Source: Psilocybe cubensis (taxonomy: Eukaryota). Taken from it: a stretch of DNA of 64,000 bases. Made by a program: the position numbers and the translations under genes. The notes below the pieces were generated by a model. That model did no database searches and was not told where the DNA came from. It saw nothing but the letters and a program-made list of their open reading frames with translations. Shown here piece by piece: positions 1 to 64,000 of this stretch. The stretch spans positions 1,488,001 through 1,552,000 of the forward strand of contig CM038998.1 of the NCBI GenBank assembly GCA_017499595.2, in the 5' to 3' direction. Numbering within the stretch: the stretch's first letter is position 1; every line of letters starts with the position of its first letter.

Positions 1-1
1 C

Positions 2-2469
2 ATGGTCTCTCAGACTCGCTCACAGGCTGTGCGTCAGTCGCTGCATCTCCTCATATCCCCTCCACATCCCAATTCCAAGGTTGCTGTCGCCCCTCAGACC
101 CCTGATTCGGCTCCTTTGGTCGTTCAATCCGACAATATTAGCCCTCCACCGAGCCCCCAACAACCCGATTCCGTCATGTTCTCCGTACTTTGCCAATACG
201 ACTTTGAAGCCCAAGAATCCGGTATGCTATCGTTCAGGAAGGGGCAGATATTAGATGTTGTCAAACGTGATGGGACGGGCTGGTGGGCAGCCATGCCGAA
301 AGAAGGTACCGTCGTGGGCTGGATACCTCAGGCCTTTGTTCGTGCTCTTTCTAGCGATATGGCTGATCGGTTACGAAACTTGGGCGAAGAGTTTCGAATA
401 CCTGAATTCGAGGCCGAAGAGCTCTATAACAACACACACACCTACGAGAGCGGCGCACATGTTTTTGATTCCGATTCTGACAGTCCCACATCTGCTACTT
501 ACGAAGACTTCTTCAAGGTACATCTGTGTTCTACTCGCTGAATCAAGTTGCTAATGAATGAATTCCAGTCGCATTCTAGTTCTTCGATTGCCACATCCTA
601 TAATTCAAAAGATACCCCAAACAAGGTCGAAGGCCGAACAATACCCTCCACTTCACAGTCGTCATCCTCTTCATCACGGCGGTGCCAACAACTACATCCG
701 CCACCATCTCCGTCATCGCCCATGCCTATACCCCCTGCCGGAGTTTCGCGGTCTATATCGCTTGATAAACCTACTCCACTGACACCTCCGCCAGACACCG
801 ATAGCCGAGCGAGAGCGGGTTCCCTGTCCAACCGTCATATTCGTCGGCGACCTGTCATGGTCAACGATGACCCAACATTGCGGCAGTTGTCTACTCTTAT
901 TGAAACCCAGGACTTGAAGAAGATCGATGAAATAGCAAGTCCAGACATCACTGGTTCATTCGATGCCATGTTCAAGAGCACGCGGCAGGACCAGCTTCGC
1001 CGAAAACCCAGCCAGACAATCAAACAGATGACGAAGAAAAATTACATACCGACAATATCCATTTGTAAACCTCGCTATTTCAAGCCACAATATGCCGATC
1101 AGATTGATGAGGATGACAAGGGGCACATACGCTTTGCATCAATACCAGCTCTAATTGAACGACTAACGCTAGTTACAGGAAGTAACGATCTTACAAGTAA
1201 GTTGAACTGCTTTCAAATCTGGCATATGTACACTAAACAGTATATGTTTAGAACAAACCGAAGGCAATTCCTTCACAAATGTTTTTCTTACAACCTTTCG
1301 GACGTTCATGACTGCAGATCAACTTTTCGAGCTACTCATTGACAGGTTCAATTTGAGACCCCCCAAATCACTAATAGAAACTGAGTACGAGGATTGGTCG
1401 ACAAATCTTCGAGAACCCGTTCGTCAAAGGGTTCTTGAAGTTTTTGAACTATGGCTATCGAAGCACCGTCTTTTGGAAGAGGAACCTCACATTGGACGAG
1501 CTCTTGGCGCCTTTCTGAGTAATTTGGGCGGTACACATGCAGAGATGGCTATCAAGCTAGCAAAGGAGATCGCACAATCGGTATGACCAAGAATAGTATA
1601 TACAGAAGAAAACTCTAATCTTGTATTTACAGTCATCAGTCCTCCCATCTTCATCGTTGCGTGCTGTTTCTCCGAGCAAAACCAAAATGGCCAAAGCGCA
1701 AAGGATCGACCTACTTAAACTGGATCCCATACGCGTAGCAGAGCAACTCACTCTCTGGGAGTATGCCTTGTATATCAAAATAACTCCACAACAATGTCTC
1801 TCTTATGCGAAAGCCAAGGCAAGAACTAATCCAGACCCCGCGTTCGCCAATTTACAGGAGTTTTGTGCTACTCATGACAAGCTCAACGGATGGGTAAAGA
1901 AAACTATCCTCATCTCCGACTCCCTTCCCAAACGAGCAGACACCGTCGAATTCTGGATCAAAGTCGCCGAAAAGTGCCGAACGTTGAACAACTTCTCGTC
2001 CATGAGTGCTATAATCATAGCCTTGTCCAGTATGGACATCAAAGATCTACATCTGACTTGGTCGCACGTACATCGGAAATCACAACTAGATCACTTGCTG
2101 CGGCACAATGAGCCCACAGGCGGTTTTGCTGGGTATCGCAATTTAGCCCAAAAGGCCGAAGGTCCCTGTGTGCCATTTATAGGGATGTACTTAACTGACC
2201 TTGTACATGCAAACGACCAACATAAACAAGCCGATGGTCGAGTTTGCTTTTTCCAGAAAGCGCGGTGGTATGAAATCATCACCAATATGCTGAAGTTCCA
2301 AACTCGGACGTACAAACTCGTCACCAGTGAGTCAACGACGCTATTCATTGAAGCGCAGCTTCGTGACGTCAGAGACAAGGATTGGTTTTGGAAGAGGAGC
2401 AAGGAGCTTCAGCGCAGCGAAATGGCGCATGCAGACATCAGGAAAGGTCTAGAGGCTGCAGGCTTCTGA
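2..2469 (+). CDS. SH3-domain Ras guanine-nucleotide exchange factor (Cdc25/Sdc25 family); 4 exons, true start may lie upstream of the window
   Basis: N-terminal SH3 (VLCQYDFEAQESGMLSFRKGQILDVVKRDGTGWW...GWIPQAFV), REM segment (ASIPALIERLT...FRTFMTADQLFELLIDRF) and RasGEF catalytic motifs (AEQLTLWE, NNFSSMSAII, PCVPFIGMYLTDL). GT-AG introns at about 518-569, 1197-1251 and 1581-1632. Confidence 0.9.
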
Positions 2470-2798
2470 AGAGCAAGCTTGACGCCTATCTTGGACGTCT
2501 AATATGTAATATATGTAACATTATTTAACTGTATCAACTGTGTATGTCACCACATCCTATCGATTATATAGAAACGAAAATCTGAATAACCAGAATGATA
2601 AGTGGCGTAGCACTATCGCCCCAATGAGGGGGTTTCTGAAAGTGTGAGAAGGCAGCTATGAAATAGATTGTATATCCCAGAAGGTCCGAAGTAACCAGAA
2701 AAAAGAAAAATTCGAGGCAAAAAGGTATGGTAGTACGTTACAGAAAAACAGACAGATGTGGAAGAGAAAAAATGTGGCTTTGATGAGGAAGCGAGAAA

Positions 2799-3814
2799 TT
2801 AACAGTTGCAGGCATCAGGTTGGCCTGCAGCTCCCGCACCAGCTTGTTTATTGAGATCGAGGCCAGGTCTAGCGGCTGTACCAGTTCTACCAGCTCCAGC
2901 TCGTGTAGCCGAAGGAGCAGTTAGAGGAAGTTTCTGAGCTGAGGGTCGCACATTTCAATTCAGTGTTCAAAACTGCGGATCCTCAAAAGCTTACCGATAG
3001 CAGTAAAGATCTCTGTGACGCCCTCGCCCGTCTTTGCACTGGTTTCTGTCCACATGAGACCCTCCTCATCAGCATACTTCTTTGCTTCTTCCTGTGAGAC
3101 TTGGCGTCGTGCCGCTAAATCTGACTTGTTTCCGCATAAAGCGATTACTATTGAAGGGTCGGCCTGTCGCTGCAACTCTCGTATCCATGTGCGAGCCTTT
3201 TCCAGTGATGCTGATTGTGTAATATCATACACAACGACGGCGCAATTAGCATTTCGGTAGTACATAGGTGCCTACGGGATGTGAAGATCAGGGTATGCTC
3301 TTGACATTAGGAATAGATTGATTACGCACAAGAGACTGTAAATAGGCTTGCGAGTCAGTTCCACAACTTATGAATGAGTCAAACAGTGAACACAGTGAAC
3401 ACACCTTATAGCGCTCCTGTCCAGCCGTATCCCTGCTGGATTTGAGTTCCATCGGTTATGTCATATGAAGAGGAGTCCGCACCATATCTCGAACTTCACC
3501 GTCGTCTGGTCATCGAGAGTGACAGTCTGCGTCAGAAAAGCGGCTGATAGAGGAGTATTAGACTGTTAGACGTGATGTAAGCGTACAACTGACCTCCAAT
3601 AGTGCTCTCGCGATAGTCGTCAAATTGGTCTTTCACAAAGCGAAGGACCAGACTGGACAGGTGTGAGTTAGCGGCGATAGAGAACCATGCTAGACTAACC
3701 TTGATTTACCAACGGCAGATTCGCCTAAGAAAGAAGAAATGAGAAGAAAAAGAATACAATAGATAAAGAAAACTGACCTAAGAGAACGAGTTTGAATTGA
3801 AACTGTTTGGACAT
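2799..3814 (-). CDS. Rab5/Ypt5 (Vps21-like) small GTPase
   Basis: Spliced translation [46 protein letters not shown]...[20 protein letters not shown]...GNKSD...ETSAK, ending in a CNC prenylation motif. Includes a 6-nt microexon at 3330-3335. Confidence 0.95.
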
Positions 3815-4149
3815 GGTCGTTAAGAGTAGGGGTAGCTCTGACTGTCTGATGATGCAGCAGCACCGCAGCCTGACCGCACGGGACGGCTGCTGTTGCCGGC
3901 ATTTTCCGGTTAGTGAATTGCAAACAGTTTTTGTTCACGTCCCTCTTCTCCATACCACCAACTGCTTTTCTCCCGTTCTGCACTTCTGTCCTCGGCTTAA
4001 GTTCTAAGTTTCTGATCTCCTTTCGTCTGCAGTTTTTTTTGGCTGTGTTCGTTCGAGTCAGCAGTCTATCCAGTTCAGCGTTCATTGGCCTGTCTTCAGT
4101 CCCACGTCATCAGCGCAGACCGTTAAATCAGTCATATTTGAGAGCAAAC

Positions 4150-6981
4150 ATGAATCGACACCATCCCTACGGTGCAAATTTCGACCACTCTTCTCCAGGT
4201 CGTCGGGGTAACCATTCTCCTGCCCCTCCAGGTGATCGAGGCCACCGCTATCCAGATCGAGGCGGCCCACCCTTCAGAGCAAGAGGCGGTGGTTTCCAAC
4301 GAGGTCGCGGAGGCTACGGGCATTATGATCAGGGAATGAGCAATCAAGGTGCTTACGATCAAGGACCAAGCCAAAACGATTTTGGTGGCTACAATAATTA
4401 TGAGCCTCCACCACCAAACCACCAACAGTCATATTACCAAAACAGTTATGCAGATTCAACTCCTGCCCATTTTCCTCCATCAACAGGTCAATCAGGATAC
4501 CAAGACTATTCTAAATTTGCAGGTGCGCTACAATTAAGATTTAACATAAATATAAAGGATAGGAAAAGAAGAACTATTCGTTCGTCTTAGTCTTTTTCGG
4601 GTGTGAGGCACGCGGGATCTGGCGCATTTTTTGTTTCGAAATCAGCATCATATCTTGGTAACTGCTGCGAGCTTCAGTGATATGTTCCACGATCCCCGTT
4701 CACTTTGGTTGACTTGAATCGTAAATATCGGTGTCTCCTTGAGCGTCTACGCCAGATGATGACATGGATCTGTCCTTGAGAATCATGAAATATTGCCGAT
4801 ACCCCGTGCTTCCCTCTCAATGCTACGTCCTATCTTACTTGATTTTTTCTCCACGCCATGATGTTTAAGTTTCTCACTTGTGCCTATTCACCGTGTTAGA
4901 CGGACCAGGAACCTACGATGAAGAAGATCGGAATCGACGACCTATTAGGAAGGAAAGAGATGACAAAGTACATGACTCAATAATTGAAGAGCGCATCCAA
5001 CGCGAAAGACCATGTCGAACTCTTTTCATTCGCAATATAAAGGCAAGTCGCCATGAAAATTTTTTTTGAGTTACGAATTTTGCTTCTGTTCATCAGACCT
5101 ACGTATTTTTATGTATTTCAATTTAAGTGTGCTAATATACTTCCACTGCTAGTACGAAACTCCAAGCGAGGATGTGCGCCGAATATTTGAAGAACATGGT
5201 GAAATCAAGACCTTTTTTGATTTGATATCAACAAGAGGGATGGTTTTTGTTACCTATGTACGTGACGCATGTATACGGCGATTTCCGTGACCGCTGAGTA
5301 TTGTGTCAATGTTTAGTTTGATCTTCGGGCAGCTGAAAGAGCACGGGAGCGTCTTCAAGGCTCGGAAATCAGTGGCCGACCAGTGAGCACAAATGAAAGC
5401 ACAGATCCTTTCTCTTTAACAATACGCATATTCGCAGATCGATGTCCATTACTCTTTGCCACGGGACGACCAAAAAGGCAACGATCGCGAAAAAAATCAA
5501 GTCAGTAACATCTTCTCTCAGTTGAAGGGCCGTTGTTTACAACCTTTGTAGCAATTCCAAGGAACTCTTCAAGTGACTTTGCGGAATTCCGTTTCTGGTT
5601 TACCCATCGATGACAACGAAGTGCGTCGTAAATTCCAGCAATTTGGAGACGTTAAGGCCGTGAAACCTGTTGGCGATCGCATCGAGTTAGAACATTTCCG
5701 ACTGTCTGTGTCAACACTATGTTGACATTCTTTTATTGCAGCTCACGTTACGTTGAATTTTACGACACAAGGGTCAGTGATTGAATTTCATTCGCAATTT
5801 TTTCCCCTGAAAGTTATGATAGGCTTGTGGTGAGGCCCATGATCGTCTGCGTCATCAGGGCCTACAAGATGGTGTAATGGACATAGTCTTTGCATGGGAT
5901 GAAACTATTTCAGCTGGCCACCGGTAAGGTTTCGACGTGGATTGGATGAACGATGCGCTTATATTGTTTAGTGAGGGTGGCGGTGGTGGCGGCCACTGGG
6001 AAGATCGTGGCGGGATGCGTGGTGGGATGAGGGGCGGTCGAGGGGGAAATCGAGGCGCCCATCGCGGCGGAAGGGGTAGAGGTGAAGATTATGATGATCG
6101 CCGTGGGGATTTTGGTCGTCAAGATCGCGACTACAGGCAACGGAATGGTCGATACGACGACGAAAACCCAGGACGTGGCGGAAGGCAAGGTGGGTACAAC
6201 GACCGTTACGAAAATAACCGTGGCGGTTATGGTGGACCGCCGCCTCCTCCTCCTCAGTCTGGTGGTTATGGTGCCCCACCTATAAGTGGATATGGCGGAG
6301 GACCTCCAGGATATGGCATGCCTCCGGCACCTCCGCCGCCACCTCCATCTGTGGGTTATATAATTTATTCCTTGTTGATCTATCTGACAACATCATAAGG
6401 CTCAGGATGACCGTCTTGAACAAGCAAGAAAAGTTCAACAAGTAAGCAAAACCAATCAAACTCATCTGTCATATTCTTACTATATGATGTAGCTGTTGGC
6501 CGCGTTGAAGCAACCTGTATCTGCTCCACCGGCTGTACCCCCTCCAACGTCCGCTCCCCCAATGCCTGCAATCCCAGCAGCACCGCCTACATCAAACTCA
6601 TATTACTCGCAGCCGCCTGCCCAATATCCAGGTCCCGCCAATCCTTATGGTGCACCCAACGCACCTCCTGCTAGTGTACCACCTGTTAACCCTAACTTGG
6701 CTAACTTGCCTCCGAACATCCTTGCGCTATTGCAATCTGCACAGCAGCAGTCGCAACAACGACCTCCACCTCCAGGACAAGCTTTTAGTGCTCCTCCACC
6801 CCATTTAATGGGCACACCACCACCTGGGGCCATGGCTGGTGCGCCACCATCATCGACTAATCCACAATACCAGCAGTTGATGGCCTATCTGGTGAGTACT
6901 GGCTTAGCTATTGGCATGGGATAATGACTTACAATTAACCATCAGCAAACCCAGGCCACTGCTCAGGTACCGAAGCCATAA
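4150..6981 (+). CDS. RNA-binding protein with two Mei2-like RRMs, RGG-rich and proline-rich low-complexity regions
   Basis: RRM1 PCRTLFIRNIK..YETPSEDVRRIFEEHGEIKTFFDLISTRGMVFVTYFDLRAAERARERLQG..RPIDVHYSLP. RRM2 QGTLQV...FQQFGDVKAV...YVEFYDTRACGEAHDRL. RGG repeats at about 5970-6230. ATG 4150, stop 6979-6981. Confidence 0.85.
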
Positions 6982-7361
6982 CGAATGAGTGTCTTCACTA
7001 AGTTACATGGATGAATAGAGGCATCCTCCCAAAATACTGAATTCGACTTTATTAATTTGTAGTTGTTTTATCTGTCATTCAACGTGCTTTGTGGCTGTTT
7101 TTCTTTTGCTTATCTATCATTATTACTTTGAAGTTTTCTTTCGCTGTGCTATAGTTATGTAGTGTTCGGGTATCTTCTAGTATCTTGTAGCACACCGATT
7201 ATGAATTTCAATTAGCGGATGCCGACGGAACATGAGGGAATGGCGCATGACGTGGTTGTGTCGGCGACAGTTTGGCTGGGCACCGGAGGCAAATAGCACA
7301 TAAATATAGGTAGAGCACCAGAAACATTCCCATCTTCCGCTTTCTTTCACTGCCATTCGCT

Positions 7362-8689
7362 ATGCTACGTCTTTCAGTCTCTTCTTTGAGACCCACTGTT
7401 AATTCAACACTACTCTCGTCGTTCCATAGGTTCTCGTGTGGTTCACGGAGCTTCAGCCATGGACTAGGTTCTATTCAACAATTGTCTCACCGCAAACCTA
7501 CTTCCAATCTGCAGATTTCGCCCTACTTCAAGGGAGTCAGGTCCATTGTAACCGAAAGGCCAATGCTCCAGCAAGATACAGCCTTCAACTGGAGAAAATT
7601 TGCCATCACGGCTGTAAGTATTGTATCCTATAATGATGTTAATAACTCACATTTTCTGCAATTCAGGCTGGCGTTGCTGGCGCCGTGGTAGCTGTTGAGG
7701 CTATATTCAATCGCGACACACGAGATCCACTTACTGTCGCTGAAAGGAGCTTACTGAACGATAGCTTCAAGTACACTGGTGGTGGTCTTGTCCTAACAGC
7801 ACTGGCTGCTCGCAACCTGTTTCGCTCTGGCTTCGCTTTCAGACTCATGTCTGCCAATCCATGTAGATTGGGTCATTTTATTGTTTTGTGAATGTCTCTG
7901 ACAAACTTTCTAGGGATGGTACTTGGTGTCAGTTTGGTTGGAAGCATTGGCACAATGATGGGGACGATATATACTGCTCCTGAAAATACAGTTCAGAAGC
8001 ACTTGTTCTGGCTTGTAAGTCATTTGAGCACAGCCGTTTATTAAAAAATTACTCACATCTTCCAGGGGTTTAATGCATGCCAGGCAGCAACTTTGAGTCC
8101 CCTCTTTTTCTTTAGCCCAGCTATACTTTCAAGAGCAGCCTTGTATACCGTTGGTGTAGTTGGTTCTATCTCATATGTCGGTGCAACTGCTACGTGAGCC
8201 CTGAAGTTGATTCGTTTTACTTTGTTATCTGATCTGATCTACCTTCGTGTAACAGCAATGATAAGTATTTGAACCTCGGAGGACCTCTTCTGGCAGGAGT
8301 GACTGTAGTCGCTCTTAGCTCCCTTGCGCCAATGCTTCTGCCTTCTATGGGTATGCGTAGTCTTATGATTGCCGAATCTATTTCTCTCTACGGAGGACTA
8401 GCTCTATTTGGCGGATTTGTGCTCTATGAGTGCGTCTCTGTCTCTGTTCTGCCCTAATTTTTCAACCCTAATTGGTATGCAGTACGCAAAAGATCCTTAA
8501 GCACGCCCGTCTAGCTGAACAGGGCATTATGAAAGCAGACCCCATCAAAGAATCTATCAGCCTCGAACTCGATATGATCAATATCTTGTAAGATTCCGCA
8601 ACATATCAATTCAAATATATTCTAATCTCTTAATGCATAGCATTCGACTTGTCCAGATCCTCGCTATGCAGGGCAACCGCAAAAAGTAA
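7362..8689 (+). CDS. Bax inhibitor-1 family mitochondrial membrane protein (GHITM/MICS1/TMBIM5-like)
   Basis: Arg/Ser-rich mitochondrial presequence; NRDTRDPL..ERSLLNDSFKYTGGGL; KYLNLGGPLLAG; YGGLALFGGFVLYDTQKILKHA...DPIKESISLELDMINIFIRLVQIL. Confidence 0.9.
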
Positions 8690-8909
8690 ACAGTTGTTAT
8701 CTTGCAGGTAAAACGATCCTTCGCCACTTACTCTCATTATTTACATTTAAATTCATGTATCTTCTATCATACAATGTGTATTTCTATCTACGTGCCAGTC
8801 GATGCGACGAACTTCTACTAACTCGTGGATATCAATTTATTTCAAGGTAAAAGCTGCTGTACAACCAGAGGAAAGATGATCATATTAACCGAAAGTTCGC
8901 TAATTCGAT

Positions 8910-11445
8910 TTAAGAAGTTCCGGCCTTCCCAAGGCTCTCTAAAATTTTAACAAAACCTCCTGGGTCGACAATCTCAGTTCCACCGTACGTCACTCTTTTG
9001 CCTGTTTTGCTTGCCCACTCCTGTAGGTTACCGTATTCCACATAACCGGCACCACCCACTATGAAGACCATTCCCTCCGAAAATGCCATGCGTTTGGCTC
9101 TCCCAACTCCACTGCTACCAGGAGCTCCAGGCATCCCTGTATGGCCATGCCGTGGGGCGCGGGGGTCCAGGAAGACATATTCGTCGGTTTCCGCCAAAGA
9201 TTGGTTAGAAGCCGCTGATGAGTCCATGAGCGCCTCAGTGAGCCTTGAAACGGGGAAAAGTTTGTTGGTGGGTAAAAAGTTCTTGACGCCTGAGATGAGG
9301 GTGTCAAATCTTCCATCTTTGAGGCGGTCTGTAAGCTATAGAAGCATGAAAATAATTGAGTCAGAGATGCAAAAGGGGGAGCATGTGCAATGTTGATGGT
9401 ACCTTATTCCCTAGAGCACTGAAGCCTTTGAACAGTTCCCCTCCTTGACCAGCTACACCTCCAAGGGCGGGAGTTGCAGTCCCTGTATTTGCAGCGCTGA
9501 TAGAAGAGGTCATGCGCGAAATTTCGCGTGTTCGTCTGACATATTCGAACGCTGCCACATCTGCGCCTGCAGACTTTAACTCTTTCTCTAGCTCTGCGAC
9601 GTCGTCCTTTGAAACTGAATTGTCGGGTGCTGAGAGGTAGAACACAAGAACGAGACGGAGCTTATCATTAGCGGTGAGTTCTCCATCGGGACGAGGGGCA
9701 CGTAGGAACTCCAGAATGGACGCAGTTGTCTAACAAAACTATGTGTAAACTATTACGCAGGCATACATCATTCAAAACGGTTCACCTGTCTTGTAATGGC
9801 TTCTTCTGTGCTAAACAATTCGTCAAGGGAGCGTTTCTTGATTTGTTCTAGCAGGGCAGTTGCTATATTCATATGGGTATCCAATGTTGCTTTTCTCGCT
9901 GTCAACTCAGGTAGCTGAGTTATAGCGGTTTTCAGATGTGCAGCATTTGCTGTGAGGTCTCTGTATAGCAATGAGCAGACTGTACCATTACAATATCATG
10001 GAATACCCACAGCTGTGATATATCGTTAACATCACTGACACCGGTACTTCGCGTAATTTCCGCGGCATCTTGTTTGTATTTGTTCAGCTCCAAGTCAATC
10101 TCCTCTGCGACCTGGGGAAACGGGTTGGCGGCATTCTGAGCCCAGAAAAAGTCTTTTGAGTCTAGGTCGTATGACTTCTTCCCTTGCTGCTGAGTGACGG
10201 TCACGCGGTTGAGTTTAATGTCGAGACAGTCGGAAACCAGAGCTTGATATGTCCAACCATGAGCAACGACTGACACCAAATCCACATTACGGTCCAGGAT
10301 AAGCAAAACTGGAAGAAAGTCACTAAGTACCATATAGAAAGAATTCATGATGAGACTTACGAGGGCGCTGTAAATTTGAAAGTCCAGTAGAATCTTGAGA
10401 GAAGAGTGAAGTAGTAGATGTGCCATGAGAACGGGCGCCGGAAAGAATGGCGTCCCGAATCTTGGTCTCCAGTTTCTTTGCAACCATCTCGGCTGCATTT
10501 CCTCTTGGTGCTCGAATAAAGGGTACGTGTCCTGAAATGGTTGTAAATTGCTTAAAATCAAGGATGTAAGAAAAGAACATGACACACCCATGGTAGCGAC
10601 TGCACTGAAGAGTCCATTAGCTACGCGTTCAATCTCTTCTTCGATTTGTTGTTCAGTGGAGGAAGGAGAATTCAGTATGGTATAAGTGGCAACAGGCCCA
10701 GATGAAGTCGGTGGTGTAGGGGACGTTACAGAGGGTATAAGTGGATGAGGTAAAAGGGAGAAAAGTGAAGGTGAAGGGGCTATAAATGAGAGGTACTGGT
10801 CAACGACCTGTAATTCGACATGTATCTAGATCAATAACCGTCGCCGGGAATTGCTATTATGACGCACTTGTTCGACGAGCTCTCCAGTACCGTCCTGTGC
10901 CACAGAAGCTGCAAGTTCTTCTAGAAGAGCGCGGGGAAGCGGTTCGACGAAGTTTAAATGGAAAGATTCGTATAACGACTTTTGTAGGTCTTGAGCGATG
11001 CGCTTGATATTTGTCAATGTTGGAGAGACAAAATATACGGCGGGAACATCAGGCAAAGGAGGTCGTAAGGAGTGAAGCTGTCTGGAGTACCCTTCAATAC
11101 AATTACTACGATGAATAGGAGCAATAGCTTACACGTGGAGGGTCACCCCCGCGTCACGTAGATCCTGAACGCGCAGGACAGTCGCAAGAACATCCTTGGT
11201 TTGCTGATCCAGGACCAGAATTTTCCATACAGGTGGCCCGGATACTGGAGGGGTTTTAAAGCCTGGGGCACCCTTTCCTGAGTGTGCAGAGGGAGCCTCA
11301 ACAGGTTGATTGAGGTTAAGCAAGTTCAGCAGGGCAGTTGTTTGTGCATGCTGTAACGTCGATACCACAGACTAAGGCACATTCAATACCAATGCTATGA
11401 CAAGTAATCCAGCGTATGACTGACCTGCTTCGAGGCGCTCGCCAT
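8910..11445 (-). CDS. SLY1: Sec1/Munc18 family ER-Golgi trafficking protein Sly1
   Basis: [107 protein letters not shown]. Short first exon ATG at 11445. Confidence 0.95.
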
Positions 11446-12370
11446 CGCGAGGCTGAAATGGAAATTAAACTCGTAGAAGTTGTAGCAACCAAGTAACAAG
11501 TCAAGTAGCTACCACTCGAGTGTGGCGACTGAAGGTGACTGGGATCACATGATTATAGATTGTCAGTGCAATCATCGCATTAACTTTGTGCATCTATTCA
11601 TTGATGAGTGCTTGTTCTGGCATTCGACAAGTTGGTTCGACTACCACCGACCGGCCACAACTTGGTCCTTTTCGCAAAATCTTAACCAGTCTCTCAAAGT
11701 AGGAACAGAAACGGACAACACTCTGCCATACCCAAGGTTTCTTGCAAGCGGCGACGTTCCAATCACAGTGCACACCATAGTCTCAAGTATCATTATTGCT
11801 GACAAGTCAACTCCTTTACCAGTGGTTTTGGGTGGTCAGGAAGCGTCCAATCTCCACTGGTATACCTTGACACTTAAACGGACTTTACTGTGATCTGTCG
11901 TGATCTCCACCTGAGAACTATGATGACGTCCCAGGCCCGACATTTCCGTAAGAGAACCATGGTTATTTACAACCCGCCGCATGGCACAAGTATCATGGGC
12001 AAAGGTTGACAATTACTATTGGAGACGAGTTGACTTGTCGACGCTCTGGTATTCAGATGTTCTACCTTATACCAGCAGCATCGAGGTATGTTCATGAGAA
12101 TAAAAGACGCCTAAGGGAACCCGAATTAAATTATAGTTATGGCAACTCCCAAACTGTTGTATTATTCCAGGTGAAGGCAAATGTGCCCGAACTTGGAAGT
12201 TCCTTGGGAGAAAACGTGTTTACAGAGGCATGGCCATCGAACAGTACGATCTTCGACCCTCTTATTTCCCGAACAATAGGTGTTTGCAAAGACTAAAACC
12301 AAACCCACCATAAGCGAATAACAAGCCGGGATCAGAAGTAGGTCACTTGCCTTATTGGGGTTATCTGTTC

Positions 12371-15300
12371 ATGGTTGAAAAGTTAACGTTACTACTACAC
12401 CTTCTTGCTTTTGTATTCCATATACCCCCTGGCCTCAGGTCTAGGATGCTTCCGCTCTCTAAAGATGCTCATGAATTACGATATCCAGTGTACCTTCAAC
12501 GGCGCACAGACGAACTCAATAACGACTGGACCACGACTGGGGTAGTCGCTTCTAGCCCAAGCCTACCTACTTCCACGCCGACTTCGCTTTCTATACCTCC
12601 TGCGATACCCACAAATACACCACCTATCCCGACTGATCCTCAGGATATATCAATTTCTACTCTTGACGCGACACCCACACCATCTGACGCTACCAGAGCA
12701 TCGTCTGCCGATGGTTCTCTGGTGTTCACAACAATCTTCCCTATATCCACCATTACACAAGAGTTCACTACGTTTACATCCTTTTCCGAATCTTTGGTAA
12801 CCCGGAGTACAAGTATATCCTCAAGTTCAACTACATTATCCTCAACGACTTCAATGGTTTCCGCCGCGTTCAGCACCTCTTCTCCAATATTGTCAAGGTC
12901 TGGTGAACTTTGCCCAGGCGATGGCTTGGACTCTACCGCTGCGGGGATTTTATCTGTAGTCATTGTTCCGAGTGCAATCGGTTTCATACTATGGGTATGA
13001 TTTTTTACATCATTCTAGAACCCGAGGGTATTGATTGTTCAATAGCTCACATTTGCGATTCTGCGACCCCGTTTCCGACAAGTATACGGCCTACGAGAAT
13101 GGTTTGTACAGCAGGAGTAAGTTCAAACCTGAATGTTTGCTTTTCGTAGTTTGAGCCTAACCACGACATTCAAAGTCTTCGACCAAAGCCCTTGGGTTCT
13201 TCATTTTTTGCGTTTCTTTTTCCAAAGGTCCCTCTAGTCCCTTCACTACCTTCAGACGTATCAGATGCAGGCCGTTCTCCAAACCAAGACGCCAAATTAT
13301 TCCCATCAGATGAACAACTCAGCCAACGCGCGTTATGGGTTGCCTTACTTATTACGCTTGGATGGTCCTTCCTAGCTCTTGCTGGTGCTCTCCCTCTATA
13401 TCTTATCAACACACCTTGTAATGGCAATCTTCCTCCTGCCTCCGTTTTTGGAGGCGGTTACTCAACGCTCACGGACCTCAGCCTAATCCGCCTTGTGAGA
13501 CTCTTTGAAGATGCAGGTATCACAGTCACCGGGTCTTCCTCGATTAAAAGGAGGGAAACTCTGTCCGACTCTGATCCTTTCCATGCTCATGTTCGAGTGA
13601 TTGTGCTGACCGTTATGACCATCGTGCTGGGGATCCTTCCGCCTCTATACAAAATCATCAAGGAGTTCAACAGAGTCGTAGACTATAGACAACGGTGGTT
13701 GGCGGTAAAATGCGAGGGAAAAGATATGGGATGGTTGAGCGCGAAGAAAGCGCCTGGTTACGCTATGTGGGGTGAAAAGCAGCTGAAGGATCATCTGGTG
13801 AAAATTGGCTTGAGTTCGTCGTTGGGTGATGCTGGAAAACGAAACCATACTTCCAAGAGCGCAGGTGTCCGTCCTAGAAATGGCGAAAGAAGAACTAGAA
13901 ATAGAGAAGAAGAACAGCCACTGAATCGGAACGAAGATATGACTGGTGCAGAAGTTGACATTCAGAGCCTATTTTCTATAGGGTGAGTCTATTTTGACTG
14001 TAATTTGTGCTAAATCAGCGCCGAACTATTACACTTAGAGATACCCACAAACTAGCACTACTCATAGATGAACGAGACGAAATTTTGGAAAACCTTGAGA
14101 TATCAGAAACGAAGTATATAAGCTCTTTCCGAGTGACTACTCCAGACCCTTCCATCATAGATTTTGTTCCTCCTCCTCCTCCTGCAGATCCATCACGCCC
14201 ATATATCAGCCGACCTCTTCCACTTGCACCTCAGCAACGAAGGTCTCGTTCACGAAGACATATGAATCGCGCCTTTGCAGCCTCTTCGCTAGCCCCTACT
14301 TCGTTTGTCGCACCATCATCCTATTACAAACTTAGAGGAGTTTCGGGTGTCAGCGGGGGAAGGTTTGCAGAAGTTGGTGTTGATCGACACCAGAGCCTGT
14401 CAGAGTCAATAAACTCGCGCGTTATTGGCAGTAGATTTATGGAAGTGAATCGGAACTCTGTCGCCTATGGCCGGTTACCCTTAGGTACCAGCGTAGCGAT
14501 AGAAAAAACAGGCGAATTGGGACCAGTGGACGGACATGGAAGTTGGCTTCCACATATACCGGATCCCAGATTATTCGGGCCCAATTATGGAATCACTCCG
14601 TATGAAGATATGGAAGTAGACGAACATGGAGTTGTCCGTACTATTCACGAACAGGACGAGGAATGGGTGGATATATCTCAAGATGGCCCAGAAATGATCG
14701 GAGACGATCATAATGGCTTCCCGCCAGAGCAAGCAGGGCCCTCATCCTTCTTACGTCGACCTCGCACCCCGAAATCGGATCCTCCTCCTTCTACACGACG
14801 AGAAACATTTCCTCGTCGTCAAACACAAGTGGTTGATCCTGAATCTGTTCCACCTCCACACCTTCGGCTTCAACCTTCCCAGCCCTTTGTGCGACCCCTC
14901 GACGGCCTAGGCTTCGAGGAACTCGGAAATGTCTATGCTGAAATAACTCAATGGCGCTCACGGCTGAAGATTATCAACGCTGAAATTGCTGACGCTCAGA
15001 GGGACAGTTATAACGATATCGCGTCTGGCACGGGTATAAATGGATGGTTGATGATTGGGAAAGGTCTTCGTTTTATTCCAGGCATTCAGATGATCGAAGG
15101 CAGGGCGAAAGAAGACATCAGATGGGACGTACTTCAGAACGAGAGGACCAGTCTCGATTTAATTGCTATGTGGTCTGTTATCATCGTTGTGGCGGTTATG
15201 TTAGGAGCTGCTTGTAAGGGTTTCTATTCTTCACACACTAGGGGAAAGGGCTGAACTGCATTTTTTTCAGTGACTGCAGCTGTTGGCTTAACTCTTGCAC

Positions 15301-16883
15301 CAGCACCTGATGTTGCACATTTCATTCCATTTCTACAGCCCCTCATTTCGGCGAATACTATTGCTGCAGGGGTTGCCACTATTCTGGCACCAGCAGTGGC
15401 TGTGACTATCTTCATTGTTTTGGGTCTAGCTATGATAAATTGTTCGTCTTTCAGACGCCATTTCTGCTTATGTTGATATTAATCGATCAATCTGTGACAG
15501 GGGTGGCCAAAATCCATGGTTCTGTTTCTATCTCAGGAAACCAACTTCTCGTCTTCAAAATTTCATTTTTCATTTTAGCTGCTATTGGCGCAGTCTGGTT
15601 GATCGCGATTGGTGCGATCCTTTTCTCCATGCAGGCCTTCAGCACAGATGTAAACACCACGAAAACCATCGCTACTGGTGCAATATATATGAGCGTGCTT
15701 GCTCTTGCCATCGTTATCAATATCGCCATCATCTTCCCTGCACTCCTCATGTTGCAGCCCATCCGCCTTTGGCGTGTTCTCCGCGCCGAGAAGCAGGCAT
15801 TGACTCCACGGCAAAGATTCCGGGGTAGGAAATTTGATTTTCTGGTAACTGCCACCAGTTTGACGTATAATATCTAGCTGTTTATCCGAGAACCTATGAC
15901 CCTTCGTATGCCATCGGAGCATGCGTCCTGGCGATTGTTTTTGCTTCCACCTTTGCTCTTATTTTCCCTCTCATTGCGCCTGCTGTAGTCATATTGGTTT
16001 TCCTTACACTGATTGGTATGGTTCTTTGTGTCATTTACGTCTGACGCCCCGCTGATTTGATTCTATCAGCTCATCGATATCTTGTTGGATATGTATATGC
16101 TCGTACCCATTCCCAGACAGGCGGCCTGTTACAAATATGGCTCTTGAAAAGATTCGGAACATTACTATCATTTCAACCCATTCTTCTTGGGCTTATTGTC
16201 TTGTCTTTGCGTTTTTGGGCCGAAGGCGGCATTCTCGTTGGAACAGGGGTCTTCGTGATTATTTTTGTCGAAGCATACACCAGCTGGAAAACACGGTTGC
16301 CGGGACGTAAATCTTTGAGTCCAATCACCATAAACTCATTGGATACGTTTGCAAGTGGAGCTGATAGATATCTCAACTTCGAGACGGATACAGCCAATGG
16401 AAGTAGTATTCCTGGAACGCGAACCCGTGGTTCTATGGCCTCTGTGCTCGAAATGATGAGTGTGACTTTGGCTGTGATGCCTTCAGCCTCTTCCTATAAA
16501 GGTGCTCTACCCCTTCGTGAGTTTTGCCTTCTTTTGCTGTACGTGACAGGATTTCTTATTAATCCCTTCCTTACGTAGAAACCGAAACCTTGGATGACCT
16601 AACGGCCACGGAGAGGGCAGCGCGTACACATCCTGACGCCCCACCCCATTTGCCGCCATTGCCTTTCACTGATCACGCTGAAGATATGGCTGGGATCATG
16701 TACGCACCAGAGTTGATAGCTCCACCTCCTATTATCTGGTTGCCGAATGATTCAGCAGGTGTAGCTCGGTCGGAGGCTGTCGATTTGCAGAAATATCATG
16801 ATCTGCAAGTCACTCTGGACGTGCGGGCCAAGGAAGACGTAATGACAAGAAGGTCTTCGTCGACGCGTCGAAACTCTAGATAA
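12371..16883 (+). CDS. OSCA/CSC1/TMEM63 (DUF221, Rsn1-like) multi-pass membrane protein with long Ser/Thr-rich N-terminus; start may be 12446
   Basis: IFAILRPRFRQVYGLREWF after the first TM; EDIRWDVL before the C-terminal TM block; PRQRFRAVYPRTYD, FPLIAP..HRYLVGYVY...TGGLL, which are typical of the RSN1_7TM region. Confidence 0.75.
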
Positions 16884-17551
16884 TCTATTGTTGTGCTATG
16901 TATGGACAGTTCCCTGGTACTGATGACTACTGAACAATTCTTGACAACTGTATATCCTCCATCTTGCTTGTTGTACTTAGGCTAATGATCTTGTAATGAT
17001 CTGCGATTTCTGTAGAGGAAACATTTGAAATCCATCAGGAATCCAGGTTGTTCTAGGCCTTCGCTTAGGGGTCCCGAGGGCGGATCTGCTAAGTGACGTC
17101 ATGATATACGCCATTTGGTGTGTACGATGAGGATAAAACGATTTTGACCCGTTGAAACCTCGACCCTTGGATTGTGTTGGTATTCCCATGAAATCATCAG
17201 ATTCTTGAACCTGTCCCTCCATACACCTGTCCTGATGTCCAGAAAGTCGTTGTTTCCATCGGAGGAGACTCGGTGCTCAATTTCCTGCAGGCACACCACG
17301 CCTCAACGATAGAGGGCGCTACATTGGCGAAGAGTGCTCTTTTAAAACAAATGTTTCAATATCGAGGTAATGTGATCTGGGGTCGGAATGCCTATATAAT
17401 CATCATCGCGACACAAAATTTGTTCTCTTTTTCTTCCTCACGTTCACGCCTTTATTCCGTCCGCCAGCTGCCAACATACACGAAGCACAGCTCGGAGCTT
17501 TTTTTTCAAACTTTTATACGTTCGCTACACCTTTATATTAACTTTCACCAA

Positions 17552-17863
17552 ATGGCCGAGTCCCCCAACTCCCAACCTACCGATAATACTCTCGACTCGC
17601 TTGCTCTTTACACCCGCTCGTTGCACAATTATACTCTCGCGCTTTGGACAGAATCGCGGAGAATTGCAGAAGAGAAGGCTCGCAGTGAGGGTTCTCCGAC
17701 CGTTCAATCGTCATCTGTCCACTCGCCCACATCAAACGAGATAAAGGAGAAGATCGAGGTCCTTCAGTTGACGCCATCCACGTCTTCGGTTGATACAGAC
17801 GTATTGGCGCCGACGAATCACCCGGACGCAGACAGGCAAGAGGATGCCACATTATCTGGCTAG
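17552..17863 (+). CDS. Small hypothetical protein (103 aa), intronless
   Basis: ATG in caccaaATGG context after a pyrimidine-rich leader and TATA-like TATATAA at about 17393. Helical core LALYTRSLHNYTLALWTESRRIAEEK followed by an S/T-rich tail. Confidence 0.55.
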   Translation: MAESPNSQPTDNTLDSLALYTRSLHNYTLALWTESRRIAEEKARSEGSPTVQSSSVHSPTSNEIKEKIEVLQLTPSTSSVDTDVLAPTNHPDADRQEDATLSG

Positions 17864-19048
17864 ATGCAAAGCTTGAATCTGTCTTTGCATTTTTTCTGGT
17901 TGGTTGAGTCGCATCTTTTTTACTGGTTCAACAAACTGACCGGCCGTAGCCCTTTTATTCTTTAGGCCATTTTTCGACAGACCTGATATCAAATACCAAT
18001 GGTCTTTTTTCTGTGAATACTTCTGGATGTCCGACGCTTGGCTGCAACAATCAATACCTACAACGTCGACGTTGCCCACATTCAATCATTATTTATATGA
18101 CGGATTTGTTCTTGTATTTTCTGCTTCATTACTGGGGACACCTCCCACCTTGCACGTCGCTGCCATCCATCTTCTCTACTATAATCTAGACACCCAATAC
18201 CTCATTATCTCAGTTGTATATATATATTATGGTTTACATCCATCTATTTCACGCATTCCGTCAGCGATGCACATATTTCAACCATATTTGACTGCCCGGA
18301 ACAAGCGGCAGTCAAAGCTAGCCCCCGAAGGAGGATCGTTGTCCTCCTTCGATGAGGCTCTTAGAGTGCTCACTCATGAATTCAACATGTAGGCGAAAGA
18401 AAATGGCCCTGGCCACTCGAAAGCATTCATTGGATAGCATCTGTTCGGTGTCCCTCGGTTATGAAATCCCGACTCTCAGTTCAATGCCGCCAAGACACTT
18501 TGTGAATGTTCAAGCTCACTGTGGGAAACACTGCGTCATCAATCAAGCAAATCAAAACCAATCCAGAAATGGACATCGATCAGAACTTGTTTACAGGCAC
18601 CCGTGACAGGAAAGCTACGTAAATAGGAGCTTCAAATTTATTTCTCAGTTACCTCGAACGTTTTTCGATGCAACCTACCACTAACCGCGCTAGGGTATAC
18701 CATACCCACAGACATTACCACGTTCAACCGACCGCTTATATGTACAAGCAGATACCCTGAGCTTTCTGCTTTTGTCATGCCGATGGTCTTCTCAGTACAC
18801 CTTCTCTTTGACATGATGCTAGTGAAGTCCTCCTTGCTGAACATGTGGCGAGTGAAGCAGCTTTGTTGTCTATCCTGATTCGACTGCTTGTGAAGGTTCA
18901 GCAATGTTGAAGTAGCTCAATTTATTTATAGCTCGAGAAACCACACAAATTCCGCCGCCTTGTGTGAACCACAACAGCTAAACGCAGCTACCAACGAGAA
19001 GCACATGGTTTCGACGGCGGCTACAGGTTTAAAAGAGGCTTCTCTGTA

Positions 19049-22000
19049 ATGTCCCCTGGAGAGTCTGCTCCTCTTGTCTCCATGATTTGGGCCCTCAGAG
19101 TTATCCAGGTGGTGGCTGGCACTTCCGCTGCTGTCACGGCGATACAACCGTCAACTTTCACCGTCCCAGGAGCATTTCCCACTTCGGTGTTTTCAAAATA
19201 TTACAATCAACCTACTGCTACGTCGGCTCAGCCCCAACCAGTCATATCAGACCCTATTACTGTTGCGCTATCTTCTTTTCGTGCTTCTTTTTATGAGCTA
19301 ATTCAATGTTTAGCATACGACGTATCCATTCGCTTTAACGGATCCCAACGATATTCCTGTAAATGATACAACAGATCCTCATCCGTTACCCCCAACAGCA
19401 CCTTCAACCTTGATTTTGCACAGCGCATTTACGCAATTGGAATCACTTTCAACCAGTTCTATTTTTGGATCCAACGCGTGTGCCCGCTGCCAAGCTGCTC
19501 TGGAAATCGGAAAGTTCATTTCCCTCGCAACACCAGCCAACGGTCCAGAATTTTTTGTACATTTTTGTGAAATATTTAATATTACAAGTGCATGCGAAGT
19601 TACGTATGGTCAGTTCACAGGTGTTGGGTCAGTTCTCACTCAAGTTGTGGCAAATGCGGACGTTGGCGGTTATGATGGACAGGTACTATCTTGCTCTTTG
19701 TGATCTTATTCGGGGTGTCGTTAATCATTTTCCAAAGGCGCTATGCCAGAATTTTTTCAGCATGTGTCCTTCGCCGCCCACTGTAGAATTGAATTTGACC
19801 AACTGGTTTACAAAACCCAAACCCCATCCTCTCCCGCCTCCTAGAAAACCAAGTGGGAAGAGAATGAATGTTTTGCACATATCAGATCTTCATTTGGATC
19901 CTAGTGGGTACATTTTCGACATGATATACCGAATGGTAGTCTTATTAAACTTTGATAGGATATTCTACTGGGTCAGAAGCCAATTGTACATCTGGTTCAT
20001 GCTGCCGTACGAACAAGCGTAACGCCAACAGTCCGAACTCAATACTACTGTCCGCTCCTAGATTTGGAGCATACCAATGGTATGCGCAAAAGCGCCTTGA
20101 ACTTTATGCTATTTATTTATCAGTTATTGCAGTGATTCTCCTCTATCGCTTGCTATTGCTGCCCTTGATGCAATTCCTATATTGACTGGCACGGCCAATA
20201 CCGGTTTTCCTATCACCCTTTACACGGGCGATCTAGTGTCTCATGATCCTGATAACCAACTTTCAAGGTAGGCATTTGTGCTATGTTTCTTATTACCTTT
20301 AGATTGATGGAGAAAAAGGGCATACGTCGAATACGCTGAGGTTAATTTGCATCTTTGTTCTACTAATGCCATCCTATTTATGCCATCTCCTCCGTAGACG
20401 GTAGTTTACGATCTTTTCAAACGGATGCTTGGAAACGGGCCAGTGTATGCGGCTGTTGGCAATCACGACAGTTTCAATCAGTAAGAGTGTCCTATTCGAA
20501 GAATTTCAGTCTCTTTATATATTAAATAGGGCACAAGATGCTCCGCACGCCATCGGGGGAGAATTGGCCCAACAATTCAGTTGGTAAGTAGTTTGTTTTC
20601 AGTAACAAGTTGTGTCGTAGTGATGTCAAGCCAGGAATTACGACCACCTCGCTAGTCTTTGGGAGCATGAACACTGGCTTCCAGAAGCTGCTGTGAATTT
20701 GGCCCGTACCCACTATGCCGGCTACATGGTAAAACGATCGGATGGATTGCGGATCATTAGCCTGAACACAAACTTATGTGTGTATACATCTGTTACTTTT
20801 TGTCAATATAGCGTTAACTATCCTTATTTTACTTAGGGTACAGGTACGAATTTCTCCTACAAATGATTCAGCTTGTGCAGAAGGCTCACTGAGATAAACA
20901 GAGCCAATTATTTCAACTATATTAATATGACGAATCCTGATACATCCGGGATGTTGCGGTTTCTAACGGACGAACTTCAAGATGCAGAGGATTCTGGAGA
21001 TAGAGGTACGGTTGTGTTCGTCATTATAATCGTCATAGCTCACTGTTCTATCAATATCCGTATTGATACCATTTTTATCTGCAGTATGGATCATCGGGCA
21101 TGTAATTAGTGGCTGGGATGGTACAAACCCACTCAGAAATCCAACCAATCTCTGTGCGTGTCTTTCCATATATGGATAGCGTGAAAATTAAAGCACACAT
21201 CTCGCAGTTTACCAGATGTAAGTGGTTCACATTGTTACCCCAAAAATCGGAAGGAGAATTAAATTAAATCAACCCTTCTTCTGCCATTCTGTCTCACTAG
21301 AGTTGATCGATTCAGCCCTCATGTCATAGCCAGTAAGATCCAGTTTGATTCGGCAAAACATAAATTGAACACGTTGCAGATATTTTTTGGGGACAGTGCG
21401 TATGCCTTTCTTCTTGACGAAGAAGCTCAGACCAAAGCTTTGTCTAGCACTCATGAAGACCAGATGAGCGTGCGTATTACCTGCTTCGATTCGCCACTAT
21501 GCTTTTGGGTTCTTACATGGTCAAATATAGATTTATTATGCCAATAATGGCACGACAATGTCAGTTGAGACTGCTCAAACCCTTGCTTGGGTAAGTGCCT
21601 ATTAAATCACTCTTATACTGCATATTTTTACTTTATTCGAAGACCGGACCTTCAATAACACCAGGAACAAACATAAACTCTGGTTTCCGGCTTTACGAAG
21701 TTGATACTGCGGTTAGCTTAACAGTCTGTTTGATTGACTCTACTCTGTTCAGCTGAATACACAAATTCTAGACTTTTGAGATTCTGGACGCACATACGTT
21801 TGTTCTTTCCTTCTTCCATATATTTAACAGATACAATCCATCATAGCTTACACGATTGTCTATTTCGTCCTTTTTAGGTGGATCAGCGACGTCAATTCTT
21901 ACCCCGCTCTTGATGCTCAAGTTGCTCTTGGGCCCACGTTTTCGTATGAGTATAACACCCGACAGACATATGGGGGCACAATTACTGAATGGGGACCAAA

Positions 22001-22355
22001 CGATCCCCTGAATGCAACGTGGTGGCATCGGGTCACAGAAGGTGAAGTCTTAAATTTTTGTCCACTTTTTATATTGAAGCTGATTGACTCTCAAATGATA
22101 GCAATGGAAGCTGATTCTGGTCTGGTCACCGTGAGTTAATCGCTCCCCACCTCACATACTCGTCGGAGTAGTCAAAGCCGCCCGATGCTCATTTTTACAA
22201 ACCTGTAGACCTTCAACACGTTCCAAGGCAAAAGCTCTCTGCTCACACCGCCCTGCAAAGACGACTGTATTACGGCCAAAATCTGCTACATTAGGAGTGG
22301 GTCAGTGCCCATCGCGATGCAGAATTGCCAGACAGGCTTCGGATCAGTGCAATAA
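19049..22355 (+). CDS. Secreted acid sphingomyelinase-like metallophosphoesterase; highly fragmented (>20 exons); start may be 19082
   Basis: Signal-like N-terminus, saposin-like Cys region (CARC...C...C), metallophosphoesterase motifs HISDLHLDP, CDSP, TGDLVSHD, AVGNHD, WIIGH, FFGHTHEDQ, N.GFRLYEVD. Stop TAA 22353-22355. Confidence 0.9.
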
Positions 22356-22489
22356 AGGAATATTTTCCTATCAGTTACATTCTATTTTCTTATTACATAC
22401 AATTAGGCGTTACGCAGTGCTCTTCTTCTACAAATTATGGTCGACATAGATTTAGAAGGCAACCCTCACTTCAGACGTTACGCAGTTGA

Positions 22490-23826
22490 TTAAGAGAGGG
22501 CGGGAGTGTTCTCAGCAAAGTATTCATGCGAGTCGGCGTTCATGACGGCGCGAGCCGGGTTGCTCGTGGCGAGGCTCTTCGCAGCGGAGTGACCATAAGC
22601 ATAGTCATCAGTGCCACCATTCCTTGTAAAGTGTGATGCTTCGTGAATGATGGTGCCAGCCTAAACAAGAGTTCTAAATATGTCTTTGGAATAATTTACA
22701 ACGACGAACCTTGGAGTCAGTACCGGTGTTAGGAGCATTCCAGAAAGCACTGCAGAGATAGATCTTTCCGAAACTTGAAAGAGACGAGGATTAGTATTAT
22801 GAAAGTGTATAGCAAATTTGGTTTAAACCTACGTTCCAGGGTAAACATAAGCGTATGCAGAGTCGGTGCAAGAGCAATCGTAAGTAAAGGTAGAGAAGTC
22901 GTTAGCGTTGATAAGGTTGAAGTGAGACAGGACGGTGCTTCGACGAGCAGATGTATAGGCTCCGAACCAGGTGGTATACCTAGGAGAGCCGGTGGTGAGA
23001 GAATTAAGATAACTGTTGTCGGTGATATAGGTGAGATCCCCTTCAAGCAAAAGAAAATTAAGTAGCAGCAAACCTGTACGAGTTGGATGCATAGGTCTCT
23101 GCAGAAGCAATGGCGGTGTTGAGAAGGCTCTGTCTCGAAGACGAACAGCTTATAAAGGTAGCACGCTTGGAAAGATGGGAGTTAATCTCGTCCCGGCGCG
23201 CAACGGCCAAGTTTCCAACCACCTTGGTGGTGATAACGGCTTCTTGTGTAGTAGCATGAACAACTCCAATTTCGTTATTGGGGTTCACAACGTAGAAGGT
23301 GCTGTCGGCCTCAAAATCGTAATCTCCAGCACCAGAGATGGTAAAGTTGTAACCCTCAGACACTGATACATAAACATCACGTTAAATAGAAAATCATGCT
23401 TGAAATGTTACAGAACGTACAATTGTGTGTTATGGATACCGATGCACCAGGCGTGAGGACGGTGAATGCACCTTGCTGCGCGGCGTACTCGGGGGAATAT
23501 TTCACTTTGATACCAGTGAATGAGGGGCGGGTGCCCTTGCCATCAGTAATGGAAAACTTGTTGGCAGGGCGCTTGGAGAGGAGACTACGAGGATCATTTA
23601 AGATCTTAAGAGTCTCGGTGCCCGTGTTGGTAATGGTGGCGGTAATCTTCAAGTTCTCAACGCCAGTAACAGAGCTCGGACCTATCAAACGTTCAGTGTA
23701 TTGTTATAAAAACGATTTCGATAAAAGCGCACCCTTCAGCTTCAGGGAAAGAGATGGAGAGGCTGAGACAGCGACAGCTGTAAGCACAAAGGCAGCCAAA
23801 ACTGAACGGAGGTAAAAAGAGAACAT
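22490..23826 (-). CDS. Deuterolysin / M35 (aspzincin) metalloendopeptidase, preproenzyme
   Basis: Signal peptide [22 protein letters not shown], prodomain, KR maturation site ([10 protein letters not shown]), zinc motif HEASHF..GGTDD and [12 protein letters not shown]. Confidence 0.93.
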
Positions 23827-24469
23827 TGGTATGAAGAGGGGCGTTGTTCAATATCGCCTTTGCAGTGTCTCTTGAATTTATAGACGACAGAAACCTCAAC
23901 GTTAGAAGCTAAGCCTACTTGGCAGAATAAAGAACCATTCGATAATATGCGGTGCAGCAGGTTATTTTGCAGATAAAAAGGAAGAAAGTAGAGGATTGCG
24001 ACAGCTGATGGCGTTATCAAGAGACGCTCACGAGGGCGGACAAAGAATACACCAGCAATACGCGCCAGTTTCTCGGTGAGCACCATAAGGACTTCTAACA
24101 GAGTAAATAGAGAGGAAGCCAAGAGAAATGTTAATCCATGTGAGGCTGCGAAAGGAGAGTCGCCATTTCGGAGTACGCCTCACGGTTGAAGTTGGTTTTC
24201 CAGAGCCATGTGCAGATGCAGTCTATGTTATTACACTTTGATGGGTAGTGGGTAGAACCGATCTCCATTATATCAGTATGGGAGCTTGATGATACTAAGG
24301 GCAAAAGAGGTGGGCGAATGAGTCCCTCGCAGAGTCTGGAGATTGTCAAGAAGACAGCTATTGAGAGCAAGAGCGCATTGAAGCAATTTGAAAGATGCGA
24401 GATTAGATAAGATTTGTTGTTTATAGTGTCACAAGTTAGAGTAGCTTGCTGACTCACTTGGTTCTGACC

Positions 24470-25699
24470 ATGTACGACCACCGAAGCCTTCCTAAAGAAA
24501 TATGGCTTGAAATATTTGAATGGGCTACCTATAATTCTAGCTTTCCCCAGGATCATCATGCTCCCTTCCGCGATGTTCCTCACCACGGCGATGACTCTGA
24601 TCTACCAGTTAGGGCCAGTCTTTCTGGGGTGTGTCGTACATGGCAGATGTGGATGTGGACAACGCGATCTTTGTATAGGGACATTCAGATAAGGCCTGGT
24701 GCACATGCTCTCAAACGTGCTCTAGAAGTGCGCCAACCATCAGGTCGCAGCTACGGAGAATCGGTTCGTTGATACCTTCCGTTTGCTACTGTGTACGCAT
24801 GTCCTCATTATCACGCGTAGGTCCAACGCGTGGTTCTTCCATATCAAAGCACTGTGCCGACATGCTTTCCTCTATCACTCGAAATTCTCGGATTATGTTC
24901 ATATCTCCACACTCTTATTCGCCCCCAACGCTCGGTCTTTGATGGTCTCAATTTTGATAACGAGGTCATGGGAGTGTCTCTACCTTCACTGCAACATCTT
25001 GAATGGTGGCATAGCAACGAAGCTGAACGATCGGGTGGCATCAACTCGCTCGGTGCTGTGCTTCGTGGTGCGCCAAACATACACTATCTTTTTATTGGCG
25101 GCGTCGTCGGTACAACCACCACTTTGCAGGAAAGACAGAACATTATTCTACCGCATCTACGTATTCTACGCTTATACATCAGGAGTGGGCTGTTTCTTCG
25201 ACAAATAATCACCCGCTGGTCCTTACCTTCTTTGACTCACCTCGTTTTGGATTCACCTCCAGTTAAAGATGGTCTTCAAGAAGTATGGGAGGTACTTGGT
25301 GACCGTCTCGAAACTGTAGAATTTGGAAAGCACGTTCGCTTTTGGATGAACGATTGTCTAACACCATGCTTAAAAGGCTGTCCTAATTTGAAGGAGCTGA
25401 ACTACTACCTTTTTTTCACTGCCCCACCGGAGTCAACGTATGTTCATTCAAATCTTACAACGATCGGACTTCATCCACACGTGAACGCATTGCTTGACGA
25501 TGGAAACTCTATATGGACCTTGATAGACCAACATTTTGAAATTCTTTGTGGTGTCAGCTTACCTGGGCTGCAAAGGGTTGTCCTTCACGGAGATTGGGGT
25601 ATTCTTCGTCATCCTCGGTTTGCTGCTATTCAAGAAAATCTTAGGAATAGCGGTAGAGAATTGCAGCTGTCTGAGCAGACTCAAATGCGGTTGATTTAG
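24470..25699 (+). CDS. F-box-like / LRR-like hypothetical protein
   Basis: N-terminal LPKEIWLEIFEWAT..SLSGVCRTW (F-box-like) and LxxLxL repeats (LPSLQHLEW, LPHLRILRL, LPSLTHLVL, CPNLKELNY). One intron at about 24763-24820. Confidence 0.7.
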
Positions 25700-25812
25700 G
25701 GGCAAAATCAGCTTAGATATGGAAGCCTAACAATAGCCTGGTAGAAATACTTAAACTGAATGATCTCTTGATTCCCTCAATGCGTGTCAGAAGTTGATGA
25801 TAATTTTATGCT

Positions 25813-26524
25813 CTAGGGTGATTCAGCTTCCGTAAAAAATCGTCTGAGGTGAGCAGCTTCTTCTTCCATGTCTCTAAGAGAGCGGGGTGCCCTATCTTCG
25901 TCAGCGTCGACTTTAAGACGGGAAGATCCTGACACATCATTCATATCCGAGGCTAAATTCCCTTCCGTCTTTTCCAGCTCTGGGTAAATATCGTCGTTTC
26001 TCCCAGCAAATGGATCGGTGGATTTGCGAGGGAGGAGATGAAAGTGAACATGTGGAACTGATTGACCAGCCCCTACCCCATCCTATAAAAAAGGTAACAA
26101 GAGATAAGAGCTTTGAATGATTGATTCTGATAGAGGGCGAAGGACCTGGCAAGCAATGGTCAATGCATTCGCACCGTATACTTTCTGGATAACACTGCCA
26201 ACGCGTTTGATAGAGCGCATCATGCATGCAAGTTCATCGTCTAACTTGGAAAGAGGGCATTAGGCGCAATTATGTATATCAAAATAGACCTTGAACACAA
26301 CCGTTGAGGTCTGTTATGCGGGGGACATTTCTGTTAGGTATCACAAGTACATCTAGCTCAAAATATTGATAAGCCATGCTACAGTTTCGGACCGTAAGGC
26401 AATGAAATGAATACATACGGCCGGGGACTATAGGCTTGAGATTGACAATCGCATAAGACAACGAAGCACGGTAGAAAGCCTGAGTTGTGACTTCGAAGGT
26501 GGAGAATAGTAATTTGGAGGACAT
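25813..26524 (-). CDS. HIT-family diadenosine triphosphate hydrolase (Fhit/Hnt2-like)
   Basis: [37 protein letters not shown] (histidine triad), [22 protein letters not shown]. Confidence 0.92.
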
Positions 26525-27295
26525 CGGAGCGCGTGCACGTTGTGTGGCATCTACATGCATAATTGACTTTATTTATTTGCAATCGTGCTGAGCTAATGGG
26601 CGAACTTGTACTCAACATCTCATTTCTAAACCCCATCCAACCCCGTCTTTCCCCAGCACCGTCTCGAAACGACCCGGACAAGCACATGTATTGTGATGTA
26701 TTTTTACGGCCAGTACTGTCTTCATGTACACGGAATGGATTATTTAAGCGAAACAAGAGGACGGCTGGCCATTCGCGGTAGATGCATGCTTCCGTTTAGC
26801 CGCCTCCACTATTTTACAGATTTAGATCATTTATGTTATCTCAGACTCCAGAGTGAGTCGTCATTTACTTTACATAGTATGCACTGTGACTGATTTATCA
26901 CATAACGACTAGACTCGGGCCCTCCAGAGCGAGGTCAATGTGCATTGTGCTGACTTGCTCATGTGGCTCGCTAGTATCAAGACCAGCCAATCAAGACAGA
27001 AGTTATTACCAACTATTCCCAATCATTTCCAACTATTCAGAGTTCTTCCCATGCCCTTTCACCCTTGCAAGTATATCGAGATGTTATTTGAACGAAAATA
27101 TGCAACAAGCACCACATTTGGCTGATGCAGAAGGGATGCTGTCCCCGACACCAGGACGGTCTGCCACCATTGCCCATTGAATCACAAAGCTTAAGAATAT
27201 ACTATGTGGCTGCGCATAGGTATATAATAACTCAAATTTCTTCCCCAAACTTACGATTTGAACTTTTGACGAGCAAACTGCATTTTTCAACATCG

Positions 27296-29069
27296 ATGTC
27301 CCCTACGCCAAAAGATTTCGCGGTTGCCATCATCGGTGGAGGGTTGTGTGGCCTCGCTTGGTGCATGATCACGTTCAGATAAAGCATATGATGGCTGGCT
27401 AAAGAGTATATTGGCATACAGCGCACACGGCCTTGCCAAAGCGGGTATTCGAGTTGATCTCTTCGAATCTACAGTGAGAGTGTATGCATCATGCGACTCT
27501 GTTTGAAAATGACTTTCCTGACAGGCTCAATTTCATCAAGTTGGGGCGGGTGTTGGTATAGGTATTGGTATCTGTATTCCAAACCAACGACCATATGATA
27601 AGCCATACTCGCAGGGCCAAATGCTATTCGTGCCCTTGACAAGCTTGGGTTACTTGACGTTTTACTTAAAGCTGTTGACGAGCCAGAACCGAATCAACGT
27701 CTTTTCTTTTTTCTGGAGGGCGCTGGAAACCATGAGAAGGTTTTTGACGTAAGTAATTCTATTTTGGTGTATCGGCTTAGAGGAGACTAAGGATACCAGT
27801 ATCGAGAATCCTATGGAAATCATGGCCATCAGGGTCTCGCGGTATATCGGTACGTTAATTTCCGGTCTGTAGGTGTAACTCCATTGAAAACTCATCATAT
27901 CTTAAGGCCATTTTATTTAGATGCAGTCATGCCATTATTAAATCCCAACACTATCCACTTCAATAAGCGTTGCATTGCCGTCGAAGAAATTGAATCTGGT
28001 CGCCTTTTGTTGCGGTTTTCCGACGGCACTTTTCACGAGACCGATCTCGTTATTGGCGCTGACGGCATCAAGAGCACCATTCGAACTGCCGTTCTTCCTC
28101 CAAATACTCGTCACCTTGCTTTTTCTGGCTCGTATGCCTATCGTGCATTGATACCAATGGATATTTTAATGGCAGAAGGGATTAAGGCAGACATAAAGCA
28201 TCGACCTTATTGCTGGGTTGGAAAGAATAAGGTCAATTTACGCCTTTATCCGGTTCTGATCTGGCAATGACGCATTTGTAGCATATCATCACCTTGCCTA
28301 TCAAAAATAATACTGTGGTATGTTTGCACTGCTTTCCTTGCTGATATATGCTGGGTTATACTCACAATCTACTCAACCATTTGAAATACAGTTGAACATT
28401 GTCGCTCTCTACAATATCAGTGGCGGTGATATGATCCCCGAACTTCCTCAGCCATGGGTTGAGTCAGCATCCGAACAGGAGGTCATTGATCGATTCTCTG
28501 ATTGGGGGAGAGACTCTAGGGCTATTTTGAAGCATATGAAGCAACCTACCAAATGGTCAATTCACACAACCTACCCACCTCTAAAGAATTATGTCAAGGG
28601 TAAAATTGTTTTGATCGGTGACGCAGTCAGTATTTGTATATCCAATATTCTATCCTTATTGATGTGGTGTATATCTAGGCTCACGCTATGGTGCCGCACT
28701 TGGGTGCTGGAGCCGGACAAGGTTTTGAAGACACCTATGCTTTATGCCGGCTTCTCGCTCACCCTACTGTCCACAAGGCCAATCTTGAGGTTAGTTTTCA
28801 TATCAATGCGGCAGTCCTTTGCATATTTACGGTTAACATAGGATGCCCTGAAAATCTACAATGAGATTAGGCCTCCCCGCGCTAGTATGGTTTTAGAAAG
28901 AAGTATCAGGATGGGAAGGATATATGAAAACTACGGTCCAGGTCTTTACGACATCCCTGAAATGGTTCAGAAACTTACCGGAATGTGGGAACCTGTTTGG
29001 AATTTTGACCTTGAAACGCAGATCTCACGCGCTCTGCAATACTTTGATAAATTGAAGCAGAAGTTGTGA
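27296..29069 (+). CDS. FAD-dependent monooxygenase (salicylate hydroxylase-like, group A flavin monooxygenase)
   Basis: VAIIGGGLCGL (GxGxxG), VIGADGIKS (DG motif), VLIGDAAHAMVPHLGAGAGQGFED (GD motif); multi-exon. Confidence 0.9.
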
Positions 29070-29551
29070 AGTTATGCGAAGATAGGGGTGGCAAATCATG
29101 ATATGTATATGAAATTGTAATGCACGTCGCAGCTTGTAGATTGTCCTTGGATTGACAGGTAAACCCTCACAGTGTGGTGGCTCATGAGCATAGTGGCACC
29201 CGATTTATTTAACGTAGAAATAGGTATAGGCAATTATTTAAATCCATACATATTGAAATCTTGATCATGCGCTACATTGCACCAAACATGCAATTGCGAT
29301 AATAAGTTTTCTGATTATAGGCGCTTGCCATTTCGGACAAGCGCTCGAAAATTTATTTATAGACGCGAAAGTGATAACATCACAGCGACCTTTTGACTAC
29401 TCTGCACATGAGAATGAAGGTGCGAGATATGTATATCAATATTTCAGGGCGCACAAAAATCTACATTTCAGCAAAGTAGTAAAGTTTGTATACAACACCA
29501 AAATTCGAGGCAAATCAATGAAAAAATAGTTTTACCACGCAGACTCTGAAA

Positions 29552-30577
29552 TTAAAGAGTGGCTAAAGGGACAGTCCCAGAAGCAAAAATTGTGACGTCA
29601 CCGCTTAGTTTTAGTATCCCTTCTGCCTTCATATATGTCAAATTCAGATCCCCACTTCGATGGCTAACCATCTTTGCTTTGAACTGCTCGCCTGGTTTGA
29701 TTGGCAATTTCGAAGACCAGTATGGCGCCAGCACACCATGCGCCGAGCCACAAACATGGTCCTCATATGGCTCGGGTAACATTGAGGGAGAGAACATGCG
29801 GGAGACAAACAGTTGATCCGAGGTCGGCGATTTAGTTGTGAAAACATTGACGCTAAAACCAGTGGATATCTGTACGTATCGTTAGCCTTTCTTCAAGATG
29901 GGTAGTCAGCGTTAAGGGGGGCGTACTAATTCTTTTGCGTTTACAGAGGATCCGGCTAAGTCTTCATTTTCATGCAATTTCACTAGGACATCTGGCAGGA
30001 CCATGTCGCGATTAGACATACATAAAGGCATGCATATTTGGAACTTACATTGGCCGTAGACCTCACCACCGTTAACGATATCATCTATTTTAACTTCCCT
30101 TCCAAAGGATTTGTAGACTGCTTCCTTGATTCTTTCCTTGTGCTCGTCTGAAACGATGCCAGGAATGGTAGCAGGTATTTCTATCGCCACGGATCCGTCA
30201 TCGTGTTTGAAAGCCGATAAAATTTGCCCGTGCCCGTTTTCAAAGCGGATAGTATCTATACCACAAGCTACGGCTTCAGGTAAAGAGAACACCAGCTTGC
30301 TAGCGACAAGCAGCCCATGGCCACAAATTGGCACGGGCTTGCCATTTGGGGCAAAGAACCTCACAGAACGTAGCAAAGTTTTCTTTCTATCTGATGGAAG
30401 GGAGGAGGGCGATACCACGGAAAGCATTGGTTGGTTAAAGTTTTTGGCATATTCTCCCAAAGTTTCAATAGATATAGACTCCAGTGTGTCCAAGAAGAGT
30501 ACGGCCGCTGGGTTGCCCTTGAACGGAGACGTGGTAAACGCTGTTCCGAGATAAAATTGGGCGGTTTTCGATAACAT
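29552..30577 (-). CDS. PhzF / diaminopimelate-epimerase-like protein
   Basis: TAFTTSPFKGNPAAV, VRFFAPNGKPVPICGH, FVSRMFSP...EDHVCGSAH, SHRSGDL. Confidence 0.88.
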
Positions 30578-31274
30578 AGCAGAGGATGTTTGAGTATTTG
30601 TAGCAGATTTTTTGAAATTGAGCAAGGAGGGAAGTCATAAACGAATAATAATTAGTTAGTCACTTATATATATATATAAACGACCGACTCGAGTCATAAC
30701 TGTGATGATAGATATATTCCATCGGATATCTCGGCCGTTGGGAGTTTGCACAATATGGGAGGGAGTCACCTCCCACCATCGTACCTTTTTTTGTCGCTGC
30801 CGGCAGAGCTGCACTAGACAATCAGTTCCAGGAATATATTGGGTTTAGCAACTATTGAGTCTTATCTGGCCAAGGATTTTAAACTTGAACGATTTTCATT
30901 TTGCCTTTTGTCAGCAAGAAATTGCGCCTGAACCCGACGCCCTTGTATCCACACATAGTCGTACTTAATAGCCAGTTCCCTGTAAACCATAACTTCCCGT
31001 TTGGGATAACCACCCATACGAACGGAAAACCATTTTTCCTGTATCATGAATATATGTGGTCAACAAACACTGACGTCAAGAATGAACGGTGATTGCACTC
31101 CATCCAATTCTTCTTTGACCACGAACGAGGGAGGTTCAAGCGAGATTAGCCGAAATATGGGACGTCTGGAATTTGGAAATGCCTGAAATTGGTACATTGC
31201 TAAGTTTACAACCAAGTATAAATTGGAGATTTTATAATAGAAATTACCGTGGAAAAAAGCAAACTTTCAGTGGC

Positions 31275-32618
31275 TTATTGCCAGTCACAATCAAGGAGCT
31301 GGATTCGCCTTCGGCCAAGGCGTCGTTTCCATTCTTTCATTTCTCCCTGAACTCCAGCCTCCTGTGCCACGTTCGAAATACCCTTTGGCAGCCAACGTAT
31401 GTCCCTTGTATGTAGTACTGCTAGGTTGGGAAGTAAAGGGAGAAGTCGTTCAAGAACTCGCCAGAACTCGGCCGTTGGGCGAGGAATGGAGAGAATCTTG
31501 AGGCCATGTTTATCGGAAAGAGTTAACGGAGGAAGAGGAATTTCCAATGAAAGGTGATTAAGATCAGGTGCACATGCCAGTAAGTTTGTTGGTGAGGGGC
31601 GCAGCCGCGTCGGCCACGACTTAGGCGTAAATAGCAGTAGAGAAGTCAAGCGGGACCCATGAATGTCAATGAAATGTGAAGCCAAAGACGCTGGATACGG
31701 AATATCCTCGTAGGGAGTCAAAGTTAGTTTCCGTAAACGAGGAAGAGGTGAATGAAGTAGAGCGAGCATGAGAGGCGAGGAGTGCATTGATAAAATTGAT
31801 AACACCTGCAGTTTAGGGAGAGAAAGAGGCACAAAGTTTGTCATAGAGGGTAATTCTACTCCTTGGAATGGAATCTCAAGTTCGGTAGGGTCCAGTCCCT
31901 GACCGATGACAATCAATATTTCCAGGTTGGGGGTGAGTCTGAGAAGCTGCACGAAGGGGTCTAGGTCCGGTTCGGCGTTCTGTGGGGGGATATAACTAAG
32001 ACCAGAGATGGACCGAAGATTGATCGAGCCTTCTCGTCGCGCCAACGACAACAATGCTCCGCTACTCAAAACGAAAGCAGGGTTGATAGAGAGTGTTGAG
32101 AGGAATGGGATCAAGGGAAATAGGCGTGTGAGGATCCTATCAAGAAGAACAGCTTGGGCTTGACCCTCAAAAGTTAGTTCCGAAAGATCTAAGCTTTGGA
32201 CCCATCGTCCAGGTGTTGAGTAAGGGATGCGTCGTATAGAGTCCCATTTGCGGTCCGCAATATGGAGTTGGTTGGAAAACAATTCAATGCTTTTGATATT
32301 AGAAAGGTTGATAGACGCGTAAAGTAGAGGGAGAATTAGTGCCTGTGTGACATCCAGTTGAATAGAATACACTCGTGTGGAGAAAGTATCACTCACACTA
32401 AAGCTTTTGGAAATCGTCAAGGTAGACCAAGCCCATGGTTTTGTTCCGCTCCTCCCCGAATACCCAGCGAAGGCAAACTCAAATATCTCTGACCATATCT
32501 CAGATGGCAGAGGTTTCACTGGTTTTGGCTGGGGTAGTAAGGGAAGGAGGAGAAGGGCCCCCGAAAAGCTGGCATATGGTCTTGGTCGGAGAAGAATCGC
32601 AGTTCCGGTTGGGCTCAT
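31275..32618 (-). CDS. F-box-like / LRR-like hypothetical protein
   Basis: Long ORF with PLPSEIWSEIFEFAF (F-box-like), DRKWDSIRRIPYSTPGRWVQSLDLS and LxxL repeats. Probable in-frame intron at about 32343-32396; exact start uncertain. Confidence 0.7.
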   Translation of the reverse strand: MSPTGTAILLRPRPYASFSGALLLLPLLPQPKPVKPLPSEIWSEIFEFAFAGYSGRSGTKPWAWSTLTISKSFSVSDTFSTRVYSIQLDVTQALILPLLYASINLSNIKSIELFSNQLHIADRKWDSIRRIPYSTPGRWVQSLDLSELTFEGQAQAVLLDRILTRLFPLIPFLSTLSINPAFVLSSGALLSLARREGSINLRSISGLSYIPPQNAEPDLDPFVQLLRLTPNLEILIVIGQGLDPTELEIPFQGVELPSMTNFVPLSLPKLQVLSILSMHSSPLMLALLHSPLPRLRKLTLTPYEDIPYPASLASHFIDIHGSRLTSLLLFTPKSWPTRLRPSPTNLLACAPDLNHLSLEIPLPPLTLSDKHGLKILSIPRPTAEFWRVLERLLPLLPNLAVLHTRDIRWLPKGISNVAQEAGVQGEMKEWKRRLGRRRIQLLDCDWQ

Positions 32619-33167
32619 GGAGGCTCTGAAGCAAAATGTTAATGAGTATAGACCACGTATCGTGTTGAAGACGTGGATTTTATAGATATAACATGATAGA
32701 TGAGATTAGAACATAATGGTAGCAGTTGCGGGATATCCTTGGGATATTTCTATTTCTTGAGGAACCGTTCCCCACATTCCGTAATTGCCCCGCGTGGGAA
32801 CCAAACAAGATCTTGAGGGCCTGCATCCTCCCTTACTTCAAGGTAAGATTTAGTACTTAGTCATAAAATAAAACATAGTTTTTCATCAGATTGGCATTCC
32901 TCAGTCAAATGTCAACAGGGATTGGAGCATAGGTTACTTCCCGTCTCTATACCCCTTGAATAATAAAAAGCAGCCTTTGATATTAACCTAGGTCGATTTA
33001 TGTCTAGCTAGCGAAGCAAACAGCATGAAAACTAGATCTAGAGGCATTCACGGGTCGTCCACTGGCCCAAGTGGAAGTCTGAAATGGAAAACAGTCAAAA
33101 ATATCCACCAAAATGTGTTGTGTGGTGGTGGTGGTTCATAATATATCAGACCTATACCATAAACAAA

Positions 33168-34970
33168 TTACTTCGGGTCTAAAATATCTCCCATTTCCTC
33201 CACAAATTTATCGTAGTCACTCTTTGCAGACTTCATAGGTGTCGTAGGTTTCGGAGGAGCAGGTCCAAATTGGTTCTTGAGAGCATTTACAAGATCGGGC
33301 CGAGCAGGTGAAGTCTCAGCATCTCCTGAGTCTTCGACCAATGGTGCTGACGAGTTAATCACAGGTGCAGCATTGACTTTAGAACTAGAACCAGCTGGCG
33401 CTTTCTTACGCTTTACAGCCGTAGGAACAAACGCAGTCGCTTCCTTCTTAAAGTCACGAAGTTGAGGTGCAGAAAAAACTGTTGCAGCCGCCAACTCTGC
33501 AGCCGCCGTCGGTCTGGGAGGTAATGAAGGGTTAGGCGGCAGGGTTGGAGTAGCCTTTGGATTGGGATTAGCGGGCAGAGAAGGATGGGGAGGAGCAAGT
33601 TGGCTGGCTCTATGGGCTTGGAAAGTTTGATGAGGAACAGACGATAAGGGATCTTGCATTGCAGATGCACTTTGATTTCGAGGTAAAAATTTAGGAGGAG
33701 GGGGAGGAAACGCATTTGGAGGAAAAGGAGGAATCGAAGTCTGCAGAAATTGAGAGAAACCAGGAGGCGGTGGTGGAAGGGGGATACTGCCACTCCATCC
33801 AGGAGGTCCAGGAGGTGGTGGTGGGTACGAATTAGGTAGTGCAGCCGTATTAAATCCCGGAGGAAAAGGGGGAGGAGGGGGAGGGAATGGCATAGGTCCA
33901 CCCACAATTTGGAATCCGGGAGGAGGTGGGGGCGGGGGAGGTAATGTACTTCCCGGACCAGTATTTGAAGGCAAGCCAGAAGGCGGAGGCGGAGGTAATC
34001 CTACGGGAAGGGGATGAGATAACGGAGGCAACATGTTTTCATCTTCGTCTAAAAGCCCATTGTCTTCAAAGCAAGTCAAATATTTAAGGTGGTTGTAGAT
34101 ACCTTCATTTACTTCTCGACCCGGTAGGGGTCCATCCGGCATCGGGATATCGTCGTCACTATGAACTTCTTCTGTACCAGGCGGAAGACCCTGAGGCAAT
34201 GGAACATCGTCATCGTCATCGTCCTCATCCTCATCTGAACCACTGATAAATAGTGAATTTAACCATCATCGCGGGGGACATACCTTCCTCGGCTTCGCTG
34301 TCCACCTCACCAGGTAGTAACGCTAAGTAACAGATCAATACATGAAAAAACGAACCAAACGCATCATATATACACACCTCTTTCTAGGTATGGCATTCCA
34401 GGAGGAGCAACTCCAAATGGATTCATGATTGGGTCATAGTAGATACTGCGTTCTGGGTGACGAGGAAGGCCATTTTTGTTGAATAGATTGCGTTTCTTCT
34501 TGGTAGGCAGTTCAGGCTCAGGCTCTCCTTCTTTACGTCGTCGATACACCAGTCGCCTTTGCTCGGGATGTTCTGCAACATATTCGGCTTTCTTTTTGTT
34601 GATTTTTTCGAGTTCTGCCTTTAATTCCGCGAGTTTGACAGGGTCTGCGCGACTCTCTTCGAATTCCTTGATAGTATTCTCAAGATCTGGACAAGGAATC
34701 AAACCTCGTGGTAGAGGCAGTTGAAGAAGGGGCTACCTGTAGTATCTTTCTTCACTAGTGCAAAATCACGAGCTTTAGAACGCTCGGCCTTGTTCTACTG
34801 CAAGATTGCCATTAGAACAAAACAACAGTTCTGGGGGATAAACTGTGCCTTTTTGAGTTCTTTTTTGCGCAAGGCTTTGCCTAAGGAAGAAAATTCATAT
34901 GTGTATGCTCAGAATGTCATATGGAAAACTTACGGTGAGCATCTGCTGGGTTAAGACTTTTCTTAGCCAT
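33168..34970 (-). CDS. WW-domain-binding protein 11 (WBP11/NpwBP) splicing factor homolog
   Basis: MAKKSLNPADAHRKALRKKELKKNKAER (Wbp11 N-terminus), PERSIYYDPIMNPFGVAPPGMP, poly-Pro region, AAPQLR-like FSAPQLRDFKKEATAFVPTAVKRK, DYDKFVEEMGDIL. Confidence 0.9.
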
Positions 34971-35151
34971 TGTTATAGGGAAGAAACGACAGCGGATCGA
35001 ATGGATTGCTAGGCCCGGGACCGGGCACGTGGATACGCTTGAGTCATGACATAGAGGAGCGACTTCACACAGGGCCTCTAGTTACCCTTTCCAGTGAAGG
35101 TCATCCTTCCTACTGGCAGGGAGTCTTATCAGCCCATCGACACACTTTCCA

Positions 35152-37322
35152 ATGACTAGCACTCCTCGATCTGTCCAGGTACCTACCCCCAAACGTCTCT
35201 CCAAGATGCCCTCCAATCAGGCTGTGAATTTGAATCATCTCCTCAACTTCACCTTGCCTCCGAGGCAGACCCGGCCCTTGAGTAACCTGCCCAGGAGGAG
35301 CAGGAAGACAGGTACATCGCAAGGTGTCTGGAACAAAGAACGTGAGTTGAGATATTTTCAGTTTTGTGGTCATCTCTCCGACCTCCAAGGTTACCATGCA
35401 GGGTTTGTGAATGCTCAGTATCGCTTCGTCATGAATCCTACGGGTGATTACACTGTGCATTTCGCTGATCCGGATATGTAAATACACATTTGCATAAGTC
35501 TGCTACTTCGAAGTGTGTTGATAAGTTATATGTTCTAGCTTTTTCCAATGGCAGGACATTCTTCAGGTTATCATACCTCGTTCGTCCGCATTAGCAACCG
35601 CTGCCGCATCGGAGGAGCTCTCTGGACAGGGTGAAGGCTATACTACATGCCCAATTTGTCTTTCTCCCCCAACTGCACCTCGCATGACAAAATGTGGTCA
35701 TGTCAGTCGTAAACATTTTATAACAAGGACATAACTGTTAATCTATCTAACAGGTCTTTTGCTTCCCTTGTATTCTGCATTATCTAAGCACATCGACGAA
35801 CAAATGGGCTCGTTGCCCTATATGCTTTGATTCTGTCAATGAGAGGCAACTTAAGAGCGTCAAATGGTACGATGGACCTGTGCAGTCGGATGAAGATGTT
35901 GATAGCATGCACGCCGAGGGATCATCGTCGTCATCCACCGTCAATTTAGGATTTGATAGCACGACGCCTCGTGCTGGATCTTTCTTGCGAATGAGACTCG
36001 TCCAGCGTCCGCAAATCACTACGCTTGCGCTACCCCGGTCGCCCACATGGCCTTCGGACCTCCTTCCTCCTCATCAGGCTCCCTTCCACTTTCTCCACGA
36101 TGTTTTCAGTTTTGCAAAGTTTATGTTAGCGACACCTGCGTATCTCATTGCCAGTTTAGCAAAAGACCTCGATGAACTTGCAGACGAGCGTCGCATTTTA
36201 TCATCAATGAACGACACTCTCGGAGTCATGTTCATTGATGGTGCAGACCATAAAGTCCGAGAACAGATTGCCAAAGCTGCTGCGCTAGAAACACCCGCTC
36301 TCAAGGAAAAAATTGAAAAGGCCCAACACGCTCAACAGGAGATCGACGAAAGAGTGGCTTTTCACACCCAGAGAAAGAAAGCCGAGGAAGAGGCATACTC
36401 ATCTGCATCTACACTTGTATCTGAGATTCCCCGCGAGTTCCTTGAATCTCGATCAAACATAGCCAACGCCCCTAACCCTCCAGTGCGACCGGCGGTGGAA
36501 AATAACATTCCTCCCCAAAGTCGCAACCAGCCGCGCCAGCGACGAAATCTCAATCCACCTCCTCCATCAACATCAACTTATTATTATTACCAAGCTGCCT
36601 CCGGCCTTCCCCTGTTTTTGCACCCTCTCGACATAAGAATCTTGTTATCTCATTTCAACAGTTACTCCGCCTTTCCAGACACAATCACAGTTCGGGTTGA
36701 ATCTGCAAACGAAGGTTCTGTTGATGACGATCTGCGAAAACGGTGCAAATATCTGGGTCATATGCCAGAGGGTGCAGATGTGGTGTTCGTTGAAGCCGAT
36801 CTGGAGGGAGTTGTCGGTGCTGAGGGCCTCAAGAACTTTGAAGGCCCTCTAAAAATGCGTACGTCACGTAGGAAGGAGAAAGGCCGTAAAGAAGATCGCG
36901 CTCGTCAGCGAGCAGAAGAAAAGGAGAGGGAGAATGCACATCTACCATGGCTGTCGTCGGCTGGGTACAGTACAAGCGCTCCCGTTTTAATTGCAGACCT
37001 TCCTAGAGAAGACCTTTCTGCGTTAGGAGAACTATCTCCAGCGGGCTCTTTGCAGACAGACACACTGCCTCCAGCTCCAGTTGTTACAGCACCGGGTGCT
37101 TGGGGCGCTAGGAGTTTTGCTTCTGCGTTGCACTCTTCGTCTCCTGCGAATCGTTCCTCTGCCGGATCGCAAAGAACGAGACAAAGTGTCGAAGATGAAT
37201 GGGATATTGACGTTGCCTGGCACGAGCTTGAGCAACGAAGCGGCAACAGCGGCGGGCGCAGAAAGCGTGCAAACAAACTAGTAGTGCTGGGCAGCGGTGG
37301 CGGTGGGGCCCGCCGACGGTGA
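35152..37322 (+). CDS. RING-finger E3 ligase RNF10/Mag2-like
   Basis: NLNHLLNFTLPPR, FVNAQYRFV, RING CPICL...CGHVFCFPCILHYL...CPIC, YYYYQAASGLPLFLHPLDIRIL, LRKRCKYLGHMP. Confidence 0.9.
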
Positions 37323-38188
37323 AGGAACAAGTTTTCAAACACCTTTTTTCTGTCCTGTACTCTCTCAACCACCTTGTTTGTTGACGTTATTGCTTTCTTT
37401 TCCTTTCGTTACAGTCCGTCCCTTTCCAGACACAATTTAAGTGTAGATATATACAATCGACATTCCACACCCGAAACGTTACATTTCCTTGGCGCTCTTC
37501 ATTGGTTTTCAATTATACATCATCATCATCATACATACAAACATCCATATCTTTCTTTTATCAGTGTAGCAACAGTACAACAAAGCATGAGTATACTAGT
37601 AATATATTTATATATTTCCAGGTCGCTGCTGAAGTACAAAGGGGAATTGAATGGCGCCTGCTGACCTAGAATCTGGCTATGATTTGGCGTATGTCCATGA
37701 TGGCCTTTCTTGGACATCGCTCTTGCTGGAAGGATGTTGATAGAACACATCCTCCAATGGCAAACGTGAAATCCTTTCCGGAGGTGTCACCGATAATATC
37801 ATCAAGATTCTGTTCGGACCATTATGAAGAAAAAGCAGACAAAAAACAATGTTACCGGGATATAAAGGGGTCGGGAAGAAAAAATGGTCGGCATATAGAC
37901 CAAATAAGATAGATGGATACAACATATACAACAGTACATCGAGAGAGAATGTGTATGCTTTGAAATGCGAGTTTCCGTGTGAAGTGTGTCTTGAATTTGG
38001 GAAACAACGATGTATAGCCGTTGGTTGGTCTCCATATAATTAAGAGAATGAGAAGAAGGGAGAATGGCATAGCTTGTCGTAAGCAGTTGGGTAATATGTC
38101 GTATCGTGATATCAAGTGATCAAACCTCCATGTGTGAAGGAAAGATCCCAATGGTATGTTTGTTTTATGGTATCCGCCCAGGGCCACT

Positions 38189-39430
38189 TTAGATTATTTG
38201 CAGATAATTAGATGGCGCAACTGCGGAATGAAACGTTAGACACAAGTTTCGAAAGTAAGGAATACACATACTTCCAGTCGTTCCATCACTTTTCTTAGCC
38301 TGCCACCACTTTCCTTGCTTGTCTACGATATCAAGAATCTCTCCCTTTGTGAATGAAATTTCATTGGGGTCATCAGTATTTGCGACATCTGCAAAATCAA
38401 GTCAGATTGAGGATTACATGAGAATAGTGATGACATACAAGCATATAAGGCCTTGGCCTTGTACGAGTAGCTCTCCGTTTGAGCTTGAGGCTGTTCAGGG
38501 TTTGTCCCTGTAGTAGAGTTTCCAGCGCCAATTCCAGCCATTAGCGGTGAGTTTGGACCGTTATCGTTGATAGAGCCAGGACCTCCAGTAGTTGTCTGGT
38601 TGTGAATACTGCCTCCACCTCCTGTTCCTCCCATGCTCCTAGTCATGTTGTCGTTCAAACTACCTCCAAAGCTGTTCTGACTTCTGATGCCAGTTTGGTT
38701 GGGACTGGAATAAGCACCACCGCCTAACTTGGCGTCATAGGCATCATGTGATCCGATACCTCCGCCTTGGGCGTAGTTGGTCGGATATCCGTTGCCGGCT
38801 TGCATATTCATAACTGACTGAGTCCGTCTACGACGCCGTGAAGGCGGTGTAAGGCCACCTGTGCCCAACATGTTGAAGATATGAAGAGTGAGGGAATCTT
38901 CTTCTGATGTGAAATAGAGGACCCATAGAATATCGACGATGGCCAGGATAAGCCAACCTGCGCCTAGCGTATTGAGAGCACTGTTTGAAGCAAATATGCC
39001 CAATGTGACGCCCTCTACGGCAAACACAATAGCAATTGCACCGAAGACTGATATTTGGAAGCGATTCATGGATATTGAATCTGTCGCGAGGGTGTACAAG
39101 ACACCGAGGATGAGGAATAGTTGGAGGAAGATGGCGAACCAGGATGAGCCAGTTGCTGCTCTACCACCTGTGTGCCGGGTATTAGATGCAACATGCCATT
39201 GAGCGAAATAGATGGATACGCACCGTCTGCTGGAGTTGCGGTGACAATACATAGTGATATGAACGCGGTCAACCATCCTGCCTATGGACCATCGCGTTGC
39301 GCTGTCAGAGAAGAGCGCGCGGAAATATATAGGAGACAATACATACGACGGAGAGGAAACTGGTAAAAAGAAAGAGATAATGGGTAAGTATTGGAGTGAA
39401 GTCAAGCCCTTCGTTTCCACGGGGAGGCAT
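38189..39430 (-). CDS. SHO1: High-osmolarity signalling protein Sho1 (4 TM + SH3)
   Basis: Four hydrophobic segments ([51 protein letters not shown]) and a C-terminal SH3 KAKALYAY...[20 protein letters not shown]...APSNYLQII. Confidence 0.93.
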
Positions 39431-39681
39431 GGTTGGAGAGAGAGTGCGAAATGTGCAAATGGTCAAAGTTGGGAATGACCACACTACTCTTGCATTTTCT
39501 CACGCTTACAACAAGAGTGGCTTCAACAAACTTGAAACTTGGCCAGTAGCTGAGAGCTCGTTCCTACAGATCCGCCAATATTTTCTGACAGATTCCAAGC
39601 AATCCCATAATTTATCACAGCCGAGCAGGCTTCTATTTCTGCCCATTTCCTACTCTCACACACCCTTTAACCCCCTCAGTA

Positions 39682-40415
39682 ATGTTGACTTTGGATGATA
39701 TTCACTCTACAGCCCATGCTGTTGTATCAATACTCAGGGCATCGGACATGGTTGCCTGCTTGGTTGGCAGCGCAGCAGGGGCAGAGCATGGTATTTCTAG
39801 GATACCCAACGTACGCCTGTCCCGTGTTTGGCTTCTTAATTCACTCATATATCATGCAATTAGGATGTTGACATTTTAGTTTTATCAGGCGCCAAATCCA
39901 TGAATCCAGCCGAAATGAAGAATTTACTCGTCTCAAAAGATTCACGCTTCTTCCTCGAGAAGCCAGTAACGAACCCCAATGCATCATATTTCATTTTAAA
40001 ATATCGGCTCATATCATCGCAAAACAATAGCTGCTGTCATGTCGACATTTTCTTGCCAGGGATGATACATCTACCTCCCATACCTCCCAGTTACATAATC
40101 TACTCTGCACAGACTGCACTACCCACCATGCCGTTTTTTCCAACCCTCCTTCACAAAGTCCAAGCTTGGCTTGCCCATCGCGCTTCACCAAAAGAAAGCG
40201 CCCGCATCAAGCGATCTAATGATGAACAAGACATCAGTGAACTGCTCGATTTTGCTGTCAAAATTCACAAGGTAAAAATCGAGAATCATACCTGGTTGCC
40301 TGATTGGTTCCTGCAGGAAGCCATTGAAGGTGTCAGAGCATACGTTCAGGAGCACCCCGAAACGGCGCCTATGTGGAAAGAAATTGGGTTTTGTGCAAAT
40401 AACAAAGTAATCTAA
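39682..40415 (+). CDS. Hypothetical protein with nucleotidyltransferase-like fold
   Basis: Spliced N-terminus ACLVGSAAG...RIPN|DVDILVL (hG[S]...DxD), later VDIF, and LLHKVQAW...DEQDI helix; this pattern is typical of Pol-beta superfamily minimal NTases. Intron about 39810-39863. Confidence 0.6.
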
Positions 40416-40478
40416 AGCATATTCTGATTTCCTAGATTTGTTCCAGGTTAAAATTCACAGTGCCTTTAGCCATTACAT

Positions 40479-41338
40479 CTAACTCTCGCCATATTTCCAT
40501 TCCAAAACATTTATCCCACGCATCTTCCCTTTCGCTTCCTTATGCTCATCGCAAGTGTAAATCAATTTGAACCCGTTCTTCATGAACACTTTCACACTGC
40601 CATCGTTTCCTGTAAATGTTGATACCCAAACATGGCGTATGCCCATTCGTGGAACACCCCAATCATGAAGTATCGTTCTGACTGCCTCAGTCATTATTCC
40701 CCGGCCGTGATGAGAGGGAGCTAAAAAATCTACATAAAAGATGTGCTTTGTGAGATCGTGCTTTTTACAGGTAGATTTGACATACCTCCTATGCTCCAGA
40801 TGATATTTGGATCGCCTGCAGGAAGTTTGTTGTTACGTTCCTCCACAATGGTTTTGTTTTCCCAATCTAGACTCGCGGCATTGGTGCCCATAAGTTCTCC
40901 AATTGGGCACCGCATAAATCCTATGTCCCCAATGAACGTGTCGCTTCCATCCTCATGAACCTCTCTTATGGCTCTTACTGGGCAGTTTTCCAGTATGACC
41001 AGTCCTCGTTGATCCTTTGTATCTTCTAATTGGCTCAGCAAACGGTCGGAAAGTGATCTTGTGATGTCAAAAAAACTCTGTGCATGAGCTACCGAATAGA
41101 GAAGAACGTTAAAAGCACTAAATGCTGCTCAAGAGCGACCTTTACCTAGAGTATATGGAAATGGAGGACCTCCCAAATATTCGCAAATCCGTGGGTCGTT
41201 ATGATAAGGAACCATCGCTGGTACATCTTCAGGCCGTGGGGGAGTTATTATGATATTGTGGTGACCACGCAGTCGAAGGAAGGGCTCTCCTGTTGTTGGA
41301 TTGACCTCGAGAGGGTAGAGCTGAGGGTTGTACCCCAT
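40479..41338 (-). CDS. GNAT acetyltransferase (RimJ/RimL-like), tandem copy 1
   Basis: PLEVNPTTGEPFLRL, PPFPYT, WSIG|DFLAPSHHGRGIMTEAV (motif A), N.GSVKVFMKNGF. Confidence 0.88.
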
Positions 41339-42183
41339 TCCGACTGTGTTGACTGTCGAGTCGTACGCAGTACTGGGTTCCAAAAAGAGCCGCTTTGTAA
41401 ATAGATTTGCGCGTGTTTTAGGCGAACGCCGACGTTGGGGTATAATAATAATAGGAAGTCGTTATTGCTAGTAAAAAAAACTTTAAGGTCAGCTTCATCT
41501 TTTGGCAGAAGAGTTTTATGTCGAGAAGGGCAAGCGGTCACCTAAGCGACTTTTAATCTTGAGCGCCACTCAGCGCCTATGATCGTGATCTAATTTTAGA
41601 ATTTGTATATAGGTGTATTGGCCCAAAAGATAAGATGATCATTTGCAGTGGAAGACAATACGAACTGCATATATACCGCGCGGCGTCTTTAATAACACAT
41701 TCGGAAGTCGGTACCTTAATGCCCCACCTCTTTCCCAAACCTCTGCAGGCATCTTTCACCGTACGAGTAGGGCACTTCATGTTCTCGGGGGCCATTGCTC
41801 GATATAGTTTGTCTACATAGAAGCGTTCGGTGAATAATGGATGGCCGAAATTTGTGGTGGATTGCCCAAGTAAGTCTCTTGGTCACACCGACGGTTAACT
41901 TCTACTACGAGCTGATTCATTTTCAGCTTCTGCCTTTTCAACATTCGATATTCATATAGTAGTGATTCGGAATCTTCATATGAGATATATACAGTCACGC
42001 CAGATCATAACTATTTATTCTTTCAGAAGTGATGAAGATTTCTCCAGTCTACATGGTATGAGTATGATGATTTTAATCGTTCTCTCAGTAGGAGTAGCCG
42101 CCGCGATCATAAACAAGTCCAATAAATATATAACCGTGTCACTATCATCTATGGGAGAAAATATAATCATATAACTATTAAGA

Positions 42184-43043
42184 CTATGATTCTTCAATGT
42201 CGTATTCCCTTTCCAAAAGCTGTAAATTTCTCATTTCGCCTCGTACCTCCCGATAACTTTCAATGAACCGGGTTCTACGAAACCCGTTTTTCTCGAACAT
42301 CTTGATGCTAGCAATGTTTTCGGAAAAGGCGCCCACAATCACTCGACGCACTGCCATGTGCGGCACGGCCCAATCCTGTAATAACGTGTCAACAGCATCC
42401 GTCATAATACCTTTGTTGTGATGACTTGGTGCAAGGGAACCTTTCGTGTCCTGGTCAGTAGCCCTTTCAAGTTCTTCAAACATTCAGCACTTACATCCGA
42501 TCATCCAGTAGATGGATGGATCTCCTATATTTTTACTTGTATTTTCCATTTCGTTCTTTATTTTGTTTTCCCAGTTGGTTGAATCTGTGTGGAGGTGTTC
42601 ACCGAAGTTATCCCGTCTGATTTTAATAATGCCAATGAGCAGGTCGGAGCCATCTTCTTGAAGCTCGCGAATACAACCCACAGGGGCACCGTCGTAAAGC
42701 CTGGATGTTGGGGAGTTACCGAGCTCTACTTCCTCTAGCTGGCTCAATGCGACATCAAACAACGCCTTTAAATTTCCTAGTAGCTCTTCTGCGTGTTCTA
42801 AAATAGTGGTGTTCGAATGTTTGGATACGGATGAAGACTACTGGGCAACTTGCCTTTAAGGAATGGGCGTGGGGGACTAGCCAACCAATGATACACCCTA
42901 ACGTCGTTGAAATATTCTACCAGAGGCGCTGAGTCCTCCTGTCTGGTTGGCGTGAGTACAATGTTTTTATGTTTCCGTAAGGGAAGGACAATCTCATTGT
43001 TGACTGGGTTTCTTTGCAAAGGGAATGGAAGAGGATTGCTCAT
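42184..43043 (-). CDS. GNAT acetyltransferase (RimJ/RimL-like), tandem copy 2
   Basis: PLQRNPVNNEIVLPL, PPRPFL, LAPSHHNKGIMTDAV, NIASIKMFEKNGF. Same two intron positions as its neighbours; the first intron is GC-AG. Confidence 0.85.
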
Positions 43044-43768
43044 GGTGGTCTGTCAAGGGTTGAGGTTTCTTGTCGATCTAGCGATGGGTCAGCTTTAAAG
43101 CGTACTATAGTCCGGGGGAAAAATGACTCAATCACTGACTATTCACGTGCTCTGTCTTGCACCTGGATAGGATGAGTAAAAATAGTTTTCTAATTCTCCG
43201 GGCGTCTATGACGAGGGCCTAGGCTTCCTGAGACGCATATAAGCGCTGATTCGTAAATTTGGATCATGTAAATCTGTTATAATGGAGCACGGGATTTACT
43301 AGTCAGGATCGAGAAAAAAATAATACTCGTAAATTCATTGACGTCGATTTTTTTTTGTTCTCTTTAGTATCGTGCAACAAGAAATCGAACTTGTCCCAAG
43401 AAGGATTGACAACAAGCTCCCCATATCCCGTCACTATCCATCCTGGTTCGATGAGCTTGGTCCAAAATGTATAAATATGCGAGCGTTTAGGTATGATATT
43501 GATTGAGCATCCACAGTCGGAAACACTATTCAGTTTTGTTTGGGATCTATCTTCAATAACGTCTGAGAAGGGTCTTCGGAATGGAACAAGGCGCGGTATA
43601 TCAATCAATCAATATAATCAAAGCAACATTGCTTTTTGGATCACTGTAATTGGGCCTGAAAAATATGGTAACGCTGGGGAAATAACATGATAAATTGCCG
43701 CCCAACTTTCCGTGTAAAGCACGGGGGCACTGCTAGTTATTATTATTAGTATAAAAACATATAGCTTG

Positions 43769-44617
43769 TTAGGACTTTTTGCTTTCCTCCATGGTCCATT
43801 CTAGAATATGCGAACCCCTCAATTCCCCTCTTACGACTGCATGCTCTTGGATTGTCCGCGTCATTACGAAGCCATTCTTTTCGAATACCCGTACACTGCC
43901 GCGGTTTCCAAGAAAAGCAGAACAGATAATTCTATGAACGTTCATGCGCGGGATAGCCCAGTCGTGTAAGAGTGTGTTGATCGCGTCTGTCATGATGCCT
44001 TGACCATGGTGACTTGGTGCAAGGTAATCTAGAGTGCAAATATGAGATAGTTCATACCGTAGTATGAGTTGATGACCGACATACCGCCGAACGACCATAT
44101 AATATCTGGGTCTCCTTTTCCGAGAATTTTGTTGCGATCAGCTTTCTGCTGGGCTTCTTTCGTGTCAACATCGAGCAACGCAACTTCTAGACAGCGGATA
44201 ATGTCGAGAGACCCGATGTATTTGTCCGTTCCATCTTCCTGAATTTCACGTATGGAACAAATGGGGGCACCACCAACAATCTTGAGCTCGTCTTGACCTT
44301 GCGCAATTTGCAGTTCCTGAAGAATAGCATCAAGTTTTGGTTTGGTGAGTTGAATCCATTCCTCTCCGTCCTCTGTAATGAGAAATTAAAGTTGTCTTGG
44401 AAATGAGCGAAGGGGAAGAGAACCCACCGTGTGTATACGGATAGGGTGTGTACATTAACCATTTATAGACGCGTGGGTCATTCAGTAATGCGGCGATATG
44501 TGGCGCGTCATCCCAACGCATTGGAGTCATGATAACATTTTTATGCTGTCGTAACCGCAGGAACGGTTCTTGAGTCAACGGGTTTCTTTCGAGAGGGAAG
44601 AACTGATCAACAGGCAT
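43769..44617 (-). CDS. GNAT acetyltransferase (RimJ/RimL-like), tandem copy 3
   Basis: PLERNPLTQEPFLRL, TPYPYT, DYLAPSHHGQGIMTDAI, NRGSVRVFEKNGF. Confidence 0.88.
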
Positions 44618-45206
44618 TTTCGCTAGTATTGTCAGCCATTCCGCAAACCCGCCTCTTTTATATGATCACCGCCGGGAGCAGATTGCTCACGAAGATGACT
44701 CGGATGATGACTCGACAGCAAGTTTTCCCTTGATTCATAGATTGAGTTATATGAACTATCTGAAATGTATGACTGACATAATCTCGACGTATTTTGCTGT
44801 GGAACTTCAGTCGGGGCTGTTCGCCGAGAGGAAAGGAGCTAAGGATGGTCGGCGCACCTGCGCTGGCAGATTGATGCATCAATATCGACAGATAGAAAAA
44901 TTTACCCCAGAGTACCAGTTATAGACGCCTAATTGTCGACGAGATACGATAAAAATCGGGCCGTTAGCAAAAAGAATGACTCCTCCATTTTTTGACGGAT
45001 TGTATGATACACCACTGCCGACGCGCTAACATATGGTATCATATGCGCAAAGCTAACAATGGTTAATAATTTCGAACCAGATAAAGTCACTTTTGTATAG
45101 GCACGTTCTATCTCGTGTATTTCTGCTGCTGGCAACAGACGACCGTGGACGTTGCTGATAAGAAAGTGAAAATTTATTTTTAGATGAGCCGGGGCCGACC
45201 CAAAAA

Positions 45207-45217
45207 TGAGTCACGTG
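45207..45217. promoter_or_regulatory. Overlapping AP-1/Gcn4-type (TGAGTCA) and E-box (CACGTG) elements upstream of eEF2
   Basis: TGAGTCACGTG about 190 nt upstream of the eEF2 ATG; motif match only. Confidence 0.3.
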
Positions 45218-45408
45218 GTGAAGTATATGACCTCCCCTCACGCAAAAGATCGATAAGACAAGGATTTGTCAACTTTTTTGAAACCTTATCCTGCTCGTCA
45301 ACAGTGAAAGTGCTTGCACCCGCTGTTCAAAACTAATCTCCATCGCCGAGATTGTTGTACTCTTACCAAACCCTTTTTCTATCTCCTTCCCATATCAGCT
45401 AGGCCACC

Positions 45409-48334
45409 ATGGTGTAAGTTTTCAGTCTATATCCTTGTCGCCACAGTGCTCATCGATTTTCGTTGATCGTCTCCAGTAACTTCACCGTAGGTCAGTAAAA
45501 AATTGTGTCAGATTGCGTTCCTGTAGATCAATGCTCTTCTTGTAAAAAGACCAGATCCGTGAGCTCATGGACAAGCCCACCAACATCCGTAACATGAGTG
45601 TCATTGCCCATGGTAAAATTTCTTGCTTTCTCTCAAACCAATGGAAAAGCTAAATCAATCTCACAGTCGATCACGGAAAGTCCACTCTCACCGACTCGCT
45701 GGTATCGAAGGCCGGTATCATAGCCCATGCAAAGGCTGGTGAAATGCGTTTTACCGATACTCGAGATGACGAGAAGGAGCGTGGTATCACCATCAAATCT
45801 ACTGCCATTTCAATGTACTTTAAGGTCGACGAGGAGGATGTTGGTGCTATAAAACAAAAAACTGTTGGTTAGTAATACTTTATTCTTTTTTTCAGCCGAC
45901 GAAATCTAACCCCCATTTGCCCAATATAGGAACTGAGTTCTTAATTAACTTGATCGATTCTCCTGGACACGTCGATTTCTCTTCGGAAGTTACTGCTGCT
46001 CTCCGTGTCACTGACGGTGCTCTTGTTGTCGTTGATTGCGTGGAGGGTGTTTGCGTGCAGACGGAAACAGTACTCCGACAAGCTCTCGCCGAGCGTATCA
46101 AGCCCGTTGTTATTATCAACAAGGTTGATCGTGCCCTCCTCGAACTCCAGGTCGACAAGGAATCCCTGTACCAATCTTTCCAACGTACCATCGAGAACGT
46201 CAACGTCACCATTTCCACTTACCACGATGCTGCTCTCGGTGACGTTCAGGTATATCCTGAAAAAGGAACTGTGGCCTTTGGTTCAGGTCTCCACGGATGG
46301 GGTTTCACCCTCCGTCAATTCGCTGGAAGATACGCCAAGAAGTTTGGTGTTGACAAGGACAAGATGATGACCAAGCTCTGGGGCGACAATTATTTCAACC
46401 CTGCCACCCGCAAGTGGACCACCGTTGGCACTGACGCTAGCGGTAAGGCCCTTGACCGTGCTTTCAACACCTTCGTGTTGGACCCCATCTTCAAGATCTT
46501 CGATGCCGTCATGAATTTCAAGAAGGATGCTATCGGCCCCATGCTCGACAAGCTCGACGTTAAACTTGCTCAGGATGAGCGTGATCTCGAAGGAAAGGCT
46601 CTCCTTAAGGTCATCATGCGCAAGTTCTTGCCCGCTGGTGATTCCCTTTTGGAGATGATAGTCATTAACCTTCCATCCCCTGCCACTGCTCAACGGTACC
46701 GTGTTGAGACCCTCTACGAAGGCCCTATGGACGATGAGTCTGCTATCGGTATCCGTGATTGCAACCCTGCTGGCCCCCTCGTCCTTTACGTCTCCAAGAT
46801 GGTGCCTACTTCCGATAAGGGACGCTTCTATGCGTTCGGTCGTGTGTTCTCTGGAACTGTCAAGTCCGGACCCAAGATCCGTATCCAGGGACCCAATTAT
46901 CTCCCCGGAAAGAAGGACGATCTCTTCATCAAATCTATCCAACGCACTGTGCTCATGATGGGTCGTTACATCGAACCTATTGAAGATTGCCCTGCTGGTA
47001 ACATCGTTGGTCTCGTCGGTATCGATCAGTTCTTGCTAAAGAGTGGAACCCTGACCACCTCCGAAACCGCCCACAACATGCGTGTTATGAGGTTCTCCGT
47101 CTCCCCTGTCGTGCAGGTTGCTGTTGAGGTCAAAAACGCTGCTGATCTCCCCAAACTCGTTGAAGGTCTTAAGCGCCTATCCAAGTCCGATCCCTGTGTG
47201 CAAGCCTGGATCTCTGAGACTGGTGAGCACATTGTTGCTGGTGCTGGTGAGCTTCACTTGGAGATTTGCTTGAAGGTAAATTCTGTGTTCGATATGACGG
47301 AGTATCTTGATGTTGATGATTGTATTAGGATCTCCAAGAAGACCACGCTGGTGTCCCCCTCAAGATTTCCGACCCCGTTGTTCCTTACCGTGAGACAGTC
47401 AAGACTGAGTCAAGCATTGTGGCTCTCTCCAAGTCGCAGAACAAGCACAATCGTCTCTTTGTCAAGGCTATGCCCATCGACGAGGAACTGACCAAGGCTA
47501 TCGAGGGAGGCAAGGTCAACGCCCGTGATGATTACAAGCTCCGTGCTCGTGTCCTTGCTGATGAGTATGGATGGGATGTCACTGATGCCAGGAAGATCTG
47601 GTGTTTCGGTCCCGACACCACTGGACCTAACTTGTTGGTTGATGTGACCAAGGGAGTGCAGTACCTGAACGAAATTAAGGACTCTTGCGTTGCTGCCTTC
47701 CAATGGGCCACCAAGGAGGGTGTTACTTGCGAAGAGAACATGCGTGGTGTCCGTGTCAACGTTCTTGATGTCACTGTAAGACTATTGCATTGCTTTATTG
47801 AAATTGGGAAACTTAATTCATTCTCGACAGCTGCACACTGATGCCATCCATCGTGGAGGAGGACAGATTATCCCCACTATGCGTCGGGCCACCTATGCTG
47901 CCTGCCTGCTGGCCACCCCCACTCTCCAGGAGCCCATCTACCTCGGTGAGTAACAAGCCAGGAGAGCATGCATGTACTTACAGATGAATACGACAGTCGA
48001 GATCCAATGCCCTGAAAATGCCATCGGTGGCATCTACAGTTGTCTGAACAAGCGCCGTGGACAGGTGTTCAGCGAGGAACAGAGGCCAGGAACGCCCATG
48101 TTCACAGTGAAGGCGTTCCTGCCCGTCGCAGAGTCATTTGGCTTCAACGGAGAGCTGCGCTCGCATACTGCTGGACAGGCATTCCCGCAGAGTGTGTTCG
48201 ACCACTGGGAGATCATGAACGGATCGCCGCTGGAGAAGGGCAGCAAGATGGAGGAGCTTGTGAGGAATATCCGAGTGCGCAAGGGACTGAAGCCAGAAAT
48301 CCCGCCTCTGGACACATACTACGACAAGCTCTAA
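45409..48334 (+). CDS. EFT2: Translation elongation factor 2 (eEF2)
   Basis: [59 protein letters not shown], diphthamide loop [17 protein letters not shown]. First coding exons are 5 nt (45409-45413) and 14 nt (45477-45490). Confidence 0.99.
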
Positions 48335-48526
48335 GATATGAATCGATTTGTTGTACATCCATAGCATAGCATTGTAACGAGACCAATTTATGTGACACCG
48401 CGTGACTTGTTTCAAAAGTGGATGAGTTGTAAAACATGAAATGATTTTCCACTTTTCTTTCTTTCTCCACTACCATTACCATTACCAGCTTTTAAAACAG
48501 TCGATATACTACTACAGTCCTTTCAG

Positions 48527-49436
48527 ATGGCCGCCTCTCTCTCGGGTCTCTCTGCCTCCGTTACCCGCATTCTCTATCTCACTGGCTTTCCAAAGGAGCT
48601 CAAAACAAAGGACATCCAGGCTGCCTTTGCTGACTACGAGAATGCCTCTGGTGGCTTCAAGATAAAGTGGAGGGACGACACCAGTCTCCTCATCGTCTTC
48701 CACGACGCCGCTGTCGGTATGTCCTCCTCTTTTTTTACACTCAATTCCATCTTCATCCCCCCCGACAGCGAAGCGCGCTTATCTCAACACCGTCGCTTTC
48801 CCCCCGCCTATTCTCACTTCTTCAGCACCTGGTCTCTCGGTCTCTATCAGGCCCTACGATGGCCCTGATGCCCAGGCAGTAATACAGAACGTCAACTCAC
48901 GCGGACAGCACAACTCCAACCCGTCTCGCACCCACAATCCCCGTGCCGCCTCTGTGTCCGTTTTCCCCAATTCTCGCTCCTCTTCCAACTCCAACGCCCA
49001 CCCAAACAACTCCGCCAACCACCACTCTCGTAACAACCATTCTACCGCCACCGCTCAGCACATTCCGCCCTTGACAGAGCGTTCAGAGGGTCAGCCATCT
49101 CCAACCCTCCCCTCTCTTCCATCACACCCAACCCTCAACGCCCTCATAAGCTCCTCTCTCGGCGAGGCAGTCGCTGGTACCAATCCAAGTCTTCCTGCAG
49201 ACCCTGCAATTCTCACCACGAGCTTGCAACAGCAGCACGAGTCCCTAAGCGGACCTAGAATTGGCGATCCCGGCAAACGCATGCTAGGTGCTGCCTTGGG
49301 AGTAAGGCACCCTGCTCTCGGGCCCAGGATGGTTAATGGAGGTGGAGGTGCTAGCCCAGGCCCTGCCCAAGGGAATGGCGTTGACCACATGCGGGACATG
49401 CAGAGGGCAATGGGAGGTCTCGTTGTTGCCGAGTAA
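48527..49436 (+). CDS. Single divergent RRM protein (R3HCC1/Thc1-like RRM) with low-complexity tail
   Basis: RILYLTGFPKELKTKDIQAAF...FKIKWRDDTSLLIVFHDAAVAKRAY, then an N/S/H-rich region and GKRMLGAALG. Intron about 48717-48768. Confidence 0.75.
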
Positions 49437-49978
49437 ACAGCACACGTATGCCGCCTTTGAGAGAGTCTGTGTATTGTCGGGTCTGCATTGTAGTGTTATC
49501 CTGATTGATTGTTGGTAATATTTCCATTCCTTGTTCCCCCTTTTTGCTTTTTCGTATTGATTTTTCGCCCGGCTTTCTCTATGATCTTCCCTGTGTTGAA
49601 TGAGCGAGGATTAGCTGGTCCCACCTTTCCCGTCGCGCTTTGGTCGATTAATACGTACATTTAGTACATCCTTTTTATAAAGAGCCATGCTCGCTTCAGG
49701 ATATGCATTTGCATATGATGTATATCTATTACACCGCACCGCAGTAACAAATCCAATGGTACCAACTAGCCCTGCACGACTTGCTGGTCGTAATTCACAG
49801 CACCCGCAGTGCATTTGTCGTTAGGCTCATCGATTGAGGAAAAGAGGTAATCCCCCTATGAATAGAACGCGCCAGAAGCAGTGGAATGCGTCCGTGCTCC
49901 TTGCTTGCACCCGATATGGTGTCTGGCATTTATCATCAAGCGCCCCGCGCCAACGCCCAGTTTTCTATCGAACAAACC

Positions 49979-50964
49979 ATGACTCAAACCTCAGATGTCG
50001 ATACCTCGGGTTTTCCACCGGGTTATTTCGTCATTAAATCAGTGGCTACCAACAGGCTTCTTGATGTAACTCTGGACGAGATTGAGGATGGGACGGAAGT
50101 TGCTCTCTGGACGGAGAAGGAGAAATCTCTAGTGGAAAGTAAGCAGAGCAAATACAATACCAGCCCATCTCTTTTATTTGACTCTCTTTCGCACTACTCA
50201 GGCTTTAGAGACCCTAAGACAAATAACCAGGTTAGCCTGTGTGTCGACCCCCTCGAATTGTAATAATCGGTCCACCTGCTAGGTTTTCTTTATCGACACG
50301 TCTGGCGCGCTATGTTCAAGGTCTTCTGGCCATGCCATAGACGTTGAAGGTGACGTTCTACACTTGCTTGATATACTAGTTAACTGGGACTCAGACTGTT
50401 GATACAGACGCTTCTCGCCTTGTGCTGCGCCACAGACGCCCAGTTTCATATCCTTTCCCTAACGCATATGCCCACCCATTACCCAAATTCTCGTACAATC
50501 CGCACACAGGCGAGATCTCTGTTAAATTTTCATGCGATCCGGCCTATCCTCCTCCACCAGGACCAGGCGAAACCGCCTCGACAGCATGGCAGCACAAGAC
50601 TTATCTTCTCACCTCCGTTCCTCTGAGGAAGCCACGGACAATCATCGACGACGCGTCCGAGTTTCTTGCTACAAACATTTTCACACCGATATCTTATCTG
50701 ACCGGAGGGCCGGCGCCTACTCCGGCGAGGCCTGACGATGTGTTCAATGCGGATATCGACCTGAACGAAAACGAACTTGTGGAAGAAGAGAGAGGCGAGG
50801 AGGCAGAGGTCGACGATTCGCCTGAACCTGCCAGGAAAGTCACGATCGTCTCGGTGCCGACCGCGGAGAAGAACATGATGGATTTGTTGCTGTCGGAAAA
50901 AACGAGGAATAGGCGCAGATGGATTATTACCCCTTTGCGGACGACAAATGCAAAGAGGACCTGA
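49979..50964 (+). CDS. Ricin-B-lectin-like (beta-trefoil) hypothetical protein
   Basis: GFPPGYFVIKSVATNRLLDV...DGTEVALW...NNQVFFIDTSGAL..SGHAIDV pattern; several short exons. Confidence 0.65.
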
Positions 50965-51348
50965 TAACATCTGAAGGGAAGTTTTGGAAGTCTTTGTTAT
51001 ATGAAGCTTGTATTCTCATTGAACATCAAATTTTTGCTTGGATGGTTCTTGATTTTCTTTTTCTTGAGAGAGAATCTCATCGCCCAGTTACATCTAATAC
51101 CTTGAATTGTTTGATACTGGCGATGATTACAATTGCTATCCTATTTCATAACGCGCATCGGTGTTTGTTGGCACGCGACCTCTAATTAAAGACCCCAGGT
51201 CGAGTCAGACCGTTGTAACCGATACACTGTGATTGGCAGATATTCCCGCGAACGACCACGCTCATTTCACACCTTGATGTTGGAATTTGGCGCCCACGAC
51301 CCCCTTTACTTTCCATTTAACTCTTACAAAGCCAAAATCGATCTAGAA

Positions 51349-53455
51349 ATGCGCAATACCTACGTGCTGTCTTTTACACACCTTAAGGATCAATTCGATG
51401 CCGATAAAGCACTACATCTGCTCCAGAGAGTAGCGTCCCTGGTGAAGCCTATCCTGCGCAAGCGGGGATGGGTCATACCCGTTCTCTCCGAATTTTATCC
51501 AGAGAACCCAAACTTATATGGTGAGCAGGATCTAAAGATTGAAGTCAGACTTTTGATACTCACTCCGTCTCATCAGGCCTTAGTACGTTCTTTGCGAGCG
51601 CGGACACCACCGCCTGTTTACTTGTTTCTAACAGCAAGATATTTAGATGAAAATAAGGGACAACAGATACTATTGAGGCTTCGACCGCCCAACTCAAAGG
51701 TCATTCTTCTCCCAGAAGACCAAGTTGTTCAGACTATGCTGCACGAAGTGAGACTTGAATAATTCTATGCATGAATCACGATTCAGGCTTACGCTTCCTC
51801 TTCCCCGACAGCTCACGCATAACGTGTATTCCGACCACGACGACAATTTTTATAGATACCTCGACGATCTGAGGCTAGAATATAAAGGCTTGGAATGGTC
51901 AGGCTGGGACGGCGAAGGCTTTCTCTCCGTTGGACACCTCCTTGGAATAAACGATCTCTCCACACATCTACCCCCTCAGGTTGGACGATTGAAGGGTTTG
52001 GAGGGGGCGGAAAACCGTGCAAAGGCAGCGCGCTTGGCTAATTCTGCAGCTCCTATAGGAGCTCAAAATCGGAAAGCGATAGTTGCAGCCAGAGAGTCGG
52101 CCGCACGGGTTGGTGTCTTTGCATGATAAACACTAGCAATGAAGGTTTAACGTTAATGTATGCAGGCAGCGGACAAAAGGCTGAGAGATTCAAAGGCGTG
52201 CGCATCGGGCGAAGAAGCTCAACGCGAAGTGGAAAAAGCAGCTAAACAAAGCATCACTTCCAAGCCGACGGAAACGAACATTTCTTTTAGCCGCAATCCC
52301 GGTCCAAGTAAAGTTACCTCTGACCTGAGGCCGGTTCCCAAGAGCTCTAAGTCACGGTTACTTACGGGAAACCTTGGTCTTGCAGAGCCGGTCAAAGTCA
52401 GACAAAACTCAGCTATATTACCTCCCTTAAAGGTATCACCACCAGCAAGCTCGAAAGCAAACAATCCAGGTAAAAAGGCAGAATCTGAAGCCAAGGAACC
52501 AACCGAACAGGTTTGTTTTTTTTTCTCTCTAAGATCAAATAGCGTTTTGATATACGTCGTTATCTGCACATAGGCAGCAGGACAAAGTCTACGAAGTACA
52601 AAGGAATGTGCATCTGAGGAAGAAGCACAACAAGAAGCGAAAAAGGCAGGTGTAGAGGATGTCACCTACAAGCCCCAGGACGAGATTATTTCTTGCCACA
52701 GTTCTGGCAAAATCAAGGATTCCCCATCTAACTCTCACCTCGCCGGTTCATCTAGAAACCTTCAGTCTGAACTGCGGTCGGTTCCGAAAACTTATAGATC
52801 GAGGTTACTTACAGGAAATTTTGGACTTGCAAAGCAGCTGAAAATCGGACAAAATCCAACTGCTTCACCTCTCTTGATCAAAACACCACCTGCCGGCTCG
52901 AAGACAAACGAATCAGGCCAAAAGGCTGTATCTGAAGCCAAAGAGTCAGCCGAACAGGTTAGTGTTATTGCAGGATCAATAGTATTAATGAGAGATAACG
53001 ACCTTATTTGTGCATAGACGATGGAACAAAGCCTGCAACGTATAGAGGCATGTACATCTGTCCATGAAGAGAAAATGGCGGCTCTAGAGGACGATTCAAG
53101 CAAAGTCAAGGATTTTGCACTCCGATCTCTCGTTGGTTCATCCAGAAATTCTCAAGCTATGCTGCGTCCAGTTTCAAAAGCCCTGAAGTCCAGATTATTG
53201 TCTGCAAACCTTGGACCTCCAGAGCAGGTGAAAGTTCGGCATAAATCAACTATCACAAAAGCAAGCAATGAACGAACATGTATGGGATGTGCTACGATAA
53301 TCTCATCCAAAAATTTTCAGTGTGACGCTTGTCGAGCCCTGCGCAAACTGCATAATGAATATGAAGGATGGTCATGTCTCCTGTGCGGTGAGCCCGGAAA
53401 TATACCTGAGCATTGGTCATGCCGTTTCTGTGGATGGATAAAAACACAGAGTTAG
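51349..53455 (+). CDS. WLM-domain (Wss1-like) metalloprotease, divergent paralog with triplicated internal exon and two C-terminal C4 zinc fingers
   Basis: ALHLLQRVASLVKPILRKRGWVIPVLSEFYPENPNLYGLN, TMLHELTHNVYSDHDDNFY (HExxH...H), C-terminal CMGC..CDAC and WSCLLC..WSCRFC. Confidence 0.85.
52166..53270 (+). repeat. Three diverged tandem copies of one phase-0 exon plus intron within WLM copy 1
   Basis: Exons 52166-52510, 52574-52957 and 53018 onward share AADKRLRDSKAC/AAGQSLRSTKEC/TMEQSLQRIEAC and LRPVPKSSKSRLLTGNLG/LRSVPKTYRSRLLTGNFG/LRPVSKALKSRLLSANLG. Confidence 0.85.
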
Positions 53456-53933
53456 TGGCGGCGTCGATTTTTATGATAACCTGTGCGTTGCGCATGGGCT
53501 TTTCATTTTCAGGTTGACTGGTAGTGAGCAATTACTGGTTTTCAGAAGAAAACTTGGGAGTGGTGGCAACTCTTGCGATTGGGTCAAGTGGAGATAGCAA
53601 AAAAATTACTTCTTCGCAACATTCTATTCCGATTCTGGACATCGAATGTTTACCGTTTCTTTTTTGTGTCTGACTCACACGAGGACTGTACTTCATTGTA
53701 AAAAATAGATCTATTTTAAGTGGCGCGTGACACTACGGACGCGTACATTGGCATTAATCACATCACGAGGTTTTTCGTAACGCGACGACTAATGAGGTTT
53801 GTCACCATGAAGTTATAGAAAACTGTAGAAAAGACCACGAGCACTTACGCAAGCGCTCATAAAAGGCTTCACGTTCTTCACATGAATTTCTCACCTTTCT
53901 CCCCAACCTTCACATAGTAAAGATTGCAGGGTC

Positions 53934-55305
53934 ATGCCCGACATCTTTGTGCAGTCTTTCACCCACCTCAAGGACAAGCCAAATGCCGACAAGGCACTAC
54001 ATACACTCCAGAGGGTAGCATCCCTGGTCAAGCCCATTATGCGAAAGCATAATTGGGTTTTACCAGTTCTCGCCGAATTCTTTCCGGATAATCCCAATCT
54101 ACTAGGTGATGATGACTTGGCTACATTGCACAATTATGCCAACTTTGCTAATATATCCTGCTCTCTTAACTGGCAGGACTTAGTGCGTTCTTTGTGGACT
54201 GTGTTTCATCGAATATGATCCTGATAAGCGCTTAGATGTGAACATGGGACAGGAAATTCTTGTTCGACTTCGTCCAGCTCATTCTCCCAGCTCATTTCTC
54301 CCAGAAGCCGACGTAGTTGGGACCATGCTTCACGAGGTATGCCCAGTGAGAAACTGCTACACGAGCTGCAATGTAGTTATCGCCTGCACAGCTTACACAC
54401 AACGTCCATGGTCCTCACGATGAAAAGTTTTACAAATACCTCGACGGCCTGCAGGACGAATATGATGCATTGCAACGGTCAGGCTACGCTGGCGAAGGAT
54501 TCTTTTCTGAAGGAAAACGCCTGGGTACCAACATATCCCATAACCTTCCACCACACTTAGCCCGCTTGAAAGCTTTAGAGGCCGCAGAGAAGCGTGTTAA
54601 GGCATCGAAAGTCCTTGGGTCGGGTGGTCGACTGGGTGGGTCAACTAGAAATACTGGACTGAGTCCCAGAGAGCTAGCATCCAGGGTACGTATCATTCCT
54701 TATCAGAATTCGAATGCCTGGATTGACAAATTGTGACTAAGGCCGCTGAAAAAAGGCTCCGCGATGAAAAATCGTGTGGAACAGGAGCCGAAGCTCAACG
54801 AGAAGTAGCCAAAGCAGCCAAAGAGAGCGTCACAAACAAGGTCATCGATTTGACGCTAGATGATGATATGGACATTGAAAAGACAGAACCTGATTCTGAT
54901 TCTAATTCAGAGGTTATTCTCGTCAAAGACTTGTTTCCAAGGCCTACCACATCCGCTGCTATGACTCATGGTTTTTCAACCAAAAATTCATTCAAGAGTT
55001 CAAATATTACCATAGCCCCATCGTCAAAACCTACGACGAAGTCCCCGGTGACTGAAATAGGCCAGAATGTACCATTTGTTTCTGCGGAAAGGGTGAAGCT
55101 ACGCCCTTCGGGCGCTGCGACCAATTGGTCGTGTTCGTTTTGCACGTTGATAAATCCAACGAACGCTGTCCAGTGTGATGCTTGCGGAATGAAGAGGCCG
55201 TTCGAGGACAATGAGGGATGGTCCTGTCATATTTGCGGTGAAAGAGGTAACTTGCATGAACACTGGGCATGTAAGTTCTGCGGGGCAATCAAGTTACACA
55301 GTTGA
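53934..55305 (+). CDS. WSS1: Wss1-like DNA-protein crosslink protease (WLM + SHP + VIM + SIM + RanBP2-type zinc fingers)
   Basis: VKPIMRKHNWVLPVLAEFFP..NLLGLNVN, MLHELTHNVHGPHDEKFY, SHP-like FFSEGKRLG, VIM RELASRAAEKR, SIM VIDLT, WSCSFCTLIN..CDAC. Confidence 0.9.
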
Positions 55306-55405
55306 TATGGTCACTGTAGACTGGCGGGACGGTCTGAATTCGTGGAACCCTTCTTTTGGATAGTACTGTTTATTTATCAGATACCATCGACCATCACATG
55401 AAAAG

Positions 55406-56896
55406 TTAAGTAGCCTTCATAATGCGAAACATTTTGACACTCTCAAATGAGCTATGGGTTTCAAATGTCTCTGAAAAAGTTGTTTCATCAATGCCGGTAT
55501 TCATTTCCTCAATGACAAGATGTGACTCTGGTACGGCTGTCAGCTGATGATGACCAACAATCAGGGAAAAAAGCAAATTACCTCGTACATGAGCAATGAA
55601 AATATTGACAGTCGATTCGTTTCTAACTGTGAGCGCGATGATAGCGTATCTGGGACTCCGTGACTCCGTTTGAAAAAGAGCAATTTTGAGAGTCCCAACC
55701 AAAAACGGAATTAGAGATGGGTCGAAAACCTATAGTCGTGGATCAATCTATAGGATGTAAAAGAAGGGTAGTAGATCTTACGACGTCAGCACCCAGGATC
55801 ACATCAGGGTCTATCTTATGTTGTATTAAAGTTTTCAATGCGCTGCACTGGATGGAGTCGGTTGATTCGGACCAATCAAGATTTAAAAAGTGGATATTGT
55901 GGTGTCGGGAAGACAAGTCTACACCAAAAAAGTCAAGAATAATGGCTATATAAAAAATATGATAAGACGTACTACAAGATAAATTAATATTGTCGCGACA
56001 CCGAAGCAAAACTTCGTTGTTGACATCAGTGAGGAATAGAGATGACAAAGGAGATGACTGATCCTTGCTCTCCCAGAATTTCTGCAGGCTAGCAACGACG
56101 ATTCCGAGAAAACCTATCCCTGACCCAAGTTCAAGAACACGTCTAGAAGTGATTACTTCTAATTGTGGAAATGAATTATAAGGACCATCGAAAGGTTTGA
56201 GTGACACTACCTGGATGCTTAATCACATAATGAGACAACACGAAACTTGCCATCCAGGTTCTTAACCCTGTAGTCCCGTTTTCAATCGTAGTTCTCGATT
56301 CAAGAAGTGTAGTAGTTTGATACTGCGATAGATTTATAGAGAACTCCGAGGTTGAGCGGTTAGGATTTCTGGGATTCCAGTAATGTGTAATATATGAATG
56401 CTGTGGTGCTGCCCTCCCAGGAAGGCCTCGCCCGCATATTTGGGAACGTATACTTGGTTGCATTGACCCAGTTGCCCTAAGTATTAATGCGATTGGAATC
56501 GTGACCTCATGGCAGGCTTAGCTACTTACGGACCGGAGCCTGGCATGAGAGAGACATAATGGTTGTAGATTCGAGCATCGATTTCGAAGTCGGCATAAAA
56601 CTACTAAAGCATGTCGTTTGCTGCTCGAATTGAAAAATGGCACAGAAAAAACGTACCTCTTCTTCTATGCACTTGCGTGCTCTGTCTTCAAGATTTTCAA
56701 TAGCCCATTTCCAAAAGCGTTGTTGGTATTGATCAGAGGGTGGATAGGCCCTGAAATGGTCATTAAGCAAAATATTGTTAACAAGAAAATTATTTATTTG
56801 AGTCAGAGAGCAATTATCGGGAAATTGAAGTTCACTGGGTGAAGTCAGAGAAAAGAAACATCGCAGGAGAGCAAAGAGTTGGGCGTCCATGATCAT
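55406..56896 (-). CDS. eEF2 lysine methyltransferase (EEF2KMT/FAM86/Efm3-like)
   Basis: FAM86-type N-terminus YPPSDQYQQRFWKW, ESRTTIENGTTGLRTWMAS, motif I VLELGSGIGFLG, LTDVN, LDW, ILGADV, ALTVRNEST. Confidence 0.85.
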
Positions 56897-57016
56897 AAGT
56901 TAAACGTTAAAACCCCATCGCGTTTGATTGCAATTATTTGGACTCAGATATTTCAAAGTCCGAAATTCACGTGACTGTTCCCAGAAATCCTTCAAATTTT
57001 TTGCTGGCGCTCCTCA

Positions 57017-58586
57017 ATGTTTTGCCACCACCTCTCTTCTTTCAGACCATGTCTGCGCTCGGTATCACGTCCTGTAGCCAGCACATCTCGTCTGTCCCAA
57101 TATAGGAGTAACTCAACTGTTGTCACATCGGAGAAGTTACATGATTCAGAGGATGGTGTCTCTGAGTTTGAGGAGGCAGATTCACAGGACGCTGACCAGG
57201 GCGACAAAGGACCCAGGAATTATAAGGAGTTCATGGCAACCATTGGCCCCAAGTTTCGCTATGCCTCACCACAGAATTGGTTAGCGCCAAAAACAGTTCA
57301 GTTAACTCCACTTCCTCTCCGTTCCGCCAGACTTACATGTACTCTTTCGCTTTAGCCATTTCCTATGAATCCTTCTTTCAAACCGCCTCCCCCAATATCT
57401 GATGTTCAAAAGGATATAATATTTCAACAATTTCTTGCGGACCCTCTATTACATTCTCCTCGGCGACTTGCTCAGCGCTATCACCTGAGTTTGAAACGTG
57501 TTGATGCAATCCTTCGCCTCAAGGGACTGGAAAGGCACTTCACTAAGGTTTGTCTCATCTTTCTATTCAACCATCTTCCCCCAATATCATTGGCGGATCG
57601 ATGAATGATGCCTTCTTCGATTAGTCTTATAGACAACCCCATGGTTACAACTCGTATTTAAACCCTGACATCTCACTCTTCTAAGAACTATGTTTGTGAA
57701 GAGCTGCGCTGACCTTTCTCTTCTTTCCAGGTACATATCTAAATGATCACTTTCACTCATTGCTAACTCGTGCTACCTTTTCGTCATTGTTCTAGACTGT
57801 GAGTACTCTTTACTGCAACCATTCCAGCTCTTGAGATGAGACATAACTTCATTCGCGAAATGGAAGATAATTCTGTGGTGCCTTACATCGCCCGGGATAT
57901 GGTTATAACCTGTTTCAACCCCATCTGAACTTTTTTTCCCCTGAATTGTGTACATGTTTTGCAAAGTGATGCTGACTAGCTTATTTACAGGGAATTCCTC
58001 TACAAACCGGGTTTCAGATTGGCATGGATAGGTTACTCAACGCTTGGACTCATCCGAAAACACCTTTTTATAAGGCAGGTGTTAAGAGCAAAAGCAAAAT
58101 CGAGGAACGTGAAGATGTTTCCCAAGCCGATGCCCTGGAACAAGCGGAGAAACGTGATGCTGCGCGTTATCGCTATGAACGTTTATATTGGGAATCTACT
58201 CCCGAAGATGGACGGGTAAGGTGTCCCGTATTTTATTTAGTACTAAACTGCTTACCATATCAATGACCTCGCAGGAACCTATCGTACCTGGAGTGTTGGA
58301 GGCTGTGAAGACGAGAGCGCTGCTGAGGGAGCAACGCAGGAAGAAGGCTGCTGCAAGACTTCTGCAAGGCCGACTGCCGAAGAGTCCTTGGATACGTCGA
58401 CCCTCGCGTCCATCCTTCGTTTCCTGGAGGCAGGGCCGTGTCGCTACCAGATTCGTCGACGTCGGGGCTGAGTTCTTGAGCGTGGAGGAATTAAACAAGA
58501 ACACCGCGCCTCGCAGGCACAGGCAAGAGCAACGGCAAAAGAAAGCTGCTGAAAAGATGCAGAAAATTTTGAACTCGAAGCAGTAG
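57017..58586 (+). CDS. Mitochondrial small-subunit ribosomal protein mS45 (Bot1/Mrps35-like)
   Basis: Mitochondrial presequence; PFPMNPSFKPPPPISD..I...SPRRLAQRYHLSLKRVDAILRLKGLE, which is the Bot1p-family signature. Long composite intron 57548-57990. Confidence 0.82.
57595..57673 (+). ncRNA. Candidate intronic box C/D snoRNA guiding 25S rRNA 2'-O-methylation
   Basis: Box C-like (C)GATGAATGATG 57599-57610; 13-nt element TTCGATTAGTCTT (57616-57628), the exact reverse complement of conserved LSU rRNA AAGACUAAUCGAA; D'-like TAGA 57630-57633; box D CTGA 57665-57668; lies inside an intron. Confidence 0.55.
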
Positions 58587-58674
58587 ATATTCCTTGTGCC
58601 TTTGTTTATCCATGAATACAGTCGATTTGTGTATATCTCTCTTATAGTGAATAATAAACTAGATGGTGTCGAGA

Positions 58675-59235
58675 TTATATTATAAGTCCTTCGATCTTCA
58701 AGTCATACACAGTTATTCTTCCGAAGAAGTCTGAACTGGTTTCGAAGACTAGTTTTAATGCCACTATTCCTTCTTTGAATCCATCGTATTGTTCAGGCAT
58801 CAGGTTAAACGCCTGCCTGCGATTAACATCTTCCGGGTAGACAGTGGCAAATATCTGCCAATCCTTTTTATTTTTGCCATCCGTGACGAACAATGCACAG
58901 CGTGTCCCAACGAATCCTCCTTGAAAAGTGATCGAGAGGCGCTTGGGTAATACTCTATCCTCGAACCCTAACTGTATGAATTGAGGAAGACCCTTCAAGA
59001 TTACACTGAATAAATGTACGAGAACACGAAATTAAGATTGAGCAACTACAAACCTGTTGTGATGTCCAACATGTTTCTGGGTTGTTGTCGATTAAATTTT
59101 TCTTTCCTGTGGCTTTTTCGAGGGTTGAACTAACTCTATATTCGATCAGCAATGTGATTAAACTGATTTAAACAAAAAAACAGACTTTAAGGATGTATTA
59201 CTGTCAATGAGGGACACCCACTCGTGGCTTGCCAT
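58675..59235 (-). CDS. Galactose-binding-domain-like protein, NR2C2AP/TRA16-like
   Basis: VSSTL...NLIDNNPETCWTSQQGLPQFIQL...ITFQGGFVG...YPEDVN..Q.F...LVFETSSDFFGRITVYDL. Confidence 0.8.
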
Positions 59236-59335
59236 CGCTGTATAGACAAGAGAACATTATCTTTTAGAAATTTAAAATTAACTTCACCTGTAACGTGACG
59301 TTTTGCGACTATTCCACCTTCATTCCTCTATCCAT

Positions 59336-60664
59336 ATGCCGTCGTTTCTAAAATCTAAACAAACAACAGCCAAGACGACGACGATACCACCCTGGCTTAT
59401 TCTTGCTAACACCGACAAGCATATCTACAAGGTTGAGCGTTTGCTTTCTTCGAGAGAAGCAACGCGGTATGCCGCTCGGGATGCATCACACCAGATTGCA
59501 TTGAAAGCTTCTGAATCTACACAACACGATAAATCTCCAGTTTTCAAAAGATCGTCTCAGAGGAAAGAGGGGAGCGCAGTGGATTTCGTTGAATATTACG
59601 GAATCACAGCTGGTCTGCATGAAGACAACCGCGATCTCAACCGGTATACTGACATTATACCTTACGATCGCACCCGCATTATTGTTCACGATGGAAGCCC
59701 ACCAGCTGTTGGGGATGAGAGCGAAGGGAAACGGCACGAACGATACTTGAACGCCAATTGGGTGTTGGAAAAGTTTGGGCATAAATGGTGGATCGCGACG
59801 CAGGCACCCCTACGACACACTGCACACGCATTTTTGAGTGTCATGCTCCAACCATCTGTACGCCCACCTCATGTTGATTTGCCTCTAAAAGATTCGAAAA
59901 CTAGGCGCGTACGGACCGTCGTACAGTTGGCGCGAAATGTCGAAAACGGTCGCAAGAAAGCAGATGCTTATTTCCCGAGTGAAGTGGGGAGATCCGTTGT
60001 GGTGCTCGCCGAACATGGATGGCGTGCGCCTCCATTAAAGGTTACTCTTTTGGCCAAGAAAGCCATCGACGAAGCCCACTGCATCCAAAGTACTGTGTCG
60101 GTTGCACCAATCAAAAACGCAACCTCGCACCTCGCAGAAGGACGTCACGGAACGGGTGTACAAGACGAAGACAATCATGGCCAAGCAATAGTATTCAACC
60201 ATCTGTTATATCTTTCGTGGCCTGATCACGGTGTTCCAAGTCCAGAAGATCGCCTCAGTTTAGTCCACTTCATACAACTTGTAGACCGAATCAATCGTGA
60301 CACCTCTCAGTGTCCTATTCATTCAGCAGCGACTACAAATCATATCTGTGAAGAGCTTGATCCCGACCCACCAATCATTGTTGGATGCTCTGCTGGAATT
60401 GGCCGTACTGGAGCATTTGTGGCGCTTTCTTCACTTCTGCGTAAATATGGCTTCCTCTTGCCAGCAGCACATCCGACTATTGCACCTCATGTGTACACCT
60501 CACCTCTTGGTCCAATACCATCTGATCCTGATCTCCAGGATGACCTGGTGCTACAAGAAGTTGATTCCCTGAGAGAACAAAGACCAGGGATGGTTGAGCG
60601 AAAGGTACAGATGTCACTCATTTACGAAGTTTTGGCATCCGTGCTTGCCAGTGAGAGTAATTAG
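59336..60664 (+). CDS. Classical-type protein tyrosine phosphatase, intronless
   Basis: NRYTDIIPYD, YLNANWV, WIATQAPL, WPDHGVP, P-loop GCSAGIGRTG, LREQRPGMV. Confidence 0.9.
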   Translation: MPSFLKSKQTTAKTTTIPPWLILANTDKHIYKVERLLSSREATRYAARDASHQIALKASESTQHDKSPVFKRSSQRKEGSAVDFVEYYGITAGLHEDNRDLNRYTDIIPYDRTRIIVHDGSPPAVGDESEGKRHERYLNANWVLEKFGHKWWIATQAPLRHTAHAFLSVMLQPSVRPPHVDLPLKDSKTRRVRTVVQLARNVENGRKKADAYFPSEVGRSVVVLAEHGWRAPPLKVTLLAKKAIDEAHCIQSTVSVAPIKNATSHLAEGRHGTGVQDEDNHGQAIVFNHLLYLSWPDHGVPSPEDRLSLVHFIQLVDRINRDTSQCPIHSAATTNHICEELDPDPPIIVGCSAGIGRTGAFVALSSLLRKYGFLLPAAHPTIAPHVYTSPLGPIPSDPDLQDDLVLQEVDSLREQRPGMVERKVQMSLIYEVLASVLASESN

Positions 60665-61186
60665 GCGCTCGTCATTGCCTCATATGTTTAATGTAAGTTT
60701 CTCGAATGACATTATAACTTTCTGAATGTTGCATGGAATGCAATGTCCTTGTGTGATGTTTTCTATTTCTCCCTCAGGCCCTTTTCTTTTCACTGCTCGT
60801 CGAATGTGTAGAATTTGAAGGAAAAAACTGAAATTACTAAGTTTCTGTAGCCAGCGCCTAACGACCTAGACTCACTTTATTCCATACTCGGCTTGATTTT
60901 GACAAGACTACTGTACTTGCGAGATGCGCATTCTCGAAGCAGCGTTCTATCTATATAAGAAACGGTTATGAAGGACAAGTAGACGTGAGAGCTAACATTT
61001 ACGGCTCCCTACGGACATGCCATGCCGCCGTTCACGAGGCCTGTGTGCTTGATTTCAGAATGTGCGAATGATGGTGAAATTCCTGAAAAGGCGTCATAGA
61101 CGACCGATTAATCAGCCTTTATCTCATGTAGCGTACGGATTATTTATATGGTCAGTATATGTCCGCTCTGTTTGCCCCCAAGATTT

Positions 61187-62637
61187 ATGTTCCCATACCG
61201 AGCGGTGCAATTTCGTCTTTCCCAATACCTTCGCCACCTTTCTCACATTGCACAGAATACTCGATCAATGTCCCTTCCTTCCACAGTTGAGGCCATCACT
61301 ATTCCCCATGTAAGTGAAAGTGTCCAGTCTTTGTGTGAGGGTAATCTCAATCCTTGCAAAGACAGGGGGCGTGGAAGTGCTTGAGAAAACCACAATCCCA
61401 TTCCCTAAAGTTAACCCTGGTGATGTTGTTATCAAGGTAATCAATCCGATAATCTACTTTGAGATTCAGTTGAACTCCATTCACCAGGTTGAATACTTCG
61501 GTGTTAACTTCATAGATACATACTATAGGTGATGTCACTTGTAACTTGGATTCCGCGAAACTGACCATATATTTTATTTGAAGGTCTGGGTTGTATAAGT
61601 ACACAGAATTCCCGGCCATTATAGGAAAGGAGACCTCTGGTACAATTGTCGCACTGCCAACAGACGATGCCGTTTTGTCCAACGAGACATACAAGAAGCG
61701 AGGATATAAGATTGGCGGCAAAGTCGCTGCCGTAAGTCGATCCCTAACAGCTATTTCAATAAACTTCGATTTACATGCCTTCAAATAAACTAGGATTTCC
61801 TTGGATCCCATGCTACATACATCTCAGTACCTTGGAAATTCGTGTATCCCGTGCCCGACTCCCTGTCGACTAAGATAGCTGCTGCCGCAGCACTTCAGGG
61901 CTTGACAGCGGTCACATTTTTTGAAGAGGCGTACAAGGTTAAAAAGGGTGATACCATCCTCATACATACAATTGCAGGTGGTTTGGGATTACTTTTTGCA
62001 CAGCTTGGAAGACGCGTTGGAGCCACGGTGATTGGTACGACGTCCACTCCGGCAAAAGCAGAACTTGCGAAGCAGAATGGAGCCGATCACGTTATTTTAT
62101 ATCCTGTAGAAGACACTGTGGCAAGGGTTTTGGAAATCACTAATGGCGAGGGTGTAGATGCCGTTTTCGATGGTGTTGGAAAAGACACGTATGTAATGGA
62201 AAAAAATTCCCAGTTCCATTGTTTAGAAGGCTAATACATGTTTTCGTGTTCCAGGTTTGACAATAACTTTAAGTTGATCAAGCGCAAGGGTACCATAGTC
62301 TCAGTTGGGAACGCTTCTGGTGCCGTCCCGCCGTTTTCAATCCCTAGGCTTGTCGAAAAAAATGTCAAACTATTGCGCCCAACGTGAGTTGTCATATTTG
62401 CTCAGGATGGACAGGTACTGAAAACATGGCTAATGATTCAGAATGAGTAACTATGTTTACACCCCAGAAGAAGCCGAGCACTATGGCAAGATTCTTTTTG
62501 ACTTGGTGGTGAAAGGGGACCTCAAGATCCAGATTTATAAAGAGTACCCCTTCACTGTAGAGGGAGTGAGGCAGGCACAAAGCGATCTCACCGCCGCTGG
62601 AGGGAAGACCACCGGGAAGTTGCTGATCAAGGTGTAA
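61187..62637 (+). CDS. NADPH:quinone oxidoreductase (zeta-crystallin/Zta1-like, MDR family)
   Basis: TGGVEVLE, GVNFIDTYYRSGLY, GKETSG, LQGLTA, HTIAGGLG, GVDAVFDGVGKDTF, SVGNASG, KTTGKLL. Second in-frame ATG at 61268. Confidence 0.93.
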
Positions 62638-63163
62638 ATGTAAAGAAAGTCTCGATAGATGATCCAAGCTTCACACGCCGTGAATGTTTACAAAAAATGA
62701 CCAAAGAGCTATAACAGAAACATAAATGTTCCAATCCGAAGCAAAAGAGGGAAAGACAAAATGCAACCAGCATTGTAAAATATGCGAGTGTGATATGGAA
62801 GAGCAGATTGAAAAGGGACGACAAGTGACATTCAAGTCAAGTAATTGTCCCCTAACTTGGTGAATTACATAATAATGGACACTGCGTGGGCTCTGATTTA
62901 GAAGTGCTTTTGTAGGCGTTCCAGCTTTGAACTCGCGTTTATCTTCTTAATCTCCTATATACCGCTACCATTCTCCAAATCGCTGGTCTACTTCGGGGAA
63001 GTATCTTTGTGCACATATTAGCCCTCTTTGTATATCGAGAAGTCCAAGCCAACAACCGATCTCCCGAGCACTACAACTACGTATGCCACTCATCAGGTCT
63101 TGTACAGGATCCTTTAAACGCTCATAACTATAATCCAGATATCAACAAGACGAAGATCTGGCT

Positions 63164-64000
63164 ATGGATAATCCGGATACCCCGAAAACCAGGCGTCCGT
63201 TGCCAACCCCCGGCGCACCAGCGTCGCAAAGGCCAAGCACTCCAATCTTGAGTCCTGCCCCGATTCCAACCTCCAGCTTCTATGGCACAAAGGCACCACC
63301 GCTTCCTTCGAGGCCTAAAAATCCAGGCTCGTCTCACACAGCATATGTACCACCAGCGCGTTACAATTCACCGTCATACGATGGTTCATCTGGGTATCGA
63401 GAGCCTGAGCTGGTGGAAGATGTTGCTGATGAAGATGACACGCTTCCGGATCTAATTCCTCAGTCAGATACAAACTGGGCCTCAGATATTCCTGAAGATA
63501 ACAGCGTCTGGCAAGCCCATAATTGGAGCTCATCATTAACAGATTGGGAAAATTCCAACACACCTTCAAATTGGGCTGAAAAGGTGCACACAACGGTCGG
63601 AACTACCGACTATTCCATGGATTATCTCAACTCGAGTAGGATCGATGACTTCACCATCGATGGTAGAAGTCATTTTGAAGAATTAAATTGGTGGAACCCA
63701 GAAGAGCGTGCCAAAAACAAGCGTCCAGGATTCGGTATACTTCCCCCTATTCTGGCAGAAGAACTTCATGACCCAAATCACTCCTTGTTCTCTGTTAACA
63801 TCACCACCCCGCAACACCCAGCAAATACGCATATTTCTTCTACTCCAACAAAAGATCAATCTTCTCCTGGTCCTTCTAACACTTCCTCTAGTCCCCCCCA
63901 TGCACATCATGCCACCAGCGATAATTCTCCTCCGCCATCGGAAGACGAAATTAGGATGTCAGTTCCTCACCCAAATGCGTACTATTGCCCCAAGGACAAT
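63164..64000 (+). CDS. 5' part of a protein running off the window end (Pro/Ser-rich N-terminus; possibly a Ubp2-like ubiquitin hydrolase)
   Basis: Open frame from ATG 63164 to the window end: MDNPDTPKTRRPLPTP...DGRSHFEELNWWNPEERAKNKRPGFGILPP...LHDPNHSLFSV...VPHPNAYYCPKDN. No catalytic motif is visible, so the family guess is from memory only. Confidence 0.6.
   Translation, partial: MDNPDTPKTRRPLPTPGAPASQRPSTPILSPAPIPTSSFYGTKAPPLPSRPKNPGSSHTAYVPPARYNSPSYDGSSGYREPELVEDVADEDDTLPDLIPQSDTNWASDIPEDNSVWQAHNWSSSLTDWENSNTPSNWAEKVHTTVGTTDYSMDYLNSSRIDDFTIDGRSHFEELNWWNPEERAKNKRPGFGILPPILAEELHDPNHSLFSVNITTPQHPANTHISSTPTKDQSSPGPSNTSSSPPHAHHATSDNSPPPSEDEIRMSVPHPNAYYCPKDN

What the first reader, a model, noticed from the sequence alone, without database searches (positions are those of the whole stretch)
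57548..57990. Composite intron in mS45: three back-to-back introns joined by a zero-length AG|GT junction and a 3-nt microexon (candidate recursive splicing)
Seen: most introns in this window are about 50-60 nt, but this one is 443 nt and parses into three units, each with its own donor, branch point and acceptor. Unit 1 (57548-57730) runs GTTTGT...GCTGAC(57708)...CTTTCTCTTCTTTCCAG. Unit 2 (57731-57795) begins on the very next base, GTACAT...TGCTAAC(57761)...TTCTAG; GTACAT is also the donor of the first RasGEF intron at 518. Only ACT (57796-57798) separates it from unit 3 (57799-57990), GTGAGT...GCTGAC...TTACAG. Three outcomes follow. Full removal gives FTK|GIPLQ. Recursive removal keeping ACT gives FTK-T-GIPLQ, in frame. 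Keeping 57731-57798 as an exon gives V-H-I-stop, a poison exon. Known: zero-length-exon recursive splicing is described mainly in animals, and fungi have stwintrons. Inference: the intron is subdivided so that an embedded snoRNA is released in its own short lariat, possibly coupling snoRNA output to NMD control of a mitoribosomal protein.
Basis: partly seen in the sequence, partly recalled or inferred. Interest (0 to 1): 0.78.

Follow-up and report, generated by a model that had tools for sequence, protein, structure and literature searches.

The report
Three abutting introns hosting two snoRNAs
What looked like one long intron in a mushroom mitochondrial-ribosome gene is really three back-to-back introns, two of which each carry a small RNA that guides ribosomal RNA modification, separated by a zero-length junction and a 3-base coding exon that public gene models miss.

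Summary
Spliced RNA contigs from two runs join 57547 to 57991 with the letters ACT between them. The only AG|ACT|GT in the interval is at 57796-57798. The mRNA therefore reads FTK-T-GIPLQ, whereas the public Psilocybe cubensis model reads FTKGIPLQ.

In 80 related metagenome loci, 46 share the same three-part layout and fall into 22 lineage clusters when the window is counted. The layout is a 150-190-nt unit 1 with its own branch point, an invariant AG|GT, a 61-80-nt unit 2, a 3-nt exon and a unit 3.

Units 1 and 3 each hold a conserved box C/D snoRNA that Rfam does not recognise. Their invariant blocks are complementary to one stretch of large-subunit rRNA. Seven of seven pairs in an internal hairpin covary.

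Best reading: this is a protein-coding snoRNA host built on one snoRNA per intron. Each snoRNA sits about 38-42 nt upstream of its own branch point, and units 1 and 2 are removed sequentially. Sequential use is inferred from conservation, not seen in RNA. The proposed NMD coupling has no support.

Zero-length exons in fungal snoRNA hosts and 3-nt exons in Coprinopsis are already published, so this is a new variant of a known kind.

The parts
57356..57547 (+). Exon 2 of the mS45 (MRPS35/Bot1p) gene, ending in ...FTK (AAG)
   Evidence: Pfam PF12298 Bot1p, E 1.8e-17. It is 100% identical to the NCBI 'Psilocybe cubensis 37S ribosomal protein S35, mitochondrial', P0001. The exon limits come from the RNA contigs.
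57548..57730 (+). Unit 1: a 183-nt intron with donor GTTTGT, branch motif CTGAC at 57709-57713 and acceptor CAG. It hosts snoRNA-A.
   Evidence: A branch motif CT[AG]A[CT] lies 7-45 nt before the terminal AG in 48 of 50 distinct unit-1 sequences. The terminal AG is invariant in 22 of 22 lineage representatives.
57600..57672 (+). snoRNA-A, a box C/D candidate of about 73 nt. Terminal stem GATG/CATC; C box ATGATGC at 57605-57611; LSU-complementary block (TT)CGATTAGTCTT at 57616-57628; C' ATGGTTA at 57641-57647; D box CTGA at 57665-57668.
   Evidence: The boxes and the block GATTAGTCTT are conserved across 50 distinct unit-1 sequences while the flanks are not. The block is the complement of Agaricomycete LSU rDNA ...AAAGACTAATCGAACC..., as printed in PMC12287172. 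The same motif is used in universal 28S primers. No Rfam match.
57730..57731 (+). Zero-length junction CAG|GT: the last base of unit 1 directly abuts the first base of unit 2.
   Evidence: It is the only AGGT in the 443 nt. AG|GT is present in 22 of 22 lineage representatives; the neighbouring positions vary, apart from A at +3 in 21 of 22. The background rate of AGGT is 5 in 8551 nt.
57731..57795 (+). Unit 2: a 65-nt intron without a snoRNA. Weak donor GTACAT (no G at +5), branch motif CTAAC at 57763-57767, acceptor TAG.
   Evidence: Unit 2 is 61-80 nt long in relatives. G at +5 of its donor is present in only 2 of 22 representatives, against 22 of 22 for the donor after the microexon.
57796..57798 (+). 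A 3-nt coding microexon, ACT (Thr)
   Evidence: RNA contigs of X10 (depth 67.8) and X11 (50.3) hold ACT between 57547 and 57991 (table 5c). This is the only ACT flanked by AG and GT. An AG|NNN|GT at the same place occurs in 22 of 22 representatives. A Hebeloma-like cDNA-like contig, L001, reads K-E-GKELQ, matching the GAG microexon of the genomic loci L003, L008 and L009.
57799..57990 (+). Unit 3: a 192-nt intron with donor GTGAGT, branch motif CTGAC at 57972-57976 and acceptor CAG. It hosts snoRNA-B.
   Evidence: alignment of 34 distinct unit-3 sequences.
57833..57928 (+). snoRNA-B, a box C/D candidate with a core of about 96 nt. C box GAGATGA at 57833-57839 (one mismatch; relatives have ATGATGA); TCATTCGC at 57849-57856; hairpin 57873-57895 with loop CCTTACAT; C' ATGGTTA at 57899-57905; GTTTCAACCCCA at 57912-57923; D box CTGA at 57925-57928.
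   Evidence: The blocks are conserved in 31 sequences. In the hairpin, 7 of 7 pairs show compensatory changes and 95.3% of cells are paired, against 35-46% when the partners are slid; 0 of 500 shuffles reach this. GTTTCAACCCCA (12 nt), TCATTCGC (8 nt) and CTTACAT (7 nt) all occur on the antisense strand of one roughly 90-nt stretch of Agaricomycete LSU rDNA. No Rfam match.
57991..58215 (+). Next exon, starting GIPLQTGF...
   Evidence: RNA contigs; homologue alignment.

Best explanation
The stretch 57548-57990 of the Psilocybe cubensis mS45 gene is a snoRNA-host module made of three consecutive spliceosomal introns.

**Layout.** Unit 1 (183 nt) and unit 3 (192 nt) each carry one box C/D snoRNA. 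The conserved antisense blocks of both snoRNAs pair with the same region of large-subunit rRNA. Unit 2 (65 nt) is a plain short intron with a weak donor. Units 1 and 2 abut at a zero-length exon (CAG|GT). Units 2 and 3 are separated by a 3-nt coding exon (ACT), which is kept in the mRNA and adds one residue, giving FTK-T-GIPLQ.

**Why unit 1 keeps its own splice signals (inferred).** Each snoRNA lies a fixed 31-48 nt upstream of its own branch point. The terminal stems are short. These snoRNAs therefore probably depend on splicing-coupled snoRNP assembly. That would explain why unit 1 keeps its own branch point and acceptor instead of merging with unit 2.

**Order of removal (inferred).** Because two splice sites share one phosphodiester bond, units 1 and 2 cannot be recognised at the same time. 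They must be removed one after the other, which is recursive splicing. The weak unit-2 donor plausibly lets the two strong snoRNA introns go first.

**Status of each step.**
- Shown: the microexon is in the mRNA, the architecture is conserved, and the snoRNA boxes, covariation and rRNA complementarity are present.
- Inferred: sequential use of AG|GT, the order of removal, the dependence of the snoRNAs on splicing, and the exact methylated nucleotides.
For: **Microexon in RNA.**: contigs of two RNA-like runs lack all three intervening stretches of the gene (60, 443 and 59 nt) and hold ACT at the 57547/57991 joint; there is a single AG|ACT|GT and a single AGGT in the interval.

**Conserved architecture.** sort the 80 related loci as follows:
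- 46 are tripartite (22 clusters at 90% exon-2 peptide identity, counting the window).
- 26 are Russulaceae-like and bipartite: unit 1, then GAG, then a roughly 50-nt intron.
- 2 are cDNA-like, 2 are too short to judge, and 4 are exceptions.

One search, on the 22 tripartite representatives:
- AG|GT is invariant in 22 of 22.
- G at +5 of the unit-2 donor occurs in 2 of 22, against 22 of 22 for the donor after the microexon.

a branch motif lies before the unit-1 AG in 48 of 50 sequences. One search, on 26 of 28 representatives: D box to branch A has median 38 nt (31-48, sd 4.1), against 5' splice site to C box with median 43 nt (27-59, sd 9.0).

**snoRNAs.**: only the C, C' and D boxes and the guide blocks are conserved; the guide blocks are complementary to Agaricomycete LSU rDNA printed in PMC12287172; the hairpin covaries.

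**Other support.**
- the cDNA-like L001 reads K-E-GK, matching the GAG microexon of its genomic relatives.
- where the two snoRNAs are fused into one hybrid (L065, L066), the AG|GT, unit 2 and the microexon are all gone and one intron remains.
- (PMC5519232, passage): human box C/D snoRNAs sit preferentially about 50 nt upstream of the branch point, and assembly is coupled to splicing unless long external stems are present.
- zero-length exons are documented in fungal snoRNA hosts.
Against: - No splicing intermediate or lariat was seen. Only assembled contigs of fully spliced mRNA were available, and they come from one study.
- The mature mRNA would be identical if 57548-57795 were removed in one step.
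- The lineages are related by descent, so the chance calculation overstates independence.
- Neither snoRNA matches an Rfam family, and neither was seen as a stable RNA.
- Both window C boxes have one mismatch, and snoRNA-B has no clear terminal stem.
- The D' boxes are degenerate, so the methylated nucleotides for the D' guides cannot be named.
- Unit 2 has no function of its own that I can show.
- Russulaceae manage with snoRNA-A next to a 3-nt exon and no unit 2. Unit 2 is therefore not strictly required for snoRNA-A.
- Single-sequence folds are no better than shuffles, which is expected for C/D snoRNAs but adds nothing.
Confidence: 0.7

Rival explanations
1. There are two introns, not three. 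The stretch 57548-57795 is removed in one step as a 248-nt intron, using the unit-1 donor with the unit-2 branch point and acceptor. The internal CAG|GT is conserved for a reason other than splice-site use, for example as a processing or protein-binding signal downstream of snoRNA-A.
For: The mature mRNA is equally compatible with this. The unit-2 donor is weak: G at +5 occurs in 2 of 22 representatives. No intermediate was observed.
Against: What is conserved around the junction looks like splice signals and nothing else. There is a CT[AG]A[CT] branch motif 10-30 nt upstream (48 of 50 sequences), a T-rich tract, an invariant AG, an invariant GT and A at +3. All other positions vary. In the loci where the snoRNAs have fused or been lost, the AG|GT disappears together with unit 2.
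Confidence: 0.2
2. One reading: inclusion of 57731-57798 as a poison exon (V-H-I-stop) couples snoRNA output to NMD control of mS45.
For: A retained unit 2 gives an in-frame stop in the window and in 17 of 22 lineage representatives. The weak donor could allow regulated retention.
Against: No such isoform appears in the RNA contigs, although contigs drop rare variants. Seventeen of 22 is roughly what random 60-80-nt sequence would give (my estimate, not a computed control). Unit-2 length is not constrained modulo 3, and its sequence shows no deep conservation beyond splice signals.
Confidence: 0.07
3. The conserved intronic blocks are not snoRNAs but some other conserved element, such as splicing enhancers or a regulatory RNA structure for the host gene.
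For: There is no Rfam hit, no RNA cover of the introns, and the window C boxes are imperfect.
Against: The blocks sit in C ... D'-side guide ... C' ... guide-D order at snoRNA-like lengths of 59-76 and 91-97 nt. A 12-nt block that ends one base (U) upstream of a perfect CUGA is complementary to LSU rRNA, and three more blocks match the same rRNA neighbourhood.
Confidence: 0.05

Closest known systems
Fungal snoRNA host transcripts with zero- or one-nucleotide exons: the Candida/Lodderomyces snR57-55-61 cluster and the Debaryomyces hansenii snR41/snR70 cluster (PMC5033589, passages read)
   Same: There is one snoRNA per intron. Exons between snoRNA introns have shrunk to 0-1 nt, and nested or recursive splicing is needed. 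A hybrid snoRNA made by recombination (snR61/U45) is also reported there, paralleling the A/B hybrid in L065 and L066.
   Different: Those hosts are non-coding polycistrons in Saccharomycotina. Here the host is a protein-coding gene, so the residual exons must stay in frame (0 and 3 nt). One of the three introns also carries no snoRNA.
The zero-length exon in the 336-nt intron of S. pombe SPNCRNA.445, the snoRNA61 host (bioRxiv 10.1101/226894, passages read)
   Same: A short fungal intron that hosts a snoRNA is internally divided by a 3' splice site immediately adjacent to a 5' splice site. The arrangement is conserved among related species.
   Different: The S. pombe host is non-coding, and splicing there was shown directly by spliceosome profiling. 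Here the evidence for use of the junction is comparative only. No microexon is involved in the S. pombe case.
Recursive splicing at ratchet points and RS-exons in Drosophila and vertebrates (PMC5126111 and PMC6224609; listing and abstract starts only)
   Same: A 3' splice site is juxtaposed with a 5' splice site, so the upstream exon is re-spliced.
   Different: In animals this serves very long introns (tens of kb) and, as I recall rather than from any call, uses strong regenerated donors. Here the whole module is 443 nt and the donor at the junction is systematically weak.
Stwintrons, spliceosomal twin introns of Pezizomycotina (PMC8469720, abstract start)
   Same: A complex intervening sequence in a fungus that needs consecutive splicing reactions.
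   Different: A stwintron has an internal intron that interrupts the donor, branch point or acceptor of the external intron. Here each unit has complete, uninterrupted signals, so the defining feature is not met.
Microexons of 3 nt or less in Coprinopsis cinerea (PMC12230235, passages read: 27 exons of 3 nt in 26 genes; microexons 'barely studied in fungi')
   Same: A 3-nt internal coding exon in an Agaricomycete that short-read-based or ab initio gene models miss.
   Different: That paper gives counts. The passages I read make no link to snoRNA-host introns or to zero-length junctions. I did not check whether its annotation covers the C. cinerea mS45 gene.
Position-dependent, splicing-coupled assembly of intronic box C/D snoRNPs in mammals (review PMC5519232, passage, citing Hirose & Steitz 2001 and Hirose et al. 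2006)
   Same: The snoRNA lies at a preferred short distance upstream of the branch point, and the terminal stems are short.
   Different: The distance here is about 31-48 nt rather than about 50 nt. Dependence on splicing or on an Aquarius/IBP160 orthologue has not been tested in these fungi.

Membership tests
Box C/D snoRNA (intron-encoded) | C box (RUGAUGA) near the 5' end and D box (CUGA) near the 3' end, at snoRNA-like spacing | tested here: met
   In the window, snoRNA-A has ATGATGC (one mismatch) and CTGA 64 nt apart. snoRNA-B has GAGATGA (one mismatch) and CTGA 96 nt apart. Relatives carry ATGATGA or TGATGA and CTGA. Core lengths are 59-76 and 91-97 nt.
Box C/D snoRNA (intron-encoded) | An antisense element of 10 nt or more, complementary to rRNA and ending just upstream of a D or D' box | tested here: met
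   In snoRNA-B, GTTTCAACCCCA (12 nt) ends one base before CTGA. In snoRNA-A, (TT)CGATTAGTCTT gives 10-13 nt. Both are found on the antisense strand of Agaricomycete LSU rDNA printed in PMC12287172, with 6 and 7 occurrences. The comparison was made by motif look-up in the paper text, not by a scripted alignment.
Box C/D snoRNA (intron-encoded) | Terminal stem bringing the C and D boxes together | tested here: inconclusive
   snoRNA-A has a 4-bp stem, GATG/CATC. snoRNA-B has 1 bp or less by my scan.
Box C/D snoRNA (intron-encoded) | Accumulates as a stable small RNA and directs 2'-O-methylation | not testable with these tools
   RNA contigs do not cover the introns. No small-RNA or RiboMeth data were available.
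Any curated Rfam snoRNA family | A score at or near the family gathering threshold | tested here: not met
   There were no matches at E<=1 over 54000-62000 or at E<=10 over 57540-58000. In 20 related loci there were 4 weak matches, none inside the intron module.
Recursive splicing through a zero-length exon | A functional-looking 3' splice site (branch motif, pyrimidine tract, AG) directly abutting a GT donor | tested here: met
   In the window, CTGAC ... CTTTCTCTTCTTTCCAG|GTACAT. AG|GT is present in 22 of 22 representatives, and the branch motif in 48 of 50 unit-1 sequences.
Recursive splicing through a zero-length exon | Both internal sites are used, shown by intermediates or separate lariats | not testable with these tools
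   Only the one read-laying run returned assembled contigs of the mature mRNA.
Stwintron | A splice signal of an external intron is interrupted by an internal intron and becomes functional only after the first excision | tested here: not met
   Each of the three units has an intact GT donor, a branch motif and an AG acceptor in the genomic sequence.
Coding microexon (3 nt or less) | Flanked by AG and GT in the genome and present in the mature mRNA | tested here: met
   TAG|ACT|GTGAGT at 57793-57804. ACT is present between the flanking exons in the contigs of X10 and X11.
AS-NMD poison exon | An alternative isoform with a premature stop is produced, and the feature is conserved | tested here: inconclusive
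   No such isoform appears in the contigs, but contigs drop rare forms. An in-frame stop occurs in 17 of 22 lineages, which I estimate is no more than expected for random sequence.
mS45 / Bot1p (PF12298) | A Pfam match above the gathering score | tested here: met
   Exon 2 scores 64.5 bits against a cut-off of 23, E 1.8e-17. NCBI names the identical protein 37S ribosomal protein S35, mitochondrial.

The most novel reading that the evidence does not exclude
The module is an obligatorily ordered splicing device. The two snoRNA introns, which have strong sites, are excised first and independently. Unit 2 has no snoRNA, and its donor has been kept weak (no G at +5) across Agaricales- and Boletales-like lineages. 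It acts as an insulator. It keeps the branch-point and 3'-splice-site complex of snoRNA intron 1 sterically clear of the 5'-splice-site complex of snoRNA intron 3, and it is removed last by re-splicing at the regenerated AAG|GTA site. If this is right, a protein-coding fungal gene uses conserved recursive splicing plus a 3-nt exon to make two rRNA-modification guides from one pre-mRNA. It would also give a compact 443-nt natural substrate for studying how zero- and 3-nt exons are defined under intron definition.
Probability: 0.3. Interest if true: 0.75.

Novelty: new variant of a known kind. Interest (0 to 1): 0.6.

Why it matters
1. **Annotation.** The finding corrects a widespread annotation problem at this junction. 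Of 117 homologous protein records:
   - 51 have the short form without the microexon residue. These include P. cubensis, P. cyanescens, Hebeloma and Russula, where genomic or RNA data here point to a microexon.
   - 32 lose the downstream exon.
   - 13 keep pieces of intron.

2. **New snoRNAs.** It identifies two box C/D snoRNAs of mushroom-forming fungi that Rfam does not hold, together with their likely LSU rRNA target region.

3. **Extension of known biology.** Zero-length-exon splicing in fungi was so far described in non-coding snoRNA hosts of yeasts. This case extends it to a protein-coding gene, with conservation across many Agaricomycete lineages. It offers a small, tractable natural test case for three questions: recursive splicing, microexon recognition, and the 'one snoRNA per intron at a fixed distance from the branch point' rule.

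4. **Natural variants.** The variants found here amount to ready-made evolutionary experiments: the Russulaceae two-part form, the hybrid snoRNA with a single intron, and complete loss.

Tried and rejected
**Searches that found nothing**
- Rfam found nothing for the module. In 20 relatives there were only 4 weak, irrelevant hits: mir-4659 twice, mir-3015, and sR42 at 17.8 bits outside the intron.
- No whole genome is held for this window. The genome search could not reach the metagenome records or any eukaryotic rRNA.
- The look-up of sequencing runs listed no RNA holder on record. X10 and X11 are 'RNA?' guesses, which I treat as RNA-derived because their contigs lack all three intervening stretches. 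Their contigs give no cover inside the introns, which says nothing about snoRNA expression or intermediates.
- The search of earlier findings returned nothing.
- Motif searches of the paper library found no snoRNA paper among the rows listed: 15 of 109 rows for and 15 of 58. A search on microexon, snoRNA and basidiomycete terms (12 of 27 listed) showed no description of this locus. I saw listings only.

**Analyses that were not informative**
- Single-sequence folds of both snoRNAs and of unit 2 are no better than shuffles: z = -0.02, 0.49 and 0.03.
- A whole-length alignment of unit 1 with unit 3 is not convincing as homology. The two snoRNAs do share the AAGAC and ATGGTTA scaffold, and they recombined in L065 and L066.
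- The inverted repeat 57545-57560 / 57834-57849 was not seen by eye in L002 and is probably chance.
- The poison-exon test gave 17 of 22 with in-frame stops, which is not distinctive.
- My automatic parse put the Russula-type locus L010 among the tripartite loci. I removed it by hand, so n is 22 rather than 23.

- I did not feed the LSU rDNA printed in PMC12287172 into a script. The complementarity rests on motif look-ups in the paper text.
- I give no yeast or human rRNA position numbers or names of orthologous snoRNAs, because I could only recall them.
- Whether the Russulaceae two-part form or the three-part form is ancestral is unresolved. Taxon labels for the loci are only best BLAST hits to named proteins.
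Full report
**1. What is in the sequence**

- Exon 2 of the gene ends ...TTCACTAAG at 57547.
- Unit 1 runs 57548-57730: GTTTGT ... GCTGAC at 57708-57713 ... CTTTCTCTTCTTTCCAG.
- Unit 2 starts on the very next base and runs 57731-57795: GTACAT ... TGCTAAC at 57761-57767 ... TTCTAG.
- ACT occupies 57796-57798.
- Unit 3 runs 57799-57990: GTGAGT ... CTGAC at 57972-57976 ... TTACAG.

AGGT occurs once in the 443 nt. Of 12 ACT triplets, only the one at 57796 is flanked by AG and GT. GTACAT is also present at 518.

The gene is the mitochondrial ribosomal protein mS45/MRPS35. Exon 2 matches Pfam PF12298 (Bot1p) at E 1.8e-17. It is 100% identical to the NCBI protein '37S ribosomal protein S35, mitochondrial [Psilocybe cubensis]', P0001.

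**2. RNA evidence**

One run search and one read-laying run were allowed. Two runs of one study (X10 and X11, labelled 'RNA?' by guess) gave contigs that skip 57296-57355 (60 nt), 57548-57990 and a 59-nt intron near 58216-58274. They are therefore spliced transcripts.

At the 57547/57991 joint both contigs carry three extra letters, ACT (table 5c; depths 67.8 and 50.3). So the 3-nt exon is in the mature mRNA and the protein reads ...ERHFTK-T-GIPLQTGF.

The public model P0001 (335 aa) reads ...FTKGIPLQ without the Thr.

The RNA contigs do not cover the intronic parts. They say nothing about intermediates or snoRNA accumulation.

DNA contigs of other strains (X5, X6) differ at 57637, 57650, 57727, 57791 and 57938. 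None of these touches a box, a guide block, a branch motif, AG|GT or the microexon.

**3. Relatives**

An alignment of exon 2 with 35 homologues was used to scan JGI metagenome contigs. In that scan 169 stretches matched, 112 were confirmed and 80 loci were kept.

I located the next exon (G-K-x-LQTGF) and parsed the DNA in between. The 80 loci sort as follows.

| Class | Loci | Description |
|---|---|---|
| Tripartite | 46 | Same layout as the window |
| Bipartite | 26 | About 90% identical to Russula or Lactarius proteins: unit 1 (153-166 nt), AG\|GAG\|GT, then a 48-53-nt intron |
| cDNA-like | 2 | L001, L006: uninterrupted ORFs |
| Too short | 2 | L045, L057: contig ends too early |
| Exceptions | 4 | L017, L064, L065, L066 |

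My script first counted the Russula-type locus L010 as tripartite. I moved it by hand.

Counting the window, the tripartite set forms 22 clusters at 90% exon-2 peptide identity. By best hit to named proteins, these clusters resemble Hebeloma, Agrocybe, Candolleomyces, Lyophyllaceae, Tricholoma, Leucocoprinus, Amanita, Volvariella and Cyclocybe (all Agaricales) and Scleroderma and Hygrophoropsis (Boletales). Several groups have no close named relative (about 55-63% identity). These labels are guesses.

**4. The junctions are conserved as splice sites**

Across the 22 representatives (L010 removed):

| Feature | Zero-length junction | Microexon |
|---|---|---|
| Upstream AG | 22 of 22 | 22 of 22 |
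| Downstream GT | 22 of 22 | 22 of 22 |
| A at donor +3 | 21 of 22 | not tallied |
| G at donor +5 | 2 of 22 | 22 of 22 |
| Other flanking positions | vary freely | vary freely |

- The microexon is always 3 nt: GAG in 8 lineages, GAT 3, CAG 3, ACG 3, AAA 2, and GAA, AAT and ACT once each.
- Every unit-1 donor listed also has G at +5.
- A CT[AG]A[CT] branch motif lies 7-45 nt before the unit-1 AG in 48 of 50 distinct unit-1 sequences.
- Outside the two junctions, AGGT occurs 5 times in 8551 nt of the same introns. In contrast it lies 46-69 nt after the snoRNA-A D box in every lineage. The formal chance figure from that call overstates independence, because the lineages share ancestry.
- The cDNA-like contig L001 (91% identical to Hebeloma cylindrosporum) reads AAG|GAG GGT AAA = K-E-G-K. 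Its genomic relatives L003, L008 and L009 have GAG as the candidate microexon and CAG|GGA as the last acceptor. The microexon is therefore used there too, while the public Hebeloma model P0011 lacks the Glu.

**5. Two snoRNAs**

Alignments of unit 1 (50 distinct sequences) and unit 3 (34 distinct sequences) show that only a few blocks are conserved.

*Unit 1 (snoRNA-A).*
- A C box, (A)TGATG(A).
- The invariant block GATTAGTCTT followed by nAAGAC.
- A C'-like ATGGTTA.
- A CTGA D box.
- In the window these span 57600-57672, with a 4-bp terminal stem GATG/CATC.

*Unit 3 (snoRNA-B).*
- TGATGA. The window has GAGATGA, one mismatch.
- TCATTCGCGAA.
- A hairpin with an invariant loop, CCTTACAT.
- TGGTTA.
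- TTCAACCCCAT directly before CTGA.

The hairpin stem covaries. Seven of 7 pairs show changes on both sides. Overall 95.3% of cells are paired, against 35-46% when the partners are slid by 1-3 columns, and 0 of 500 shuffles reach the observed values.

Rfam has no family for either RNA.

*rRNA target.* I could not obtain a eukaryotic rRNA from the sequence tools. A full-text search for the guide block, however, led to PMC12287172. That paper prints LSU rDNA of several Agaricomycetes. On the antisense strand it reads ...TTCTTACATATTTAAAG...GGTTGTTTCAACCCCAAGGCCTCTAATCATTCGCTTTACC...GATGGTTCGATTAGTCTTTCGCCCC....
- The snoRNA-A block gives 10-13 nt of complementarity (CGATTAGTCTTT occurs 7 times in the paper).
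- The snoRNA-B D-side block gives 12 nt (GTTTCAACCCCA, 6 times).
- The snoRNA-B D'-side block gives 8 nt (TCATTCGC, 7 times).
- The snoRNA-B loop gives 7 nt (CTTACAT).

All four are complementary to one LSU neighbourhood. PMC13664300 uses the same motif in 'universal' 28S reverse primers, so the target is a conserved part of the LSU.

By the box D +5 rule (recalled, standard for C/D guides), snoRNA-B should direct methylation of the third G in UGGGGUUGAAAC. The D' boxes are too degenerate for me to name the other target nucleotides.

**6. Spacing**

In 26 of 28 lineage representatives that could be parsed:

| Interval in unit 1 | Median (nt) | Range | sd |
|---|---|---|---|
| D box to branch adenosine | 38 | 31-48 | 4.1 |
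| Branch adenosine to 3' splice site | 17 | 10-30 | 3.8 |
| 5' splice site to C box | 43 | 27-59 | 9.0 |

In unit 3 the median D-box-to-branch distance is 42 nt and the median D-box-to-3'-splice-site distance is 62 nt (a few motif mis-parses are included).

The review PMC5519232 (passage) states that human box C/D snoRNAs sit preferentially about 50 nt upstream of the branch point. It also says that IBP160/Aquarius couples snoRNP assembly to splicing, and that long external stems can make assembly independent of splicing. The short stems and tight 3' spacing here fit splicing-coupled assembly. This is an inference.

**7. Natural variants**

- L065 and L066 have one intron of about 200 nt with a hybrid snoRNA. 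It consists of the 5' half of A, including its LSU guide, fused to the 3' half of B. The AG|GT, unit 2 and the microexon are all absent.
- L064 has a 64-nt intron, then ACG, then a 128-nt intron holding only the 3' half of B.
- L017 has a plain 107-nt intron.
- L060 and L063 keep the three-part layout, but unit 3 is shortened and snoRNA-B is degraded.
- The Russulaceae-like loci have snoRNA-A only, followed by GAG and a short intron whose donor is also mostly non-consensus (GTATAG, GTACAG).

The AG|GT junction is thus found only together with snoRNA-A, unit 2 and the microexon. Unit 2 is not indispensable for snoRNA-A.

**8. How it most likely works**

*Shown.*
- There are three units with complete splice signals.
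- The microexon is in the mRNA.
- Two conserved C/D-type RNAs are complementary to LSU rRNA.

*Inferred.*
- Unit 1 and unit 2 are separate introns removed one after the other. Their acceptor and donor share one junction and cannot be occupied together. Selection on an unused AG|GT with its own branch motif would be hard to explain otherwise.
- The consistently weak unit-2 donor suggests that the strong snoRNA introns are excised first and unit 2 last. I have no direct evidence for this order.

I put about 0.7 on the overall reading. Of its parts, about 0.97 applies to the microexon, about 0.9 to the two snoRNAs and about 0.7 to sequential use of AG|GT.

**9. Comparison with what is known**

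- Zero-length and 1-nt exons with nested or recursive splicing are described in non-coding snoRNA polycistrons of Candida, Lodderomyces and Debaryomyces. A recombinant hybrid snoRNA is described there too (PMC5033589, passages).
- A zero-length exon is described in the S. pombe snoRNA61 host intron (bioRxiv 10.1101/226894, passages).
- Exons of 1-3 nt are reported in Coprinopsis cinerea: 27 exons of 3 nt in 26 genes (PMC12230235, passages).
- This is not a stwintron, because no splice signal is interrupted (definition from the abstract start of PMC8469720).

What differs here:
- The host is protein-coding, so the residual exons are 0 and 3 nt and remain in frame.
- The middle intron is snoRNA-free and has a conserved weak donor.
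- The layout is conserved across many Agaricomycete lineages.
- The two snoRNAs are not in Rfam.

My searches found no description of this locus. I saw only listings for most hits and opened no supplements.

**10. Annotation consequence**

Of 117 homologous protein records:
- 51 have three residues between the Lys and LQ (the short form). Fifty of these are named genome models.
- 21 have four residues. Seven of these are unnamed, mostly transcript-like contigs.
- 32 have no downstream exon within reach.
- 13 carry other lengths, several with translated intron.

Where I have genomic or RNA data, the short form looks like a missed microexon. This applies to P. cubensis, to the Hebeloma-like loci, and to Russula P0075, which is 100% identical to L041. 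For the other species this is a prediction.

**11. Verdict**

I class the finding as a new variant of a known kind and of moderate-to-good interest.

Noticed in passing
L065:1733-1933 and L066:1482-1685 (the intron after the exon-2 match): A single intron of about 200 nt carries a hybrid box C/D snoRNA. It has the C box and LSU guide of snoRNA-A joined to the loop, C' and D box of snoRNA-B. Unit 2, the microexon and the AG|GT are gone. This looks like recombination between the two related snoRNAs.
   Followed up: partly
P0001-P0117 (homologues of window 57356-57547): This junction breaks gene prediction. There are 51 short-form models lacking the microexon residue, 32 models without the downstream exon and 13 with odd lengths, several containing translated intron. 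Only 21 have the long form.
   Followed up: partly
window 57545-57560 and 57834-57849: A 16-nt inverted repeat (14 of 16 complementary) pairs the unit-1 5' splice site with the C-box region of snoRNA-B. I did not see it by eye in L002, so it is probably chance.
   Followed up: partly
window 57637, 57650, 57727, 57791, 57938, 58610: The strain differences seen in DNA contigs X5 and X6 fall only in the introns and the 3' UTR. All of them miss the boxes, guide blocks, branch motifs, AG|GT and the microexon.
   Followed up: no
L005, L013, L015 and other Russulaceae-like loci (the short intron after GAG): The 48-53-nt intron after the GAG microexon has non-consensus donors (GTATAG, GTACAG). In some loci it contains ...CATGTCTGAAT..., which is faintly reminiscent of the D-box end of snoRNA-B. 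It might be a remnant of unit 3, but the evidence is too weak to call.
   Followed up: no
L017:1650-1756 versus L012:2328-2749: Two loci with closely similar mS45 exons differ radically. L012 has the full three-part module of 422 nt. L017 has a plain 107-nt intron with no snoRNA and no microexon.
   Followed up: no
window 57377-57399 versus 57566-57588, and 57365-57377 versus 57605-57617: Short direct repeats link exon 2 and unit 1 (83-85% identity over 13-23 nt, not colinear). This is probably chance.
   Followed up: no
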